Source: Zootoca vivipara (Eukaryota). Taken from it: a DNA stretch of 64,000 nt. The notes beneath the pieces were generated by a model. The model worked only from the letters and a program-made list of their open reading frames with translations. It was not told the origin of the DNA and ran no database searches. The position numbers were made by a program, and so were the translations under genes. Positions 1 to 64,000 of this stretch are shown piece by piece; within the stretch, counting starts at the first letter, position 1, and every line of letters starts with the position of its first letter. The stretch lies in the NCBI RefSeq assembly GCF_963506605.1, contig NC_083289.1, positions 27,962,001 to 28,026,000 on the forward strand, read 5' to 3'.

Positions 1-261
1 CGGGATGACAGTGGGGCCCTATTTGTCAGACTTCGAAAAGCTGGTATCACTGGATCAAGCTCATCAATTCTGTTGACTTAATTAAACGAGTTTAATTAAA
101 TTGAAATTAATTGAATTGAATTAAACTAGTAGTTTAATAAGATTTTGAATAAGTGTGAAATTGTTACTGTTCTGAATGTCATTGTGTTTACTACCTTCCT
201 TAGTGGATCATGCAAACAGCTTTTCTTAATACGGGGTACCACTGTACTGCTTTTTATAGGG

Positions 262-351
262 CATAGCTGCCAAGTTTTCCCTTTTCTCGCGAGGAAGCCT
301 ATTCAGCATAAGGGAAAATCCCTTAAAAAAGGGGATAACTTGGCAGCTATG
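262..351. mobile_element. 90-bp hAT-type MITE
   Basis: 15-bp TIRs CATAGCTGCCAAGTT / AACTTGGCAGCTATG; perfect 8-bp TSD TTATAGGG (254-261, 352-359). Confidence 0.9.
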
Positions 352-1697
352 TTATAGGGTAAGGTAGGAGGCACTGGGGATGAGTTTGTGGAACCAAGGG
401 GGCAGCCTGAAAAGGTTTGGAAATCACTGCTCTAGTTTATTAAAGAGGAATTTACATTCCTGCACTGTGGGGGGGGGTTTGAACTAGATGACTCTTGGGG
501 TCCCTTCCAACTCTACAGTTCCATGATTCTATGAATTTCCAAACTCCCAGAGCCCCTCAGCTATCAAAGGAGCAGCAGAAGGGGACTGGAAGTTCCTCCT
601 TTCTCCGCCACGGTCCACAGAGCTGCAGGGAGATGGCTGTTGCCCATGGCTGGCTGGGAACAAACAGTGTGGCTCTTTGAGCCACGTGTGGGCTGAAGTT
701 GAGAAGCTGCTCCGGGTTCCCTTGGCAAGGCCGGAGCACCAGCCGCCCACACCTATGCCAGGCCTGTGTTGCCACCCAGGAGGAAGAGCAGGGCTGGGAG
801 AACTTTTCAGCCTTTTAGTGAAGCAGGAGCAGGAACGGGCTGGAACTTGTCCAGTGGCAAACAATCAGGCACAGGCTTGCTTGAAACACACAGAACAGGC
901 TGTGCTGCAGAGCTGGAGTCGTGCAACAGGGAAGGTCACCCAAGGTCACCTGGGTTGGGCTTCGCAATCCAGCGCAGAGGCTGTTCCCAGACTCTGCAGG
1001 CAGGCTCCCAGGGAGAGTCCCTGTGATGGGTGCCACACCCAGGTACTCTGCCCTTCCCTCCCTTCTGCTGAAGCTACACAGACCCCGCCAGCCTCCCCAG
1101 CCAGTCCTCTAGGCACCCACAGCATGGTAACTCTGGCTTACGCTCCAAAATGAGAGGTCCTGGGGCTGAAAGCTGTGCCCTTGAGACCTCAGCTGTGTGC
1201 CAGTTCAAATAGGTAGGTGCCGGTGCCCCACAAGGAGTTGGGCCAAGAATGGCAATGGGTGACTCACAGGGTCCCCTCCCCCAACAACTCAATAGGGTCC
1301 CATCCTGCACTGCAGCTGAATCATCCAGCAGTTTCAGGTACCCTCAGGCAGAGGTGAGTCATTTCCTGTTAGCAAGAGCCCTGACTGGAAGCTACCAGGC
1401 CCTTGCAGGAGGGTCTTTCCCCCAGAGTCAGGTGTCACCTCTGCTCTGAAGCGGAAGGGGAAAGGAGCACAGGCAGAGTCATCCCAGGTGTGGAGGTGGA
1501 GGGGAATTTCGAGCAGCAGCCAGCTCTTCCTCAGGGAGTCCCTCACCTCACACACACCCCACCCCCAAATGCAAGAGGGAACCAGTAAGCCAGTTGTTGA
1601 GATTTTGGCGTGTGCCATACAACAGCCTCTGGGAATGTTGCCTTGCCCAAGGCTGTTATGGAGACAACGACACCATGAGCGCCACCAGTTACCATAG

Positions 1698-2050
1698 GTA
1701 AAAGGTAAAGGGGACCCCTGACCATTAGGTCCAGTCGTGACCGACTCTGGGGTTGCGCGCTCATCTCGCATTATTGGCCGAGGGAGCCGGCGTATAGCTT
1801 CCAGGTCATGTGGCCAGCATGACAAAGCCGCTTCTGGCAAACCAGAGCAGCACATGGAAACGCCGTTTACCTTCCCGCTGTAGCGGTTCCTATTTATCTA
1901 CTTGCATTTTGACGTGCTTTCGAACTGCTAGGTTGGCAGGAGCTGGGACCAAGCAACGGGAGCTCACCCCGTCACAGGGATTCGAACCGCCGACCTTCTG
2001 ATCAGCAAGCCCTAGGCTCAGTGGTTTAACCACAGCGCCACCTGGGTCCC
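1698..2050 (-). mobile_element. Sauria-type SINE, full length
   Basis: tRNA-like head with B box (reverse of GGATTCGAACC), (ACCTTT)n tail, TSD TTACCATAG (1689-1697, 2051-2059). Confidence 0.92.
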
Positions 2051-2053
2051 TTA

Positions 2054-2182
2054 CCATAGAACCATAGATTTGTAGAGTTGGAAGGGGCCCTGAGCATCAT
2101 CTAGTCCAAACCTCTGCAGTGCAGGAATATGCAGCTGTCCCATATGGGGATCAACCCTGCAACCTTGCCATTATCAGCACAG
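2054..2182 (-). mobile_element. tRNA-derived SINE with CR1-like tail
   Basis: CATAGAACCATAGA...GAGTTGGAAGGG tail; related pieces near 458-535, 17828-17890 and 39737-39800. Confidence 0.6.
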
Positions 2183-2622
2183 AGGTGGACATGAGAGAAA
2201 AGTAACTGCAAAACCTGTAATGGATAGAAAAGACTGGGAGCAAATAATTGCTTTTGATAATCTGAAAAGGCTGGACTCCTGTCTTCCGCCTTCTGCTCGG
2301 GTGGATTATTGAAACTCATTCACCTTTTCTGTATTTGTGTGTGGCCAGTTCCCTGAGCAAAATGCTGCTCTTGGGCATTCTGCAATACTGAATGTTGTTT
2401 GCAACACTCAAATGCCTTTTTGGAGAGTTCTGACCTGTTATGTCTACCTTGAGCTTTGTTTTGACAAATGAAGGTGCATTTGAGACACGCTTGATAAGTT
2501 GTTAAAATGTGGCAGCGCCTTTGTTCTCTGCTTGGTGAGGGGGCAGGACTGCTTGGGACACTGGGGTTCAACCTGCCTCTCATAGGCCATCTCTCTTTTC
2601 TTACCTTCTCTCCCCCCCCCAG

Positions 2623-5600
2623 GCTCCCCCCTCCGGCTCTTGACCCGCTTTGAAGAGCCTGGAATCACCAACTACACCACGATGCTGCTGAGCCCAGATG
2701 GGGGCACCTTGTACGCAGGTGCCCGTGAGAGGCTCCTTGCCCTCAACACCAGCTCCTTCTCTCCTGGGCCACAGCACCAAAAAGTAAGTGCAGGGTGCCC
2801 ACCGGCCACTTTAGAGCCCCACAGTTCAGATGGGCAGTGGAAATATGCAGGAAGGACACCGCTAGTTGACGGGCTGGCTGGTATTTCCATTGTACTGTAC
2901 CTCTCAGTCTGATGGGACCAGCAAGTCCCTACTCATCCTGGAAGCAGTTTGGGCAGCAGTCAAGGAGCCAGTCCTCAACACTGGCAGCAGAGGCTGCCTC
3001 TCCTTCCCCCTCTGAGGGTTCCTAGCCTGGGAGGGTTTCCTAACCATTGCCACACACAACTGCACTCTTTGGGTTCAGGCACAGAAACTGGCAACCTGAG
3101 GATCTTGGAGCCTGTTGTCTTTCTAAAAGCATGCTGCTTCAGCATTTGATTGAGGAGGATAGCTTGGAAATGCTGGTCAGCACCCCATAGCCTCCCAGGT
3201 GCCAAAGGAGGGCTGGGCAGCTGCTGCTGCTTCCCTTGGCCCTGCCCCATGGCAGTTACTCTAGATGCCCCGGTCATCCTCTTGGCATAGTATTTGGGCC
3301 ACTTTAGGGGAATGCTGGGGTTTTCCATTTAATGCATCTGCAGCCCTGGCACTGGACATCACTGGGCTGGCCCCCCTTGCAGCAGGTGAGCTGTCCTTTG
3401 GGGCTGGAGACTGCCACAGGCACAGATGAGGTTCACTGAGAGGCCCCAGAAAGTACCAGTGGGAAAATCAAGGAAGATTGGGAAATCAAGGGTCCAACTG
3501 GGAATGGGGCAAGAGGGGCACTGCTGGGGCTCACAGCCTGCCAAGGATGGCTCTGAAATGCCATTCTAGAAACCGCCCTAGAGGGAGGCAAGCCCCCTGG
3601 TCACTTCCTCTCTTCCTGTCCTGCAGCTGCTGTGGGGGGCTGAGGAGGAGAAGAAGCGCCAGTGTGTCTTCAAGGGCAAAGACCCCCAGGTGAGTGCTAG
3701 GGACGTGACTCCCCCCTCCCTACCAGAAGTGGGTCTGCCATTCCTGTGCCATGGGGGCTCCTTCTGCCCCTTGGATTGGGCTGTGACCTGCTCAAGGCAT
3801 CCCCTCCATTGCTGGGGGGCATTCTGAGTTAGGCGGAGCTCAAAGCTTTCCTTTTCTGTCCTGTGCAGAGAGACTGTCACAATTACATCAAGATCTTGCT
3901 GCAGCTGAATAGTACCCACCTGTACACCTGTGGGACCAGCGCCTTCAGCCCCACCTGCACCTACATTGTGAGTAAGCTTGTGGGGGGAGGCACACCTTGC
4001 TGCCAGTATGGGACCCCTCACCTTGGAGAAGCAGATCTATCGGGTTCTACAAATACAACTCCCAGCAGCCCAGCCAGTGCGGCAGTTCCCCCATCGACCC
4101 CTGTGTCACATGCAAGCTGGGGCTGGTGGTGGTGGTACCGGCAGTCCAAAGCATGTGGAGGACACCAGGTTGGCAGAGGCTGAGCTATCTCAAGAGATTA
4201 TCCCATGCATCCTTCAGCAGGATCCAAGAAATGCCCTTTGGAGTTGTTTGTCTTGCCAGGAGTTTCCACCACCTCCCTGGGCAGCCTGGCCCAGTCCTGT
4301 ATGGACCTTCTCGCACAGGATCAAGCCCCATTCATTAGGAAGCCTCCAGCTGCCAGTTGTGGGCAGACCCTGGATGGAGTCCTGTTTTCTGGGAAGGACC
4401 CACTGCTGTTGACTGCTGTAGTGTTGAAAACACAGCTCAGTGCTCTCACAGGCCAAGACCCTGGCAGGATTTGCACCTGGAGGCTGTGCAAGGGTCTTAT
4501 TGATGGCCCTATAGTTAGAGTCTACATCAGGCACTCCCAAACTCGGCCCTCCAGATGTTTTGGGACTACAGTTCCCATCATCCCTGACCACTGGTCCTGT
4601 TAGCTAGGGATGGTGGGAATTGTAGTCCCAAAACATCTGGAGGGCCGAGTTTGGGGGTGCCTGGTCTACATGTTCAGGGAGCCCCAGCCCCTTCTATTTG
4701 GGGTTAGTGGGAAGGGTTAGGCTAGGTCTTGTCTCCTGGCCTATTTGAGCTCCCAGACCTTTTTTTAAAAAAAACAGAAATCAAACGTTTTTGTTGCAAC
4801 ACCACCCCCAAATACATACTTCCAGGCATCTTCCTGACTGCACCATCCTCCCCTTTAGAACATTCCAGAATTCAGCCTGAAGCGAGAGGCCTCTGGGAAG
4901 CTGTTGCTGGAGGACGGGAAAGGGCGCTGCCCCTTTGATCCTGCATACAGGTCCACGGCCATCATGGTTGGTAAGGAGATCCTGGATTATAGCCAGTGGC
5001 TGCCTCCCTTCATTCCATGGAACCAAGGAGGGAAGGGCCTGGGCCACCCCAGGACTGGAAGAGTCATAGAATCATAGGTGGTGGGACGGGGACCCAAAGG
5101 GTCAACTAGTCTGGTCCCCTGCAATGCAGCAGGGAGAGGGGAGCCAGCCAAGTCTTTCTAAAGCACTGAAGAAGAGGAGACTGTCCCTGGGTGTCTGGTA
5201 AAGGGCTCTGAGGGTCTTCCCTGATGGGCATACTTTCTGGCAGATGGAGAACTGTACGCGGGGACTGTGAGCAACTTCCAAGGCAACGAGCCGACCATCC
5301 TGCGGAGTCATGGCAATCGCTCAGCCATCAAGACCGAGAACTCGCTCAACTGGCTGCAAGGTGTGTGGGGTAGTGTAAGAACATGAGAAGAGCCTTCTGG
5401 ATCAGGCCCATCTAGTCAATCATCCAACCAAAGGCCCCAAAGGGAAACCCTGAAAGCAGGATCCAAGCACAAGAGCCCTCTTCCCCTCCTGCGGTTTCCA
5501 GCAGCTGGTATTCATAATCATGGCTGCCTCTGACTGTGGATGCAGAGCTGAGCCTTGTGGCTAGTAGGCATCCATAGTCCTCTCCTTCATGATGCTGGAG

Positions 5601-8600
5601 GAGGTGGGTGAGCAGGGAAGCTCCGCTGCTCAGTGAGACGACTGGGGAGAATGCTTATTGCCTCAGATGGCTCAGACATCAAGACCTTCACTGGCCCTTC
5701 CCATGGCCTTGGGGGCAGGAGTGAATTCGCAAGAGCCTTCTTCAAGCCAAGGTGTTCTTCCACCAGCCAGACCCCCTGCAGCTCTGGTTTAGACTCCCCA
5801 TAGGGATGGGGGACTCCAAGATTCTTCCTTGAATCCGGGTAAATGGGATGAGGGAGCAACTGCAGAAAGGCCTGCCTCTTTGCCATCAGGAGGGCTGCAG
5901 CTCAGCAGCAGAACATCTGCCTTGCATGTGGAAAGTCCCAGGTTCAGCCCCCCATGGCATCTCCAGGTAAGGGTCGGAGAGACTCCTGCCTGGAACCCTG
6001 GAGAGCTGCTGCCAGCCAGTGTAGGTAATGCTCAGCAAGATGGACCAATGGCCTGTCTCTGTATAAGGCAGCTTCCTATGTTCGTATGTGCCACAGATCC
6101 CTTCTTTGTGGGCTCGGCCTACCTGCGAGAGAGCCACCTGCCCAGCAGCCCCCAGGGGGGTGACGACGACAAGATCTACTTCTTCTTCAGCGAAAGTGGC
6201 AAGGAGTTTGACTTCTTTGAAGACACTGTTGTGTCGCGCATCGCCCGCGTGTGCAAGGTGAGGAAGGCTTCGTCTGTTTGGGGACCAGGATATTTGCCCC
6301 CCCCCTTCTGCTCTTTGCAAAAGTTTGGAGGAGGAGGCAACCTGCCTTTCTGCTGAGCCAGGGCCAGCCCAAGACATTTTGCTGCCTGAGCCAGAGCAGT
6401 AAATGGTCCTCCCCGCCCTCTTTAAGTCAAGGTTCATTGTGCCCAAGGCTGGCCGAGTTATTTTGGCGCCTGAGGCAGGAGATTCTACAAGCGCTTCTCC
6501 CAGGGAGAAGAATGGTCATAAACTAATAAACTAGCAATATGCAGCTGCCCTTGCTGCCTTCTCTGGGCCTGCAGCGTCCCCTGGTGCCCACCTCTTGCTC
6601 TCTCATGCCTTCTCTCGGCACCAGCAGGAACAGCAAGTGGCAGCTGAAAGCTCCCAGCTGGGTTCAGCGTGGAAGGAGAGCTTAAAAAAAATTTAAAAGC
6701 CACCTTTCTGTCCTAAGTGGGGAACTCGGTTTTTATATGCAACAGGTTTCGACCTGTTCCTCTCAAAGTTTTATTGAAGCATTTCTTATTTATTGCATTT
6801 AAATCCCACCTCTTTCTCCCTGGAGCTCAAGGTGGCTTACATGGTTCTCCTCCTCGTCATTTAATCCCCACAACCACCCTGTAAGGTTGGCTAGGCTGAG
6901 AGATGGTGATGGGTCCAAGGTTACCCAGTAAGCTTTGTGGCCAAGTGGAGATTTTGAACCCTGGTCTCCCAAGTCCCAGTCCAACATTCTAACCACTGTG
7001 CCACCTTTTGCTGCAAGGTTAATCCCATACTGTCTTAGAAATAAAAGTGAATCCAGTTACACCCTCAAAGGACTCTGTAATGTAATACAACTTGGGACCA
7101 AACTAGATGTGAGCATCTGGGATGCAGGAACTTGCCTCCCCCCCCATTGGGTGGGTGGGTGGGGAGGGAAGAATAATTTGCATCTAGCTACATGTTCGCC
7201 AGAAGCGGCTTTGTCATGCTGGCCACATGACCTGGAAGCTGTACGTCGGCTCCCTCGGCCAATAACGCGAGATGAGTGCCACAACCCCAGAGTCGGTCAC
7301 GACTGGACCTAATGGTCAGGGGTCCCTTTATCTTTACCTTACATCTCATTTGGCCCCAAGTCTAACCGTCTTCCACCAAGCCTGTCTCAAGTCCAAAATT
7401 AAACGCCCATTAGATGTCCTTCCTGCCACACTGTGCCTTTTCTAGGCCCGGCTCTTGCAACTTGGCATGGCAGCACCACCCCTCACCACCTCTTTCTCTC
7501 CCTGCCAGGGCGACGTTGGGGGTGAGCGGGTTCTCCAGAGGCGGTGGACGACCTTCCTGAAGGCCCAGCTGCTGTGCTCACACCCCGAAGACGGCTTCCC
7601 CTTCAACGTGTTGCAGGACATGTTTGTGCTCACCCCAGGCGAGAGCTTGGCAGAGACCGTCTTCTACGGGGTCTTCACCTCTCAGTGGTGAGCAGCGAGA
7701 GGAGGCTGCCTCTGTGGGCTGCCAGGTTCTCTTGGCAGAGGGCACTGGGTGCATGCCCCATTACTTCTGCATGCCTGTGGGTTCCTGACTGCCCCATTTA
7801 CTTATTTTTTGTCGATTATTTTTTATTCAGTTTTCAAATTTATAACACATCAACGCCAAATTAAAACGAATACATCCCCCCCCCCAAAAAAACCTGGCTT
7901 CTTGCTCTCTCAGATATTTCAATTTCTTCCCCTTTTACATGCTGCTTAAGTAACAGATTTATCTCTAATTAACACCTATTTTTCTTTAGCAAATTCCTCA
8001 TCCCTCAGCTGTGCCTGTACCAACTCTTGCATGTAGATCAAACAAAATTATATCAAATGACAAGTGAGGTTATCGTAGTTTAAATCTTTCATTCTTATTT
8101 CTCGACTGTCCCATCCTTGACCCTCCTTCTCCTTCCTCCTCTCTCCCAGGGACAGGAAGGGCACTGGGGGCGCAGCAGTCTGTGCCTTCTCCAAGGCGCA
8201 TGTGGAGGATGCCTTCAGTGGGCTCTACAAGGAAGTCAACCGGGAGACCCAACAGTGGTATACGGACACCCACCCTGTGCCGGAGCCCCGACCTGGAGCG
8301 GTATGTCCATCACCCAGCAACCAGCTCCATGGGCTTGGGGGTGGGAAGGCCTTGGGACTAATGCTGGTGGGTCTGCCTGCCCTCCACCTTGAAGGCTACC
8401 AGGCTTTTGCCTTCGGCTTTTGCCTTCGGTCCTGCAGAGCATAGGGGCTGCCAGAGTCCATTGCTGGACAACCTAAGCTCACTTCAAGACGGCTCTTCTT
8501 TTCCAATCCCCCTGCCCACAGTGCATTAACAACCAGGCCCGGCGGATGAAGATCAACTCCTCACTCCAGATGCCCGACCGGGTGCTCAACTACCTCAAGG

Positions 8601-11600
8601 ACCACTTCCTGATGAGCAGCCCCATCCGGAGCAAGCCACTCTTCCTCCTGCAGGGTCATGCCCGCTACCAGCAGATCAGCGTCCAGCGTGTCCAAGGCCT
8701 GCACCGGGCCTACGATGTCTTGTTCTTGGGCACAGGTGGGTGGTGATGATGGCGGTGGCGGTGGTTGGGAGGAGGGAGGCAGGGGGAGGCCCTCTGGCAA
8801 TGGCTAGAATGTCAGGAGGAGGAAGAGATGGTTCATAGCTGGGCAAGGGGAAGGATGGACCCTCCAAGGTGCTGGCTGCCTCTCATCTGCGCTTCCTGGA
8901 GGAGAGGGTTATTATTAATAATAATTTACACACACACACACACCGCCCATCTGGCTGGGTTTCCCCAGACACTCTGGGTAGCTTGCAGCACATAAAAATT
9001 GTAAAACATCAGACGTTAACATTTCCCGATACAAGGCTGCCTTCAGATGTCTTCTAGAAGTCAGATAGTTGTTTATTTCCTTGGCATCTGATGGGAGGAC
9101 ATTCCACGGGGTGGGTGCCACTACTGAGAAGGTCCTCTGCCTTCCATGACTACCAGCCACGATGGGTATGTGCTGCTTCCACGGTCAAGAGGCAGCAATG
9201 CTTCTGCATGCCAGTGGCTGGAAACCGTAGGAGGGGAGAGGGCTCTTGTGCTCAGGTCCTCCTCGTGGGTTTCCCGCAATGGGCATCTGGTTGGCTGCTG
9301 TGAACACAGGAGGCCAGACTAGATGGGCCATTGGCCTGATCTTCTCCTGGAAACTTGCTCCAAGCATCCTTAGAGAGGAGGCATCCTTAGAGAGCAAGGC
9401 TGCGTCCTGAGTACTCTTGGAGGTGCCCCGGGTTCTATCCTGCCTATCATGGAACCCAAGGGAGCAGGCTCTCAGGAGGTCCCCCACCCAGGCCCTGACC
9501 AGGCTTGGGCCTGCTTATCTTCAGCAAGGTGGTGATGGTGACCTCCTCCACCTTCTCCATTGCCTGGACTGCTGTAGCTGCCCTGTGGTGGCTGGGAGAG
9601 ACCTGTTTAGGGAAGTTTTTAATGTTTGATGTTTTATTGTATTTTTAATATATTGTTGGAAGCCGCCCAGAGTGGCTGGGGAAACCCAGCCAGATGGGCG
9701 GGGTATAAATTATTATTATTATTATTATTATTATTACACTCCAAGTCTCTCATTCTACAGCTGGCTTCTTTGTTCTCGCTGCTGCCTTCAGAATTTCCCT
9801 GTTTCAATTTGCCGTGTGTGTTACGATTCTTTAAGACGCCTATTGAGGGATCTGCATCAGGCCAAAGAAGCTGGGGGAGGAATTAGAGACTGCTGAATTT
9901 AAAGGTGGGAGAGGTCAGTGGGAGAGTGTTGCAGAGTGAGGCACATCTTGCCTTAAAGGCTGTTGATGGGATAGCCCAGGGTTCCCCAAACTTGGGTCTC
10001 CAACTGTTTTTTGGACTACATCTCCCATCTTCTCTAGCTAACAGGACCAACGGTCAGGGGTTATGGGAATTGTAGTCCAAGAGCAGCTGGAGACCCAAGT
10101 TTGGGAAACCTTGGTCTAGCCCAACCTAAGGCCAGCCTGGCCACAAAGGGGATTCTGTGTCGTTTCCACTTACTCAGAATAGCAGGCAGGAAAATGCCCA
10201 ACAGCAGGAGAGACCAGGCTGTCGGGTGACTGGGAAGGCTTTTGGCTTCTCTTGGTTGGGACCTCCAGACTTCAAACATGCAGGTTTTGGTTCTCTGTGG
10301 CTGGCCCTGGACAGGTGGGGAGGGAGAGAATGGAGCTCTGCCGTGTGGGACTGGCCGGCAGGGTGGGAGACAGCTGTTTGCCCTGGCCCTCATTGCTGGG
10401 TTCCCCTTTCTGCTTTGCAGATGACGGCTGGCTGCACAAGGCCGTGGTGACGGAGCAGCAGGTCCAAATCATTGAAGAGATCCAGCTCTTCCCTGCTGGG
10501 CAGCCTGTCCTCAAGCTGCTTCTGGACCCTGCCCAGGTAAGACAGAGGGGCATCCTGGGAAACTCCCACCAGCATCCTCATCAGAAGAGGGAAGTCGTCT
10601 CCACAAGAGAGAGAGAAGTGGTCAATCTAGAGGTTGTGTGCCTTTCAAGAGGACTCAGCCCTGAGCTTCAAAGCGAGGGTTCCCTCCTCAATGGCTGCTG
10701 TAGATCCACCCTTGCCTTGATCTGCATGGGCACCTGGGGTCTCTGGAGGGAAAGGTGTGCCATATCTTGCCTCCACACCTTCCCAGAAACGTCACTCTGT
10801 GCTAGCCTGGACTCAGGCATATCCTGCTGAAGAAGCAGGGACCCCCTTAGCTAGGCACAGTGGGCAGGACTTGCTACAAGGGCTGGTTTTGAGAGCTTCT
10901 GTTGCCTGATGGCCAGCTGCTCTGCCCACAGGGGTCAGGTGCTGCAAGACTGGCTTGTGGCCACTGGAGACCCTCTGACAGGTGACCTACAGGGGGCACG
11001 GTGGGTCTGCTCTGTGGAACGAGCCTGACTTCGCTCCTCCTGTCCTCCCCGCAGGGCCTCCTTTATGCTGCCTCCTACAATGCGCTCGTCCAAGTGCCGC
11101 TCTCCAACTGCAGCATGTACCGGACCTGTGCCGAATGCATCCTGTCTCGGGACCCCTTCTGCATCTGGAGCGGAGGGGCCTGCCATCCACTTCTCCCAGA
11201 CCGCTCATGGCCCCATGCAGGGTGAGTGCTTCTTCCACCAGGGTTAAGTGGGGGTGCCTATCTCCTTCCTCCCCTTCCCCCTCAACCCATGGGTGGCCTC
11301 TGCCCCCTCCCTCCTTGCCTCTCCCTTCACCATTACTGCCTCCATCTCTCACCAGGCCCGGCTGGCTTCAGGACATCGAAGGGGCTGATGCCACCCAGCT
11401 TTGCCAGGCGGACAATGGACAGCCCAGCCGCTCAGCCACAGGTAAAGACCAAAGCTGGGGTGGGGGCTTTGAGGACTCTGGGGACAAAGAGGGAAAATGA
11501 GATGAGGGGTTACAGGCACTCTCTTTCTGGCTCTGTCCTGCCTGCTGGCCTAGAGTCTCTCTGGCAACTTATTTATTTATCACATTTATATTCCACCTTT

Positions 11601-12652
11601 CCTTCAAGCAGCTCAAGGTGGCATACATTCTTCTGTTCCCCGCAATTTTATCCTCAGAACAACCCTGTGAGGTAGACTAGGCTGAGAGACAGTGACTGGC
11701 TCAAGGCCATGCCCAGTGAATTTGATGGGTGGGAGGGGATTTGAACGCTGGTCTCCCAGGCCCCAGTCTGACACTGCACTGGGTCTCCTGGGCTCAGCTG
11801 CCTGGCAGCCTCCCCGTGTTACCCAGGGCCTGACTGGTGGGTGCCCCTTCTCTCCCCTCTGCAGAAAAGTCCCAGTGCCAAGCGGTGGTGATCTTGGGCT
11901 CCAGCGCTGTGCAGACGCTCCCTTGCCCGCAGCTCTCCAACCTGGCTTCTCGGCACTGGCTGCACAATGGGGTTGCCATCAACACCTCGGCTGTCCTGGT
12001 GCTTCCCGAAGGGGAGCTGGTGCTTATGGGCAGCCCAACCCAGGCAGGACGCTATGACTGCTGGTCACAGGAAGGTGGCTTCTGGCAGCTGATGGCCAGT
12101 TACTGTGTGCGGGTTGAGCCCACTCTGGGAGCCCGGATTGTGCCCCTCCAGAACCCCCTGGAGACCATCAGCACCTCCAGGAGCGTCTCGGCGGCGGCCG
12201 CGGGGAGCAGCATGTCGGCTCTGCTGGAGGGCAAGACCTACTGGACGGAGTTCCTAGTGATGTGCGTGGCCTTTGCCGTCACAGTGACATTCCTGACCCT
12301 CTTTGTGCTGCACCGGCACCGCAACGCCGTGAAGACCTTCCTCAAGCAGGGCAAGTGCACCAGCGCCCATCCCAAGAAACCCCGCAAGATGGGGCTTCCC
12401 GCAGAGAACTTGCCCCTTAACGGGGCCCATACACCCAGTGCCATCCTAGACCACAAGGGCTACCAGGCCCTCCACGACAGCCATGCGGCCAACACGCCTC
12501 TGCATGCTGCTCCGGCGGCGCAGCCCAGCGTGGCCTTCTCGGAGTCCGACCGACGCCCGCTCAGCGTCCACGAAAGCGTCATGGAGGTGTTGACTCCCAC
12601 CCAGCGGCCACGTGTGCGCCTCGGCTCCGAGATCCGGGACTCTGTCGTATGA
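2623..12652 (+). CDS. SEMA4B: Semaphorin-4B, 5'-partial (exon 1 upstream of window)
   Basis: Phase-consistent GT-AG exons: 2623-2783, 3627-3689, 3869-3967, 4859-4970, 5244-5360, 6097-6257, 7509-7687, 8150-8300, 8522-8735, 10421-10536, 11055-11221, 11356-11441, 11865-12652. Sema-domain motifs ([51 protein letters not shown]), PSI ([12 protein letters not shown]), Ig, TM (YWTEFLVMC...) and C-terminal PDZ ligand [11 protein letters not shown] typical of SEMA4B. Confidence 0.96.
4528..4663. mobile_element. Palindromic hAT MITE
   Basis: CAGGCAC...GTGCCTG with long inverted arms; perfect TSD GTCTACAT. Confidence 0.93.
5908..6089 (+). mobile_element. Squamate tRNA-derived SINE
   Basis: GGTTCAGCCCC B-box region, CCCTGGAGAGCTGCTGCCAG core and TATAAGGCAGCTTCCTATGTT tail; homologous to 29085-29250 and 43385-43543. 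Confidence 0.75.
6790..7005 (-). mobile_element. Old tRNA-derived SINE
   Basis: CAACCACCCTGTAAGGTTGG...TTTGAACCCTGGTCTCCC; homologous to 11570-11780 and 53430-53760. Confidence 0.65.
7194..7341 (+). mobile_element. Sauria-type SINE, 5'-truncated
   Basis: Reverse complement of part of 1698-1840; ends GGTCCCTTTATCTTTACCTT. Confidence 0.88.
8911..9145 (-). mobile_element. L2-like LINE 3' end
   Basis: The minus frame reads [15 protein letters not shown]...[11 protein letters not shown], the L2 ORF2 C-terminal signature, followed by the tail. Confidence 0.75.
9598..9736 (+). mobile_element. L2-like 3' end with (TTA)n tail
   Basis: GCCGCCCAGAGTGGCTGGGGAAACCCAGCCAGATGGGCGGGGTATAAAT(TAT)n; inverted homologue of 8940-9035. 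Confidence 0.75.
9977..10113. mobile_element. Palindromic hAT MITE (diverged)
   Basis: Same family as 4528-4663; degenerate TSD GGATAGCC / GTCTAGCC. Confidence 0.85.
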
Positions 12653-14745
12653 GCCGCATTGTTGCATCCATAGACTTGCTGCGCTGAGCCTTCCAAGGTA
12701 CCAGGAGCTCCTGGTGCCCCCGCCCAAACCAGAACTGCCCTATGGACTGTGAATGGACAGAAGAGGCCCTGCGGGGTTGGGCACTTGGGCCACGTCCTCT
12801 CACCCTGCGCTGGGGCACCTGTGTGTTTCTGCGCTGCCCTGGACTCCTTGCAAACAATGGCCGGAACCTGCAGAGAACAGAGCGGGCACTCCTAAGCCTT
12901 GAGGTGCAGGGGTAGCCTGCTCTCCGGCTGCTGCAAGGATGCTCAGATGGGCAGAAGGGGAGACACTTTGGCCCAGGCTGTCGTCCTAGGTCAGAGGAGC
13001 CAGACCCAAACCCCACCGGGCTGCGGCAGAACAAGAGACTGCAAGGAGGCTGCAGAAGGAGGCCCTGTCTTTGCCTGCCCTTCCTTCCAAATAGAGCACC
13101 CTCTGGGCCAAGATGTGGCACCTGCAAGCTCTCTCAGTGGGTGGGTGTGTTGTGTTGTGTGCATGGGGTGGAGTCTGGCTTCTCGTGAACTCTGTGGGGT
13201 TAGGGGGAGAATCTGTTGAATGTTTAGGGTGTTTGCTTGGTGTGTGGAAGTGTGAGAGGGGGGCTCAGGTGCCATGTTGCGAGGGGGGGGGACACACGCC
13301 CACCAAACACAGATACCAGGCCTGCCCTTCGGACTCTTGCACACTCTAAGTTTGGCTGTCTGCCACTGTGAATTCTGCCTGGGCTCCAGCACAGAGCTGC
13401 CTCCTGCCCAGGCCAGGTATGTGGAAGGGCAGGCCCTGGTTTGGCCACTCGCAACAGCAGCCCCAGCGCACCCCCCACACTTCCCACAAGTGCACTTGCA
13501 CAAGCCTTGTGTGTTGGTTGTGTTTATTTTTACATAAAAGTTGACGTCTCCTTTGACAACGGCTTGGGCCTGACCTCTCTAATCGCTGCCCAGCCTTCTC
13601 ACACCACCAAGGCTCCCTGATCCCTGCCTCTCAACCCTCTCTGGCAGCCCCGGTGGCACGGTGTGTGCTTTGGAGCCTCCAGGTCCCACCAGCATCCCTG
13701 TGTGCCCCTTGAGTGCTGGGAGCTGTGGCACATACCTATGGGCAAAGTCTCAGCCTCTACCACCAGGGGAATCTGGGCAGAATGGCTGCTGCTGCCCCTT
13801 TGGGCCATGTTGCAATCCTGCCCCCCCCCCTTTCTGGCTGCATGACTAGAAATGGTTCCGAATGGGGCAAAGATCAAAGGGTAGAAGGAAACAAAAGCAG
13901 GCCAGGGGACTTACAGGTGCTGAGTTTTATTAGTAGCAGACAAGATCACAACAGGTTTTGTAAAAAGAGGGTGGGTATTTAAGGCTTTTGGAAACAACCA
14001 CCAGCCTCTGGATTGCAAGTGCATCCACAACCCCCCCCCCCCGCCAGCTCAAATAACTGGCCAGAAAATTCAGATCCAACCCCCCACCCCAACCTGCCAA
14101 TATCACAAGTGGGCCAGAAGTGGTGACTGCACTTGTCTTTACACCAACTGCTCTCCTGACAGCTGATCTCCAAGTGGGGAAGGTGAGAAGCTGGAAAGAG
14201 TTTGCAAAGGAGTGGGCAATTGTTAGGAGCTGCTGTCCATTTGCCAGGGTGCGAAAGCCAGTCCAGGGCCCACAAAGAGACAGGCAGAGTTGGAGGCAGC
14301 CCTTGCTGCAGCAAAGGCACAGAGTCGGTGGGAATGTCAGTGTAGGTACAGCAGCACCGGGGAACAATGATCGTCATCGCCCAGGATAGAAACCTCCTTG
14401 GAGTGTGACTTTTCTGCTGCAGGTGAGAAGAGTCCAGTGCTCAGCACTCAGCCAAGGTCTTCCCTGTCCCAGGCTGCCATAAAGCAAGAATTCATACAGA
14501 CCATGGCTCCCAGCATGCCTTGCTCCACACCCAACTCTCCAAGAACAGCAGTAGGGGGGATGAGGCTCAAAGACACCCCACCCTGTCAAGAGCCTGGTTG
14601 CTGTCCAGACCTAGAGCTTGGGTGGGGTTGCAAGGCAGGATCTTCCCCTTGGCACAGCTGTCCTCGGGCGGCTAGAAAGAGGTGGTTTGTTCCCTCTGTA
14701 GAGAGATGGAGGCATCTTCCAGCAGGAGGGAGAAGTAGGGAGGAA

Positions 14746-17700
14746 TCAGAGCACAATTTTGAAGGAACTGCGAGAGAAAAGGGAAGAGGAGGAATAATGA
14801 GTTTGATTTTGCAAACTTGGGACTGCAGGAGCTCATAGGCAGAATACTCCCAAGGGAGGCTCCTGAAGCATTCACACATGCACACACCCCTGGCTGTGAG
14901 CTAGCTGGTCAACCAGGGAACAAGCCCAACCCCAAGTGAAGCAAGGGAAGGGCAGAAGGTACCTGGTGAAGTCTGGGGAGCGGGAAATTATGTGCTGGAA
15001 CTCGGAGAGGTTGATGGTCCCATCTTTGTCAATATCGGACTCCTCCAAGATCTGATGGAAACAAAGGAGCCTTGTGGGGCAAGAGCAGCAGCAGTTCCCA
15101 GATTGGGCCCACCTTCCTCTTCACTCCACCCAGGGAGAGAGATGAGAACTCGAACCCAGCTCCCCAGCAGCAGTAGCCCCACCTTGGCTGGCACTCACGT
15201 TCTGAATGAGCTGGTCCATCTCCATGGCACTCAGCCTGCTGTCCTCGCCTTCCCCCGTCAGGCAATTCACCAGGTTCTCCAAATCCTTCTTGTCAAGAGT
15301 TCCATCATCATCAAAATCTGGGGGTGCGGAGGAGAACCGACCATTAGTTGGCGCTTGCTGAGCTTGCTGAGGTCCTTTTGTTTTGAGCGGGGAGGCCTGC
15401 TTTGCTTCTAAGAAAGAAGCAGGCCACTTTCAGCAAAGCTCTGAGGGGTTAGTCTAGATTTCTCCACTGCTTTTGAGAAGGGACAAATGGATACTGCAAG
15501 GGACTGCGAGGTGAGCCCTGCAGTCCTGGGGAACATGTGGCGCTCAATATGTTTCTGGGTAATCCCTCACCCACTGGCCATGCTGGGATTCCAACCAAGT
15601 CCGAAGGAACATGGATTCTCATATATCCTGGTGGGGGGGGGGTCAAAGAGGCAGAGACCACCTTCCTGCCTCCATGGCAACAGCCACCTAGGCATCAGGA
15701 GCCTAAGAACAACCCGCTGCATCAGGCCAATGGCCCATCTTGTCCAGCATTCTGTTCTCAGAGTGGCCAACCAGATGCCCCAAAGGAAAGCAGGATCTGA
15801 GCACAGCTACAGGCATTCAGAAGCATTACTCTGCCCGATCATGGAGACATAACATACCATAATAGCCTTCGTAGTGCTCCTTGGGGACTCAAAGGCCAGC
15901 CCAGGCTACTTCAAGAAGCCAGAAGGGTTTCCCATTGCTCATCAAGTCCAGCAGTGCCCAGGCAAGGGAGATAAAAGCCACTTCCCAACTGACCCCTTCC
16001 TAACATGGGGTAAGCAAGGAGATCTGCCACCTCCAGATGTTGAGAAGGTCCTTCACCCATGCCTGTTGGTAGCCATCAATCCTCAAATTTTTCTAATCCT
16101 TTGACCAAGCTGCTGGGAAGCCAGCGCCATCCTGTCTCGAGGCTAAGAATCCCATCAGCTCGTTTTGCACACTGTGTGCCAATCCGTATCCCCGCGCGGC
16201 TCTTGCATTTCAGCTCTTTCAAAGAGAGTGCGGCTGCACTCTTGGCTCAGCTCACAGAAAGTCTCCCAACAAAGTGCTCCCACTCTCGCTCTCTCGCAGA
16301 CTAAGCCCCAACCAGGCTGGAACTCACCAAAGATGCGGAAGGCATAATGCGATTTGATCTCTGGTGTTGCAGAGTCGCTGAAGACGCTCAGCATGTCCAG
16401 AAAGTCCTCAAAGGACAGGCCGCCTTCCCTGTCATCCGTGGTAGAGAAGACATGGCAAATGCGGTGCCGGAAGGGGTTTGCCTGGAAGCACAAAGAGGGG
16501 AGGGGGGACTGTAAGGAGCTTCCTCCAGTGTGTTTATCTAAAGCCAGTGCAGGTGGAAAGGAACAGAAGGCTTAACCCATACCAGCAAACTGGCCCTACA
16601 GATCTACCCCGTGGCAGGGATGGAGAAATGTGTTGGGCTCTCCAAGTGATGCTGGATGTCCCCTGCCCCCAGTGATCATCTCTAGCCAACATAGCCAATT
16701 ATCAGAGATTAGATTTCTTTGCAATACCTATATCCCCACTTTCATTATAAATGATTTCAGGACAGGTCCCAACAGTAAAAACTATATAAATCCAATCAAA
16801 AGTTGGGACAAAAATCTGCAGCTTATGGTATAGTACAAAGATCACTCCCCTCGTGCTCCTCCTCCACTACACAGGCCTAAACTCAAAAGACCTAGAGGAA
16901 GGCACCGGCTTACTGGAGGATGTGATTGTTCCACAACCAGGGTGCCACCACTGAGAAGGCCCTATCCTGAGTCCCAGCACCCAGGACCTTGTTTGGTGAT
17001 GGTACCACCAAGATGGCCATCCTGGCACATCTCAAGTCACAGGCTGGACAATACAGGGAGGGAGAAGACTGCCTTCAAAGGTGGGCTCTGGGCGCTTTAG
17101 GGCTCTACATATCAAAAACAAAACAATGAGTTGAGCTCACTAGCAAATAGATGGGATGTGCAGCCCAGCCACAGCTCTTGGATGCCACCCAGCTGCAGGT
17201 CACAGAACAATAAACATGCCCAGGGCCTCTCCTGAGAGGCAAACAGTGTTCCCCTCCCCTCCCAGCATACCCGCAGCTCAGGCAGCATCAAGATCTTGCT
17301 CTTGGGGATCCTTGTGGTGAAAGCCTGATCCCGGTCCTCCTTGGGCAGCAGTTCACTGAATCGCTTGTGGGCCCTGGAAGAGAAGACAGCGGGCAATGCC
17401 AGCCAAGTTCCTTCCCGCCTGGATGGGTGCCCTGCCCAGCTGGTGCCAGCTTTCCATCAACCCTGCGGCACCAGCTCCTCCTCTATGGCTGCTCTTTGTT
17501 ACTGTGGGGAGGGTGTTTCCCCTGTGCTGCCCTATGCCTGGCAGTGCCCTCCTCCTCATCCCACTTATGTACCCACCCTCAGCTTGGAGAATTCCCACAG
17601 ACATCCCCACAGGTGAAGCTGCAGGTGCCTCTGAACCCTTGAGCAAAGTCTTCCTGCCAACCCAGGGCTGAGGCCAGGGGGAGGGGACTGGACCTTGGCA

Positions 17701-18370
17701 TTCCCAGGGGAGGGGGAGGGCCACAGCAGCTCCGTGATGGGACACCCAGTTCAACCCCTGCTTGTATCTCCAGCAGATACTTTTAGTACCCCTCCCTGCG
17801 CCAGTAGAAATAGCTTGGCTACCTTAAAATCATAGAACTGCAGAGCGGGAAGGGACCCCAAGGGTCATCTACTCCAACCCCCTGCAATGCTCTTGGGAGT
17901 CAGGCAAGCTTGCTCAGCGATGGCAGGGTCGTTGGGAAGCCTGTCTCCCCACTGCTCACACCCAGGCACCCTAGAAAGAGCCCCACGAAGGAGGGGGGAA
18001 TGTACTCACAGCAGGATCTCTTGCTTAGTCAAGAAGGTCAGCTCCTAGGAAAGCAGGACCGGGAGGAAAGAGGGGAGAGAAGGTTAGTCTGCTGCCCCGC
18101 AACCTGGGGCTGCCCTCCAGACATGGCTGGACTGGACACCTCCTCCCAGAAGCCTGCACCATCTATGGGCAACAGGGATGAGCTGGAGTTCCGCCACATC
18201 TGGAGGGAAGCCCCCTTGGGGGGGGGGCAAACTGCCGCCCACGCACAACTTCTGTTGCTCCTCAGCTCCACCCCCACCCGCCCCCAAGCGGGAAAGGTTT
18301 AGAGAGCCCAGCAGCGTACCTGGTACTCCCCCAGGAGGTCTCGGGGTAGGCGGCTGCCAGAGGCCCCCAT
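14746..18370 (-). CDS. CIB1: Calcium- and integrin-binding protein 1 (190 aa)
   Basis: Exons (-): 18320-18370, 18010-18044, 17271-17373, 16328-16481, 15199-15317, 14963-15051, 14746-14767 (573 nt). Starts with myristoylation-type MGASGSRL; EF-hands DFDDDGTLD and [13 protein letters not shown]; ends SSFKIVL*. AATAAA on the minus strand at 13926-13931. Confidence 0.97.
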
Positions 18371-19080
18371 GGCGACGACGGTACAACTTGAGACAAACTA
18401 CGGGAACTTCCTTGTCTCCTCCTCCCCACTCCCCTCGACGGGACGTCACTGTCGCCAGGCAACTCCCCCGTAGCCCCGCCCACTCCGAAAGAAGGCAGGC
18501 GGAGCCCGGCATGACCCGTTGCGGGGGTGGGGATGTCCCGGGATGCGTCGTTGCTGGGCTGGCAGACTCCGAGGCATCTCCTCCTCCGCTCACCGGCCGG
18601 CCGGTTAGGACAGGATGGATGGAGGCCCCCTCTCCCACCATTCTCCGCACCAGGTAAGCTCCGGCGGCCGGAGCCGTCGAGGGGGAATCAGCGGCGATGG
18701 CATCCCGCGCCGTGGCCAAGCCGATGATGGGCTTCCTTCCCCAGATCAGTCGACGCTGCTGCCAGTCCCGCCCGACGACCGCGACTAAGGGAAGCGCCGC
18801 CCGGGACGTGGCCACGTGGCCCACCGGCAGTCCGACGTGAGCAGGACAGCGGCGGCAGGTGACGAAGAGGAGAGAGGGATCCGGCCGGACTTCGACTGCG
18901 GGGCCCAGGAGTGGTAGGAGACTAGGAGCGGGCCGGGCTGTGTTGCTTGTGGGGCAGCGGGGAGGCTGCAGTCTGGGCCCTGGGCGGCGTCCCCTTCGGG
19001 CTTTTTCGCCAACAGAGGCTGGGGCTGGCGAGTCCCCTGTGCGTTAAGGAGCCCGAGGGGGACGCCATGGTCGAGGAGTG
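18300..19080. promoter_or_regulatory. CpG-island bidirectional promoter of CIB1 and GDPGP1
   Basis: CpG-dense and GC-rich between head-to-head genes. X-box GTCGCCAGGCAAC at 18451-18463, GACGTCA at 18442-18448, palindromic GGCCACGTGGCC (E-box core) at 18810-18821. Confidence 0.8.
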
Positions 19081-19522
19081 AAGGGCACCCACTGGCGCTG
19101 CCTGGACTCCCAGCATGAGGAGCTCCCTCAATTTCTTGTGCTTTCAGGAAATAGTACAGCCCAGCAGGGCCACAGAGCAGCAATGGGGCAGGGAGTTTCA
19201 TCCTTCGCACTGACCCAGCCTTTGCCATCCTGGTGCCTCCATATATTTTGGACTACAACTCCCATCAGCCCCCAAACATCTGGAGGGCACCAGGTTGGCG
19301 TTTGCAAAGGAAGGGCTGGTGGTGCCAGCCTCAGACTCCTCCTCCACATATGTTTGGCCGTCCAGTCCAAAGCTGAGTTACCCAGCCTAACTGCAGGCAC
19401 TGAAAGCAACCAAGAACAGCTCTCTGGGGCTTCATTGTGGCTCTCTCTAATGCGGGCTCTTCTGCCTTTCTTAGTTCTATTTCAGAGCAGCAGAGGAGCC
19501 TCCGGTTGCCTCCACCCTAACC

Positions 19523-20686
19523 ATGGAGCTTGGCCCCACCAGCCATGAACCTCCAAGACCCCCATCACAGAAGGGCTCTGATCTCTCCTTTGCAGAGGTT
19601 TTTGCTTATGACGAGAGGGACTTTGTGCTGAGTGGAGTAGAGTGGCAGGAAAACAGAGGTAATTGTGGACCCCCTGGCCACACCATGTCCCGCTTTGACA
19701 GAGTTCTTCAGTCAGGCTGGAAGGACAGACAGAACCGGGGACTCTTCCGCTACTACTTAGAGGAGCTGCAGACCAGGATCCTGCCAGGGATGGTAGGATT
19801 TGTGGCCCAGCTGAACATCCAGAGGGGGTCAGAGAGAAGGAGACCCCAGGAGATCCGAAGCATCCAGCAGAGATTTGACCCCCAGCAGTTCAACTTCAGC
19901 AAGATCCGGCCTGAGGAGATTCTCTTTGGCATGTCCAGGAGCCAGACTTCTTCCAGGCCCTGCTTGATGGATGCACAGATCCTGCCTGGCTCTGCCTTTG
20001 TGCTTGTAGTGATCAATGTCAGCCCTTTGGAGTTTGGGCACATCCTTCTCATCCCTGATCCCACACTCTCATTGCCACAGATCCTCACCCCACAGGTTGT
20101 CTGCTTTGGCCTGGATGCCGTCCTCCTCAGTGGCCATCCTGGCTTCCGTGTGGGTTTCAACAGCCTTGGGGCCTTTGCCTCGGTCAACCACTTGCACCTG
20201 CATGGCTTTTACTTGAACTGGGAGCTGCTGGTTGAATCAGCCCCCTGTGAGCCCCTCCTGCCCGAAGCAAACTTCTATCTGCTGCAGGAGGTCCCAGTTC
20301 CCTGCTTCGTCTTCTATAGCGAAGGGCAGCAGTTAGAGGAGCTGGCACAGCGTGTTTGCCAGGTCACCAACTATCTGGTAAAGAAGGAGATCGCTCACAA
20401 CCTGTTCATAACCAGGGGTGCAAAACCAGAGGGGCCTGCCCACTCAGAAACCCGACCTGGAATCCGGATCATAGTCTGGGCCAGGAAATCCTATTTTGGT
20501 ACCAAAGAAGAATCGGCATTCAATGTGGCTCTCTGCGAGCTGGCAGGGCACCTGCCCATCAAAACTGCCCAGGATTTTGAGAGTCTCACAGAAGCACTGG
20601 CCATTCACACCCTTCAGAAATGTCTCCTCCCAGACTCTCTGTTTTCCCAGCTCCAGTGTGAGCTGGTGGCCCTCCTCAAAGAGTGA
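19523..20686 (+). CDS. GDPGP1: GDP-D-glucose phosphorylase 1 (387 aa, single coding exon)
   Basis: Intronless ORF with INVSPLEFGH and the HIT-like ASVNHLHLH motif, FNVALCELAGH; sits next to CIB1 as in mammals; AATAAA at 20808-20813. Confidence 0.96.
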   Translation: MELGPTSHEPPRPPSQKGSDLSFAEVFAYDERDFVLSGVEWQENRGNCGPPGHTMSRFDRVLQSGWKDRQNRGLFRYYLEELQTRILPGMVGFVAQLNIQRGSERRRPQEIRSIQQRFDPQQFNFSKIRPEEILFGMSRSQTSSRPCLMDAQILPGSAFVLVVINVSPLEFGHILLIPDPTLSLPQILTPQVVCFGLDAVLLSGHPGFRVGFNSLGAFASVNHLHLHGFYLNWELLVESAPCEPLLPEANFYLLQEVPVPCFVFYSEGQQLEELAQRVCQVTNYLVKKEIAHNLFITRGAKPEGPAHSETRPGIRIIVWARKSYFGTKEESAFNVALCELAGHLPIKTAQDFESLTEALAIHTLQKCLLPDSLFSQLQCELVALLKE

Positions 20687-21240
20687 CCTCACAGGGATGG
20701 TTGTGCTTCTGGAAATTCTGCTAATGTGTGCCTGTTCAGTAAGGAGAGGAGGGAGACCTCGTTTACCCACAAATGCCATGGTAGGAGGACATGCAAGATT
20801 GCTGGTCAATAAAGCATAAATTCAACTGAATTCCCATCTTTGTTCTTTTGACTCACAAGCTGTAACACAATATTTGCTTTCCTTAAAGCGCTTACATGAA
20901 GTCAGACCATTTGGCTCAGTATTGTCCACCCCGGGAGTAGCCAACATAGCCAATTAAGGGAATCGTAGCCCACATCTAGGTGGGCACCACTCTTGTTACC
21001 CCTGGTCTACAAGGCCAGGTGTGAGCTCTCTAAGGTATCAGGTAGGAATCTTTCGTGGCCCCACTGGGAGATACTGTCTGGACTTGGACTAGGAATCCTG
21101 CTCTGCACTGAGCTATAGCCCCCAAGCTTGTCTTGCATAGGCTGTTTAAAAGGGACTTGTGAGTTTAGTGCAGAGGTTTCTGCTGGAGCAAGGATGCTTG
21201 GCACCTGCAGGCTTACTCCAAGAGATTACCAGTAGTTACA

Positions 21241-21306
21241 GTTAGGTAGCCGTGTTGCTCTGGCGTAGTCAAAACAAAATTTAAAAAATCCTTCCAGTAG
21301 CACCTT
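21241..21306 (-). mobile_element. Penelope-like element terminal fragment, interrupted by Bov-B
   Basis: Reverse complement AAGGTGCTACTGGAAGGATTTTT...AACACGGCTACC matches and continues the sequence that follows the hammerhead motif in the copies at 21482 and 22436. Confidence 0.6.
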
Positions 21307-21442
21307 GTTGTTGTTGTTTAGTCGTTTAGTCGTGTCCGACTCTTCGTGACCCCATGGACCAGAGCACGCCAGGCACTCCTGTCTTGCACTGCCTCCCGCA
21401 GTTTGGTCAAACTCATGTTCGTAGCTTCGAGAACACTGTCCA
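21307..21442 (-). mobile_element. Bov-B (RTE) LINE 3' end, 5'-truncated
   Basis: (GTT)n tail followed by TTTAGTCGTTTAGTCGTGTCCGACTCTTCGTGACCCCATGGAC; near-identical reverse complement of 48482-48645. Confidence 0.85.
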
Positions 21443-21477
21443 CGAGTCTCTTGGACAAAAAAAAAAAAAATATCAGT

Positions 21478-21515
21478 GTATCTGAAGAAGTGTGCATGCA
21501 GACGAAAGCTCATAC
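21478..21515 (+). ncRNA. Minimal type I hammerhead ribozyme motif (Penelope-type), copy A
   Basis: GUAU-CUGAAGA-A-GUGUGC/AU/GCAGAC-GAAA-GC-UC-AUAC. Helix I GUAU:AUAC, core CUGANGA and GAAA, loopless palindromic helix III (AGCU). Confidence 0.7.
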
Positions 21516-21600
21516 CAATGACAAACATAGCTGGTCTCTAAGGTGCTACTGAAGATGAGCCCCTCAGTAGCATCTTAGAGACCAGCTATGTTTGTCATTG

Positions 21601-21638
21601 GTATGAGCTTTCGTCTGCATGCACACTTCTTCAGATAC
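21601..21638 (-). ncRNA. Minimal type I hammerhead ribozyme motif, copy B (antisense arm of palindrome)
   Basis: Exact reverse complement of 21478-21515. Confidence 0.65.
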
Positions 21639-22435
21639 ACTGATATTTTTTTTTATTTTTTTTTGTCCAAGAGACTTGTGCATCAAACATGAGTGCTAAA
21701 CTGAATATTTGTGATCCCTAAGCATTCCCAGTTAGAGCCCCTGTCAGTGTAGACAATACTGAGCCAGATGGACCAAGGATCTAATTTGGCACATCCTTAA
21801 TTTAACATCTTCCTATATAAACAAACTGTTGCAAAAAAGTAGGGTTGTATACAACGCCATGCTAGTGAAAGCCAGGGTGGGATAAGCATGAGCCTTGGGC
21901 ACTGGTTGTAGGGATCCTGTCTTTAGACAAATGCCCTAGTATTGCCTGAGCCATCCCTGAATAACAACAGTCCTGCAGCTGTTGGTGATATTTATTTGCT
22001 CAGCACACCTTCTCCAATTAAGAACATAAGAACCTACTGGATCAGGCCAATGGCCCATCTAGTCTAGCATCCTAGATGAACATCTGTCTGTGAGAAGCTG
22101 GCAAGTAGGATTTAAGCACAAGAACAGCACTACCCCTTCTTCTTGCTTTCAGAAACTGGTATTCAGAAGCATTGCTTCCTCCGACTGTGAAGGCAGGGAA
22201 AAGCCATATTGGCTAGTAGCCATTAATGGTCCTTTCCTTGAAGAAGAGTTCTGGATAACTCTAAAGCTTGCACACTTTGGCATGATAAAGGTGATTTCGG
22301 CTTCTTTCAGGGCCACCTTTTTATTTTACATCTATCTATTTATTTAATGACGCTTTATTAAAACAAGGTCAAGCAATGTCCAGATAAACACAAGGGAAGA
22401 AGAGAGGAGAGAGAATTGGCTTTCTAAAGCGATCA

Positions 22436-22525
22436 CTGAAGAAGTGTGCATGCACACGAAAGCTCATACCAAAATAAAAACTTAGTTGGTCTTTAAGGTG
22501 CTACTGAAGGAATTTTTTCTATTTT
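22436..22525 (+). mobile_element. Penelope-like fragment beginning at a hammerhead core (copy C)
   Basis: CTGAAGAAGTGTGCATGCACACGAAAGCTCATACC...TTGGTCTTTAAGGTGCTACTGAAGGA; perfect helix II, 5' strand of helix I missing. Confidence 0.7.
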
Positions 22526-22529
22526 AAAG

Positions 22530-23370
22530 CGGTCACAGGCAGCGAGGACTGAACTGGAATCTCCCCGACCGGATATCCGCTTCCTCTCTCTCTCCCCACT
22601 GCCATGTGAGGGAAGAGACGTCCAATAGGAATGAGCAAATCCGAGACGCGCGGCTTGACGGTCCATGTAAATCGAATTACAACGCGGGCCAACGGCGAGC
22701 GAGATCCTGTTTTGCGTCACAAAGAGCAGGTCGCCAGGCGATGACGAAATGCGGAAGCGCAGTGGGAAGGAAGCGGCGCTCCATCCTTCGAACCACCCTT
22801 TATGGTTGTGGCGCTTCGCCCCACCCCTTCGTCCGCGTCCGCCCGAGGGGGCGGGGCCCGCTGTCGGCATGGTGACCGCGTCAGGGCCCGAGGCAGCCCG
22901 AGGCCCAGGCGCCGCCGCCGCCGCCGCCGCCCCAGGGAAAGCCGCGGGGCCGGTAAGGAGCCGCCAAGAGGAATGAGTGGCGGTGGGGCGAAAGAGCCCC
23001 CAGGCCCGCCGGTGGCGGCGCAGCCCTGGGGTTTCCCCCGGGCGGGCCCGGGAAGCCTCGAAGGTGCACCGCCGACCTCTCCCCCCCCCGGTGACGCCTC
23101 TAGTCCCAGCAGAAGAGGGCCGCCGAGGACCCGCCTCCTCTCAGGGTGAACCTGAGGCCGCTTTAGTGCTGTCCTACACGCCGAGTCAGTGTGTGGATGT
23201 GAATCGGTCTGGCCCCAAAGCAACCCCGGCCAGCCTGGCGCCTTGGAGCCCAGAACCGCAGCCAGAACTAATAAGTCCTCGTAGGCCCAAACACCTGGAA
23301 GGCGGCGTCAGGCTGGCTAAGGCTGCCAAAGATGGGGTCGCTGGTACCCTGCAGGTGTAGCTGGGAACAG
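22530..23370 (+). promoter_or_regulatory. CpG-island promoter and 5' exon region of TTLL13
   Basis: CpG-rich, CCAAT at 22622, GC box GGGGCGGGG near 22848, X-box-like GTCGCCAGGCGAT at 22730-22742, strong donor CCG|GTAAGG at 22952/22953. Confidence 0.75.
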
Positions 23371-24405
23371 CTCCCACCCGCCTACCCTTCCTGGCTCTTG
23401 GCTTACCTCCGCCTGCTGGTATTTGTGGAGCAGCATCTAGAGGGCTACATAAGATCCCCTGCCCCTCCTCTCCCCAAGATCCGCTTCCCCAGAGCTTCTC
23501 CCTGTGGCACATCTCCCTTCCCCTTTGGCAGACATGCAGGTCACTTGCGTATGGGTTCCTCTCCCAGAGTCTGTCTTCCCCTATCTGGTGCCCTACAGAC
23601 TGTTTTATGACTTCCATAATCCCTGACCATTGACCATACTGGTTGGAGCTGATGGGAGTTGTCATCCAATACATTTTGGAGGGTGGCCAGTTGGAGAAGA
23701 TTGCCTTAATGCCTTCTTTCTCTCCCCCCCCCCCCGGCAAGGAGAGCAAGTTGTGCTGAAATTGGAAGTGCAGAGTTGGCTACAGAAACAATATTTTAAT
23801 TCTTTGGTTGTATTCTTTTCGTTTTGTTACTATCATTTACTTTTGTTTAAGATGACTATTGTAAACAACCCTGTGATTCTGACAGCCTAGAAATATAGTA
23901 AAAAAACAATGAATAATATACTAGTACAGTAGTGCTCAATCCATGATCAATACTGCTAAGGCCAGCACAAATTTGTGCCACTCCCTGCCACACTTTGCTG
24001 TGGGGTCTGGCTGTCCAACCTCTCCAAGCTGCCCTCTCCCTGGCCCCTTTTCATTCAGTGTCTCTGGATGTCCCAGTCTTCAGGCAGGGTACCTCCTTTG
24101 TCTTTGGCTGCTAAACTGCATAATCCAAGCCTCTCCAGTAATTTGTGGGATATGTGCTCTGCTGGTAAACTCAATCAACTGCAAGTAAAATGAGGATTTA
24201 GAAAGGCTTCAGTTTTCGAATCTGGAGAGTTACTGCCAGTCAGAGCATGTATTAATATGAAAGTGGACCTGCCATTCTGATTCATTATGAGGTATTTTCG
24301 CTGGAAGTTTTAGAGGAAGGGGAGATGTCCTAGGTGGCTGAAGAGACTTGGAAGAAACCCACAAAGATGGTGCTGCCATTTTAAAATTTACCTATACCCC
24401 ACATT

Positions 24406-24738
24406 GGGACACGGGTGGTGCTGTGGTATAAACCACAGAGCCTAGGGCTTGCCGATCAGAAGGTCTGGGATTCAAATCCCCGCAACGGGGTGAGCTCCCT
24501 AGCAGTTTGAAAGCATGTAAAAGTGCAAGTGGATAAATACGGTAGGTACTGCTCCAGCGGGAAGGTAAACAGCGTTTCCGTGTGCTGCTCTGGTTCGCCA
24601 GAAGTGGCTTAGTCATGCTGGCCACATGACCTGGAAGCTGTACACCGGCTCCCTCAGGCAATAAAGCGAGATGAGCGCCGCAACCCCTGAGTCATCCACG
24701 ACCGGACCTAACAGTCAAGGGTCCCTTTACTGTACCTT
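24406..24738 (+). mobile_element. Sauria-type SINE, near full length
   Basis: GGGACACGGGTGGTGCTGTGG head; 13-bp TSD TATACCCCACATT (24393-24405, 24739-24751). Confidence 0.92.
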
Positions 24739-24952
24739 TATACCCCACATTCAGGAACATCCCTGGGCAGCTTACGAATAATTAACATTCCAGTAAAACA
24801 AAAGCATTAAAATACCACAATAAAAAGGAACATTATAAAGAAGATAAGTTTGCTTTGGATGTCATTATCAGTAGCTAGTAAGAAATGTCAGAGTGGCAGG
24901 ATCTGCTGACAACCCTTCTTCTCTGTGCTCTTTTGTAAGAGTGTCTGAGAGA

Positions 24953-27900
24953 ATGAAGATCAATACAGACGAAAGTAGTGAGTCTGAGAACGAAACTGAT
25001 GAAGACGAAGATGAGGATGACGAAGGGGCCCTGTCAGATGAGTCTGCCAATGAATGCCTTAAGAGGCTTGATGCAGAAAACAAGGACAAGCAGCGAACCC
25101 AGGGCCAAGGGTACAAAGGCACTAGGCCACCAGGGGAGAAGAATGACCAGCCGAGTGTCTCCCTGATCGATTTGGAGGAGCAACTGGCAGAAGAATGTGA
25201 GCTGGAAGAGACAACGAGGAGGAAGAAGAAGAAACACAGGTGGGCCACTTCTGGGTTTCCCCCTTGTGAATCTCTTCAGGGCAAGCTGTGCAGTTTCCAT
25301 TCACACTTAGGAGTGCAGACACCACCGCTGTTGGAATCCCACAGTTCTCTACTTTGGCCCCCCAAGTCATTGTGTTCTGTGCCCCAAGGGTCAAGGCCTG
25401 GTGGGTTGGCCCCATGTTTCCATAGGCATTTCCCCTCCCAGCTTGTCAGCTCAAGGTTTGCTCTCCCCAGCTGCTGAGCCACTGTTCCATCTCAATTCCA
25501 GGCTGCTGTCCATCAACCTCGCCAGCTGCAAATATGAGAGTGGTAAGTTAGGGTTGCTTCTTGGTGGCTTTCTCCTGTACCCTGAGAGCATCATCACATG
25601 GGCCCTGGTTATTGCTTGGTCTCCTGAATTGGCTTTATGCCACTCACAGGAAGGAACCAACAGCAGTCAGGGTGACTCCAGGCAGCTTCTGAATTGGTTG
25701 GGCTAGGGGATCTGTGAGGCACCTGCATTAGGATAGAAGTTCCCAGGGTCACTTTTGTTTTGGAGGGTTGCTCCCCCCCCCGCGCCCGCCAGAGGGGTGA
25801 CTCCTGCTGTTCAGATGGTAGCTGCGCTCCCGCTGCCACATGCAAGATCCAGAGGGGTTCCAGTGCCTCTTGGATCCATGTGGCACTCTTTCTTTTGCTG
25901 CAGTTAGGCGTGCTGCTCGACGCTGTGGTTTGAAAGAAGTGGGGGAGGACGAGGAGTGGACCGTTTGCTGGACTGACTGCTCGGTCTCCCTGGAGCGTGT
26001 CATGGAAATGAAGAGGTTTCAGGTAGCTGGAGCAGAGCCAGAAGGGAGGGAGCTGTGGCTGGCAGGCAGGTTGGAGTCGGGAAGGGAGATAGCTAGTCTC
26101 TGACATGTCACAGCACTTTTGATCTCTTACGCTGCCTCAGGCAGTTCTGGGATTTGAGTGGCTTGTGCCCCTCTGCTGGGGCAAGCCCCTGGTGTCAATC
26201 AGCACATTTGTCCATGGGCATAGCCAGGATGTTTGTTAGTGGGAGCAGAACTTCAGTTGGCTACTGATTTTTATTGATGAGGGGGGCAACTGCCCATGCA
26301 TCTGTCCGATTAAGCTCTGGCTCTTCCATGGCTTTGCCACTACCAGGAGGGCATGTCTGTGTGCACTCCACTGCCTTGCTCTGATCCAAATTATCACAAG
26401 GAGAGGGTGGTGGGCAAGGTCTGGCTGCAACCCCTCCTAGACAGACACTGCTTAGCCACAAATTAGACTACCAATGGCAAAGCATTGTTAGACGGGCTCC
26501 CTTTACTTGCAACCTTTGCTTGGTACAGCAGCTAGATTGTAAACATTTATGTTGTGAACTGTCCTGAGATCTTCAGATGGAGGGTGACATATAGATTTAA
26601 TAAATAAATAAAAATAAACCAACCACTTGCAAAATATCCTGCCATCAGCATCTGCTGCACTGGTTCCTGTGTATTTCTGAGTTCAATTCAAAGTGTTGGT
26701 TTTTATGATTGATTGTACTCAGTTTTAATATGGAAGCTTTCTAGGGAATCCTACAAGAAAATTCCCCAGGCAGTTTCTACATTAAAATGGATATTGGAAG
26801 GTGGTGTAAAAAATACCCTAAACAAACAGCAACACTCCTTTCCAGAGGTGCTGGTGATTCTCTTCCTCTGTCCCTGCTCTATTTTCAGAAAATCAACCAC
26901 TTCCCAGGCATGGCAGAGATCTGCCGCAAGGACCTGCTTGCCCGCAACCTCAACCGCATGCTTAAGCTCTTTCCCAAGGAGTACAGCATCTTCCCACGCA
27001 CCTGGTGCCTGCCAGCTGAGTGAGTGAGGGGACTCTGATCCAAGTAGTGGTGCTGGGGGAAGGGCAAGCAGTGGGCCACTGTTGAGGAGGGGCTTCTATC
27101 ACTTAGTCACCCTATGCCAGTTCTGGAGCACACACATGCACCCTCATGCACCAAGAACAATTCCTGCCACTGGCTTGAGGGCACCCTTTGTGGAATCTCC
27201 CATATGCCAGCTTTTGTGTTGTCCCTTTATAGCTATGGGGACTTCCAAGCCTATGGGCGCATGAGAAAGAACAGAACTTACATCTGCAAGCCAGATAGCG
27301 GCTGCCAAGGACGGGGCATCTTCATCACACGCAATCCCAAGGAGATCAAGCACGGCGAGCACATGATCTGCCAGCAGTACATTGCCAAGGTGGGCCTGGT
27401 GGACACTGAGAGAGAATTGCCTCCCTTTGCCTAAATGCACAACTCCTGCCCTCTTAGCATAGCTGGTTGAGAAAGCTGGCCTTGCCTGGGGATATTTGGT
27501 GCAAGACTCCTGAGCTTACTGGCTGTCTGCCCCTGACCATCAATCACAGACCCACCCCTCTCTCTGCAGCCCTTCCTCATTGATGGCTTCAAGTTTGACA
27601 TGCGCATCTACGTCCTGGTCACCTCCTGCGACCCACTGAAGATCTTTGTCTATGAGGAGGGGCTCGCCCGCTTTGCCACCATGAGGTACATCGAGCCCAG
27701 CAGCAGCAACCTGGTAAAGAAGGGATGTTTCCCAGGAACTGGCATTTGCTTTGTAGAATAATAAGTTGTTGTGGTGCCTGATGTGATTTCTGGGAGCTCT
27801 CCAAGAGGGGGTGGATGGATGTAGTGTCCCTGTGGCACTTTGCAAGTGAAAGGTCAACCCAGATCAATGGAGTCTTGCTTGAGAGATGCTGTCAGGAAAA

Positions 27901-30900
27901 TGAACTGCCCTCCTTGCATCCCATGACAGACAGCACTGAGACATGTGGGCAAGAGGGTTCTGGCGCTGCTCAGGCAGGACTGATGAATGCTGTTGGTCCA
28001 GGGAACCTAGGCAGGAAGGGAACAGGCCTCCAGGTGCGGACAGTAAACCCTTCCACTGTCTCTCTTGCAGGAAGACATATGTATGCACCTGACCAACTAC
28101 GCCATCAACAAGCATAACGAGAACTTTGTGCGTGATGACAATACAGGCAGCAAGAGGTATTTTCCTTGCCAAGCCCCCTGCAGGAGCAGAGCTGGGCCTT
28201 CTGCTTGGGGGCAGCTACCTTCTGCTAAAGTGACTGCTTAGATGGGCAGAGGCAGCTGGAAGCAATGCAAGCTGGAAGGACAGTGCAGGGTGGGGGACAA
28301 TGTACGGGTTCAGGTTTCCTCTTAGCCAGAAACTTATCCAAGACCATCAGTATTATGGAGGAGGGGTAGAGGGTACACATTTTATATGGAGAAGATCCCA
28401 TGTTCAATCTCTGGTAGCATCTCCAACTAAAAAAAATGGCTGAAAGCAGGAAGGGTCTTAATGCTTGTTTGGAAATATGCCCTGCCGAAAGGAGACTGTC
28501 CTGATATTCTTGCTAAGCCCCTTTCTTTGTGGTTGTGGGGATCAGGGTTTGGGGTTTGGCCACCCTCAGGAGCAGAGTCTGGCCTTGACATCCCTGCAGC
28601 CCATTTTCCTCCCCATAGGAAGCTGTCCACGCTGAACAGCTGGATGCGGGAGCACAGCTATGATACGGCCGAGCTGTGGCGGGACATTGAGGACATCATC
28701 ATCAAGACCCTCATTGCTGCCCACCCAGTGCTGAAGCACAATTACCGCACCTGCTTCCCCAATCACATATCAGGCTGCGCTTGCTTTGAGATCCTAGGCT
28801 TCGACATCCTCCTGGACAGGAAGCTCAAGCCTTGGCTCTTGGAGGTACGTGGGGTGCTGTTGTCCTTCTGAAGCAGAATTCCCAATGGCAGCCTGCACTA
28901 CTTCTCTTCAGCAAGACCCTTCAATCTCTGCAATTCAATGATTCTAATCCCAGGAACACTCTCAGACCTCTCTTCAACACTCTTTTGTTCTCGATCCCAA
29001 CAAAGTCTGGGAAGAGTCTCAAACTCTTCCTCAATAGTTCCTTCTCCCCGATCCAGCTAGTCTCCAACACTCAGTGGTAGATGGTAGATACAAGTAAGTC
29101 CCAGGTTCAATCCAAGTAGGGTTGAGAGAGAGAGACTCCTCTCTCCTGTCTGAAACCCTGGAGAGCTGCTGCCAGTCAGTGTAGACAATATTGAGTTAGA
29201 TGGACAAAGGGTCTGACTGGGTATAAGGCAGCTTCCTTTGTTCCTATGTCTACTCTTTTGTATCTTGAAAGAAGCAGGAAAGATGTCTAAATACCTTGGA
29301 AGTCAGAGGTGAGGTGGGGTGGGTATCTTCAGACAATAGTAACACAAACTGGCACATGAAACTGAATCAGAATGCTTCCAGATCTGAATTAAAATTGTCA
29401 ATCCTGATTGGCTGCAAATGTCAAACTTCTCCCCACACCCTCCAAGGTATGCCATCCTGTTGTTCATTCCCAGTCGAGCCACTTCAGGCCCCTGGGGAAC
29501 ACGTTCCGTCTCCCTGAAACACCCATGTGATCCTGACTGCTCCAGTGTTTTACTACACGCTACCTAACTAGCTGCAACTGTATACAAAAAACTGCAAACT
29601 CTTTCTTGAGAAAAACTAAGCATCAGAATAGATGCCTCTGTCCTGAAGGAGTGGAGGTCCCGAAGTCTCATGGGCCAAACCAGATCCCAGAGTGGCTACC
29701 TTGTAAGAAGCTGCATGTAAAACCCAGGCCATTCTCCATTGCTCTTTCCCCTCCAGGTCAACCACTCCCCCAGCTTCACCACTGACTCCCGCCTGGACCG
29801 TGAAGTGAAGGATGCCCTGCTCTGCGATGCCATCAACCTTATCAACCTGCGTGCTTGTGACAAGAAGAAGGTGCTAGAAGAGGACAAGCGGCGGGTGAAG
29901 GAGCGCCTCCTCCAAGCCCACCAGCCGCCCCGAGAAGCCAGGTAACCCTGGGAGGGGCCCAGCCTGACTGTGGCTGTACTAAGTGCCTCCCTTGTCCTGG
30001 CCATGCTGCCTCCTTCTCCCCCAGAAGCAGCTTTTCCTGGCTTTGCCTTCAGAGACGCCCAACACCCAGTCCCCACAGCCTTGTCAGGTTGCATGTTAGC
30101 CTCCAACCACCATGAGGGAGGGGAGAAAATGGAGCAAGGTGCTAATCAGATGGGTTTGCGTTTATTTCTCTGGTCGTGTAATGGGCCATGAGGCAGTGCA
30201 GGAGTCCTGGGTCCTGGCATGTGGGTCATTGGTTGCCTTGGCAGAAGCTGTGCAACACCCCATGCAGACAAGGTGGGGGAGCAGGGGGGAAGAGAGGGAG
30301 GAAAATGGCTTGGGTACCAGTGACAGGGGAGGCCAAGGGGGGGGGGACTCAGAGGACAGCAGTGCCCATTAGTCTCTCCCTCCCCGGCAGAACCTAGGAT
30401 TTCTCTACTGCCGGGGCCCCAGCCTGAACTCTCTCGATCTGCAGGCGGGAGCAGTTGGAGAGCAGTCAGGCTGCCTGGCTGGCCCAGGCCGAGAAGTACG
30501 AGAGCAGCCACCTGGGTGGCTACCGAAAGATCTTCCCATCGCGGGGCACAGAGAAGTACACCCCTTTCTTCAAGCACAGTGGATCCCTCTTCCAAGAGAC
30601 CGTGGCCTCCAAGGCCAGGGAAGAGTGTGCCAGGTAGGGCAAGCGGAAGCCGTTCCTCACAAGGCAGGCTGAGCCAGGCCTAGTCCTTGCATGTACACAC
30701 ATATGGACATGCAAAAGGATGACATACCGACACGCCGTGTCTTGTGTCTTCTGTCAGGCAACAGCTGGAGGAGATTCGCCAGAAGCAGGAGCAGAGGGAG
30801 AGCACAGCTGCAAAGAAGAAGAGGGACGTGAAGGAGAACTTGCAGGGGGAGTCAGCAGGGGAGAAGGGGAAGGGCAAGCCAGCCCTCACTCGCATAGCCT

Positions 30901-33360
30901 ACAGCCACAGCAAGACCTGGAACCCAAAGGTACCTCATGGGGGAGTGAGGAGCAGCTCTTGAGTCCCTCCCTCTTCTAACACCAGGGAGGAGGAAGGACT
31001 TTCAAGGCCAGCTGCTGCACCTCGAGATGGAACTATTCTACTTTAAGAGCCTGGTGAATGTTTCTTTTTAAAAACTTGGGTGGTTAAAATCTTCTGCCTG
31101 CCCCAGGGAGAGGTGAGGGATCCCATAGTCCCACCCCAGCCTCCCTGCCCCTTTCCATAGCTATTGCCCACATATATTCAGCCATAAATGCAAGCAGCCT
31201 CTTTTTGCTGGAACTGAGTTTGCAGTTCTGAGGGAGCCAGTGGCTTTCCACATGCAATGCAATCACAGAAGGGTCCTTTTTTGCCTTTGGGCAACTTGGA
31301 GCTTGAAAGAGCCTGAGTCCTGCCAGACCTGGCGATAAGGGTGGGCCTTGTGCTTTGTCTGGCATGGCTGCAGAGGAGCTGGCCAGAGGGCTCTGTGGGA
31401 TACAAGCTGCAGGGCAAAACAATATATGGGGGCTAAAGCTGGAACACAACGTCATCAGTCTTGGCCTTACAGAATTAGATCTGGTTTTGCTTCTTATGTG
31501 GAGGAGCAGGTGTGTTGTTTTGTTTTCTGTAAGCTGCTTGTTGAGCTGTTAAGGATCTAAATACCGGTATCTAAAATGAGCCCAGCTCCTCTTCTCAATT
31601 CTGACCCAGGCTGCCTTCTTCTCTAGATGTCCTCCATACCATATGACAGCATGACCCCCCAGGCCATCGTGGAGGAAGAGGAAGTGGAGAGGGTCAAAGC
31701 CCTCTTACGGAGGGAGAACCTCATCCGAGGGCTGGGCATTGTCGACCAGCTGACACGCCTGCTCCGCAACACGGAACCCAAGCCTGTGGAGGTCCAGAGG
31801 CCACATATTAACATCTCAGAAAGCCAGGTACGCAGGTGCTGTTTCCACACCCCAAGAACCACACTGGATGGAAAGTCTTGGAGGAGATTTCTCTCTAGCA
31901 AAGGAGGAGGGTTGGAACAAACATTGTTCCCTAGCTCTGGAGGGAGCTGGGTTCCTGCTCCTGCCATGCAATCAGCCTGCCTTGCTCTCCGGCTTTGTTC
32001 TCTGTCTGCAAAGCAGAAATCCTTCTGACTAGTATCAAAGGGCCAACTGTTGTGCCTTACCAAGGCTACGGAAATGTTTAATGGCTGGTTTGGGGGAACA
32101 TGACCAATGGGGAGTGGATGCCTGCCATTCCCTTTGGCTGTGCTATCTGGGTCTTTGTAAAGAAGCGGTCAGTGTGGGAGGGGGACACCTCAAAACCTGG
32201 CAGCAGCCACAGGTGACTCCTGTAAGGTCCCCTATCCAAGCCTCACCCTGCTGCTTTTTTCTTCCAGCCTCAATTTCTCCAGGATCTGTTTAATAACCGA
32301 GAGCCCCAGAATCTGATGACCCTCGTCCCCCTCTCCCTCCTAGGGGGCTCCGTCCAGGAGCTGGGCCAGCAGATCATGCAGCAGCATCCCACAACCCGTG
32401 TCCAACTACTGGGAAACCAAGGATTCATCCCAACCATTTTGGGCGCCCTGTCGGGCCTGGGCCAGTCTTCCCATGAGTCCTGCTCCACACACTTCAAGCC
32501 ACAGCTCCACATCCAGCCCCCCAAGAACATGAACTGGTTGGGTACAGCCATGGTGGGCGAGCCGGGTTCTCTGGCCCGGATGCTGAAGGCAGGAGGGCGC
32601 CGGTTTGGCAGCGCCAAGAACAAGCTGGAAGTTGGTGAGTATTGCGGGTGAGAGACTTGTGGTCTTCTGGTGCTGCCCCAGTTGCTCCATGACTACTGCC
32701 AGCAGCAGCAGGAGGGTTGAGACACCAGGAAATGTAACCTTTCCCTGTCTGCGTGCTCAGGAACCCCAAGACTCGGGAACAGGGGCAACATGAGGGCCAC
32801 AGCCTGCAGTGGAGACAGGGCAAGCAAGTATCCTGGCAGGTGTGTCCAGCAGTGGTGCCCAGGGGCAGCCAGACCACTGAGGAGCAGGGAGCACAGGCGG
32901 TCTTCTTCAGCACCACCACCTCCTCCTCCCTCCCCCAGCATCTTGCTTGTCCTACGGGCATGGAGCCCGGCCACCCATGCCTCTCTCCTCCTCCTCTTTC
33001 AGGCAGCCCTGCAAGCAAGCGGCCCCTGTACATGAGCTCCGGTTCCCTGAGCTACCTGTCGCACGGTGGCAAAGCTACCAGCCACATGTACAGCAGCTTT
33101 CCCTTCCCCTCTGCGGCAGCTCCACTAAACCGCGCTGACCTGCACGGACTGGCCATCAATTCTGCGTCTGCCCCGCTCATCCGGCGCACCAGCCCACACC
33201 GCTCCAGCAACATGGCCACTCTGCATCTCAACCAGTCCAGGTAACCTCCTCATCCTAGGCCCGCTCAGGCAGCAGCAGGATGGACCCTGCTAAGAAGGTC
33301 CTCCAGCCAAACTTCCTCATGATCTCCTTGTCTTTCTCCTCCCCCAGGAAAGGCACTTGA
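24953..33360 (+). CDS. TTLL13: Tubulin polyglutamylase TTLL13 (~851 aa; 3' end tentative)
   Basis: Exons 24953-25239, 25502-25542, 25904-26022, 26889-27019, 27233-27389, 27570-27713, 28071-28156, 28619-28844, 29757-29941, 30445-30633, 30758-30929, 31627-31827, 32268-32634, then probably 33003-33240 and 33348-33360. TTL motifs [62 protein letters not shown]; acidic N-terminus. Position between GDPGP1 and NGRN distinguishes it from TTLL6. ATTAAA at 33780-33785. Confidence 0.9.
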
Positions 33361-33809
33361 CTTGACCTCTTGGCAGAACAGCAATCCAGGAGCCAGAAGA
33401 GCTGGGGGACTTCGTTGCTGCGGCCTGTGCCAAGAGGGGCAGTAGAGGAGGTGAAGCCCCTGCTCTGTGGAGGCAGTGGCAGCAGCAGCAGCAGCGGCCT
33501 GGTGCCATGGCCCTGGGCATAACACATCCACCCCAGCCAGGCAGTCGTCCAGGAGCCCCTTGCCAACCTACTCCTCCATGCCAAAATCATTTCCCCCTTT
33601 CCCCACTCCAAAGCAGCAGCAACAAATTCTAAGAACAGTATTAGGCACCTTTGGCCATGCCCCCCTTCCTCCATGCCAACTCCCCTGTCACCAATGCCAG
33701 TCACCCTGCCAAAGGCCAGGTCCCAATCCTGAAGAGCACTATGGGCTGGGAACGGAGTTTCTTTTGTAGCCGACTTTGTATTAAAGTTTTATACGGTTAT
33801 ACAATATGG

Positions 33810-33811
<2 letters not shown>

Positions 33812-33881
<70 letters not shown>
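33812..33881. repeat. (TC)n microsatellite
   Basis: About 35 perfect dinucleotide units just downstream of the TTLL13 poly(A) signal. Confidence 0.97.
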
Positions 33882-33883
<2 letters not shown>

Positions 33884-34002
33884 TTGACTTGCAAAGCACA
33901 TCATCTTGTTCTCCCAGCAGCTACCCTCCTTGCTGGGAGCAGGAACAGGGACTTCCTTACCCCCAAAAGTTTTTATCCCTCTCTCATAGCACTAGAGCTT
34001 GC

Positions 34003-34350
34003 AGACACCCAATGAAGCTGAATGTTGGAAGATTCAGGACAGATAAAAGGATGTCCAGCACACAGTGCAGAGTTAAAACTATGGAACTCCCTCCCATAGG
34101 AAGCACTGAAGGCCACTGAGTTTGATGTTTAAAAGAGGATTAGACAAATTCATGGAGGAGAGGACTATCGATGGCTAGTAGCCACAGTGCCTATGCTCTG
34201 CAGCCATAGTTGGAGCCAGCAATGCTTCTGAATAGCAATTGCTGAAACCACAGGAGGGGAGAGGGTTCTTGAGCTCAGATCCAGCTTGCAGGTTTACCAT
34301 GAAGGCATCTATTTGGCCACTGTGGGAACAGGATGGTGGATAGATCCAGC
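34003..34350 (+). mobile_element. Old CR1 LINE 3' fragment
   Basis: CCAATGAAGCTGAATGTTGGAAGATTCAGGACAGATAAAAGG...TTTAAAAGAGGATTAGACAAATTCATGGAGG resembles the end of CR1 ORF2 plus 3' UTR. Confidence 0.7.
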
Positions 34351-34775
34351 AAGCTCTTCAAAGAGGCAGAGGAATACAAAGAGTTCATTGTTCTTTGCCC
34401 TTCATCATACTTGAATTTCAGTGAAAGGGATGCAAAGGGGGCCATGGGTGTAGGCAGGGGAGCAGCTGCCCCCTAAATCAAGTAAATAAATAAAAATACT
34501 TAGCTAACTGACCAATCGTATCGCAGGTAGCGATTCTGCCCCCCCCCCCAATAAATCCTGGCTATGTTCATGGATGGGGGCTCTACTATTTACTGCTAGG
34601 CAAACTGCGGCAGACCCTACCCCACCCAGGGCTGGCCTCCTGAGTGGGATGAAAAGCATAAGCCTCCAGGTCCACAAAGTTTACAGGGAAAAACGGGATG
34701 GACCTTATTTTAGGGGTACAGTATCCAGTTTGCATGCAGCAAGTCCTAGGTATATTCAGTGAAAGACTCTCCTGA

Positions 34776-35283
34776 AGAGTACTGTGTCCAGTTCTGGGCA
34801 CCACAGTTCAAGAAGGATACTGACAAGCTGGAACGTGTCCAGAAGAGGACAACCCAAATGGTCAAAGGCCTGGAAACGATACCTTATGATGAGGAACGGC
34901 TTAGGGAGCTGGGTATGTTTAGCCTGGAGAAGAGAATGTTAAGGGGTGATATGATAGCCACGTTCAAATATATAAAAGGATGTCACATAGAGGAGGGAGA
35001 AAGGTTGTTTTCTGCTGCTCCAGAGAAGCGGACACGGAGCAATAGATTCAAACTACAAGATAGGATTCCACCTAAACATTAGGAAGAACTTCCTGACAGT
35101 AAGAGCTGTTTGGCAGTGGAATTTGCTACCAAGGAGGGTGGTGGAATCTCTTTCTTTGGAGGTCTTTAAGCAGAGGCTTGACAGGCATATGTCAAGAATG
35201 CTTTGGTGGTGCTTCCTGCTTGGCAGGGGGTTGGACTGGATGGCCCTTGTGGTCTCTTCCAACTCTATGATTCTATGATTCTA
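34776..35283 (+). mobile_element. CR1 LINE 3' end (ORF2 C-terminus, frameshifted)
   Basis: [22 protein letters not shown]...[22 protein letters not shown] followed by the tail CCAACTCTATGATTCTATGATTCT. Confidence 0.92.
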
Positions 35284-35502
35284 AGAGCCGCTGCCAGTCT
35301 GTGTAGACAACACTGAGCTACAGGGATTCCGCATCAGGCCATTACCTCCGAGGCGCGCTTTTCCTACTGAAACTGAGATGGGCTAAGCTCGGCCTCAGTC
35401 GCGCCGGTTCCGGATTGCGCCCTCCCTCCGGAAGTGCCCGCTCCGCCCCCATGTACTCCTGGGCGGCTCTGCCTCGCCACAGTCTCTTTCCTCTGAGCTA
35501 CA

Positions 35503-36478
35503 ATGGCCGGGTCTGGGCGCTTCGTGGGTCTGCGGCGGGTGGCTGCTCGGCTGGCGGCGAGAGAGGCAGAAGGCAAACTGCCCGAGGAGCAGCCGGAGGT
35601 GGAGCAGGAGGTGGAGAGGTAGGGCCCGATCTCCCGAAAGCTTCCCTCCCTGGCCCAGGAGCCCCCCTGCCCGAGACGCTCATTCGCTCTCTCTCTTCCC
35701 CCGACAGGTTGCTGCAGCGCCAGGAGAAGGCGATCCGCCTGCGCAAAATCCAGAGGCTAATGGAACCGCGCGGCCCCCCCGAGCGCACCCTGACCCGCCA
35801 GGCCATGGAGCAGATCCGGTAAGAACGGAGGCAAGGGAGGTCGACCGCGGAGAAGGTGGCGGCGCCGGCAGCTCGCGACGAGCCGCGTCTCTCTCTCTCT
35901 CCGCCCCAAGCGGGGCGCGGGCTACGCTTCTCCAACGCGCCTCTCTAACTTCTCTTTCTCCCTTTTGCGCCAGGTACCTGAGGCAGGAGCTGCCGGAGGA
36001 ATGGCCCGTCTCCCGCCTGGCGCGGAGCTTCCAGGTGGAACCCGGGGTCATCCTTCGAGTCCTCCGGAGCAGCTTCTCTCCTCCACCGGAGCGGAGCGCC
36101 AAGCAAGACGCCAAGGTCGCCGCCAATGTGGCCTCCGCCCCCGAAAGCAGCGCCCGCCCCAGGATCGTCGTGGCCACCGAGGCCTCCGGCCATCTACTGC
36201 CCGCCCCCGGCGCTGCTACTGCGCTCTCCCGGCCAGTCGCCCCCAAGGCGGCACGTGCGGGCCCCTCTGCGCCGAAGAAGAAGCAGCAGCAACAGGAGGA
36301 AGAAGAAGACGAGGAGGGGGAAGGTCGGGGTTGGCGGGCCCCGAGCCCTGCGGAGCTGGAGGCGATGGTGGCTGAGGGCACCTGGGAGTCCCAGCTGAAA
36401 GTCGTACAGAAGGGCCGAGAGTTCTTCGACAGCGATGGGAACTTCCTTTACAGACTCCCCCAAACCCATCAGGCCTGA
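35503..36478 (+). CDS. NGRN: Neugrin (243 aa)
   Basis: Exons 35503-35618, 35708-35818, 35974-36478. QEKAIRLRKIQRLMEPRGPPERTLTRQAMEQIRYL...W.VSRLA..F...VILRVLRSSF and C-terminal VVQKGREFFDSDGNFLYR. ETS site CCGGAAGT at 35428-35435; AATAAA at 37729-37734. Confidence 0.94.
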
Positions 36479-38662
36479 GGATCTGGCAGTACTGGAAGGC
36501 AGGCTGGCCTCTTTTTGCATGTCAGCTAAAATGGCCACATCCAGGCCCTAAAAAAGGGGGGGAGCCCCTCCTCACTCGAGTCAAAAGCTGGCCCTTCAGT
36601 GGACTTCCTGCTCAGATTCTGCTCCCAGGCAGCTAGGAGAACTCTGCTTCCTGCAGTACAAGGGACCACAGTTGCCTAGGCTGCTTCTTTGCTGTCTGCT
36701 CAGAGTAGAATCATCAAGCATTGAGAGGCAGACACCAGGCTTATATAAAGGGTCCTGCTGAGTTTTGCCTTTACAAGGTGCTGTGACGCAGGTGGTTAGA
36801 ATTTCCCTTGGACACATGCAGGTGAGAGACTCAGAAAGAGCCATGTGGCCCTGCAGGGACTCAGTGGTAGTGACTGCAGCAACAGCAGCAAGGTCTCCCA
36901 GGCCTATGAAAGCAAGTGCATGATGATAAGCCTCCATGCCTTTCTGAAAGCATTTTGGAAGGGATTAGTAGCTTGGGTTTCTTAAAGTTCCTCAGATGCC
37001 TGTTACCCCTTCTTGAGAGGAATCCCCAGCCACCTACTATGAAAAGCAGGTTGGGGAAGCTCACTTACTCTTTTAGTGTAGAAGTTGGTATGTTGTTGTT
37101 CGGTTTTTTTTGCAGGCATCAGAGAAGCGATTCTTAGCAAACTGCCCAGCTGTCACTCAGCCCCTCCTAACCTGCTGCCCTCCTGGTGTTCAGGACTATA
37201 ATTCCCATGGCCCCAGCCAGCACAGCTGATCGAAGCTATTAGTCCAAAATATTTGGAGGGTACCAGGCTGGACTAGCGAGGCCCTGCTTGAATGTCTGTC
37301 TCGTGGCTGATGCATGAAAGGGTAGCCCATAGGCCCAGTGCTTGGAAGTGCCTTGCCTGCCCTCTCCCTCCAATTTCTTGGAGCTGGGTGAAAGCTGTGC
37401 TTTGTCTTGAGGCCTCATTTGGGTGCCAGAATTCTCCTGCCCTGCTCCTTGGTGACAGTCTGGCCCTTCGGATCATGAAAAGAATGTTGCCTGGGCAGGA
37501 TTGGTGGCAGGACACAGCACAAGGAATTAAAAGGATTTTGATGGATAAAATTCTTCTCGGCCTAATAGGAGGGATCCATATTCTGTGCTCCTACCCATGT
37601 CTGTCATGTCAAACAAGCCCAAACCATTTCATCCTGAACATGAGGGAATTCCTGTGTGAGGAGCATGAAGTGCCTGCTGTCAGAGGGAAATGACTTTGTG
37701 ATCCTCTTATCAATGATTTGGGATGATCAATAAAAGTGCAAGATCTGTAGGGGAAGAGGAATGAGGAAGATGTGAGTGTATTCTTCCTTTAAAAACCTCA
37801 ATTTTCTCTTTTTTTGATGGTTTACAAAATGTAAAAGATTGTGCTACAGGCAGAGGGGTCTCCCGTTTGCTGGCTTGGTGGAATACTTTTAGGGGCTTCT
37901 AAAGTTGAGGTTTCAGAGTTCCCATTCTAATCAATAGGAGGTGAAGCCAAGCTGGGGGGGGGGTGCCCCACTACATGTCTCTTTGGTGAATGGGAAGACA
38001 TGATGGTCTTTGCTTCCCTCTGCCCTCAGAGCAGAGAAGATGAGTGAGGCTGAAAACCCAGGAAAAGAAAGCAAGCATACTGGGCAAGGCTCACCTTTGT
38101 GGAATTGTGGAATCCTCTTAGGAGGACTTAATGGGACTAGAAAAAATGGGATACCAATATGCTACATAAAAAGTATTTACTACTCCTGTGGCATGGAAGT
38201 GGAAGTAGGAAAATAAATTTACACTCTCCATAAGCAATAAAGATGTGAGACCCCTATTTGTAACAGTCTCAGCTCAAAAGTTTTTTTCTGTTATCCTAGC
38301 GTTTCTTACAGCTTTTTCTACCCTCAAATCCTTATTTTGTAATAAAATGCTTAAATCTTTCAAGTTAATACTTCTGTTTCATTCTACAAACATGCAGTTA
38401 ACTGCATTCTTATATAAAGCAGCAAGGAGGGTTCCCCCCCCCTTTAATTGGGTGGGGGTTGAAGCTTTATTGCAGTCAGCCTGTGAAAGGGCTCTGCCCT
38501 TTTATTCATTTCAGTGAACTTGTGCTGCAGAACCTCCAGGTACCCTCATTGCTTTCAAGATGGGAAGGCCACCATGGAGTCAAGATGGGAAGGCTTTGCA
38601 TGCAGTCTCCTGTATCTCTAAAGGGAAAAGTGGCTGTCTGTTGGAGATGCTACCTGCTAGAT

Positions 38663-38889
38663 CAGGGGTCAGCACAGTTTACCTTGCCTGGGCCAGTTCA
38701 CTCCAGCGGAGATCCCTCTGTGGGTCGGATTGCGCGCTCAAATGAGCTCGCGTCTGCCATTTCCAGAGTCTGTGCAGACGCGATTTTCGGCACCGTGGAA
38801 GCGAGTCCCCGCACTGTGCCGGTTTAGTGCAGCGTGCAGGGTCTCGCCAAGCGGGCTGCTCGGTTTGGGGGCTGGTTAAGCGACCCCTG
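38663..38889. mobile_element. hAT-like non-autonomous element
   Basis: CAGGGGTC...GACCCCTG ends, with a start similar to the element at 51912; no clear TSD. Confidence 0.5.
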
Positions 38890-39529
38890 TGGGCATTTTA
38901 AAGCCACATTTAACAAGCCTGAGGCTCTAAGTACAGTATACCTGATGGTGATTGTGTTTAATGGAAATTCTGGTTTAATGTAAGTTGTGTACTTGAATTG
39001 CAATAGCAACATGGAGAGTAGGGTGATTCCCAGGTGCATAGAGAAACAGAGCTGCTTGAAGATAGGGGAACAGTTGGGGATGATTTTAATTGCAAAAATG
39101 GCCACGTGCTGCTGCAGTCAAGTTTGCACAACCCCCCTTCAATCTGCACGCCCCTTTTAAAACAAACTATGCTTGGATTTCCCTGCCTAGGTCGAAGTAC
39201 GTACAGTATTGGATTTAGTACTGTAGTCCCTTCCTGGCTGCTACCATTTGGTTGAGAGCCGTGGGGGAGATCAGTTTTCCAGCTGATGCCACTGTTTCCT
39301 CTGCGTCTCATTTCCACCCCTGCGGAGGGGACGGCGATAAAAGAACCCGGAAGGGGCCTTTCCATCCCGTTGGCAGCTCTTTCCCTTCCCAGCCAAACCA
39401 GCCCATCGCCCTCCGTCCATCGCCTTTGCAAAAGGGCTACCGGAGTGCCTGCCCGCCCCGCGTGCTCTTGGGCATTAGGCCGCCTGCGCTTTGCATCCGG
39501 GGAGAGCGACCGTTTCCCCGGTGGTGGCC

Positions 39530-41039
39530 ATGAGTGCCCCGGACGCGGTACGCCTGCTAGACGCCGCCGACTTCGCGGCCCGGAAGCACGCGACGCAGCG
39601 GCGCAAAGACCCGGAAGGCACGCCGTACATCAACCACCCCATCGGTGAGCAGTCTCCTGAGCATGTGCAGTGTGTGCTTTCTTCCGCAATGCAGTGGGGG
39701 CGGGGGCTTCACTTCCAGCTCATCATCTGTCGTGGATGCATTGCAGGGGGTTGGACTAGATGGCCCTTGGGATCCCTTCCATTTCTACAATTCTATTATT
39801 CCTTTTAGAGGCTAAGTACTGCCCCTCTGTCTAACACCCCCTACAGGTGTAGCCCAGATACTGGCACAGGAAGCTGGAATAACAGAAATTGCAATACTGC
39901 AGGTAAGGGCACCCCCTCTCCCTCGCTGATATTTTCCCTGTCCTAGTTTAAAGCTTCCAAGCACAGCCTGGCAAGGTTTAGCCTGGAAAACTCATAATAA
40001 GTGTGCCATTAAGCATGTATGAATGGCCTTGCATTCATGCAGAGAAGCACTTCAAAGAAGAGGGCAGGGTGTTAGGGATCAAAGTCCTTTAGGAACTGAG
40101 CATCAAGAACCTCCTATTTCCAGGCTGCTCTCCTCCATGACACTGTTGAAGACACAGACACCACCTTCTCAGAGATCGAGGAGCACTTCGGGGAGGAAGT
40201 GAGGCGAATTGTGGAGGAAGTGACGGATGACAAGACTTTGGGCAAGAAGGAGCGCAAGCGGCTGCAGATTGAACAAGCCGCTCAGAGCAGCCGAGAGGCC
40301 AAGCTGGTGAAACTGGCAGATAAGCTGTACAACCTGCGAGATCTCAACCGCTGCACACCCCAAGGTCCGTCTCTGGCCAGCCACGCTGGGTAGCCCTTCT
40401 GAAAAGAGGGGGAGTAGTTGGCATGGGATGGCAGGGTCCTTGCTGTCCTTTTCTGTGTTACAGAACAGGAGCTCAGTAACTAATTTATTAAGATTTCTGC
40501 TCTATATCTATAATCTGGTGGGGGCAGGATCCAATACAGCATTTTAAAATACTGAGCTTGGACAAAACATAATACAAAACCTCCCTATGCTGCACACAGT
40601 TCTGGCCACACACAAAAATGAGTTCAATATCAAAGCATGTAGCTTTTCCCAAATTAGTCTCTGGTGAGCATTGCTGTCAGCTGAAGAGTAAAGCACCTAT
40701 GAGAATAGGTTTAGCTAGTAGACATCAATGCTGTTTTGGAACAGGTCAGGGAGATCACACAGTCTTCACCCCACTTATTGAGCGGCTCTGATCCCCTCCT
40801 CAAAGTAGCAAAGCAAGTCCAGCTGTCCCAGTGTGTGGCAAAGCAGTAGTCAGGTTTGTGTATGGATGCAAGTATGAATTTCTGACTTGTGGGTTTCTCT
40901 CTCTCTTTGTCCAGGCTGGTCCGAGAAGCGAGTCCAGGAGTACTTCCACTGGGCTTCGAAGGTAGTGACAGGCTTGCGCGGGACAAGCCCAGTGTTGGAG
41001 GATAAATTGTGGCTGCTGTTTAAAGCCAGAGGGCTTTAA
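39530..41039 (+). CDS. HDDC3: HD domain-containing 3 / MESH1 (ppGpp and NADPH hydrolase, 178 aa)
   Basis: Exons 39530-39644, 39847-39902, 40124-40364, 40915-41039. [69 protein letters not shown]. Confidence 0.97.
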
Positions 41040-41999
41040 ACCTGAGTGACATGGCTAAGCTGCAGCCAAATCCACTGGAAGGGAAAGCAGGCCACAAACC
41101 TTGCTGAGCTACTAGGTAAAAAATGGAGAAGACTTTCGCCAATTTGTCTTCGGTCCCACTTAACTCTTATCCTGCCTCAGGGTTTCTGCACTGCCCATTA
41201 GCTACACTCAGTGTAAAGTGATACCCTCTACATATATTTGGAATACTCTGAAAGTATTCTGGAAACAAGGCCTTTTCCATCCTCTGGAACAAGCGTATAC
41301 ATTAAGGCATACAAGGGGAGAGGATGAAAGTAGCTCACTTCCTTCTCTTTTCCCCCTGTCCCCGGTCCCTGCAAATAAAGAGGAAGGCAGCCTAAGGATA
41401 CCACGGCCTACTCCTTTCCCCACGTGACTTGGCTATTGCAGCACCTTTGGAGGGCAGGACTACAAAAAACTCTTGCACCTGCAGTTCAAGCACAGCATCC
41501 TCCTTCCCTCAGCTCATTACGGGCATATGCAGAAAATCACTTTGCAATATGGTTCCTGGAGCGTAATGGAGTGTCTCCGTTCCCAAGATCTTACTTATCT
41601 CACCCACCCACCTTGCTTGGCTGGATAGCGAAAGCATGTATGTTGAGTGGTTCTCAATAAAAGCCTTGAGCAATTTGTGATTCTGCATTGGCATAAGTCT
41701 ATAAAAATTGCAAGGAGGTGGGTTGATTCCCTGGCTATCTGAGGCGGAGAGGGAGGGTTTCCAGCTTCAAGGATGGGGTGGGTGGGAGTGCAGCCCCTGG
41801 TATAAATCATCAAAACAAAGTTTCTCCGGATGATAATGCTTTTCTCCTTGGGCTCATGGAGCTGACCAGGCATTAATGAAGCAATGAAGTTGGAAAAAGA
41901 AACTGCCCCAAGGGTGGTCACAGTTTGCTTTGGGACCAAGGAGGGGAGAGGTCTCCGAGAGGTGAATGCTCTCCTAGGAAGGGAGGTGGCTGGGTTTTG

Positions 42000-42312
42000 G
42001 GGCCGGGCAGTATGCACCGAAGCAGCCTGCTGCGGGGGAGGCAAGCAGCGTTCCCTCTTAGCAGGGAAACAAATGCGGCCGCGGTTGGCTCTGCCCTCCC
42101 AGCATCATCGGGCAGCGAATGAGAAGTTTCCCCACCACCTCAACAAGGAAATGGGGAAGTCGGAACAATAACAAGAGCGGACGTGGGCGCGAACGGAAGC
42201 CGGCTGGGCCGCGTTGTCATGGCAGCAGGTCCGCTTCCGGGCTGTCCCGGCAACAACAGCGTTCGCTGTAGAGAGTTCCGGGAAGGAAGGGCGACGTCCT
42301 ACCCTGCCAGCC
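42000..42312 (+). promoter_or_regulatory. CpG-island promoter of VPS33B
   Basis: CpG-rich with several (C)GGAAG ETS cores and X-box-like GTTGTCATGGCAGC at 42213-42226. Confidence 0.7.
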
Positions 42313-45300
42313 ATGGCCTCCCCCGGCCACCGCGACGCCCCAGAGCTGCCGGACTTCGGTCTTCTGAAGCGCCTCGCGCGGGACCAGCTGGTCTACTTGC
42401 TGGAGCAGGTGGGATGGGCGGGTACCGGGGCGAAGGCGAAAGCTGCTCCCCTCGGCCCTTGCCTGGCAATGACGCTTCGCCTCATTCTCCCTCTCCCTGC
42501 AGCTCCCCGGCAAGAAAGATTTGTTCATCGAGGCCGACCTGATGAGCCCCCTCGACCGCATCGCCAACGTCTCCATCCTCAAGGTGCGCAAGGAGCTCCC
42601 CGCTTGCTCCCTCTTCCTGCTCCTTCAGGCAGGCAGAAATTCGGCAGGTGCAGCTTCTCGCTCCCGCCCCGTTTAGGGGTGTAGTACGGACAGCGGCGGG
42701 GAGGCTTCCCATGTTGTGACTGCCCGGGCTTTCAGGCAGCTGCTGAAGGCACAAAAGCTCATCTAGCAGAAAAGGGCAAGGGGCGGGGAGACTGACATGA
42801 GGATGCTGGGATGAGGAATTGAACTTGGAGGATCCCGGTTGAGCTGTGCCTACTGGCAACTTCTGTCCAATTTCGTTGCTGCATAAATCAGAGGAAATGG
42901 GGAAAGAGGAATAGGGATTCATTCCCACCACCACCCTCAAGAAGCAGGGGTGCTGTGCAGGATGTGGAGCTGATCACTCTCTGCTTCCATCTCTCTTTGC
43001 AGCAACATGAAGTGGACAAACTTTACAAAGTGGAGAATAAACCAGCCCACAGTACCAGTGATCAGTAAGTGTGTAGCAGGAGGCCTGCCCTGTTTGGCCA
43101 GTGCTGACTGAGCCTGCTGCATGGGGTTGCCTGCCTGCCTGCCTCTTTTCTGCTTGCCAGGGAAAGGCTATGCTTCTCCATCCCTGAGCTGTGGGACAAG
43201 GTCACTCACAGGCAGGCAGAGCAGAGCTGTTTCCAAGACTACTCCTTTCACGTCTGTTTTGTTTCTTTCTCCCAAGATTGTGCTTTTTGGTCCGGCCACG
43301 GATCAGGAATATGAAGTACGTGGCAGGTGAGTTGTGGTTTGCATGTGCTGGCCTGAGGGAGGAGCAGTAATTGCAGTTGTCATTGGTAGATCTGCTTTAC
43401 ATGCCAAAAGTTCCAGGTTCAATCTCCAGATAGGGCTTGGAATGTCTCCCTGCCTCAAACCTTGGAGAACTGCTGCCAGTCAGTGTGGAAAATACTGAAT
43501 TAAATGGACCAAGGGTCTGACTCAATATAAGGCTGCTTCCTAGCTCCCAGGCTTAGCAGGAGATCCCAGTATGGACAGTCTGTGCTGAGCACCTCTGAAA
43601 GGGATATGAACCCTGTAGTGGTCTGATTGTAGCAGTGCCCTGAGGAATCATAGAAAAAGGGTATCATGACTAGGTCGGAGCAGAAGTTTTATCTACTCTG
43701 CCTATGGTGATGTTTCAGGCTGCTACCAGAATTCTGGGGGGTGCTGGGTAATTGGGGAGTGGGTTTCAGCCTGTCTCTTCTCCTGGTTCTTGGCAGTCTG
43801 CCTCCCTGCATCTATCTCAACAGGGGTCTTTGTGAAAGTTCCTGGGGTGTTCTGTATTATAATCTGTTGCAAAGCTGTCTTGATATTAAATTTAAAATAT
43901 TCTAAATAAAAAAATGTGGACAGCCTTTTGCTGGGCTGCCTGGAAAGGGCTTGGCCACCCTCGCCTGCTCCTTGACTCATTTTTTCCCCCTAGACATAGT
44001 AAACGCTGATAAGGCAGCTGGCCGGACCCGCAAGTACAAGATTATCTTCAGTCCTCAGAAGGCGAGTCTCTTGTAGCTGGGAGTTGTGGGGTCGAGTTTC
44101 TTGGGACTTACCTTCCAAGTAGTCCAGGGGTAGCTCAGCATTGATGTGATGTGTGGACCTTCTGAAGTGCTGCTGGCTGGCTGGTCCCTCTGGCTGGGTG
44201 GCATTTCCCAGTCTGGGCTGTGGCTGCTGCCTGGGCTGCCCAGCTCTAAGATGCATTGATTTGTGGGCAATACTGAGGCAGATGAACCAATGTTCTGCTT
44301 TGTTATAAGGCAGCTTCCTGTGTAGTCTGGGCAGTGGGTGGTATATGGGTGTAGAATTTGGGGAGGGGGTCTCTTTTATCTCCCAAGCCCCCAAAGCATT
44401 TGGTTGAGCTTAACATGTTTCAATTTAGCCACCACCAATTTCACTCTCTGCAACAGTTTAGAGGCTAAAATTGGTTGTGCCTGTAAAACACCCTCATCTG
44501 CCCTTGGAGGAGTCTCTTCAGTTTTTCTCAGTAGAAGGGGGTTCTAGGGACACTCAGACTGTTTGTTCCCAAGGCTGCCTGGAGCTGATTGCCTTCTCCA
44601 ACCCTTTCCAGTTCTACACATGTGAGATGGTGCTGGAAGAAGAGGGGATCTATGGGGGTGAGTTTCAGAGACGGAGAACAGAGATTTTGCTTGGCAGGAC
44701 ATCAGGATCAAAGTCAGGGGGTGGGGAGGGGGGCTGTACTTGAGGCGAGCAGCAGTTCAGCTGGCGATTGGCTCCCTGGCATCCCCTTCCCCAAGCTCAG
44801 AAACTAACCAATGCTGTCCTGTTCATGCTTGCTCAAAAGTACGACACTGTGTTTCATAAGGCTAACTTCCAGCATAAGATTGCAGTCTGAATATGCCAGT
44901 GGTTATTGTTCCGTGTAAGGGAAGGTATTTTGATCATGTTTTAAGATGATTGTTCACTATCCTGGGCAACACCAGGAGGAAGGGTTGGGTATAAGATGAA
45001 TGAATGAATAAAAATGGTATATTGCTATGTTTAAAATAAAATTTAAAAAACACCTCTGGCCAGTCACCTGAGTAACTCCAAGCAGCTAATTTAAGGCAGT
45101 GGAGAGTTTGTATCATGGGTCAAAGACAAAATTCGCCTTGTGTTGTCCTGGTTCCTTGGCAGACGTGACCTGGGATGAGTGGTCCTTCTACTTACTCCCT
45201 TTGGATGATGACATCATCAGCATGGAGCTTCCGGAATTCTTCCGTGACTATTTCCTGGTCAGTATTGACTCCTGTAATGTCCCTATCTATTCAAACTGCC

Positions 45301-48300
45301 CTCCTGCCCCCTTCTTTGCTGCTGTTTCACACAGCAAGTACCAGCTCAAGAATTTTAGGCACAACTTCAGTTTCCAGCCTCTTGGGTCAGTCATAGCTTC
45401 CTTCTCTTGTGCCCCAGTAGGAAGGAGACCAGCGCTGGATCAGCACCGTGGCCCAGGCCTTACAACTGATGAACTCTCTCTATGGACCATTCAGCAGGAC
45501 CTACGGAATTGGCCGGTGTGCTAAGGTGGGGCCTTGTTGGTACAGGAGGATCAGCTGGATGGATGTGAGAGGGGCCTGGTCCAGAGAGCAGAAAGTCTCT
45601 GGGTAGGATGGGGTGGGCAGAAAGAGCTCTGAATACATATGTATTCAGAGGTCTCACCACATTGGTGAGACCTTAGCATCATATCAGAGTGGGTAGCAAA
45701 GTTAGTGCAGGACAAGTAAGCAGCTGGATTCTGCCAAGTCACTTAAACGGGGGCTGTTGGAAGTTGGAGGCAAGATTCCTGCCTCCTTGATGGGGCCCCC
45801 TCCCAGGTACACTGGTTGGGCTGACGGGCAGGGTCTGATCTTTTTCCAGATGGTCCATGAACTCTGGCGCGAAGTGGTGGAGGAAAGTGAAGTTGACAGT
45901 GTTGGCCGGAAGCCAGAGATTGGTCACATATTCCTCGTGGACAGAGGTAAGGGCGTGAGAAGTAGGTTCTGTTAGATGGGCAGATGGGGCCTGGTGTCAT
46001 GCCTGGAGTCCTGGCCCAAAGTCATGACTAGAAGTTTCTGAAAGGGCCTAAGCATTCATCTGTGTAATTCAAGCAAGCGCAGCTATTTTTGCTAAGCTGA
46101 GATGCATGAAATGCTGTAAAACAAAACAGATCTCATGGACATGGGACCCTGTCTTCAGTGAATCTTTGGTCCACCTAGCTCTAGGGGCAGCTATTCAGTA
46201 TTTCAGGCAGAGTCTCTCTCCCAGCTCTTACCTGGAGATGCCATTGAACCTGAGACCCTCTGCATGCAAGGTAGTTTCTCTGCCTAGGATGGCCCTTCCC
46301 TCTTATGGGTGTGGGTGGGGAAGAAGCCCAGGGTGTACACCCCCAATGCTCCCAGGAGGTGTCCTCTTCTGTTCTGATACTCTTCCTACCACCTGCCCAT
46401 CCCATTCCTCTCCTGGCTTTCTTTTCAGACGTGGATTATGTCACAGCCCTTTGTTCCCAGGTTGTGTACGAAGGCCTGGTGGACGATACCTTCCGCATCA
46501 AGTGTGGTAAGTTTCCATTCCGGGGGGGGGGGTGCTGCTTCCCCACCTGCTACCTCTCCAGAGGTCAGGAGGGCCTGCCTGCCTCCCAGAACGGTCATTG
46601 ATCAGCTGACACTTGGGGGCAGAGGCTGCTTTCAGGCCAGGTGTCCTGTCAAGCGAGCTTCCTGGTGAATTCACTTTCTGCAGGGAGCGTTGACTTTGGC
46701 CCAGATGTCACCTCCTCTGATCGGAGCATCAAAGTCCTGCTAAATGCTCAGGACAAGGTGAGTGTCTGCCTTCCCTTCTCCTGAAGGCAGGCTTGGTCAG
46801 GGAATTTAAGCCCTCTTGATAGCAGCAGCAGGTGCTGCCCTGTTGTGAGGGCGAGTGGTGGGGGCACTGGTGCTGTGAGCTGAGGGTTGGCCTAAATGGG
46901 GGTGGGGAGAGCTGGGTGCTGTCTGGGCACCTACTTGCCTCTCCCCGCAGGTCTTCAGCCAGATCCGCAATGAGCACTTCTCCAGTGTCTTCGGTTTCCT
47001 GAGCCAGAAGGCCCGGAACCTGCAGGCACAGTATGACGTGAGTGGGATAAGCGGAGAGGGGCAGTGGGGGGGGCAGGTAGGATTCCTGGATGCCTCAGGA
47101 TGCAAGAAGTGTTCTCCCTTTGCAGCGACGGCGAGGGATGGACATCAAGCAGATGAAGAACTTTGTCTCCCAGGAGCTGAAAGGCTTGAAGCAAGAGCAT
47201 CGCCTGCTGAGTCTCCGTAGGTCTCCTTCTCTCCCTCCTGGGGCAACAGCATCAAATGGGGGAGGATCAGCTGGCAGCAACAGTGTGTCATCACTGACTT
47301 CCTTCTACAGACCTGGCCCAGGAGCCTCGTTCTAGGGAGGGGAACCTGTAGCCCATGAGCCACATGCTGCCTTTTGCGCATGGAGAGCAGAAGAACAATG
47401 GGGTTGAAGCGGCACAAGGAGAGAGGATGGGAAGAGTGCTGTGCACCCCTGCAGTGCTGTAAACTCCACCCCCTGTCAGCAACAGCTTGTGATTTGTCTT
47501 TTCCTCTGGGTCAGTGCCCTTGATTAGTGCTGCCCTAGTTCAAGAGTCTTCTTTGTGTCTGCAGATATTGGTGCATGCGAGTCCATCATGAAGAAAAAAA
47601 CCAAGCAAGATTTCCAGGAGCTGCTGAAGACAGAGCATGGTGAGATCCTGACCTTTCCCCCCTCAATCTAGCTTCCTGAGCCATAAGAGCCTCATTTTCA
47701 GGCATGTAAAAATCCAGGTGCTCAATAGCTGTTGATGCCTCTGGCAATTCACTGAAGAAGCTGGTTTTACCTCTTTTCGGGTTTCTAGAATATCTCACTG
47801 CCTCCTGAGTTTTGGGGGGGAAACAAAAACCCTCAATGCCTTAGATGTTCTTGTTGCTATTTCTCTCCCCACAACTGAAATTACATGCTTGCTACACCCA
47901 AGATTTGGACCACTAAACAATCAAGATTTTATCTATTGCAGTTGAAGACCTATAGTGGTTGAACTTGATGATAATAGTCAGGTGCCGAATTTGGGGAGTT
48001 AGACTGGAAGACAAGAGAGAGACACAATGGGGTGACCGGGGGGTGGGCATGCTTGCCAATCTCAGGGCTTCTTTCTGTTTCAAAACCGGTACAGTTAAGA
48101 GGGTTCTCAGTCTCAATTGATGGATTCTTATGGAACAGTTTGTGCTTTCTAACCAGAAGTGTTACAAGCTCCTCTGAGCATGGCTGTTGCAAGATATGCT
48201 GCTGGGAAGCAAAGGGATTTTTTTGAGGGGAGGGGGAGAATACTGAAACTCTCTAGTAAAGTTGCCCACTTGCTTTTGCAGCCCTCCTGGAAGGGTTTGA

Positions 48301-48591
48301 CATCCGCGACAGCATCAGCTTCATTGAAGAGCACATTGACCGACAGGTAAGGGGTGGGGAGAAAATGCACTGACCTCAATTGGCGTCCGGGTTCACCAGA
48401 CAATGTAATCAGGAGCAGAAATCCACTCCCCTAAAAGGAAAGGTTTCAGTTTACTGTTATTCAGTAACATAGTCCCCACATTTGAAGCTACGAACATGAG
48501 TTTGACCAAACTGCGGGAGGCAGTGGAAGACAGGAGTGCCTGGCGTGCTATGGTCCATGGGGTCACGAAGAGTCAGACACGACTAAACGAC

Positions 48592-48646
<55 letters not shown>

Positions 48647-51035
48647 GTCCCCACATGGTTAGCTTTTCAGAAGATATAATTGTACAAAAAGTTAAAATTT
48701 TGCTCTCCCTCCTTGCAGGTCTCCCCCCTTGAGAGTCTACGCATGCTGTGCCTGCTGTCCATCACAGAGAACGGTGGGTACTCTGTTGCAGGAGGAGGGG
48801 AGCAATGGGAGCATGCAGGGGTGTACTGCAGCGCATTCACCTCTCCTTTCTTCTGGTTGCTCCAGGGTTCGCCCCCAAGGACTATCGCTCCCTGAAAACC
48901 CAGTACCTCCAGGTGAGGCGGGAAGGGAGCAGCCCTCCTTTGGGCAGGAGGAGAGGGAAATTGGCTTTCCTGAGCCTCTGTAGCTGTACAGTTCCTCCTG
49001 GCTGGTGCTGGTCCTGCTGGCCTCCTGCTCCCCTTTGTTGTGATCCCCTGCGGTCCTCCTCGTCTTGGGACAGAGCATCCTCAGCAATGCCTCTGCCCTG
49101 ATGCTCATCTCCCCCCACCCTTCCCTGCTAGAGCTACGGACCAGAGCACCTGCTGACCTTCCATAACCTGAAGCACCTGGGGCTTCTGACAGAGCAGGTC
49201 CCAGGGGAGACCCTGACAGCCGTAGAGAACAAAGTCAGCAAGCTGGTGACAGACAGAGCGGCAGGTACAGCATCCTGCAGCAGCAGTTTCCCTTTGAAGC
49301 CTCTGTGTGGCCTGTGGAGGGGCATCCTGATGAGCCAGGAAGCAGCAGCTCCTCAGCAGAGCAGACAAGAGCTCAGTGCTCTTTCAAACCTTGTTGGCCC
49401 CAATGACCTGCTTCCTTTTGCCCTCCTCTTCCAGGGAAGCTCTCGGATGCCTTCAACTCACTGGCCAGGAAGAGCAATTTCCGAGGCATCAGCAAGAAGC
49501 TGGGACTAGTGAGTGCCATGGAGGGGAGGGGTGGAGCCGTGAGGTTGGTGTGGGGGAGCAAGGATCCTGATAAAACAAATCTCTCCCCCTGCTCCAGATC
49601 CCCCGTGTGGATGGGGAGTACAACCTGAAAGTGCCCCGGGACATGGCGTACGTCTTCAGCGGTGCCTACATCCCCCTGAGCTGCAAGTTGATAGAGCAGG
49701 TGCAAACCAGACTCCCCCCCCCTCTTCCCTTGTGGCCCTGGCCAGCCTCCCAAGAGAGGCCCCAGTGCCCATGTCCCTTATTGTGGCTTCTGCTAACTCT
49801 GCTGTCATCTTGGCTGCCTCATGCAGGTGCTGGAACGCAAGAGCTGGCTAGGCCTGGAGGAGGTGGTGCGGCTCCTCGGGGGAAATGAATTTTCTGTTGC
49901 AGGTCAGTGGCTGGGAGCACAGAGTGGGCAGCACCAACATGCTCTGTCAATGCTTTTTCACCCCGTGGGTTATCATTTCACCCACGTGTGATAACATACG
50001 TCCTCTAGGCATGGAGTGGCGTGGTGATTCGCCATAGCCTGAGCAGTACAGGAAGCTGTGGACGTTCCCTCTGTTGTATCTTTGGAGTGGTGGTTAGACA
50101 TTACTGTATACTCATTATTTTTTAAAAATGCACCATGCCTTCTTGACTTTTTGAAAAAACTTACCAAGGTGGTTAACACATTTTTGTAAAACACAACGTT
50201 ATCAAGCACCAGAGCTTGAAGCGAGGAAGGTGCTTCATACCATCTAGGACACTGACAGCAGCTCTCTGGGAATTGAGGCAGAGTTCCCCCCCCCAGCCCT
50301 CCCTGATATCACACACACACACACACACACACCCCTACCCCTGCTTCAGTTGTGTGTTCATGCCTGCCTGGAGCTTAAGCATTTCCTTGGAATTAAACTG
50401 AGGGAGACCAGCTGCATCCTTCTCTGTTCTCCTTGCAGATACCACTGTGGAGGAGAATCCTGCCTGGGACTCCCAGCGCATAGTTCTGGCCATCTTCTTA
50501 GGTGGCTGCACCTTCTCTGAGATCTCAGCTCTTCGCTTCCTTGGCAGAGAAAGAGGTAAAAGCAATCCCTGAGCCAGAGGCAGCAGCGGCTTGGGAACTG
50601 GCAGTGGGCCTGCCCTGGTTTATGATCCCAGATAACTGTTTGTTTGGCATAATACATCTTTTTAAATAGTATTTTAAATGTAAGAGGAAAGCAAGAATCT
50701 AGCCCTTATGAAGTTTGAAAAGGGGATCAGAAGCTGGAGAGGCCTCTCTGTATAGCTCCTTGTAATACATTGCTTAATAAATCATGCAGATAAGCAAACA
50801 CATGCAAGCTTCCTAAATTAACGTATTTTCAAGGCTTTGAATTTAGCTATTTTTGCCTCTCTTAGAGCAAGCCAGTAGAGGCTTTTGTTCTCACCAGACT
50901 CCAGGCAGCCTGTTTGCCTTTTGCAATTTCACCCTCTGGCTCCCCTTTTTTGCAGGGATCAGGTTCATTTTCCTGACGACAGCCATCACCAACAGTGCCC
51001 GGCTGCTGGAATCAATGATAGAAACAAGGGCATGA
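42313..51035 (+). CDS. VPS33B: Vacuolar protein sorting 33B (Sec1/Munc18 family, 617 aa, 23 exons)
   Basis: Exons 42313-42408, 42503-42583, 43003-43064, 43277-43326, 43994-44061 (GC donor), 44612-44657, 45163-45257, 45421-45525, 45850-45946, 46429-46506, 46684-46757, 46951-47037, 47126-47216, 47565-47639, 48282-48346, 48719-48773, 48866-48912, 49132-49264, 49435-49508, 49598-49699, 49827-49902, 50439-50555, 50956-51035; total 1854 nt. Starts [32 protein letters not shown] at 51445-51450. Confidence 0.97.
48482..48645 (+). mobile_element. Bov-B (RTE) LINE 3' end with (CAA)n tail
   Basis: GTCCATGGGGTCACGAAGAGTCAGACACGACTAAACGACTAAAC(AAC)n; 11-bp TSD AGTCCCCACAT. Confidence 0.92.
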
Positions 51036-51911
51036 GAGCTTCTGCAGCAAGGCATGGGTGATGGGCATACTTCAAGCAGCTGTGGCAGCCCTCGGATATT
51101 GCAGCAGTGCTACTTGGAAAGTCTCCCCACTGCTTCCTGTAGGCCAGCAGCTGGAGAGTTGTTTCTCTACCCAGCAAGAAATCTGGGCTTGGACGTCTCT
51201 TCCTTCTTGCTCAGCCCGCCCATGGCAGCCAACGGGCTGTGCTTTCAAGAGCTTGACTCTCCACTGCTTTGAACTTTGGGCTGCCTCCTGTCCAGTGAGA
51301 GGGCCTTTCCTTCACCCACCCTGGAGACACTTGGCCTTCCACTGCCCCCTTCCACTGCAACTCCTCCTGGCCTGCCATAGCACTGAGAGTATGCAGGGGG
51401 AGGTGGTCACCTGCAAATGTGACTCCTGCCAGTCTGAGCAGTGCAATAAAGATGTGTCTGGTAGCTGGTCTGAGCACCTGCTCTTTCTTCTTTCTCCCTC
51501 CATGTCAATATGGGGAAAGTGGGCTGGCAGGGAAACGGCTTCTTTTGTCATTGACTACCCGTTTTAAGGTGCTTTGGAGCTTCTGCCAACATATCAGCGA
51601 AGCCAACCAAGAAGCGGGTGGAGGGGAGGCAGGTGCTGTAGCTGTAGGGGAGTGGCACAAAGCCAGCTTTGAAGTGGGAGCAAGGAAGGGCCTTGGCCCC
51701 CAGGGAGACTACCTCAGCACACAGGAGAGAAGAGGAAGCCATTGCCGACCCTCTCCCCTCAACAAAGATGAGCCTTTTTCAGCCTCGGGGTCTGTGCAAG
51801 ATCCAAAAGAAAACTGAGCTGCAGTTGTCAAAATGACAACTCTACACAAATATTTACATTTATTACTAAGGTTTTATATGCTGTTTTTTAGTAAAAGTGT
51901 TGGGGCTAGGG

Positions 51912-52153
51912 CAGGGGTCAGCAAACTTTTCCAGCAGGGGGCCAGTCCACTGTCCCTCAGACCTTGTGGGGGGCCGCCGGACTATATTTTGAAAAAAAAT
52001 AATGAACAAATTCCTATGCCCCACAAATAACCCAGAGGTGCATTTTAAATGAAAGGACACATTCTACTCATGTAAAAACATGCTGATTCCCGGACCATCT
52101 GCAGGCTGGATTTAGAAGGCAATTGGGCCCAGGGCCTTAGTTTGGGGACCCTG
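51912..52153. mobile_element. hAT non-autonomous element
   Basis: CAGGGGTCAGCAAACT...AGTTTGGGGACCCTG; TSD GGCTAGGG / GGCTGGGG. Confidence 0.85.
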
Positions 52154-53543
52154 GGCTGGGGATACATAAAAATAAAAACTCCAAATAAAATAGATCAAGA
52201 CATAAAAGCATAAGAGTGAAAAAGCAACAGAGAAGGGAGGTTCCCAAATATCTGAAATTCCACCTCCTTCCCTACAGACCACCTCGGGGGCAGTGGAGGC
52301 TCTCTTGGTAGTTCCTCCACCCTCAAAGACATGGGGGGGGGCAGCCCAGATGTGGGCCTTCTCTGCAACAGTCCCTAAGCTGTAGAACTCCCTACAGAGG
52401 TGCATCCAGTGCCTTCATTGTACAGCTTTTGGATAATGCTGAAGATGCACTTCTTTGTCCTAGCTTTTGACATTTGAGGTGTGTTAATTTTATGGTTGTA
52501 AGTTGTTTTACTGTATATTGTTTTTTTAATATTGTTAATGCTGTAACCTACGCTGTGACCTCAGGGTGAAAGACAGGTAAATAATAAAAGAGGAGGAAAA
52601 AGAGGAACCCCACCCACCCCACACCCTCTTTAGAAGAGGCAGAAGGGATGAGAGGAACTGTCACTGTACGAAACAACTGTGCATAATGGTGCAAAGAAAG
52701 CTCATTGCTGGTGTATTGCGGAAGATAAGAGTCAGAGGCCTTTTCAGACCTTTGGCCAAATGAGACCCTAGTACGGTATGAGCCCAGCCTTGTCACAACA
52801 GCACTTTTCTCTATCTGCTTGTTTTCGCAACTTTCTTTGCTGCAGGAGAAGCTGCCTACTCAGACAAGGTGTGGATATTTTTCCCTTGGGAAGGAAAGTG
52901 AGTAATCCAATGCACAAGCTACAGCAAGGAGTGCAGAGAATGGCTGGCCGCCAGATCCTATAGTCATGGGGATGGGAGACTCAGGCGGAAGAAACACAAC
53001 CCTCGGAAGGAAATGCACCAAAAATAGAAAGGATAGCAAGACTGGCAGTGCCCACCAAGCATCAGCTGCCAGAGTCGTGACACCCCATGGAGGGTGGCAG
53101 CCCCAGGACCATCTTCCCCCTTTGGCATACACAGCAATGGCACTCCAGCATTCCCTTCCTATGGCAATGGTAGTAGTGCTTGCCACCCGCTGTGCAAGCA
53201 AACAGGAGTGCAATTGCAAGTTACCCCATTTTTGGGAGGAACAGCACAACACAGCACAGACTTTGGTCCTTTGGCAGAAGAGATGCACAGCCTTGTGGAC
53301 AAGCACTCAAGACCCCCTGAAGGGGAAAGAGTGCCTTTGTAAAAAATGCTGGGCAATGCAAAACGCTGGTCGTTGGTGCCCACTGGGACTGGCAGGAAGA
53401 CCAAGACCAACCAGAGCCAATTTTTCTTTTATTCATTACATTTCTAACCCATCTTTCTTCCCCCAATGATATCAAGACAGTGCATGTGGTTCTACCCGCT
53501 TCTCCATTTTACCCTCAGAACAACCCTGCGAGGTAGGTTAGAT

Positions 53544-53679
53544 CAGGCATCCCCAAACTTCGGCCCTCCAGATGTTTTGGACTACAATTCCCATCTTCCC
53601 TGACCACTGGTCCTCTTAGGTAGGGATCATGGGAGTTGTAGGCCAAAACATCTGAAGGGCCGCAGTTTGGGGGTGCCTG
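53544..53679. mobile_element. Palindromic hAT MITE nested in an older SINE
   Basis: Perfect TSD GGTTAGAT; the flanks rejoin into the SINE also seen at 11570-11780. Confidence 0.92.
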
Positions 53680-53803
53680 GGTTAGATTGAGAGCAGTCAT
53701 AGAATGGTGGGAGCAGCCTGAGATCACCTAGTGAGCTCCATGGCTGAGCCGAGACTTAACCTCTAATAAAGCACACTGGCGCTCTAGGACTGACAGGCTA
53801 GAA

Positions 53804-53938
53804 CAGGCTTCCTTAACCTCGGCCCTGCAGATGTTATTGGTCTACAACTCCCATGATCCCAGCTAGCAGGACCAGCGGTCAGGGATGATGGGAATTGTAG
53901 TCTGAAAACATCTGGAGGACCGAGATTGAGGAAGCCTG
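53804..53938. mobile_element. Palindromic hAT MITE
   Basis: CAGGCTTCC...GGAAGCCTG; perfect TSD GGCTAGAA. Confidence 0.92.
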
Positions 53939-54269
53939 GGCTAGAACCACCCTCTGGTCATCAGGAAGGAGGCAGACAAGTGGGGGGGGGTAGCCTGAGG
54001 GTGTGGGGCACTGCCCCATTTGCCTCCATGGCCCACAAAAGGGTTCCCGGGGCTATGGCAACTGCTCCCTCCGCGTTGGCTGCAATCGCCTGGCCGTTGC
54101 CGTTTTCCTCCCCTCCCCCTGGCCTGGGCAGAGACCAGGGGATGGCTGGGTGGCACCCCGTCCCTCCCCTCCAACAAAATCAGTGCGCATTCCGGGGAAT
54201 CCCCGGGCCAGTTTTGCAGAGGGGGAACGCCCGGCCCCCACCCTATTTTAAAAGCAGGGGCTGGAAAAG

Positions 54270-54713
54270 CCGGTAGGCGGGTCCACACTCCAATCCATGA
54301 TCCGCAGGACCGGGCCGGCTCCTCCTCAGCAGCGGAGATGCTTGACGCATTGAGATTCGCCTCGCGCCGAGCACCAGACTTGGACAATTGTTACGTTCCT
54401 TCCTTCTACGTTGCTACCCTCCGATAGGCTACAGTGAAAACAGCGCTTCCATCTCATTGGGCAGAACGAACGCTCGGACGGAATAAACGCCAGGGAGGTG
54501 TCGTCCGTCTGGCAGTTGGGGGCGTGGCGGCGCCTTATACGGAAGCCAATCAGGGGGCCGCGGGGTAGAGTTTGAATCCTAGGCGGAGGCGCAACGGCTA
54601 GCGGAGTTGTGCGACGTGGAGCCGAATAAGCAGCGGCGGTGGCAGCAGCAGCGAGGAAAAGAGAGCAAGAGGGAGAGAAGTGGGCTGGCTGACCTTGGCG
54701 GATACCCGCGGCC
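54270..54713 (+). promoter_or_regulatory. PRC1 cell-cycle promoter with CHR and CCAAT boxes
   Basis: CpG island; CHR TTTGAA at 54571-54576 preceded by GC-rich CDE-like sequence; CCAAT at 54546-54550, ATTGG at 54456-54460. Confidence 0.82.
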
Positions 54714-57700
54714 ATGAGGAAGAGGTGGGCATTTGGAGGACGAAGTAGGGGGCGCTCTCTGGTTCGCAGGCGGCTGCCCGTCCGGTGTAACTCCGCAGTC
54801 GCCTCGCTGCGAGCCAGGTTGGCCAGGGGCGGCCTCTGCCCCGGAGCGTCGCTCTCTTCCCACCAGGTGGCTGGTCGTTCATGGGGAGGGTTCCTTCCCC
54901 CCCCCCTCTCCGCCCCTGACGGACTACCTTCCCTCTCTCGCAGCGAGGTTTTGGCCAGCGAGTCGGTGGCCTGCCTGAACCAGGCGCTGTTCCAGCTGCG
55001 CGAAATCTGGGAGGAAATCGGCATCCCCGAGGACCAGCGCCTGCAGCGCACCGAAGTGGTGAAGAAGCATGTCAAGGTGAGCAGGGCCGAGAGATGCTGC
55101 CAGCTGAGCAAGGGCGAGGCCATGGGATGCCTTATGCTGACTCAGAGCAGTGGCCCATCTCCCCCAGCGTTGGCTGCACTGACTGGCAGCAATGGCTGTT
55201 CAGGGTTTCAGACAGGGTCTTCTCGCAGCCTGACCTGGGGGTTGGACTTTCTGCATACAAAAGCAGGTGCACTGTCACTGAGCTGACATGGTCCTTTCCT
55301 ACCAGGGCTGGCATAGATATTAGGCAGGGTGAGGCTGCTTCATAGCCCCATGTGTGGCAGGGTGGGGCGCTGCAGTTGGAGGCAGGGTGGCATTTTCCAT
55401 TTTGCCTCAAGTGACTAAATGAGACACGCCATTCCTGTTTCCCATTGCACTGCTCAATCAGGTGCTGCTGGGCTACAACTTACTCCCTCCCCAGTTAGCT
55501 TAGGTAGTGATCAGAGAGGCTGATGGCAGCTGTAGGTCCAACAATATCTGGAGACTGAAAATTGAAAAAAAATGCTGTTCTGGAGCAGGGGCTCCCAAAT
55601 TGTCTGAGGCTCTTCATTTAGATCACTGTGGCATGTCTACTTTAACTGTTCATAACAATTTTTAACCATAATTTTATTGCTTGTTTCATTTGTTTGTGTT
55701 CTTCATATTTTGTTGTAATGCTATCTATCTGTTCTTTGATTTATATACCACCCTTCATCTCAGAGCAGAATACTGTAAACCGCGGAATAAAATCATACAG
55801 CATCTGACAATAGAGCATTACAATTGCTACAGCAGGTGGAAAAATCATTAAGCAGTCTGGGCGGGGGGGAACAGAGAATAGGGGAGGCTCACCTGGCCTC
55901 ACGGTTCAAGGTCAAGACCTGTAAGATGAGTGCCTTAGTACTTTGGTCCAGGAAAGTGCCTTACTACTTTGGTCCATCTAGCTCAGTATTATTCACTGGC
56001 AACAACTCTTCAAGGTTTCAACTTTCCCAGCCCTACCTGGAGATACCAAGGATTGAACACCTGCATGTAAAGCAGGTGTTCTACCAGAACTGTGGCCCTT
56101 CTCATCCTATAGTAGCCACTGAGGTGCCCGAATGTAAAGCCCATAAGCCAGGCAATAGCACAAGAGCTCTGTTGCCTGCCCCTGCTCCCCTGCAACTGGT
56201 GCACTGTCAAAGGCTTACTGCACCCAACACTGGAGGGTTAACTATAGTATACAGTGGTACCTCGGTTTATGAACACAATTGGTTCCGGAAGTCTGTTCAT
56301 AAACTGAAGCGAACTTTCCCAATGAAAGTAATGGAAAGTGGATTAATCTGTTCCAGACGGTCCATGGAGTACTTAAACTGAAGCATTCATAAACTGAAGC
56401 GAACTTTCCCATTGAAAGTAATGGAAAGTGGATTAATCCGTTCCAGACGGGTCCGCGGAGTACTCAACCTAGTGTACTTAATCCGAAGCATGGGTGTAAT
56501 TGGTTCTGGAAGTCTGTTCATAAACTGAAGCATTCATAAACTGAAGCGAACTTTCCCATTGAAAGTAATGGAAAGTGAATTAATCCGTTCCAGATGCGTT
56601 CTAAGATGCAGGAACCAAAACAACCTCACAGTCCAAGTTCAGCTGTGTGCCACATTTGTATGAAGATGTTACAATATAAGCAATTTTATTTTTAGCCCCT
56701 GTCCTAACAGTTTCTCTTTGGTGAAGGACTTGTGCATGATCTTCACGAAAAAATATGCCCAAACGTATGGCGCTTTCTTGGGAATGATCAGCGGGGGCCT
56801 CTGACATGCTCTACTGATGTGGAGCTGCAAGCATCAGGGGAGGGGGTTTGTCTCAGACACTCTGCAGCTGCTGTAGTGTCCTTGCTTGCTCTGGGTTCAA
56901 TGCTGCCTGCTCTTGTGCCACCAGGGCTTGCTGGACATGATGATTGCGGAGGAGGAGAACCTCAAAGAGCGTCTCCTGAAGAGCATTGCAGTGTGTCGCA
57001 AGGAATTGGTGGTCCTCTGCAAGGAGCTACAACTGGCTCCTTTTGAGGTGAGGCTGTGGGCTGGCGAATGTGGCTCAGATGCCAGCTCTTAGAGGGTGGT
57101 CCTGCTGAGCTCAGGGGGACTGTTTTTCTCGCAGGAGGATGAGGAGACCACCATCCTGCAGCTAGAGAAGGACCTGCGCACCCGTGTGGAAGTAATGCTG
57201 AAGCAAAAGCGGGAGAGGAAGCAGGAGCTGAAGGTGCTGCAGGAGCGAGACCGGGAGATGTGTGACCTGCTCTGCACAGCTCCCTATGACATCAACACTG
57301 AGGCTGTACCCAGCCTGGCGGAGCTGGACCACTTCCGGCGCCACTTGGCAGGACTAGCAACCGAAAAGGTGGGCACACTTTGTGTGTGCATGAGCAAAGG
57401 GGGGGGGGCTGAGGTTGGGGCTTGATGGGTAATGTCCTGCTTTGTCCTGCTCCTCCAGGAGCGCCGGCAGAAGGAGTTTCTCGACACCAAGAGGCAGATC
57501 ATCCTGTGCATGGAGGAGCTGGAGCACACCCCGGACACCAGCTTTGAGCGAGATGTTGTGTGTGAGGAGGAGGAGGCCTTCTGTCTCTCGGAGGAGAACA
57601 TTGCTGCCCTGAAGGATCTCTTGCAGCAGGTCAGAGGGTGGGGTCTGGGGGAAGGGTCTGGGGGGCTTTGCCTGTGACATCCCATCTCTTCTGCTGCCTT

Positions 57701-60700
57701 TAGTTTGTCTCAGGCTGGTCTTTCTGTCCCTAGCTCGAGAGCAGGAAAGTTCAGAAGGAAGCCTTGTGCCAAGAGCTGCGTTCCAGGATTCGGGTGCTGT
57801 GGGAGCGGCTGCAGGTGCCTGCGGAGGAAAGGGAAGCCTTTGCCCCCTACATGGTGGGAGCCAAAGCCGCCATCATGGATGCTGTAAGAAATACTAAAGG
57901 CCTGAGGCCTCGGACCAGCAGCAGTGGTCCCTGTGCCAAGCCAAGAGGGAGAAGGCGTGCTTCGTGCTGGGCTGTTGGGCTCAGGATCAAAGGGGAGCTG
58001 TATCAAACCTTCTTCTGCCTGCTCTGAATCCCAGTGCACCATGAGAGAGCCCCCCTCATGTTCTGTGGTGCACGTAGGGGGGAGAGGGGGTCAGCGCCAT
58101 CAGGGCATGTGTTGACCCTTTGCTCTTCCCCATCTAGCTGCAACTGGAAGTGGATCGCTTGCAAGAGCTGAAGTTTCAGAATATCAGAAATGTGGTGGAA
58201 GCCACCCGGGCCGAGCTGGCAGACTACTGGGACAAGTGTTTTTATGGGGATGAGCAGAGGCGAGCCTTCTGCCCCTACTATGAAGGTGAGCAAGTAGACC
58301 CCCCCCCCCAAGCTGTTGCTGCTGGGTATAGATTGATTGGCTGTGGCCTCTTCCTACTGGGCATCCTGTTGTTTTCCTCCTCCTTCCCAGATGATTTCAC
58401 TGAAGAGCTGCTGCAGCAGCATGAAGAGGAAGTTTCCCGGATAAAGCAGTGCTACGAAAGGCATCAAGAGCTGTTTGAATCCATCCAGAAGTGGGAGACG
58501 AACTGGCGCCTCTTCCAGGAGCTTGAGGTACAGCCAGAAGCCACACAGGTGGCCAGATGTCTGGTGCTGGGCCAGGGGGGAAGCCACTGAGGGCCAGCCT
58601 AGGGTGGCTTCCCAAGCACAAGAGGCCAGCCCATTTCCCAACTTCTCCTTTTTCAGAGGAAGGCAACGGACCCCAGCCGCTTCACCAACCGAGGGGGTAA
58701 CCTTCTCAAAGAGGAGAAGCTGCGAGCGAAACTCCAGAAGACTCTTCCAAAGGCATGTGGCTCTTTCTGCCCTTGGGAGGGACTGAGGCAGAAGGCCAAC
58801 CAGCCTGCTGTTGGCTTTGCACCCTGGTTGTGTAGCTTAGCTGAAGCAAGTTGTCTCATTGCAGCTGGAGGAGGAGCTAAAGGGGCGCGTGGAGCTCTGG
58901 GAGCAGGAGCAAGAGCAGGCCTTCCTGGTGAATGGGCAGCGCTTCATGGAGTACGTGGCAGAGCAATGGCAGCTCCACCACTTGGAAAAGGAGAAGGAAA
59001 AGCAGGAGCGAGTGAGTGAACCAGCTGAGAGCCCTCAAGCAGCTTCCATCTCCGCATCACTTAACAAGGATCCCCTTGTCCTCCTTGCTTTAGCCTGAAA
59101 AATGGGCTCTTTTTCTCTTCTCTGGCTGGAGATCACAGGCGGCTTGGCCAAGGTCTCCAAAGGATGGGAATGAGCTGAACCATCCACACTGGGTGTTTGA
59201 GGCCTTGCTTTGTGTGTCTGAAGTACAGGGGAGAGGGGGATATACTTTAGAGCAATGGTCCCAAAGTTGACACATGCTGCTGCAAGAACCACCCAGTAAT
59301 TTGAAGCTTAAAATTAGCTGCTGGGCTTTCTTGGGCAACCTGAGCAGGAGTCATCAGTACCCCTCTGGCAGTGGGTAGGTAGGCTGAAGAGAAGATGCCT
59401 GCAGAGGACTTCAGTCCTACCAGTCTTGTAGCCAGACATGAAGGACTTCTTGTTGCCTTCCCTTTTTGTGGCTAATCTAACTCACTTGCTCACCATCCCC
59501 TTCTGGGGCTTCTGTGGATACCAACCACCCCTATTCCTTTTTCTTCCAGCAACTCAAGAAGTCCCGCCAGATTGAGGAGGAGATGATGTATGGCAGCACC
59601 CCATCAAGGACCCCCAACAAGAGACGGGGGTTGGGCTGCATCACACCCAGCAAAGTGCGGAAGGTCCGTTTTGCCATGTGTTGCTTCATGCAGAAGAGGC
59701 ACTTTGTTTGTTCCCTAGTACCACATGTGCAATGAATTATGAATTTTGGTATTTTTTTTTAGTTATTCTTGAAATAGTTATGGGATGGCAGTGTGGCTTT
59801 TGTTGAGCATTTCGGTTGTAAACAGCCTCAAGTACAGTAATGTAGAAAAGTGGTGTACAAATTAGCAATGAAATATAAATGCTGGAAATGCAAGCATTAG
59901 TGCAATAAAACCAAATGATTTTCATTGACCAAGGAAAAATGCCCAAGGAGCCCGAGAATTGAGAATCCCTCACAGCGGCTGCAAGAACCTGTTTTTGCAA
60001 AATACTGGGTAGAAACACAAATTCCAGGAATAGCTGAGATAAAAAGCAAAGATGTGTGAATCACAAAGCTCACACAAGAGGAAAGGAGGCAAACCTAATA
60101 AATTTATGCAGAGCTACAGTATGTTTACTGATTGATAGTCTAGCAAGGTATACTCCTCAGGAGATGGTGTAATAATAAATAACATAACTATAACCCTTTA
60201 TTAATCCTGACCTTTTGCACAATATTTTCTTTTATTAAAAAAACACAAATCTTATGGTGCAGCCACATCCAGAGCATTATGCACAGTTCTGCTTGCTCTT
60301 AATATGCATCCATATACCCTTCCAATCTTGATAGGGTTGGAGATGGTATATATATATTATAAAGCACTGCACCTCCACTGTGAAGAAATGTTTTATTGCT
60401 AGATGCTTGGGGTGGGAAAAAAAGAGTGTTTTTGCCACATGGAGTTAGGGAGAGCGCACTTGTGTTAACTCATGGCTTTTTCTTGCAGCTTAACACCACA
60501 GCTACCCCGAACAGCACCATCCGTTCAGCATTTGGGGGCTCTCTGTTCCACTCCCCAACACCCCACCCAGCACTCTCTGGAGCAAAAGTAAGCAGCAGCA
60601 GCTGGTATCTATTTCCAACATTAAGTCCTGGGTGCAAATCTTTTTTATAGCTACACATGGACCCAAGAGGGAAATTATCAGCAAGTGCTGGGGGCAACCT

Positions 60701-62013
60701 CATGGTTTACTGAAGTGCAAGAAAACTTTTTATTTTTAAAAAAGTGTTAATGTTTATTACTTGCTTTGTAACACATTATTTGGCAACATACATTTCTTCC
60801 TCCCAACTATCCTCTTAAGCGACGGGTATTGCAAGTAGAAAAGAGGCCATCTTCCTAAGACTTCAGCAAAAGTTCTGTTGCCACATTTATGCCCAGTCAG
60901 AAGAATGCAGTGCCCTCGTAGAATGTTGTTCTGTGCTGTCCCCCACCCACCCCTGTGGCTTACTGAGCAACCAAGAACTAGTGTCTCCTTTTCTGTGCTG
61001 CTTCTCTGCAGGGCTCCCGAAAGCTTGCTGTCAAAAGCTCTAATCTCCAGTGCTACTCCCCTCTGCCTCCGCAGCCTGTCCGGACTGCCAGCCGCATGGC
61101 CCCCAAGTCCCCTCGCCCAGGACCCATGGAGCACAACAAGGAGAACGTCACTCAGCTCAACAGAACAGCTCTGAGCGGTGGGTGCATCCCTGCAGCCCCT
61201 GCCCAGAGCACCTGCAGCATTAACTCTGTTGCCAGCACCTATTCAGAGTTTGCGGTAATTTCCCTCTTCTCTCAACGCCTCTAACCTGACAGCCACCACT
61301 CTCGGCAACTGGGCTGCCAACCACCCTTGCCTGCCTCACTCATTCCCTTGGGGAGCCACAGGCCACCCAGTATGCTGTGAGCCACCCTTGAACTGTAATG
61401 GAGCATGCAGTACAATGGTAATCATTTCACATTTTCCTTCCCAAGAGCACCCCCTCCCTAGCTGAGCCAACCTCCTAATGCAACGAGCCAGCTGTCTCTA
61501 TCACTGGCCACTCTCCTCTGCTTGGTTGGTCTCAAACATGGATGGCACCTGGCCCCACACCTGGCTTCCGGTGGCACTTTATGGATAAATTCAGGTTGCA
61601 TGTGAGCCTATGTAATAAAGCCCTAGCCCCGTGTATGTGTTTTCTAGAATGGAAAGTAGCTCAAGGGAGGGGGATGAACAGTGTACCAGGAGACTGGGAG
61701 GGGGACATTTGGAAAGGGGTTAAGCACCTCTTTATTCCCCTTGCATGTGTTTGCCTGCAATATACCTGCACGGAGCTTGGTGTCAGTGGGGAAGGTGCCC
61801 TTGGTTGTGTAGTGTTGGTACACCTTCCCTTCCCTTCTGCCCTGGGCTGGGACTTCCACACTCACAAGAGGGTCTCCACTGCTCTTTGATCCAGCTTGCT
61901 CAGTTACTTCACATAGAATTTTTATCTCTTCACAGCAAGAACTTTCAAAGGCTTCCAGATCTGACTTCAAATCCCGCATACTTAACTCCACGGTTTCCAA
62001 TGCTGAGAGCTGA
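54714..62013 (+). CDS. PRC1: Protein regulator of cytokinesis 1 (606 aa)
   Basis: Exons 54714-54724, 54944-55076, 56925-57047, 57135-57368, 57459-57629, 57734-57883, 58138-58285, 58391-58527, 58657-58752 (GC donor), 58865-59011, 59550-59663, 60489-60587, 61075-61254, 61936-62013; total 1821 nt. MRKSEVLASESVACL, DPSRFTNRGGNLLKEEK, CDK-type TP sites, NSVASTYSEFA, ILNST. AATAAA at 62214-62219. Confidence 0.96.
56252..56597 (+). mobile_element. Tc1/mariner (Tigger-like) non-autonomous element with three internal 63-bp repeats
   Basis: TA|CAGTGGTACCTCGG terminus; repeats at 56296-56358, 56386-56448 and 56533-56595; no right TIR seen. Confidence 0.75.
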
Positions 62014-63347
62014 CAGAGAGCTTGTACACAGCGGCAAAGGAAGGTAGCCAAAGGAGCTGGCACCACTGGACTTCCCTTCCGGGGTTAGGCAAAGCCGTGT
62101 GCCTCCCTGCCTGGCCCTGTTGCCTGTGGCAATGGAGGCAGGGCCACTTTTAACTATTTGTTCCTTGTTTTTACCACAATTTTTTAAAACCATTTTTTTT
62201 GTATATTAAAAAGAATAAAATGTAAATGTTGCAAAGGGATTCTATAAGTAAGCCTACTCTAGTGCACAACTTGCTGTCTAGTCTAGGGTTCCAGCAGCAA
62301 GGGAAGAGGGATCATGGCCCACCCCAAACTATACTCTTGCAAACCTCTGGAACATTTGCTCCTGCCCTCTGCTAGGCAAAGGGTGGAAGAGAGCCCACAG
62401 TGGCAGCACTCCGTCCATCCTGTTTACGGGGGCAGAATCTTTACTGCCCTCCTTGGTGCTCATGCGGTTGCTTTTGGGGGAGGGAGTAGTTGCAACAGAA
62501 GTGGGGAGGGAAAGCAGGCAGCCCCTAAACTTGCTTGCAGTAGAAAAAGTGATCAGGTCATGGGGCTTTTTAGGATGCTTCCCCATGCTTGCTTCAGGGG
62601 TCTTGTTCCACTGGAGAGAAGCACAGCTTACCTTTAGTTATAACAAATGGGGCGGGGCTGACTTCTTGAGCTGGGCTAGTCCTGGTTTCCTCTTGGGATG
62701 GGGAAGGAGGAGGAGAGGCTTCTGCCAGCCACCAACCACCCTCCCCATCATCGTGGCTAGATTTGCACCTTGTTTTCACTACAGTGTCCTTTTATTATTT
62801 ATTTGTATGGCAGAATGTTCACATCTTGTTTATCTGCTGTTCTGTATAATGACTAATCAATTGTATTGTTCTGATGAGGGCTCTTAGCTGAGGAGAGCAG
62901 TCTAACTACTCCATTTCTACCACAATGTCCTGCTGCCTGGCATCTGGCTTCTTGCCCGAAGAACCATGACTGTGTTGCTAATAAGGATGACGGTGGAAGC
63001 AACAGCTTTATTCACAAAATGACTGTTCCAACATCTGTTTTGTCTGTCATGGCAATTTAGTGCTACATAAAATATGCTCTGTATAACTCTGCCTCTGTGG
63101 TGTTCTTGGAGGTGCTAAAACAGCTCCCTCTTTTATCTAAAGATGCCCTTGTGTTGTCCATTGAAGTAGTTGTTACTGGAAGGCAGGTGGAGGGAGGATT
63201 AGATGGAGCCACTACCCCTGATCTGGGACTTGGATAAAGTCAGATTGAGCCTCAACTCAGACAGTTGGACTGGAGCGGCAGTAGGAGTAGGTCCTGTTCA
63301 TGCTGTCTTCCCAAAGGTTTCTGGCTTCTTGCCCTCCATCTCAGCTG

Positions 63348-63628
63348 TTATTGGGCCACAGCATGTACATAGGTAGTCCATGGTCCACATACCACGTCCA
63401 CTACACGTAGACCCCAATCCACAAAGCAGGACACCCTCTTTGCCTCATCAGAGCTCGCTGTCTGCCCATGCCCTAGCTGGCCATATTTACCTGCAACCAA
63501 GAAGAGCTATTGGCACCAGTTTGCCCTTGGAGCAGGAAGAGGAGAAGCCAGAGTACTAACCCTAAGGGCAGCTATAATCCTCCCCCCAGCTTACTTACCC
63601 CAGCCCCAGGTGTAGAGCTCTCCTGCAC
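63348..63628 (-). CDS. RCCD1: RCC1 domain-containing protein 1, last two coding exons
   Basis: Exons (-) 63599-63628 (AGELYTWGW) and 63348-63490 (GKYGQLGHGQT...VVCGPWTTYVHAVAQ*); RCC1 repeat; tail-to-tail with PRC1; minus-strand AATAAA at 63007-63012. Confidence 0.92.
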
Positions 63629-64000
63629 CTGAAATACAAGGATGACCTGTGTTTAACTGAGGTTGAAGGATAACAGTTGAGCACCTCTTTGGGGGAATGG
63701 GGCAGATCCAAGAAGCAATCGAAAAGGAGAAACCTTCAGGACCCTTTTACGCTATGTTGTGATTTCCCAACCATGCAAAAACCAAAGAGCTTGCGCTGTT
63801 TAGGAACTCCATTTTAAAGTGCAGCAATTTTGACAGCAGTTTTGGGAGGGCTGCTGGACATCCTTACACATAAACTGTGTTAGGAGTCACACATTTTATG
63901 CACATTTGTCTTTCACTCTTGGATGTTTCCCCTTCCACAAATGAGGCTCAGGCGGACAGCAACAGCCCCAGGATATTTTTCAGGTACTGGGCAGTGAAGC

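Follow-up and report, generated by a model that had tools for sequence, protein, structure and literature searches.

The three hammerhead motifs between GDPGP1 and a downstream TTL-family gene are, with high probability, minimal hammerheads carried on end fragments of a Penelope-like element (PLE), likely left by three insertion events and predicted to be inert at this locus. The motifs (A, B and C) lie in a 64,000-nt stretch of the Zootoca vivipara genome, which is referred to here as the window and to which all positions refer. The cluster itself looks like an accident of those three insertions. The locus is one of about 40,000 core-bearing fragments in the genome and so is of little importance in itself.

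The motifs and the element family that carries them

The positions and strands given for the motifs by an earlier sequence-only reading agreed base by base with the sequence (Table 1). The core CUGANGA, GAAA and a UH cut site are present in A, B and C, arranged in the order CUGAAGA, one extra A, a five-pair stem II, GAA, AGCU, C17 and AUAC. The extra A lies between A9 and G10.1, and each motif has the G10.1-C11.1 pair. The sequence also agrees with the earlier description of helix III as a loop-less AGCU palindrome (15.2-16.2, no loop III, in all three motifs), of helix I in A and B as the 4-bp GUAU:AUAC, and of the cut sites in A and C, with C17 falling at 21511 and 22465. In C, as had been stated, the 5' strand of helix I is missing: the motif begins at the core, AUCA stands where A and B have GUAU, and the 4-5 bp of helix I are not found. 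Judged by these sequence features, A and B qualify as PLE minimal hammerheads and C as a truncated one. The catalytic core, G10.1-C11.1 and AGCU are undamaged in all three, which counts against inertness. A G-G mismatch occupies the third pair of stem II in A; it had been reported for A, but the 38 nt of A and B do not differ anywhere, so it is common to both.

Within the window, a loose core pattern was found close to the frequency expected by chance (16 found against 11.2 expected). The Infernal-type check that had been proposed gave no support, as the Rfam hammerhead models matched neither the window nor an intact family copy, at gathering score or at E up to 10. Rfam microRNA matches were rejected, being far under their gathering scores and reflecting only the hairpin formed by A and B.

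It was the genome-wide context that bore out the proposed identity of the motifs as minimal type I hammerheads of Penelope type. In the 1.44-Gb assembly over which genome-wide counts were taken, the 34-nt sequence of motif C occurs 17,230 times without a mismatch, whereas the reversed control has 0 copies, and the motif sequence is therefore not a product of chance. The motifs are the minimal hammerhead of the pLTR (end repeat) of an abundant PLE. Full copies consist of a hammerhead, an ORF with reverse transcriptase (RT) and GIY-YIG domains, and a second hammerhead, the two being 3.0 kb apart. In one such copy (L082), a motif, a 925-codon frame and a motif follow one another with a period of 3002 nt, accompanied by an inverted copy on the 5' side; its single ORF matches RVT_1 (6.5e-12) and, C-terminally, GIY-YIG (4.8e-5). 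Several other tandems of the family are spaced 3030 nt, and partial tandems that form pLTRs occur with an inverted 5'-truncated copy in L081, L082 and L090. In L024, the sequence continues upstream of the motif into the GIY-YIG frame. The motif was found on the ORF strand beyond the ORF 3' end in nine of the ten long loci examined (about 1 kb beyond in L083), and no motif was found in the remaining one, L085.

The L082 protein has a CX4CxxC linker before the endonuclease (residue 761), which falls within the pattern CX2-5CxxC that is described in PMC8557442 as a mark of Neptune and Nematis and not of Poseidon. By its predicted protein sequence the family carries a linker of the Neptune/Nematis type. 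Stop-free frames of at least 922 codons were present in 66 of the first 82 among 150 scored copies; the family looks recently active, and its protein is plausibly present in the host.

Fragment statistics were drawn from a 600-kb sample taken at round coordinates, in which 34 rows represent 33 fragments, one being split at the border. The whole core was present in 17 of the 34 rows and the exact motif in 7, and the genome-wide figure of about 40,000 core-bearing fragments is extrapolated from those 17. Fragment 3' ends lie mostly at +48 to +70 and +92 to +104 from the cut site. The 5' ends gather at -34 to -30 (7 of 34 rows), which is the start of helix I; this pile may reflect a transcript start, a splice site or the limits of alignment between subfamilies. 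Copy ends do not pile up at the cut site: none of 30 ORF-bearing copies starts at cut+1, and among the 34 sampled rows none starts at +1 (one starts at +2) and none ends at 0. This resembles the RNA-seq of PAc, the Poseidon element of Anolis carolinensis, for which the account in PMC11167929 gives no ends at the cut site. Among the 100 listed variants of stem II position 4 (170 in total), 2 restore the pair and the others are one-sided, as expected of decaying copies.

Several further features of the family were observed. Stem II of the common motif (22444-22457 in C) is a perfect 14-nt palindrome, and some inverted motif pairs in the 600-kb sample join at this palindrome (-21 ends). One copy of the PLE, L023, harbours a nested C-type end, about 90 nt long and flanked by 11 nt in near-duplicate, some 640-560 nt upstream of the L023 motif.

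Table 1. Features of the locus, in window coordinates
Feature	Position	Strand	Details
GDPGP1 coding exon	19475-20686	+	stop-to-stop frame 403 aa, Met at 19523
First AATAAA past the GDPGP1 stop	20808-20813	+	
9-nt direct repeat, left copy	21217-21225		candidate target duplication of the older PLE insertion (B+D)
Fragment D, PLE 3' remainder without motif	21233-21306	-	+29 to +102 from the cut site
12-bp target duplication of the RTE insertion, left	21295-21306		
RTE/BovB-like LINE 3' end (presumed name)	21307-21443	-	5'-truncated, (CAA)n tail; ~99% identity to other copies
Arm A, 111-nt inverted copy of 21565-21680	21441-21551	+	PLE end, poly(A) run, unique flank
Hammerhead motif A	21478-21515	+	core 21482-21488; stem II 21490-21503 with G-G mismatch; C17 = 21511
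13-nt filler (hairpin loop)	21552-21564		
Fragment B, apparent 5' part of the older PLE end	21565-21643	-	-38 to +40 from the cut
12-bp target duplication of the RTE insertion, right	21565-21576		11/12 identical
Hammerhead motif B	21601-21638	-	inside fragment B (21565-21643)
9-nt direct repeat, right copy	21666-21674		
ATTAAA	22357-22362	+	possible distal poly(A) signal upstream of C
Target duplication of C, 12 bp	22425-22436 (left), 22525-22536 (right)		11/12 identical
Fragment C, separate PLE end	22436-22526	+	-29 to +60; 98.9% to L087; cut off just before the core
Hammerhead motif C	22436-22469	+	C17 = 22465; within fragment C
CpG-rich stretch upstream of the TTL-family gene	22601-23200		CpG o/e 0.72-1.31

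Architecture and proposed history of the cluster

Read along the minus strand, the A/B side of the cluster consists of B, the 13-nt filler, the 111-nt A, a 137-nt RTE 3' end with its (CAA)n tail, and D. B and D overlap by 12 nt, and this overlap is the duplicated target of the RTE; B and D look like one minus-strand PLE end that was split by the LINE. The 12-bp duplications flank the RTE and arm A as a single unit, and the homology to other RTE copies stops at 21443, giving a 3-nt overlap with arm A. A 9-nt direct repeat further out is only tentatively a target duplication of the older PLE insertion, as it is not flush with the element ends.

The LINE, which we take to be of RTE/BovB type, has the features of such an element: longer copies have an RT upstream (RVT_1 in L047, 2.8e-41), and the short-repeat tail and target duplication are present. 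A second RTE 3' fragment lies at 48484-48607 of the window and is 97.6% identical to 21305-21428. An allele empty of the RTE and arm was sought and not seen; repeat contigs crowded out the joint rows, and the contigs from two related species leave the window sequence at 21110.

Arm A and the B side form a long inverted repeat in which 109 of 111 aligned positions match. Because arm A extends into flank that is not PLE sequence, its template was genomic DNA. Over the whole genome, exact copies of the stem II variant shared by A and B number 22, these two included, against 17,230 of the common form; such a rare variant in both motifs indicates that one was copied from the other. On this sequence evidence, A is likely an inverted copy of B and its flank, made at the RTE 5' junction.

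Similar junctions occur elsewhere. The (CAA)n tail is joined to this same pLTR site (+29) at 84 genome sites (window 21295-21315, minus strand; L153 3713-3968), whereas a hand estimate for uniform insertion, which is based on 29,749 RTE ends and some 67,000 sites (scaled up from 28 rows of the 600-kb sample) and disregards the sequence preference of the RTE itself, gives about 0.7. An RTE end was present in all 30 sites examined (L181-L210). In 22 of these the 5' PLE part lies on the same strand just upstream; the remaining junctions have an inverted PLE piece (3), no PLE part (2) or one further away (1), or run beyond the sequence examined and could not be resolved (2). The fold-back layout itself recurs in L184 (1500-1780, minus strand), with a 32-nt copy of the flank at the RTE 5' junction. 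The loop in L184 resembles inverted RTE sequence, and in L201 the flank at the RTE junction is duplicated directly, not folded back.

Fragment C belongs to a different subfamily from B+D (98.9% to L087). In runs of two related species, whose contigs were matched by depth value with the joint row not shown, the contig that reaches 22413 has only 107 or 112 further letters, yet covers 22548. As 22548 lies 135 letters past 22413, those contigs lack part of the stretch that holds C, and C is apparently absent in both species. The contigs of two other samples of the organism from which the window comes run into C and D, so both fragments are present there. The interval separating B from C also holds short stretches of further high-copy repeats, at 21743-21776 and 22028-22154.

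From the observed RTE fragment, target duplications and inverted arm, we infer the following order of events. A PLE end (B+D) would have inserted on the minus strand and acquired its private change in stem II. An RTE LINE would then have inserted into B+D at the pLTR site (+29/+40); during repair, the free target end may have folded back at the RTE 5' junction and copied 111 nt of upstream DNA to give A, with the arm being linked to the RTE via the 3-nt microhomology. The unrelated PLE end C would have inserted 0.76 kb away as a third step. The fold-back is proposed by analogy to L1 (PMC11702581).

The clustering of the motifs is not special to this locus. Among the first 100 exact copies listed, 29 have a neighbouring motif within 1 kb (10 on the same strand and 25 on the opposite strand). 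Adjacent opposite-strand pairs among the listed copies are head to head in 12 of 13 cases and tail to tail in 1; the tail-to-tail layout of A and B is thus uncommon, and it is accounted for by the RTE event.

Transcription, folding and the alternative readings

The GDPGP1 coding exon was identified by Atlas with near-complete confidence, and Pfam profiles gave no match to its frame. The exons of the TTL-family gene lie downstream on the plus strand at 26880-28850. The name TTLL13, given by the sequence-only reading, is presumed from synteny.

One sequencing run (X11, RNA by guess) is spliced at 18924/19474, with an empty GDPGP1 intron bin. Its contigs cover 20813-21299 and 21617-22262 at a depth of about 7, compared with 12.5-22 in the coding exon, so that depth beyond the AATAAA is about a third to half of that in the coding exon. 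These contigs make a long GDPGP1 3' UTR containing the hairpin possible; the hairpin region may be transcribed, and the ATTAAA at 22357 could end such a UTR before C. Three RNA runs (X21-X23, about 6% of each) are patchy over the GDPGP1 coding exon; under this thin cover the unique bins 20763-21215, 21820-21970 and 22122-22423 have zero depth, which is not taken as a sign of silence. The reads that pile up over A, B, C and the RTE stem from other copies, since 91-93% of them continue unlike the locus, and read starts near 21598-21605 carry the common base at 21615 and therefore also derive from other copies.

When 21430-22500 was folded with ViennaRNA, all of A was predicted to pair with B, and the two would form one long duplex in RNA of either strand (-197 kcal/mol for 21430-21690). 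Forcing the active A+C pairs in the same region costs 78.0 kcal/mol, an energy that, like the others here, covers secondary structure only and ignores tertiary contacts, help from proteins and folding kinetics. As an isolated half-dimer, A+C reaches -10.2, where two monomers score -10.7; folded freely as two strands, A and C prefer an inactive form in which the stem II palindromes are paired (-26.7 kcal/mol). C, being cut off at the core, is predicted to be unable to serve as an enzyme strand, and the motifs are predicted not to cut the RNA of the neighbouring gene.

These predictions bear on the proposal that the catalytic strand of A and the substrate strand of C cut after 22465 in read-through RNA and shield the downstream promoter, with the A/B hairpin as an off-state. 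Its topology is valid (4 bp in helix I and 4 bp in helix III), the cores are intact and on the same strand, X11 may include read-through, and dimers of such motifs show cleavage in vitro (PMC4209133; PMC6765202), although the same sources describe their activity as low even then. However, a working dimer is disfavoured by the 78 kcal/mol penalty and by the absence of any gain over the monomers in the half-dimer. Transcription would also reach B only 13 nt beyond arm A, some 800 nt before it came to C, A has its mismatch in the third stem II pair, and C seems to be missing from two related species. Same-strand neighbours closer than 1 kb occur in 10 of the 100 listed copies anyway. Neither a working dimer nor an off-switch is supported: A is a probable by-product of inverted copying of B DNA, and the 111-bp duplex is predicted to sequester it in any transcript long enough to include C. 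A regulatory dimer is therefore highly improbable, and the alternative allowed by the sequence-only reading, that the motifs are inert fossils, is the better one given the predicted duplex and the insertion history. In the anole, the account in PMC11167929 has the PAc hammerhead cutting only in the presence of the element's protein, and insertion in vitro not needing the hammerhead.

It could also be supposed that the motifs are inert as ribozymes and that the 111-bp A/B hairpin acts as double-stranded RNA in a long GDPGP1 3' UTR, through editing, retention, decay or small RNAs against the active PLE family. The X11 contigs on both sides of the hairpin, the empty intron bin, the ATTAAA and the stability of the predicted duplex are in keeping with this. 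The coverage, however, comes from a single run, as contigs of unknown strand of which none spans the hairpin, and no A>G difference is listed on the X11 contig over 21617-21680. The hairpin is also young, and the repeat often forms inverted pairs (25 of 100 listed copies). Such a role is unlikely, as is the possibility that the hairpin, by matching the pLTR of the active family with its tens of thousands of copies, ties GDPGP1 output to silencing or alters GDPGP1 expression.

Long palindromes can be misassembled, and none of the reads was shown to cross the RTE/arm junction; the A/B palindrome might be an assembly artefact. The arms are not identical, though, since two sites and the length of the poly(A) run differ between them. 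Where the duplication in B differs, A has the family base, and X11 has the base of A at 21677, in the right flank. Nor does the palindrome resemble an ordinary inverted PLE insertion, frequent as inverted copies are in these elements (PMC8557442): of 13 adjacent opposite-strand pairs 12 have the ordinary head-to-head layout, whereas A and B are tail to tail and include flank that is not PLE sequence. The same layout in L184, which is another locus, argues against both explanations, and it is very doubtful that either is correct.

Meaning and comparison with known systems

The locus serves as a warning that nested insertions can readily produce clusters of minimal hammerheads near genes. Of greater use than the locus is the family, in which dozens of ORFs are intact, the motif is uniform and lies upstream of the start codon, and the linker is of the Neptune/Nematis type. 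Because RTE elements have inserted repeatedly at a single pLTR position, these junctions provide many natural replicates for studying LINE target choice and 5'-junction repair. Among the papers listed by the literature searches, none on hammerheads at the GDPGP1/TTLL13 locus was found; the supplements of PMC4209133 and PMC11167929 may list the family or a close reptile relative.

The closest likeness is to the minimal hammerheads of metazoan PLEs described in PMC4209133, which share the common core, the extra base between 9 and 10.1, the G10.1-C11.1 pair, the loop-less palindromic helix III and the 4-bp helix I, and flank an ORF with RT and GIY-YIG as a pair spaced by about 3 kb. Most of those motifs are likewise dispersed truncated copies, numbering thousands, and that account also describes motifs dispersed singly, pairs on opposite strands separated by 100-700 bp, and reptile motifs related to these. 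The present family differs from them in being very uniform (17,230 exact copies) and in having a perfect 14-nt palindrome as stem II, and the A/B pair differs in being tail to tail and in apparently stemming from an RTE insertion.

Non-LTR retrozymes (PMC7761336; bioRxiv 10.64898/2026.07.22.740005) also bear hammerheads and are related to PLEs, but they are described as tandem units; a retrozyme identity was rejected for the locus, which has no tandem array of hammerhead-bearing units. Elsewhere in the genome, four exact motifs lie in tandem with 598-nt spacing (G000:C1:2777825-2779652), possibly a retrozyme-like array.

The A/B side resembles the L1 5'-junction inversions and templated copies of PMC11702581 in its 5'-truncated LINE, target duplication, microhomology and copied adjacent DNA. 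Unlike those cases, it involves an RTE-type LINE in a germ-line genome, and the mechanism proposed here is argued from the end product.

Alongside PAc, the family makes a second reptile-type system in which to study the in vivo role of PLE hammerheads. The two elements are alike in having a pLTR hammerhead, tandems and insertions that end downstream of an uncut motif (PMC11167929). PAc is a Poseidon element, whereas the present one has the CX4CxxC linker that PMC8557442 treats as a mark of Neptune and Nematis; and while the PAc cut is placed 26 nt inside the ORF (PMC11167929), that of the present family lies 103 nt before the first ATG.
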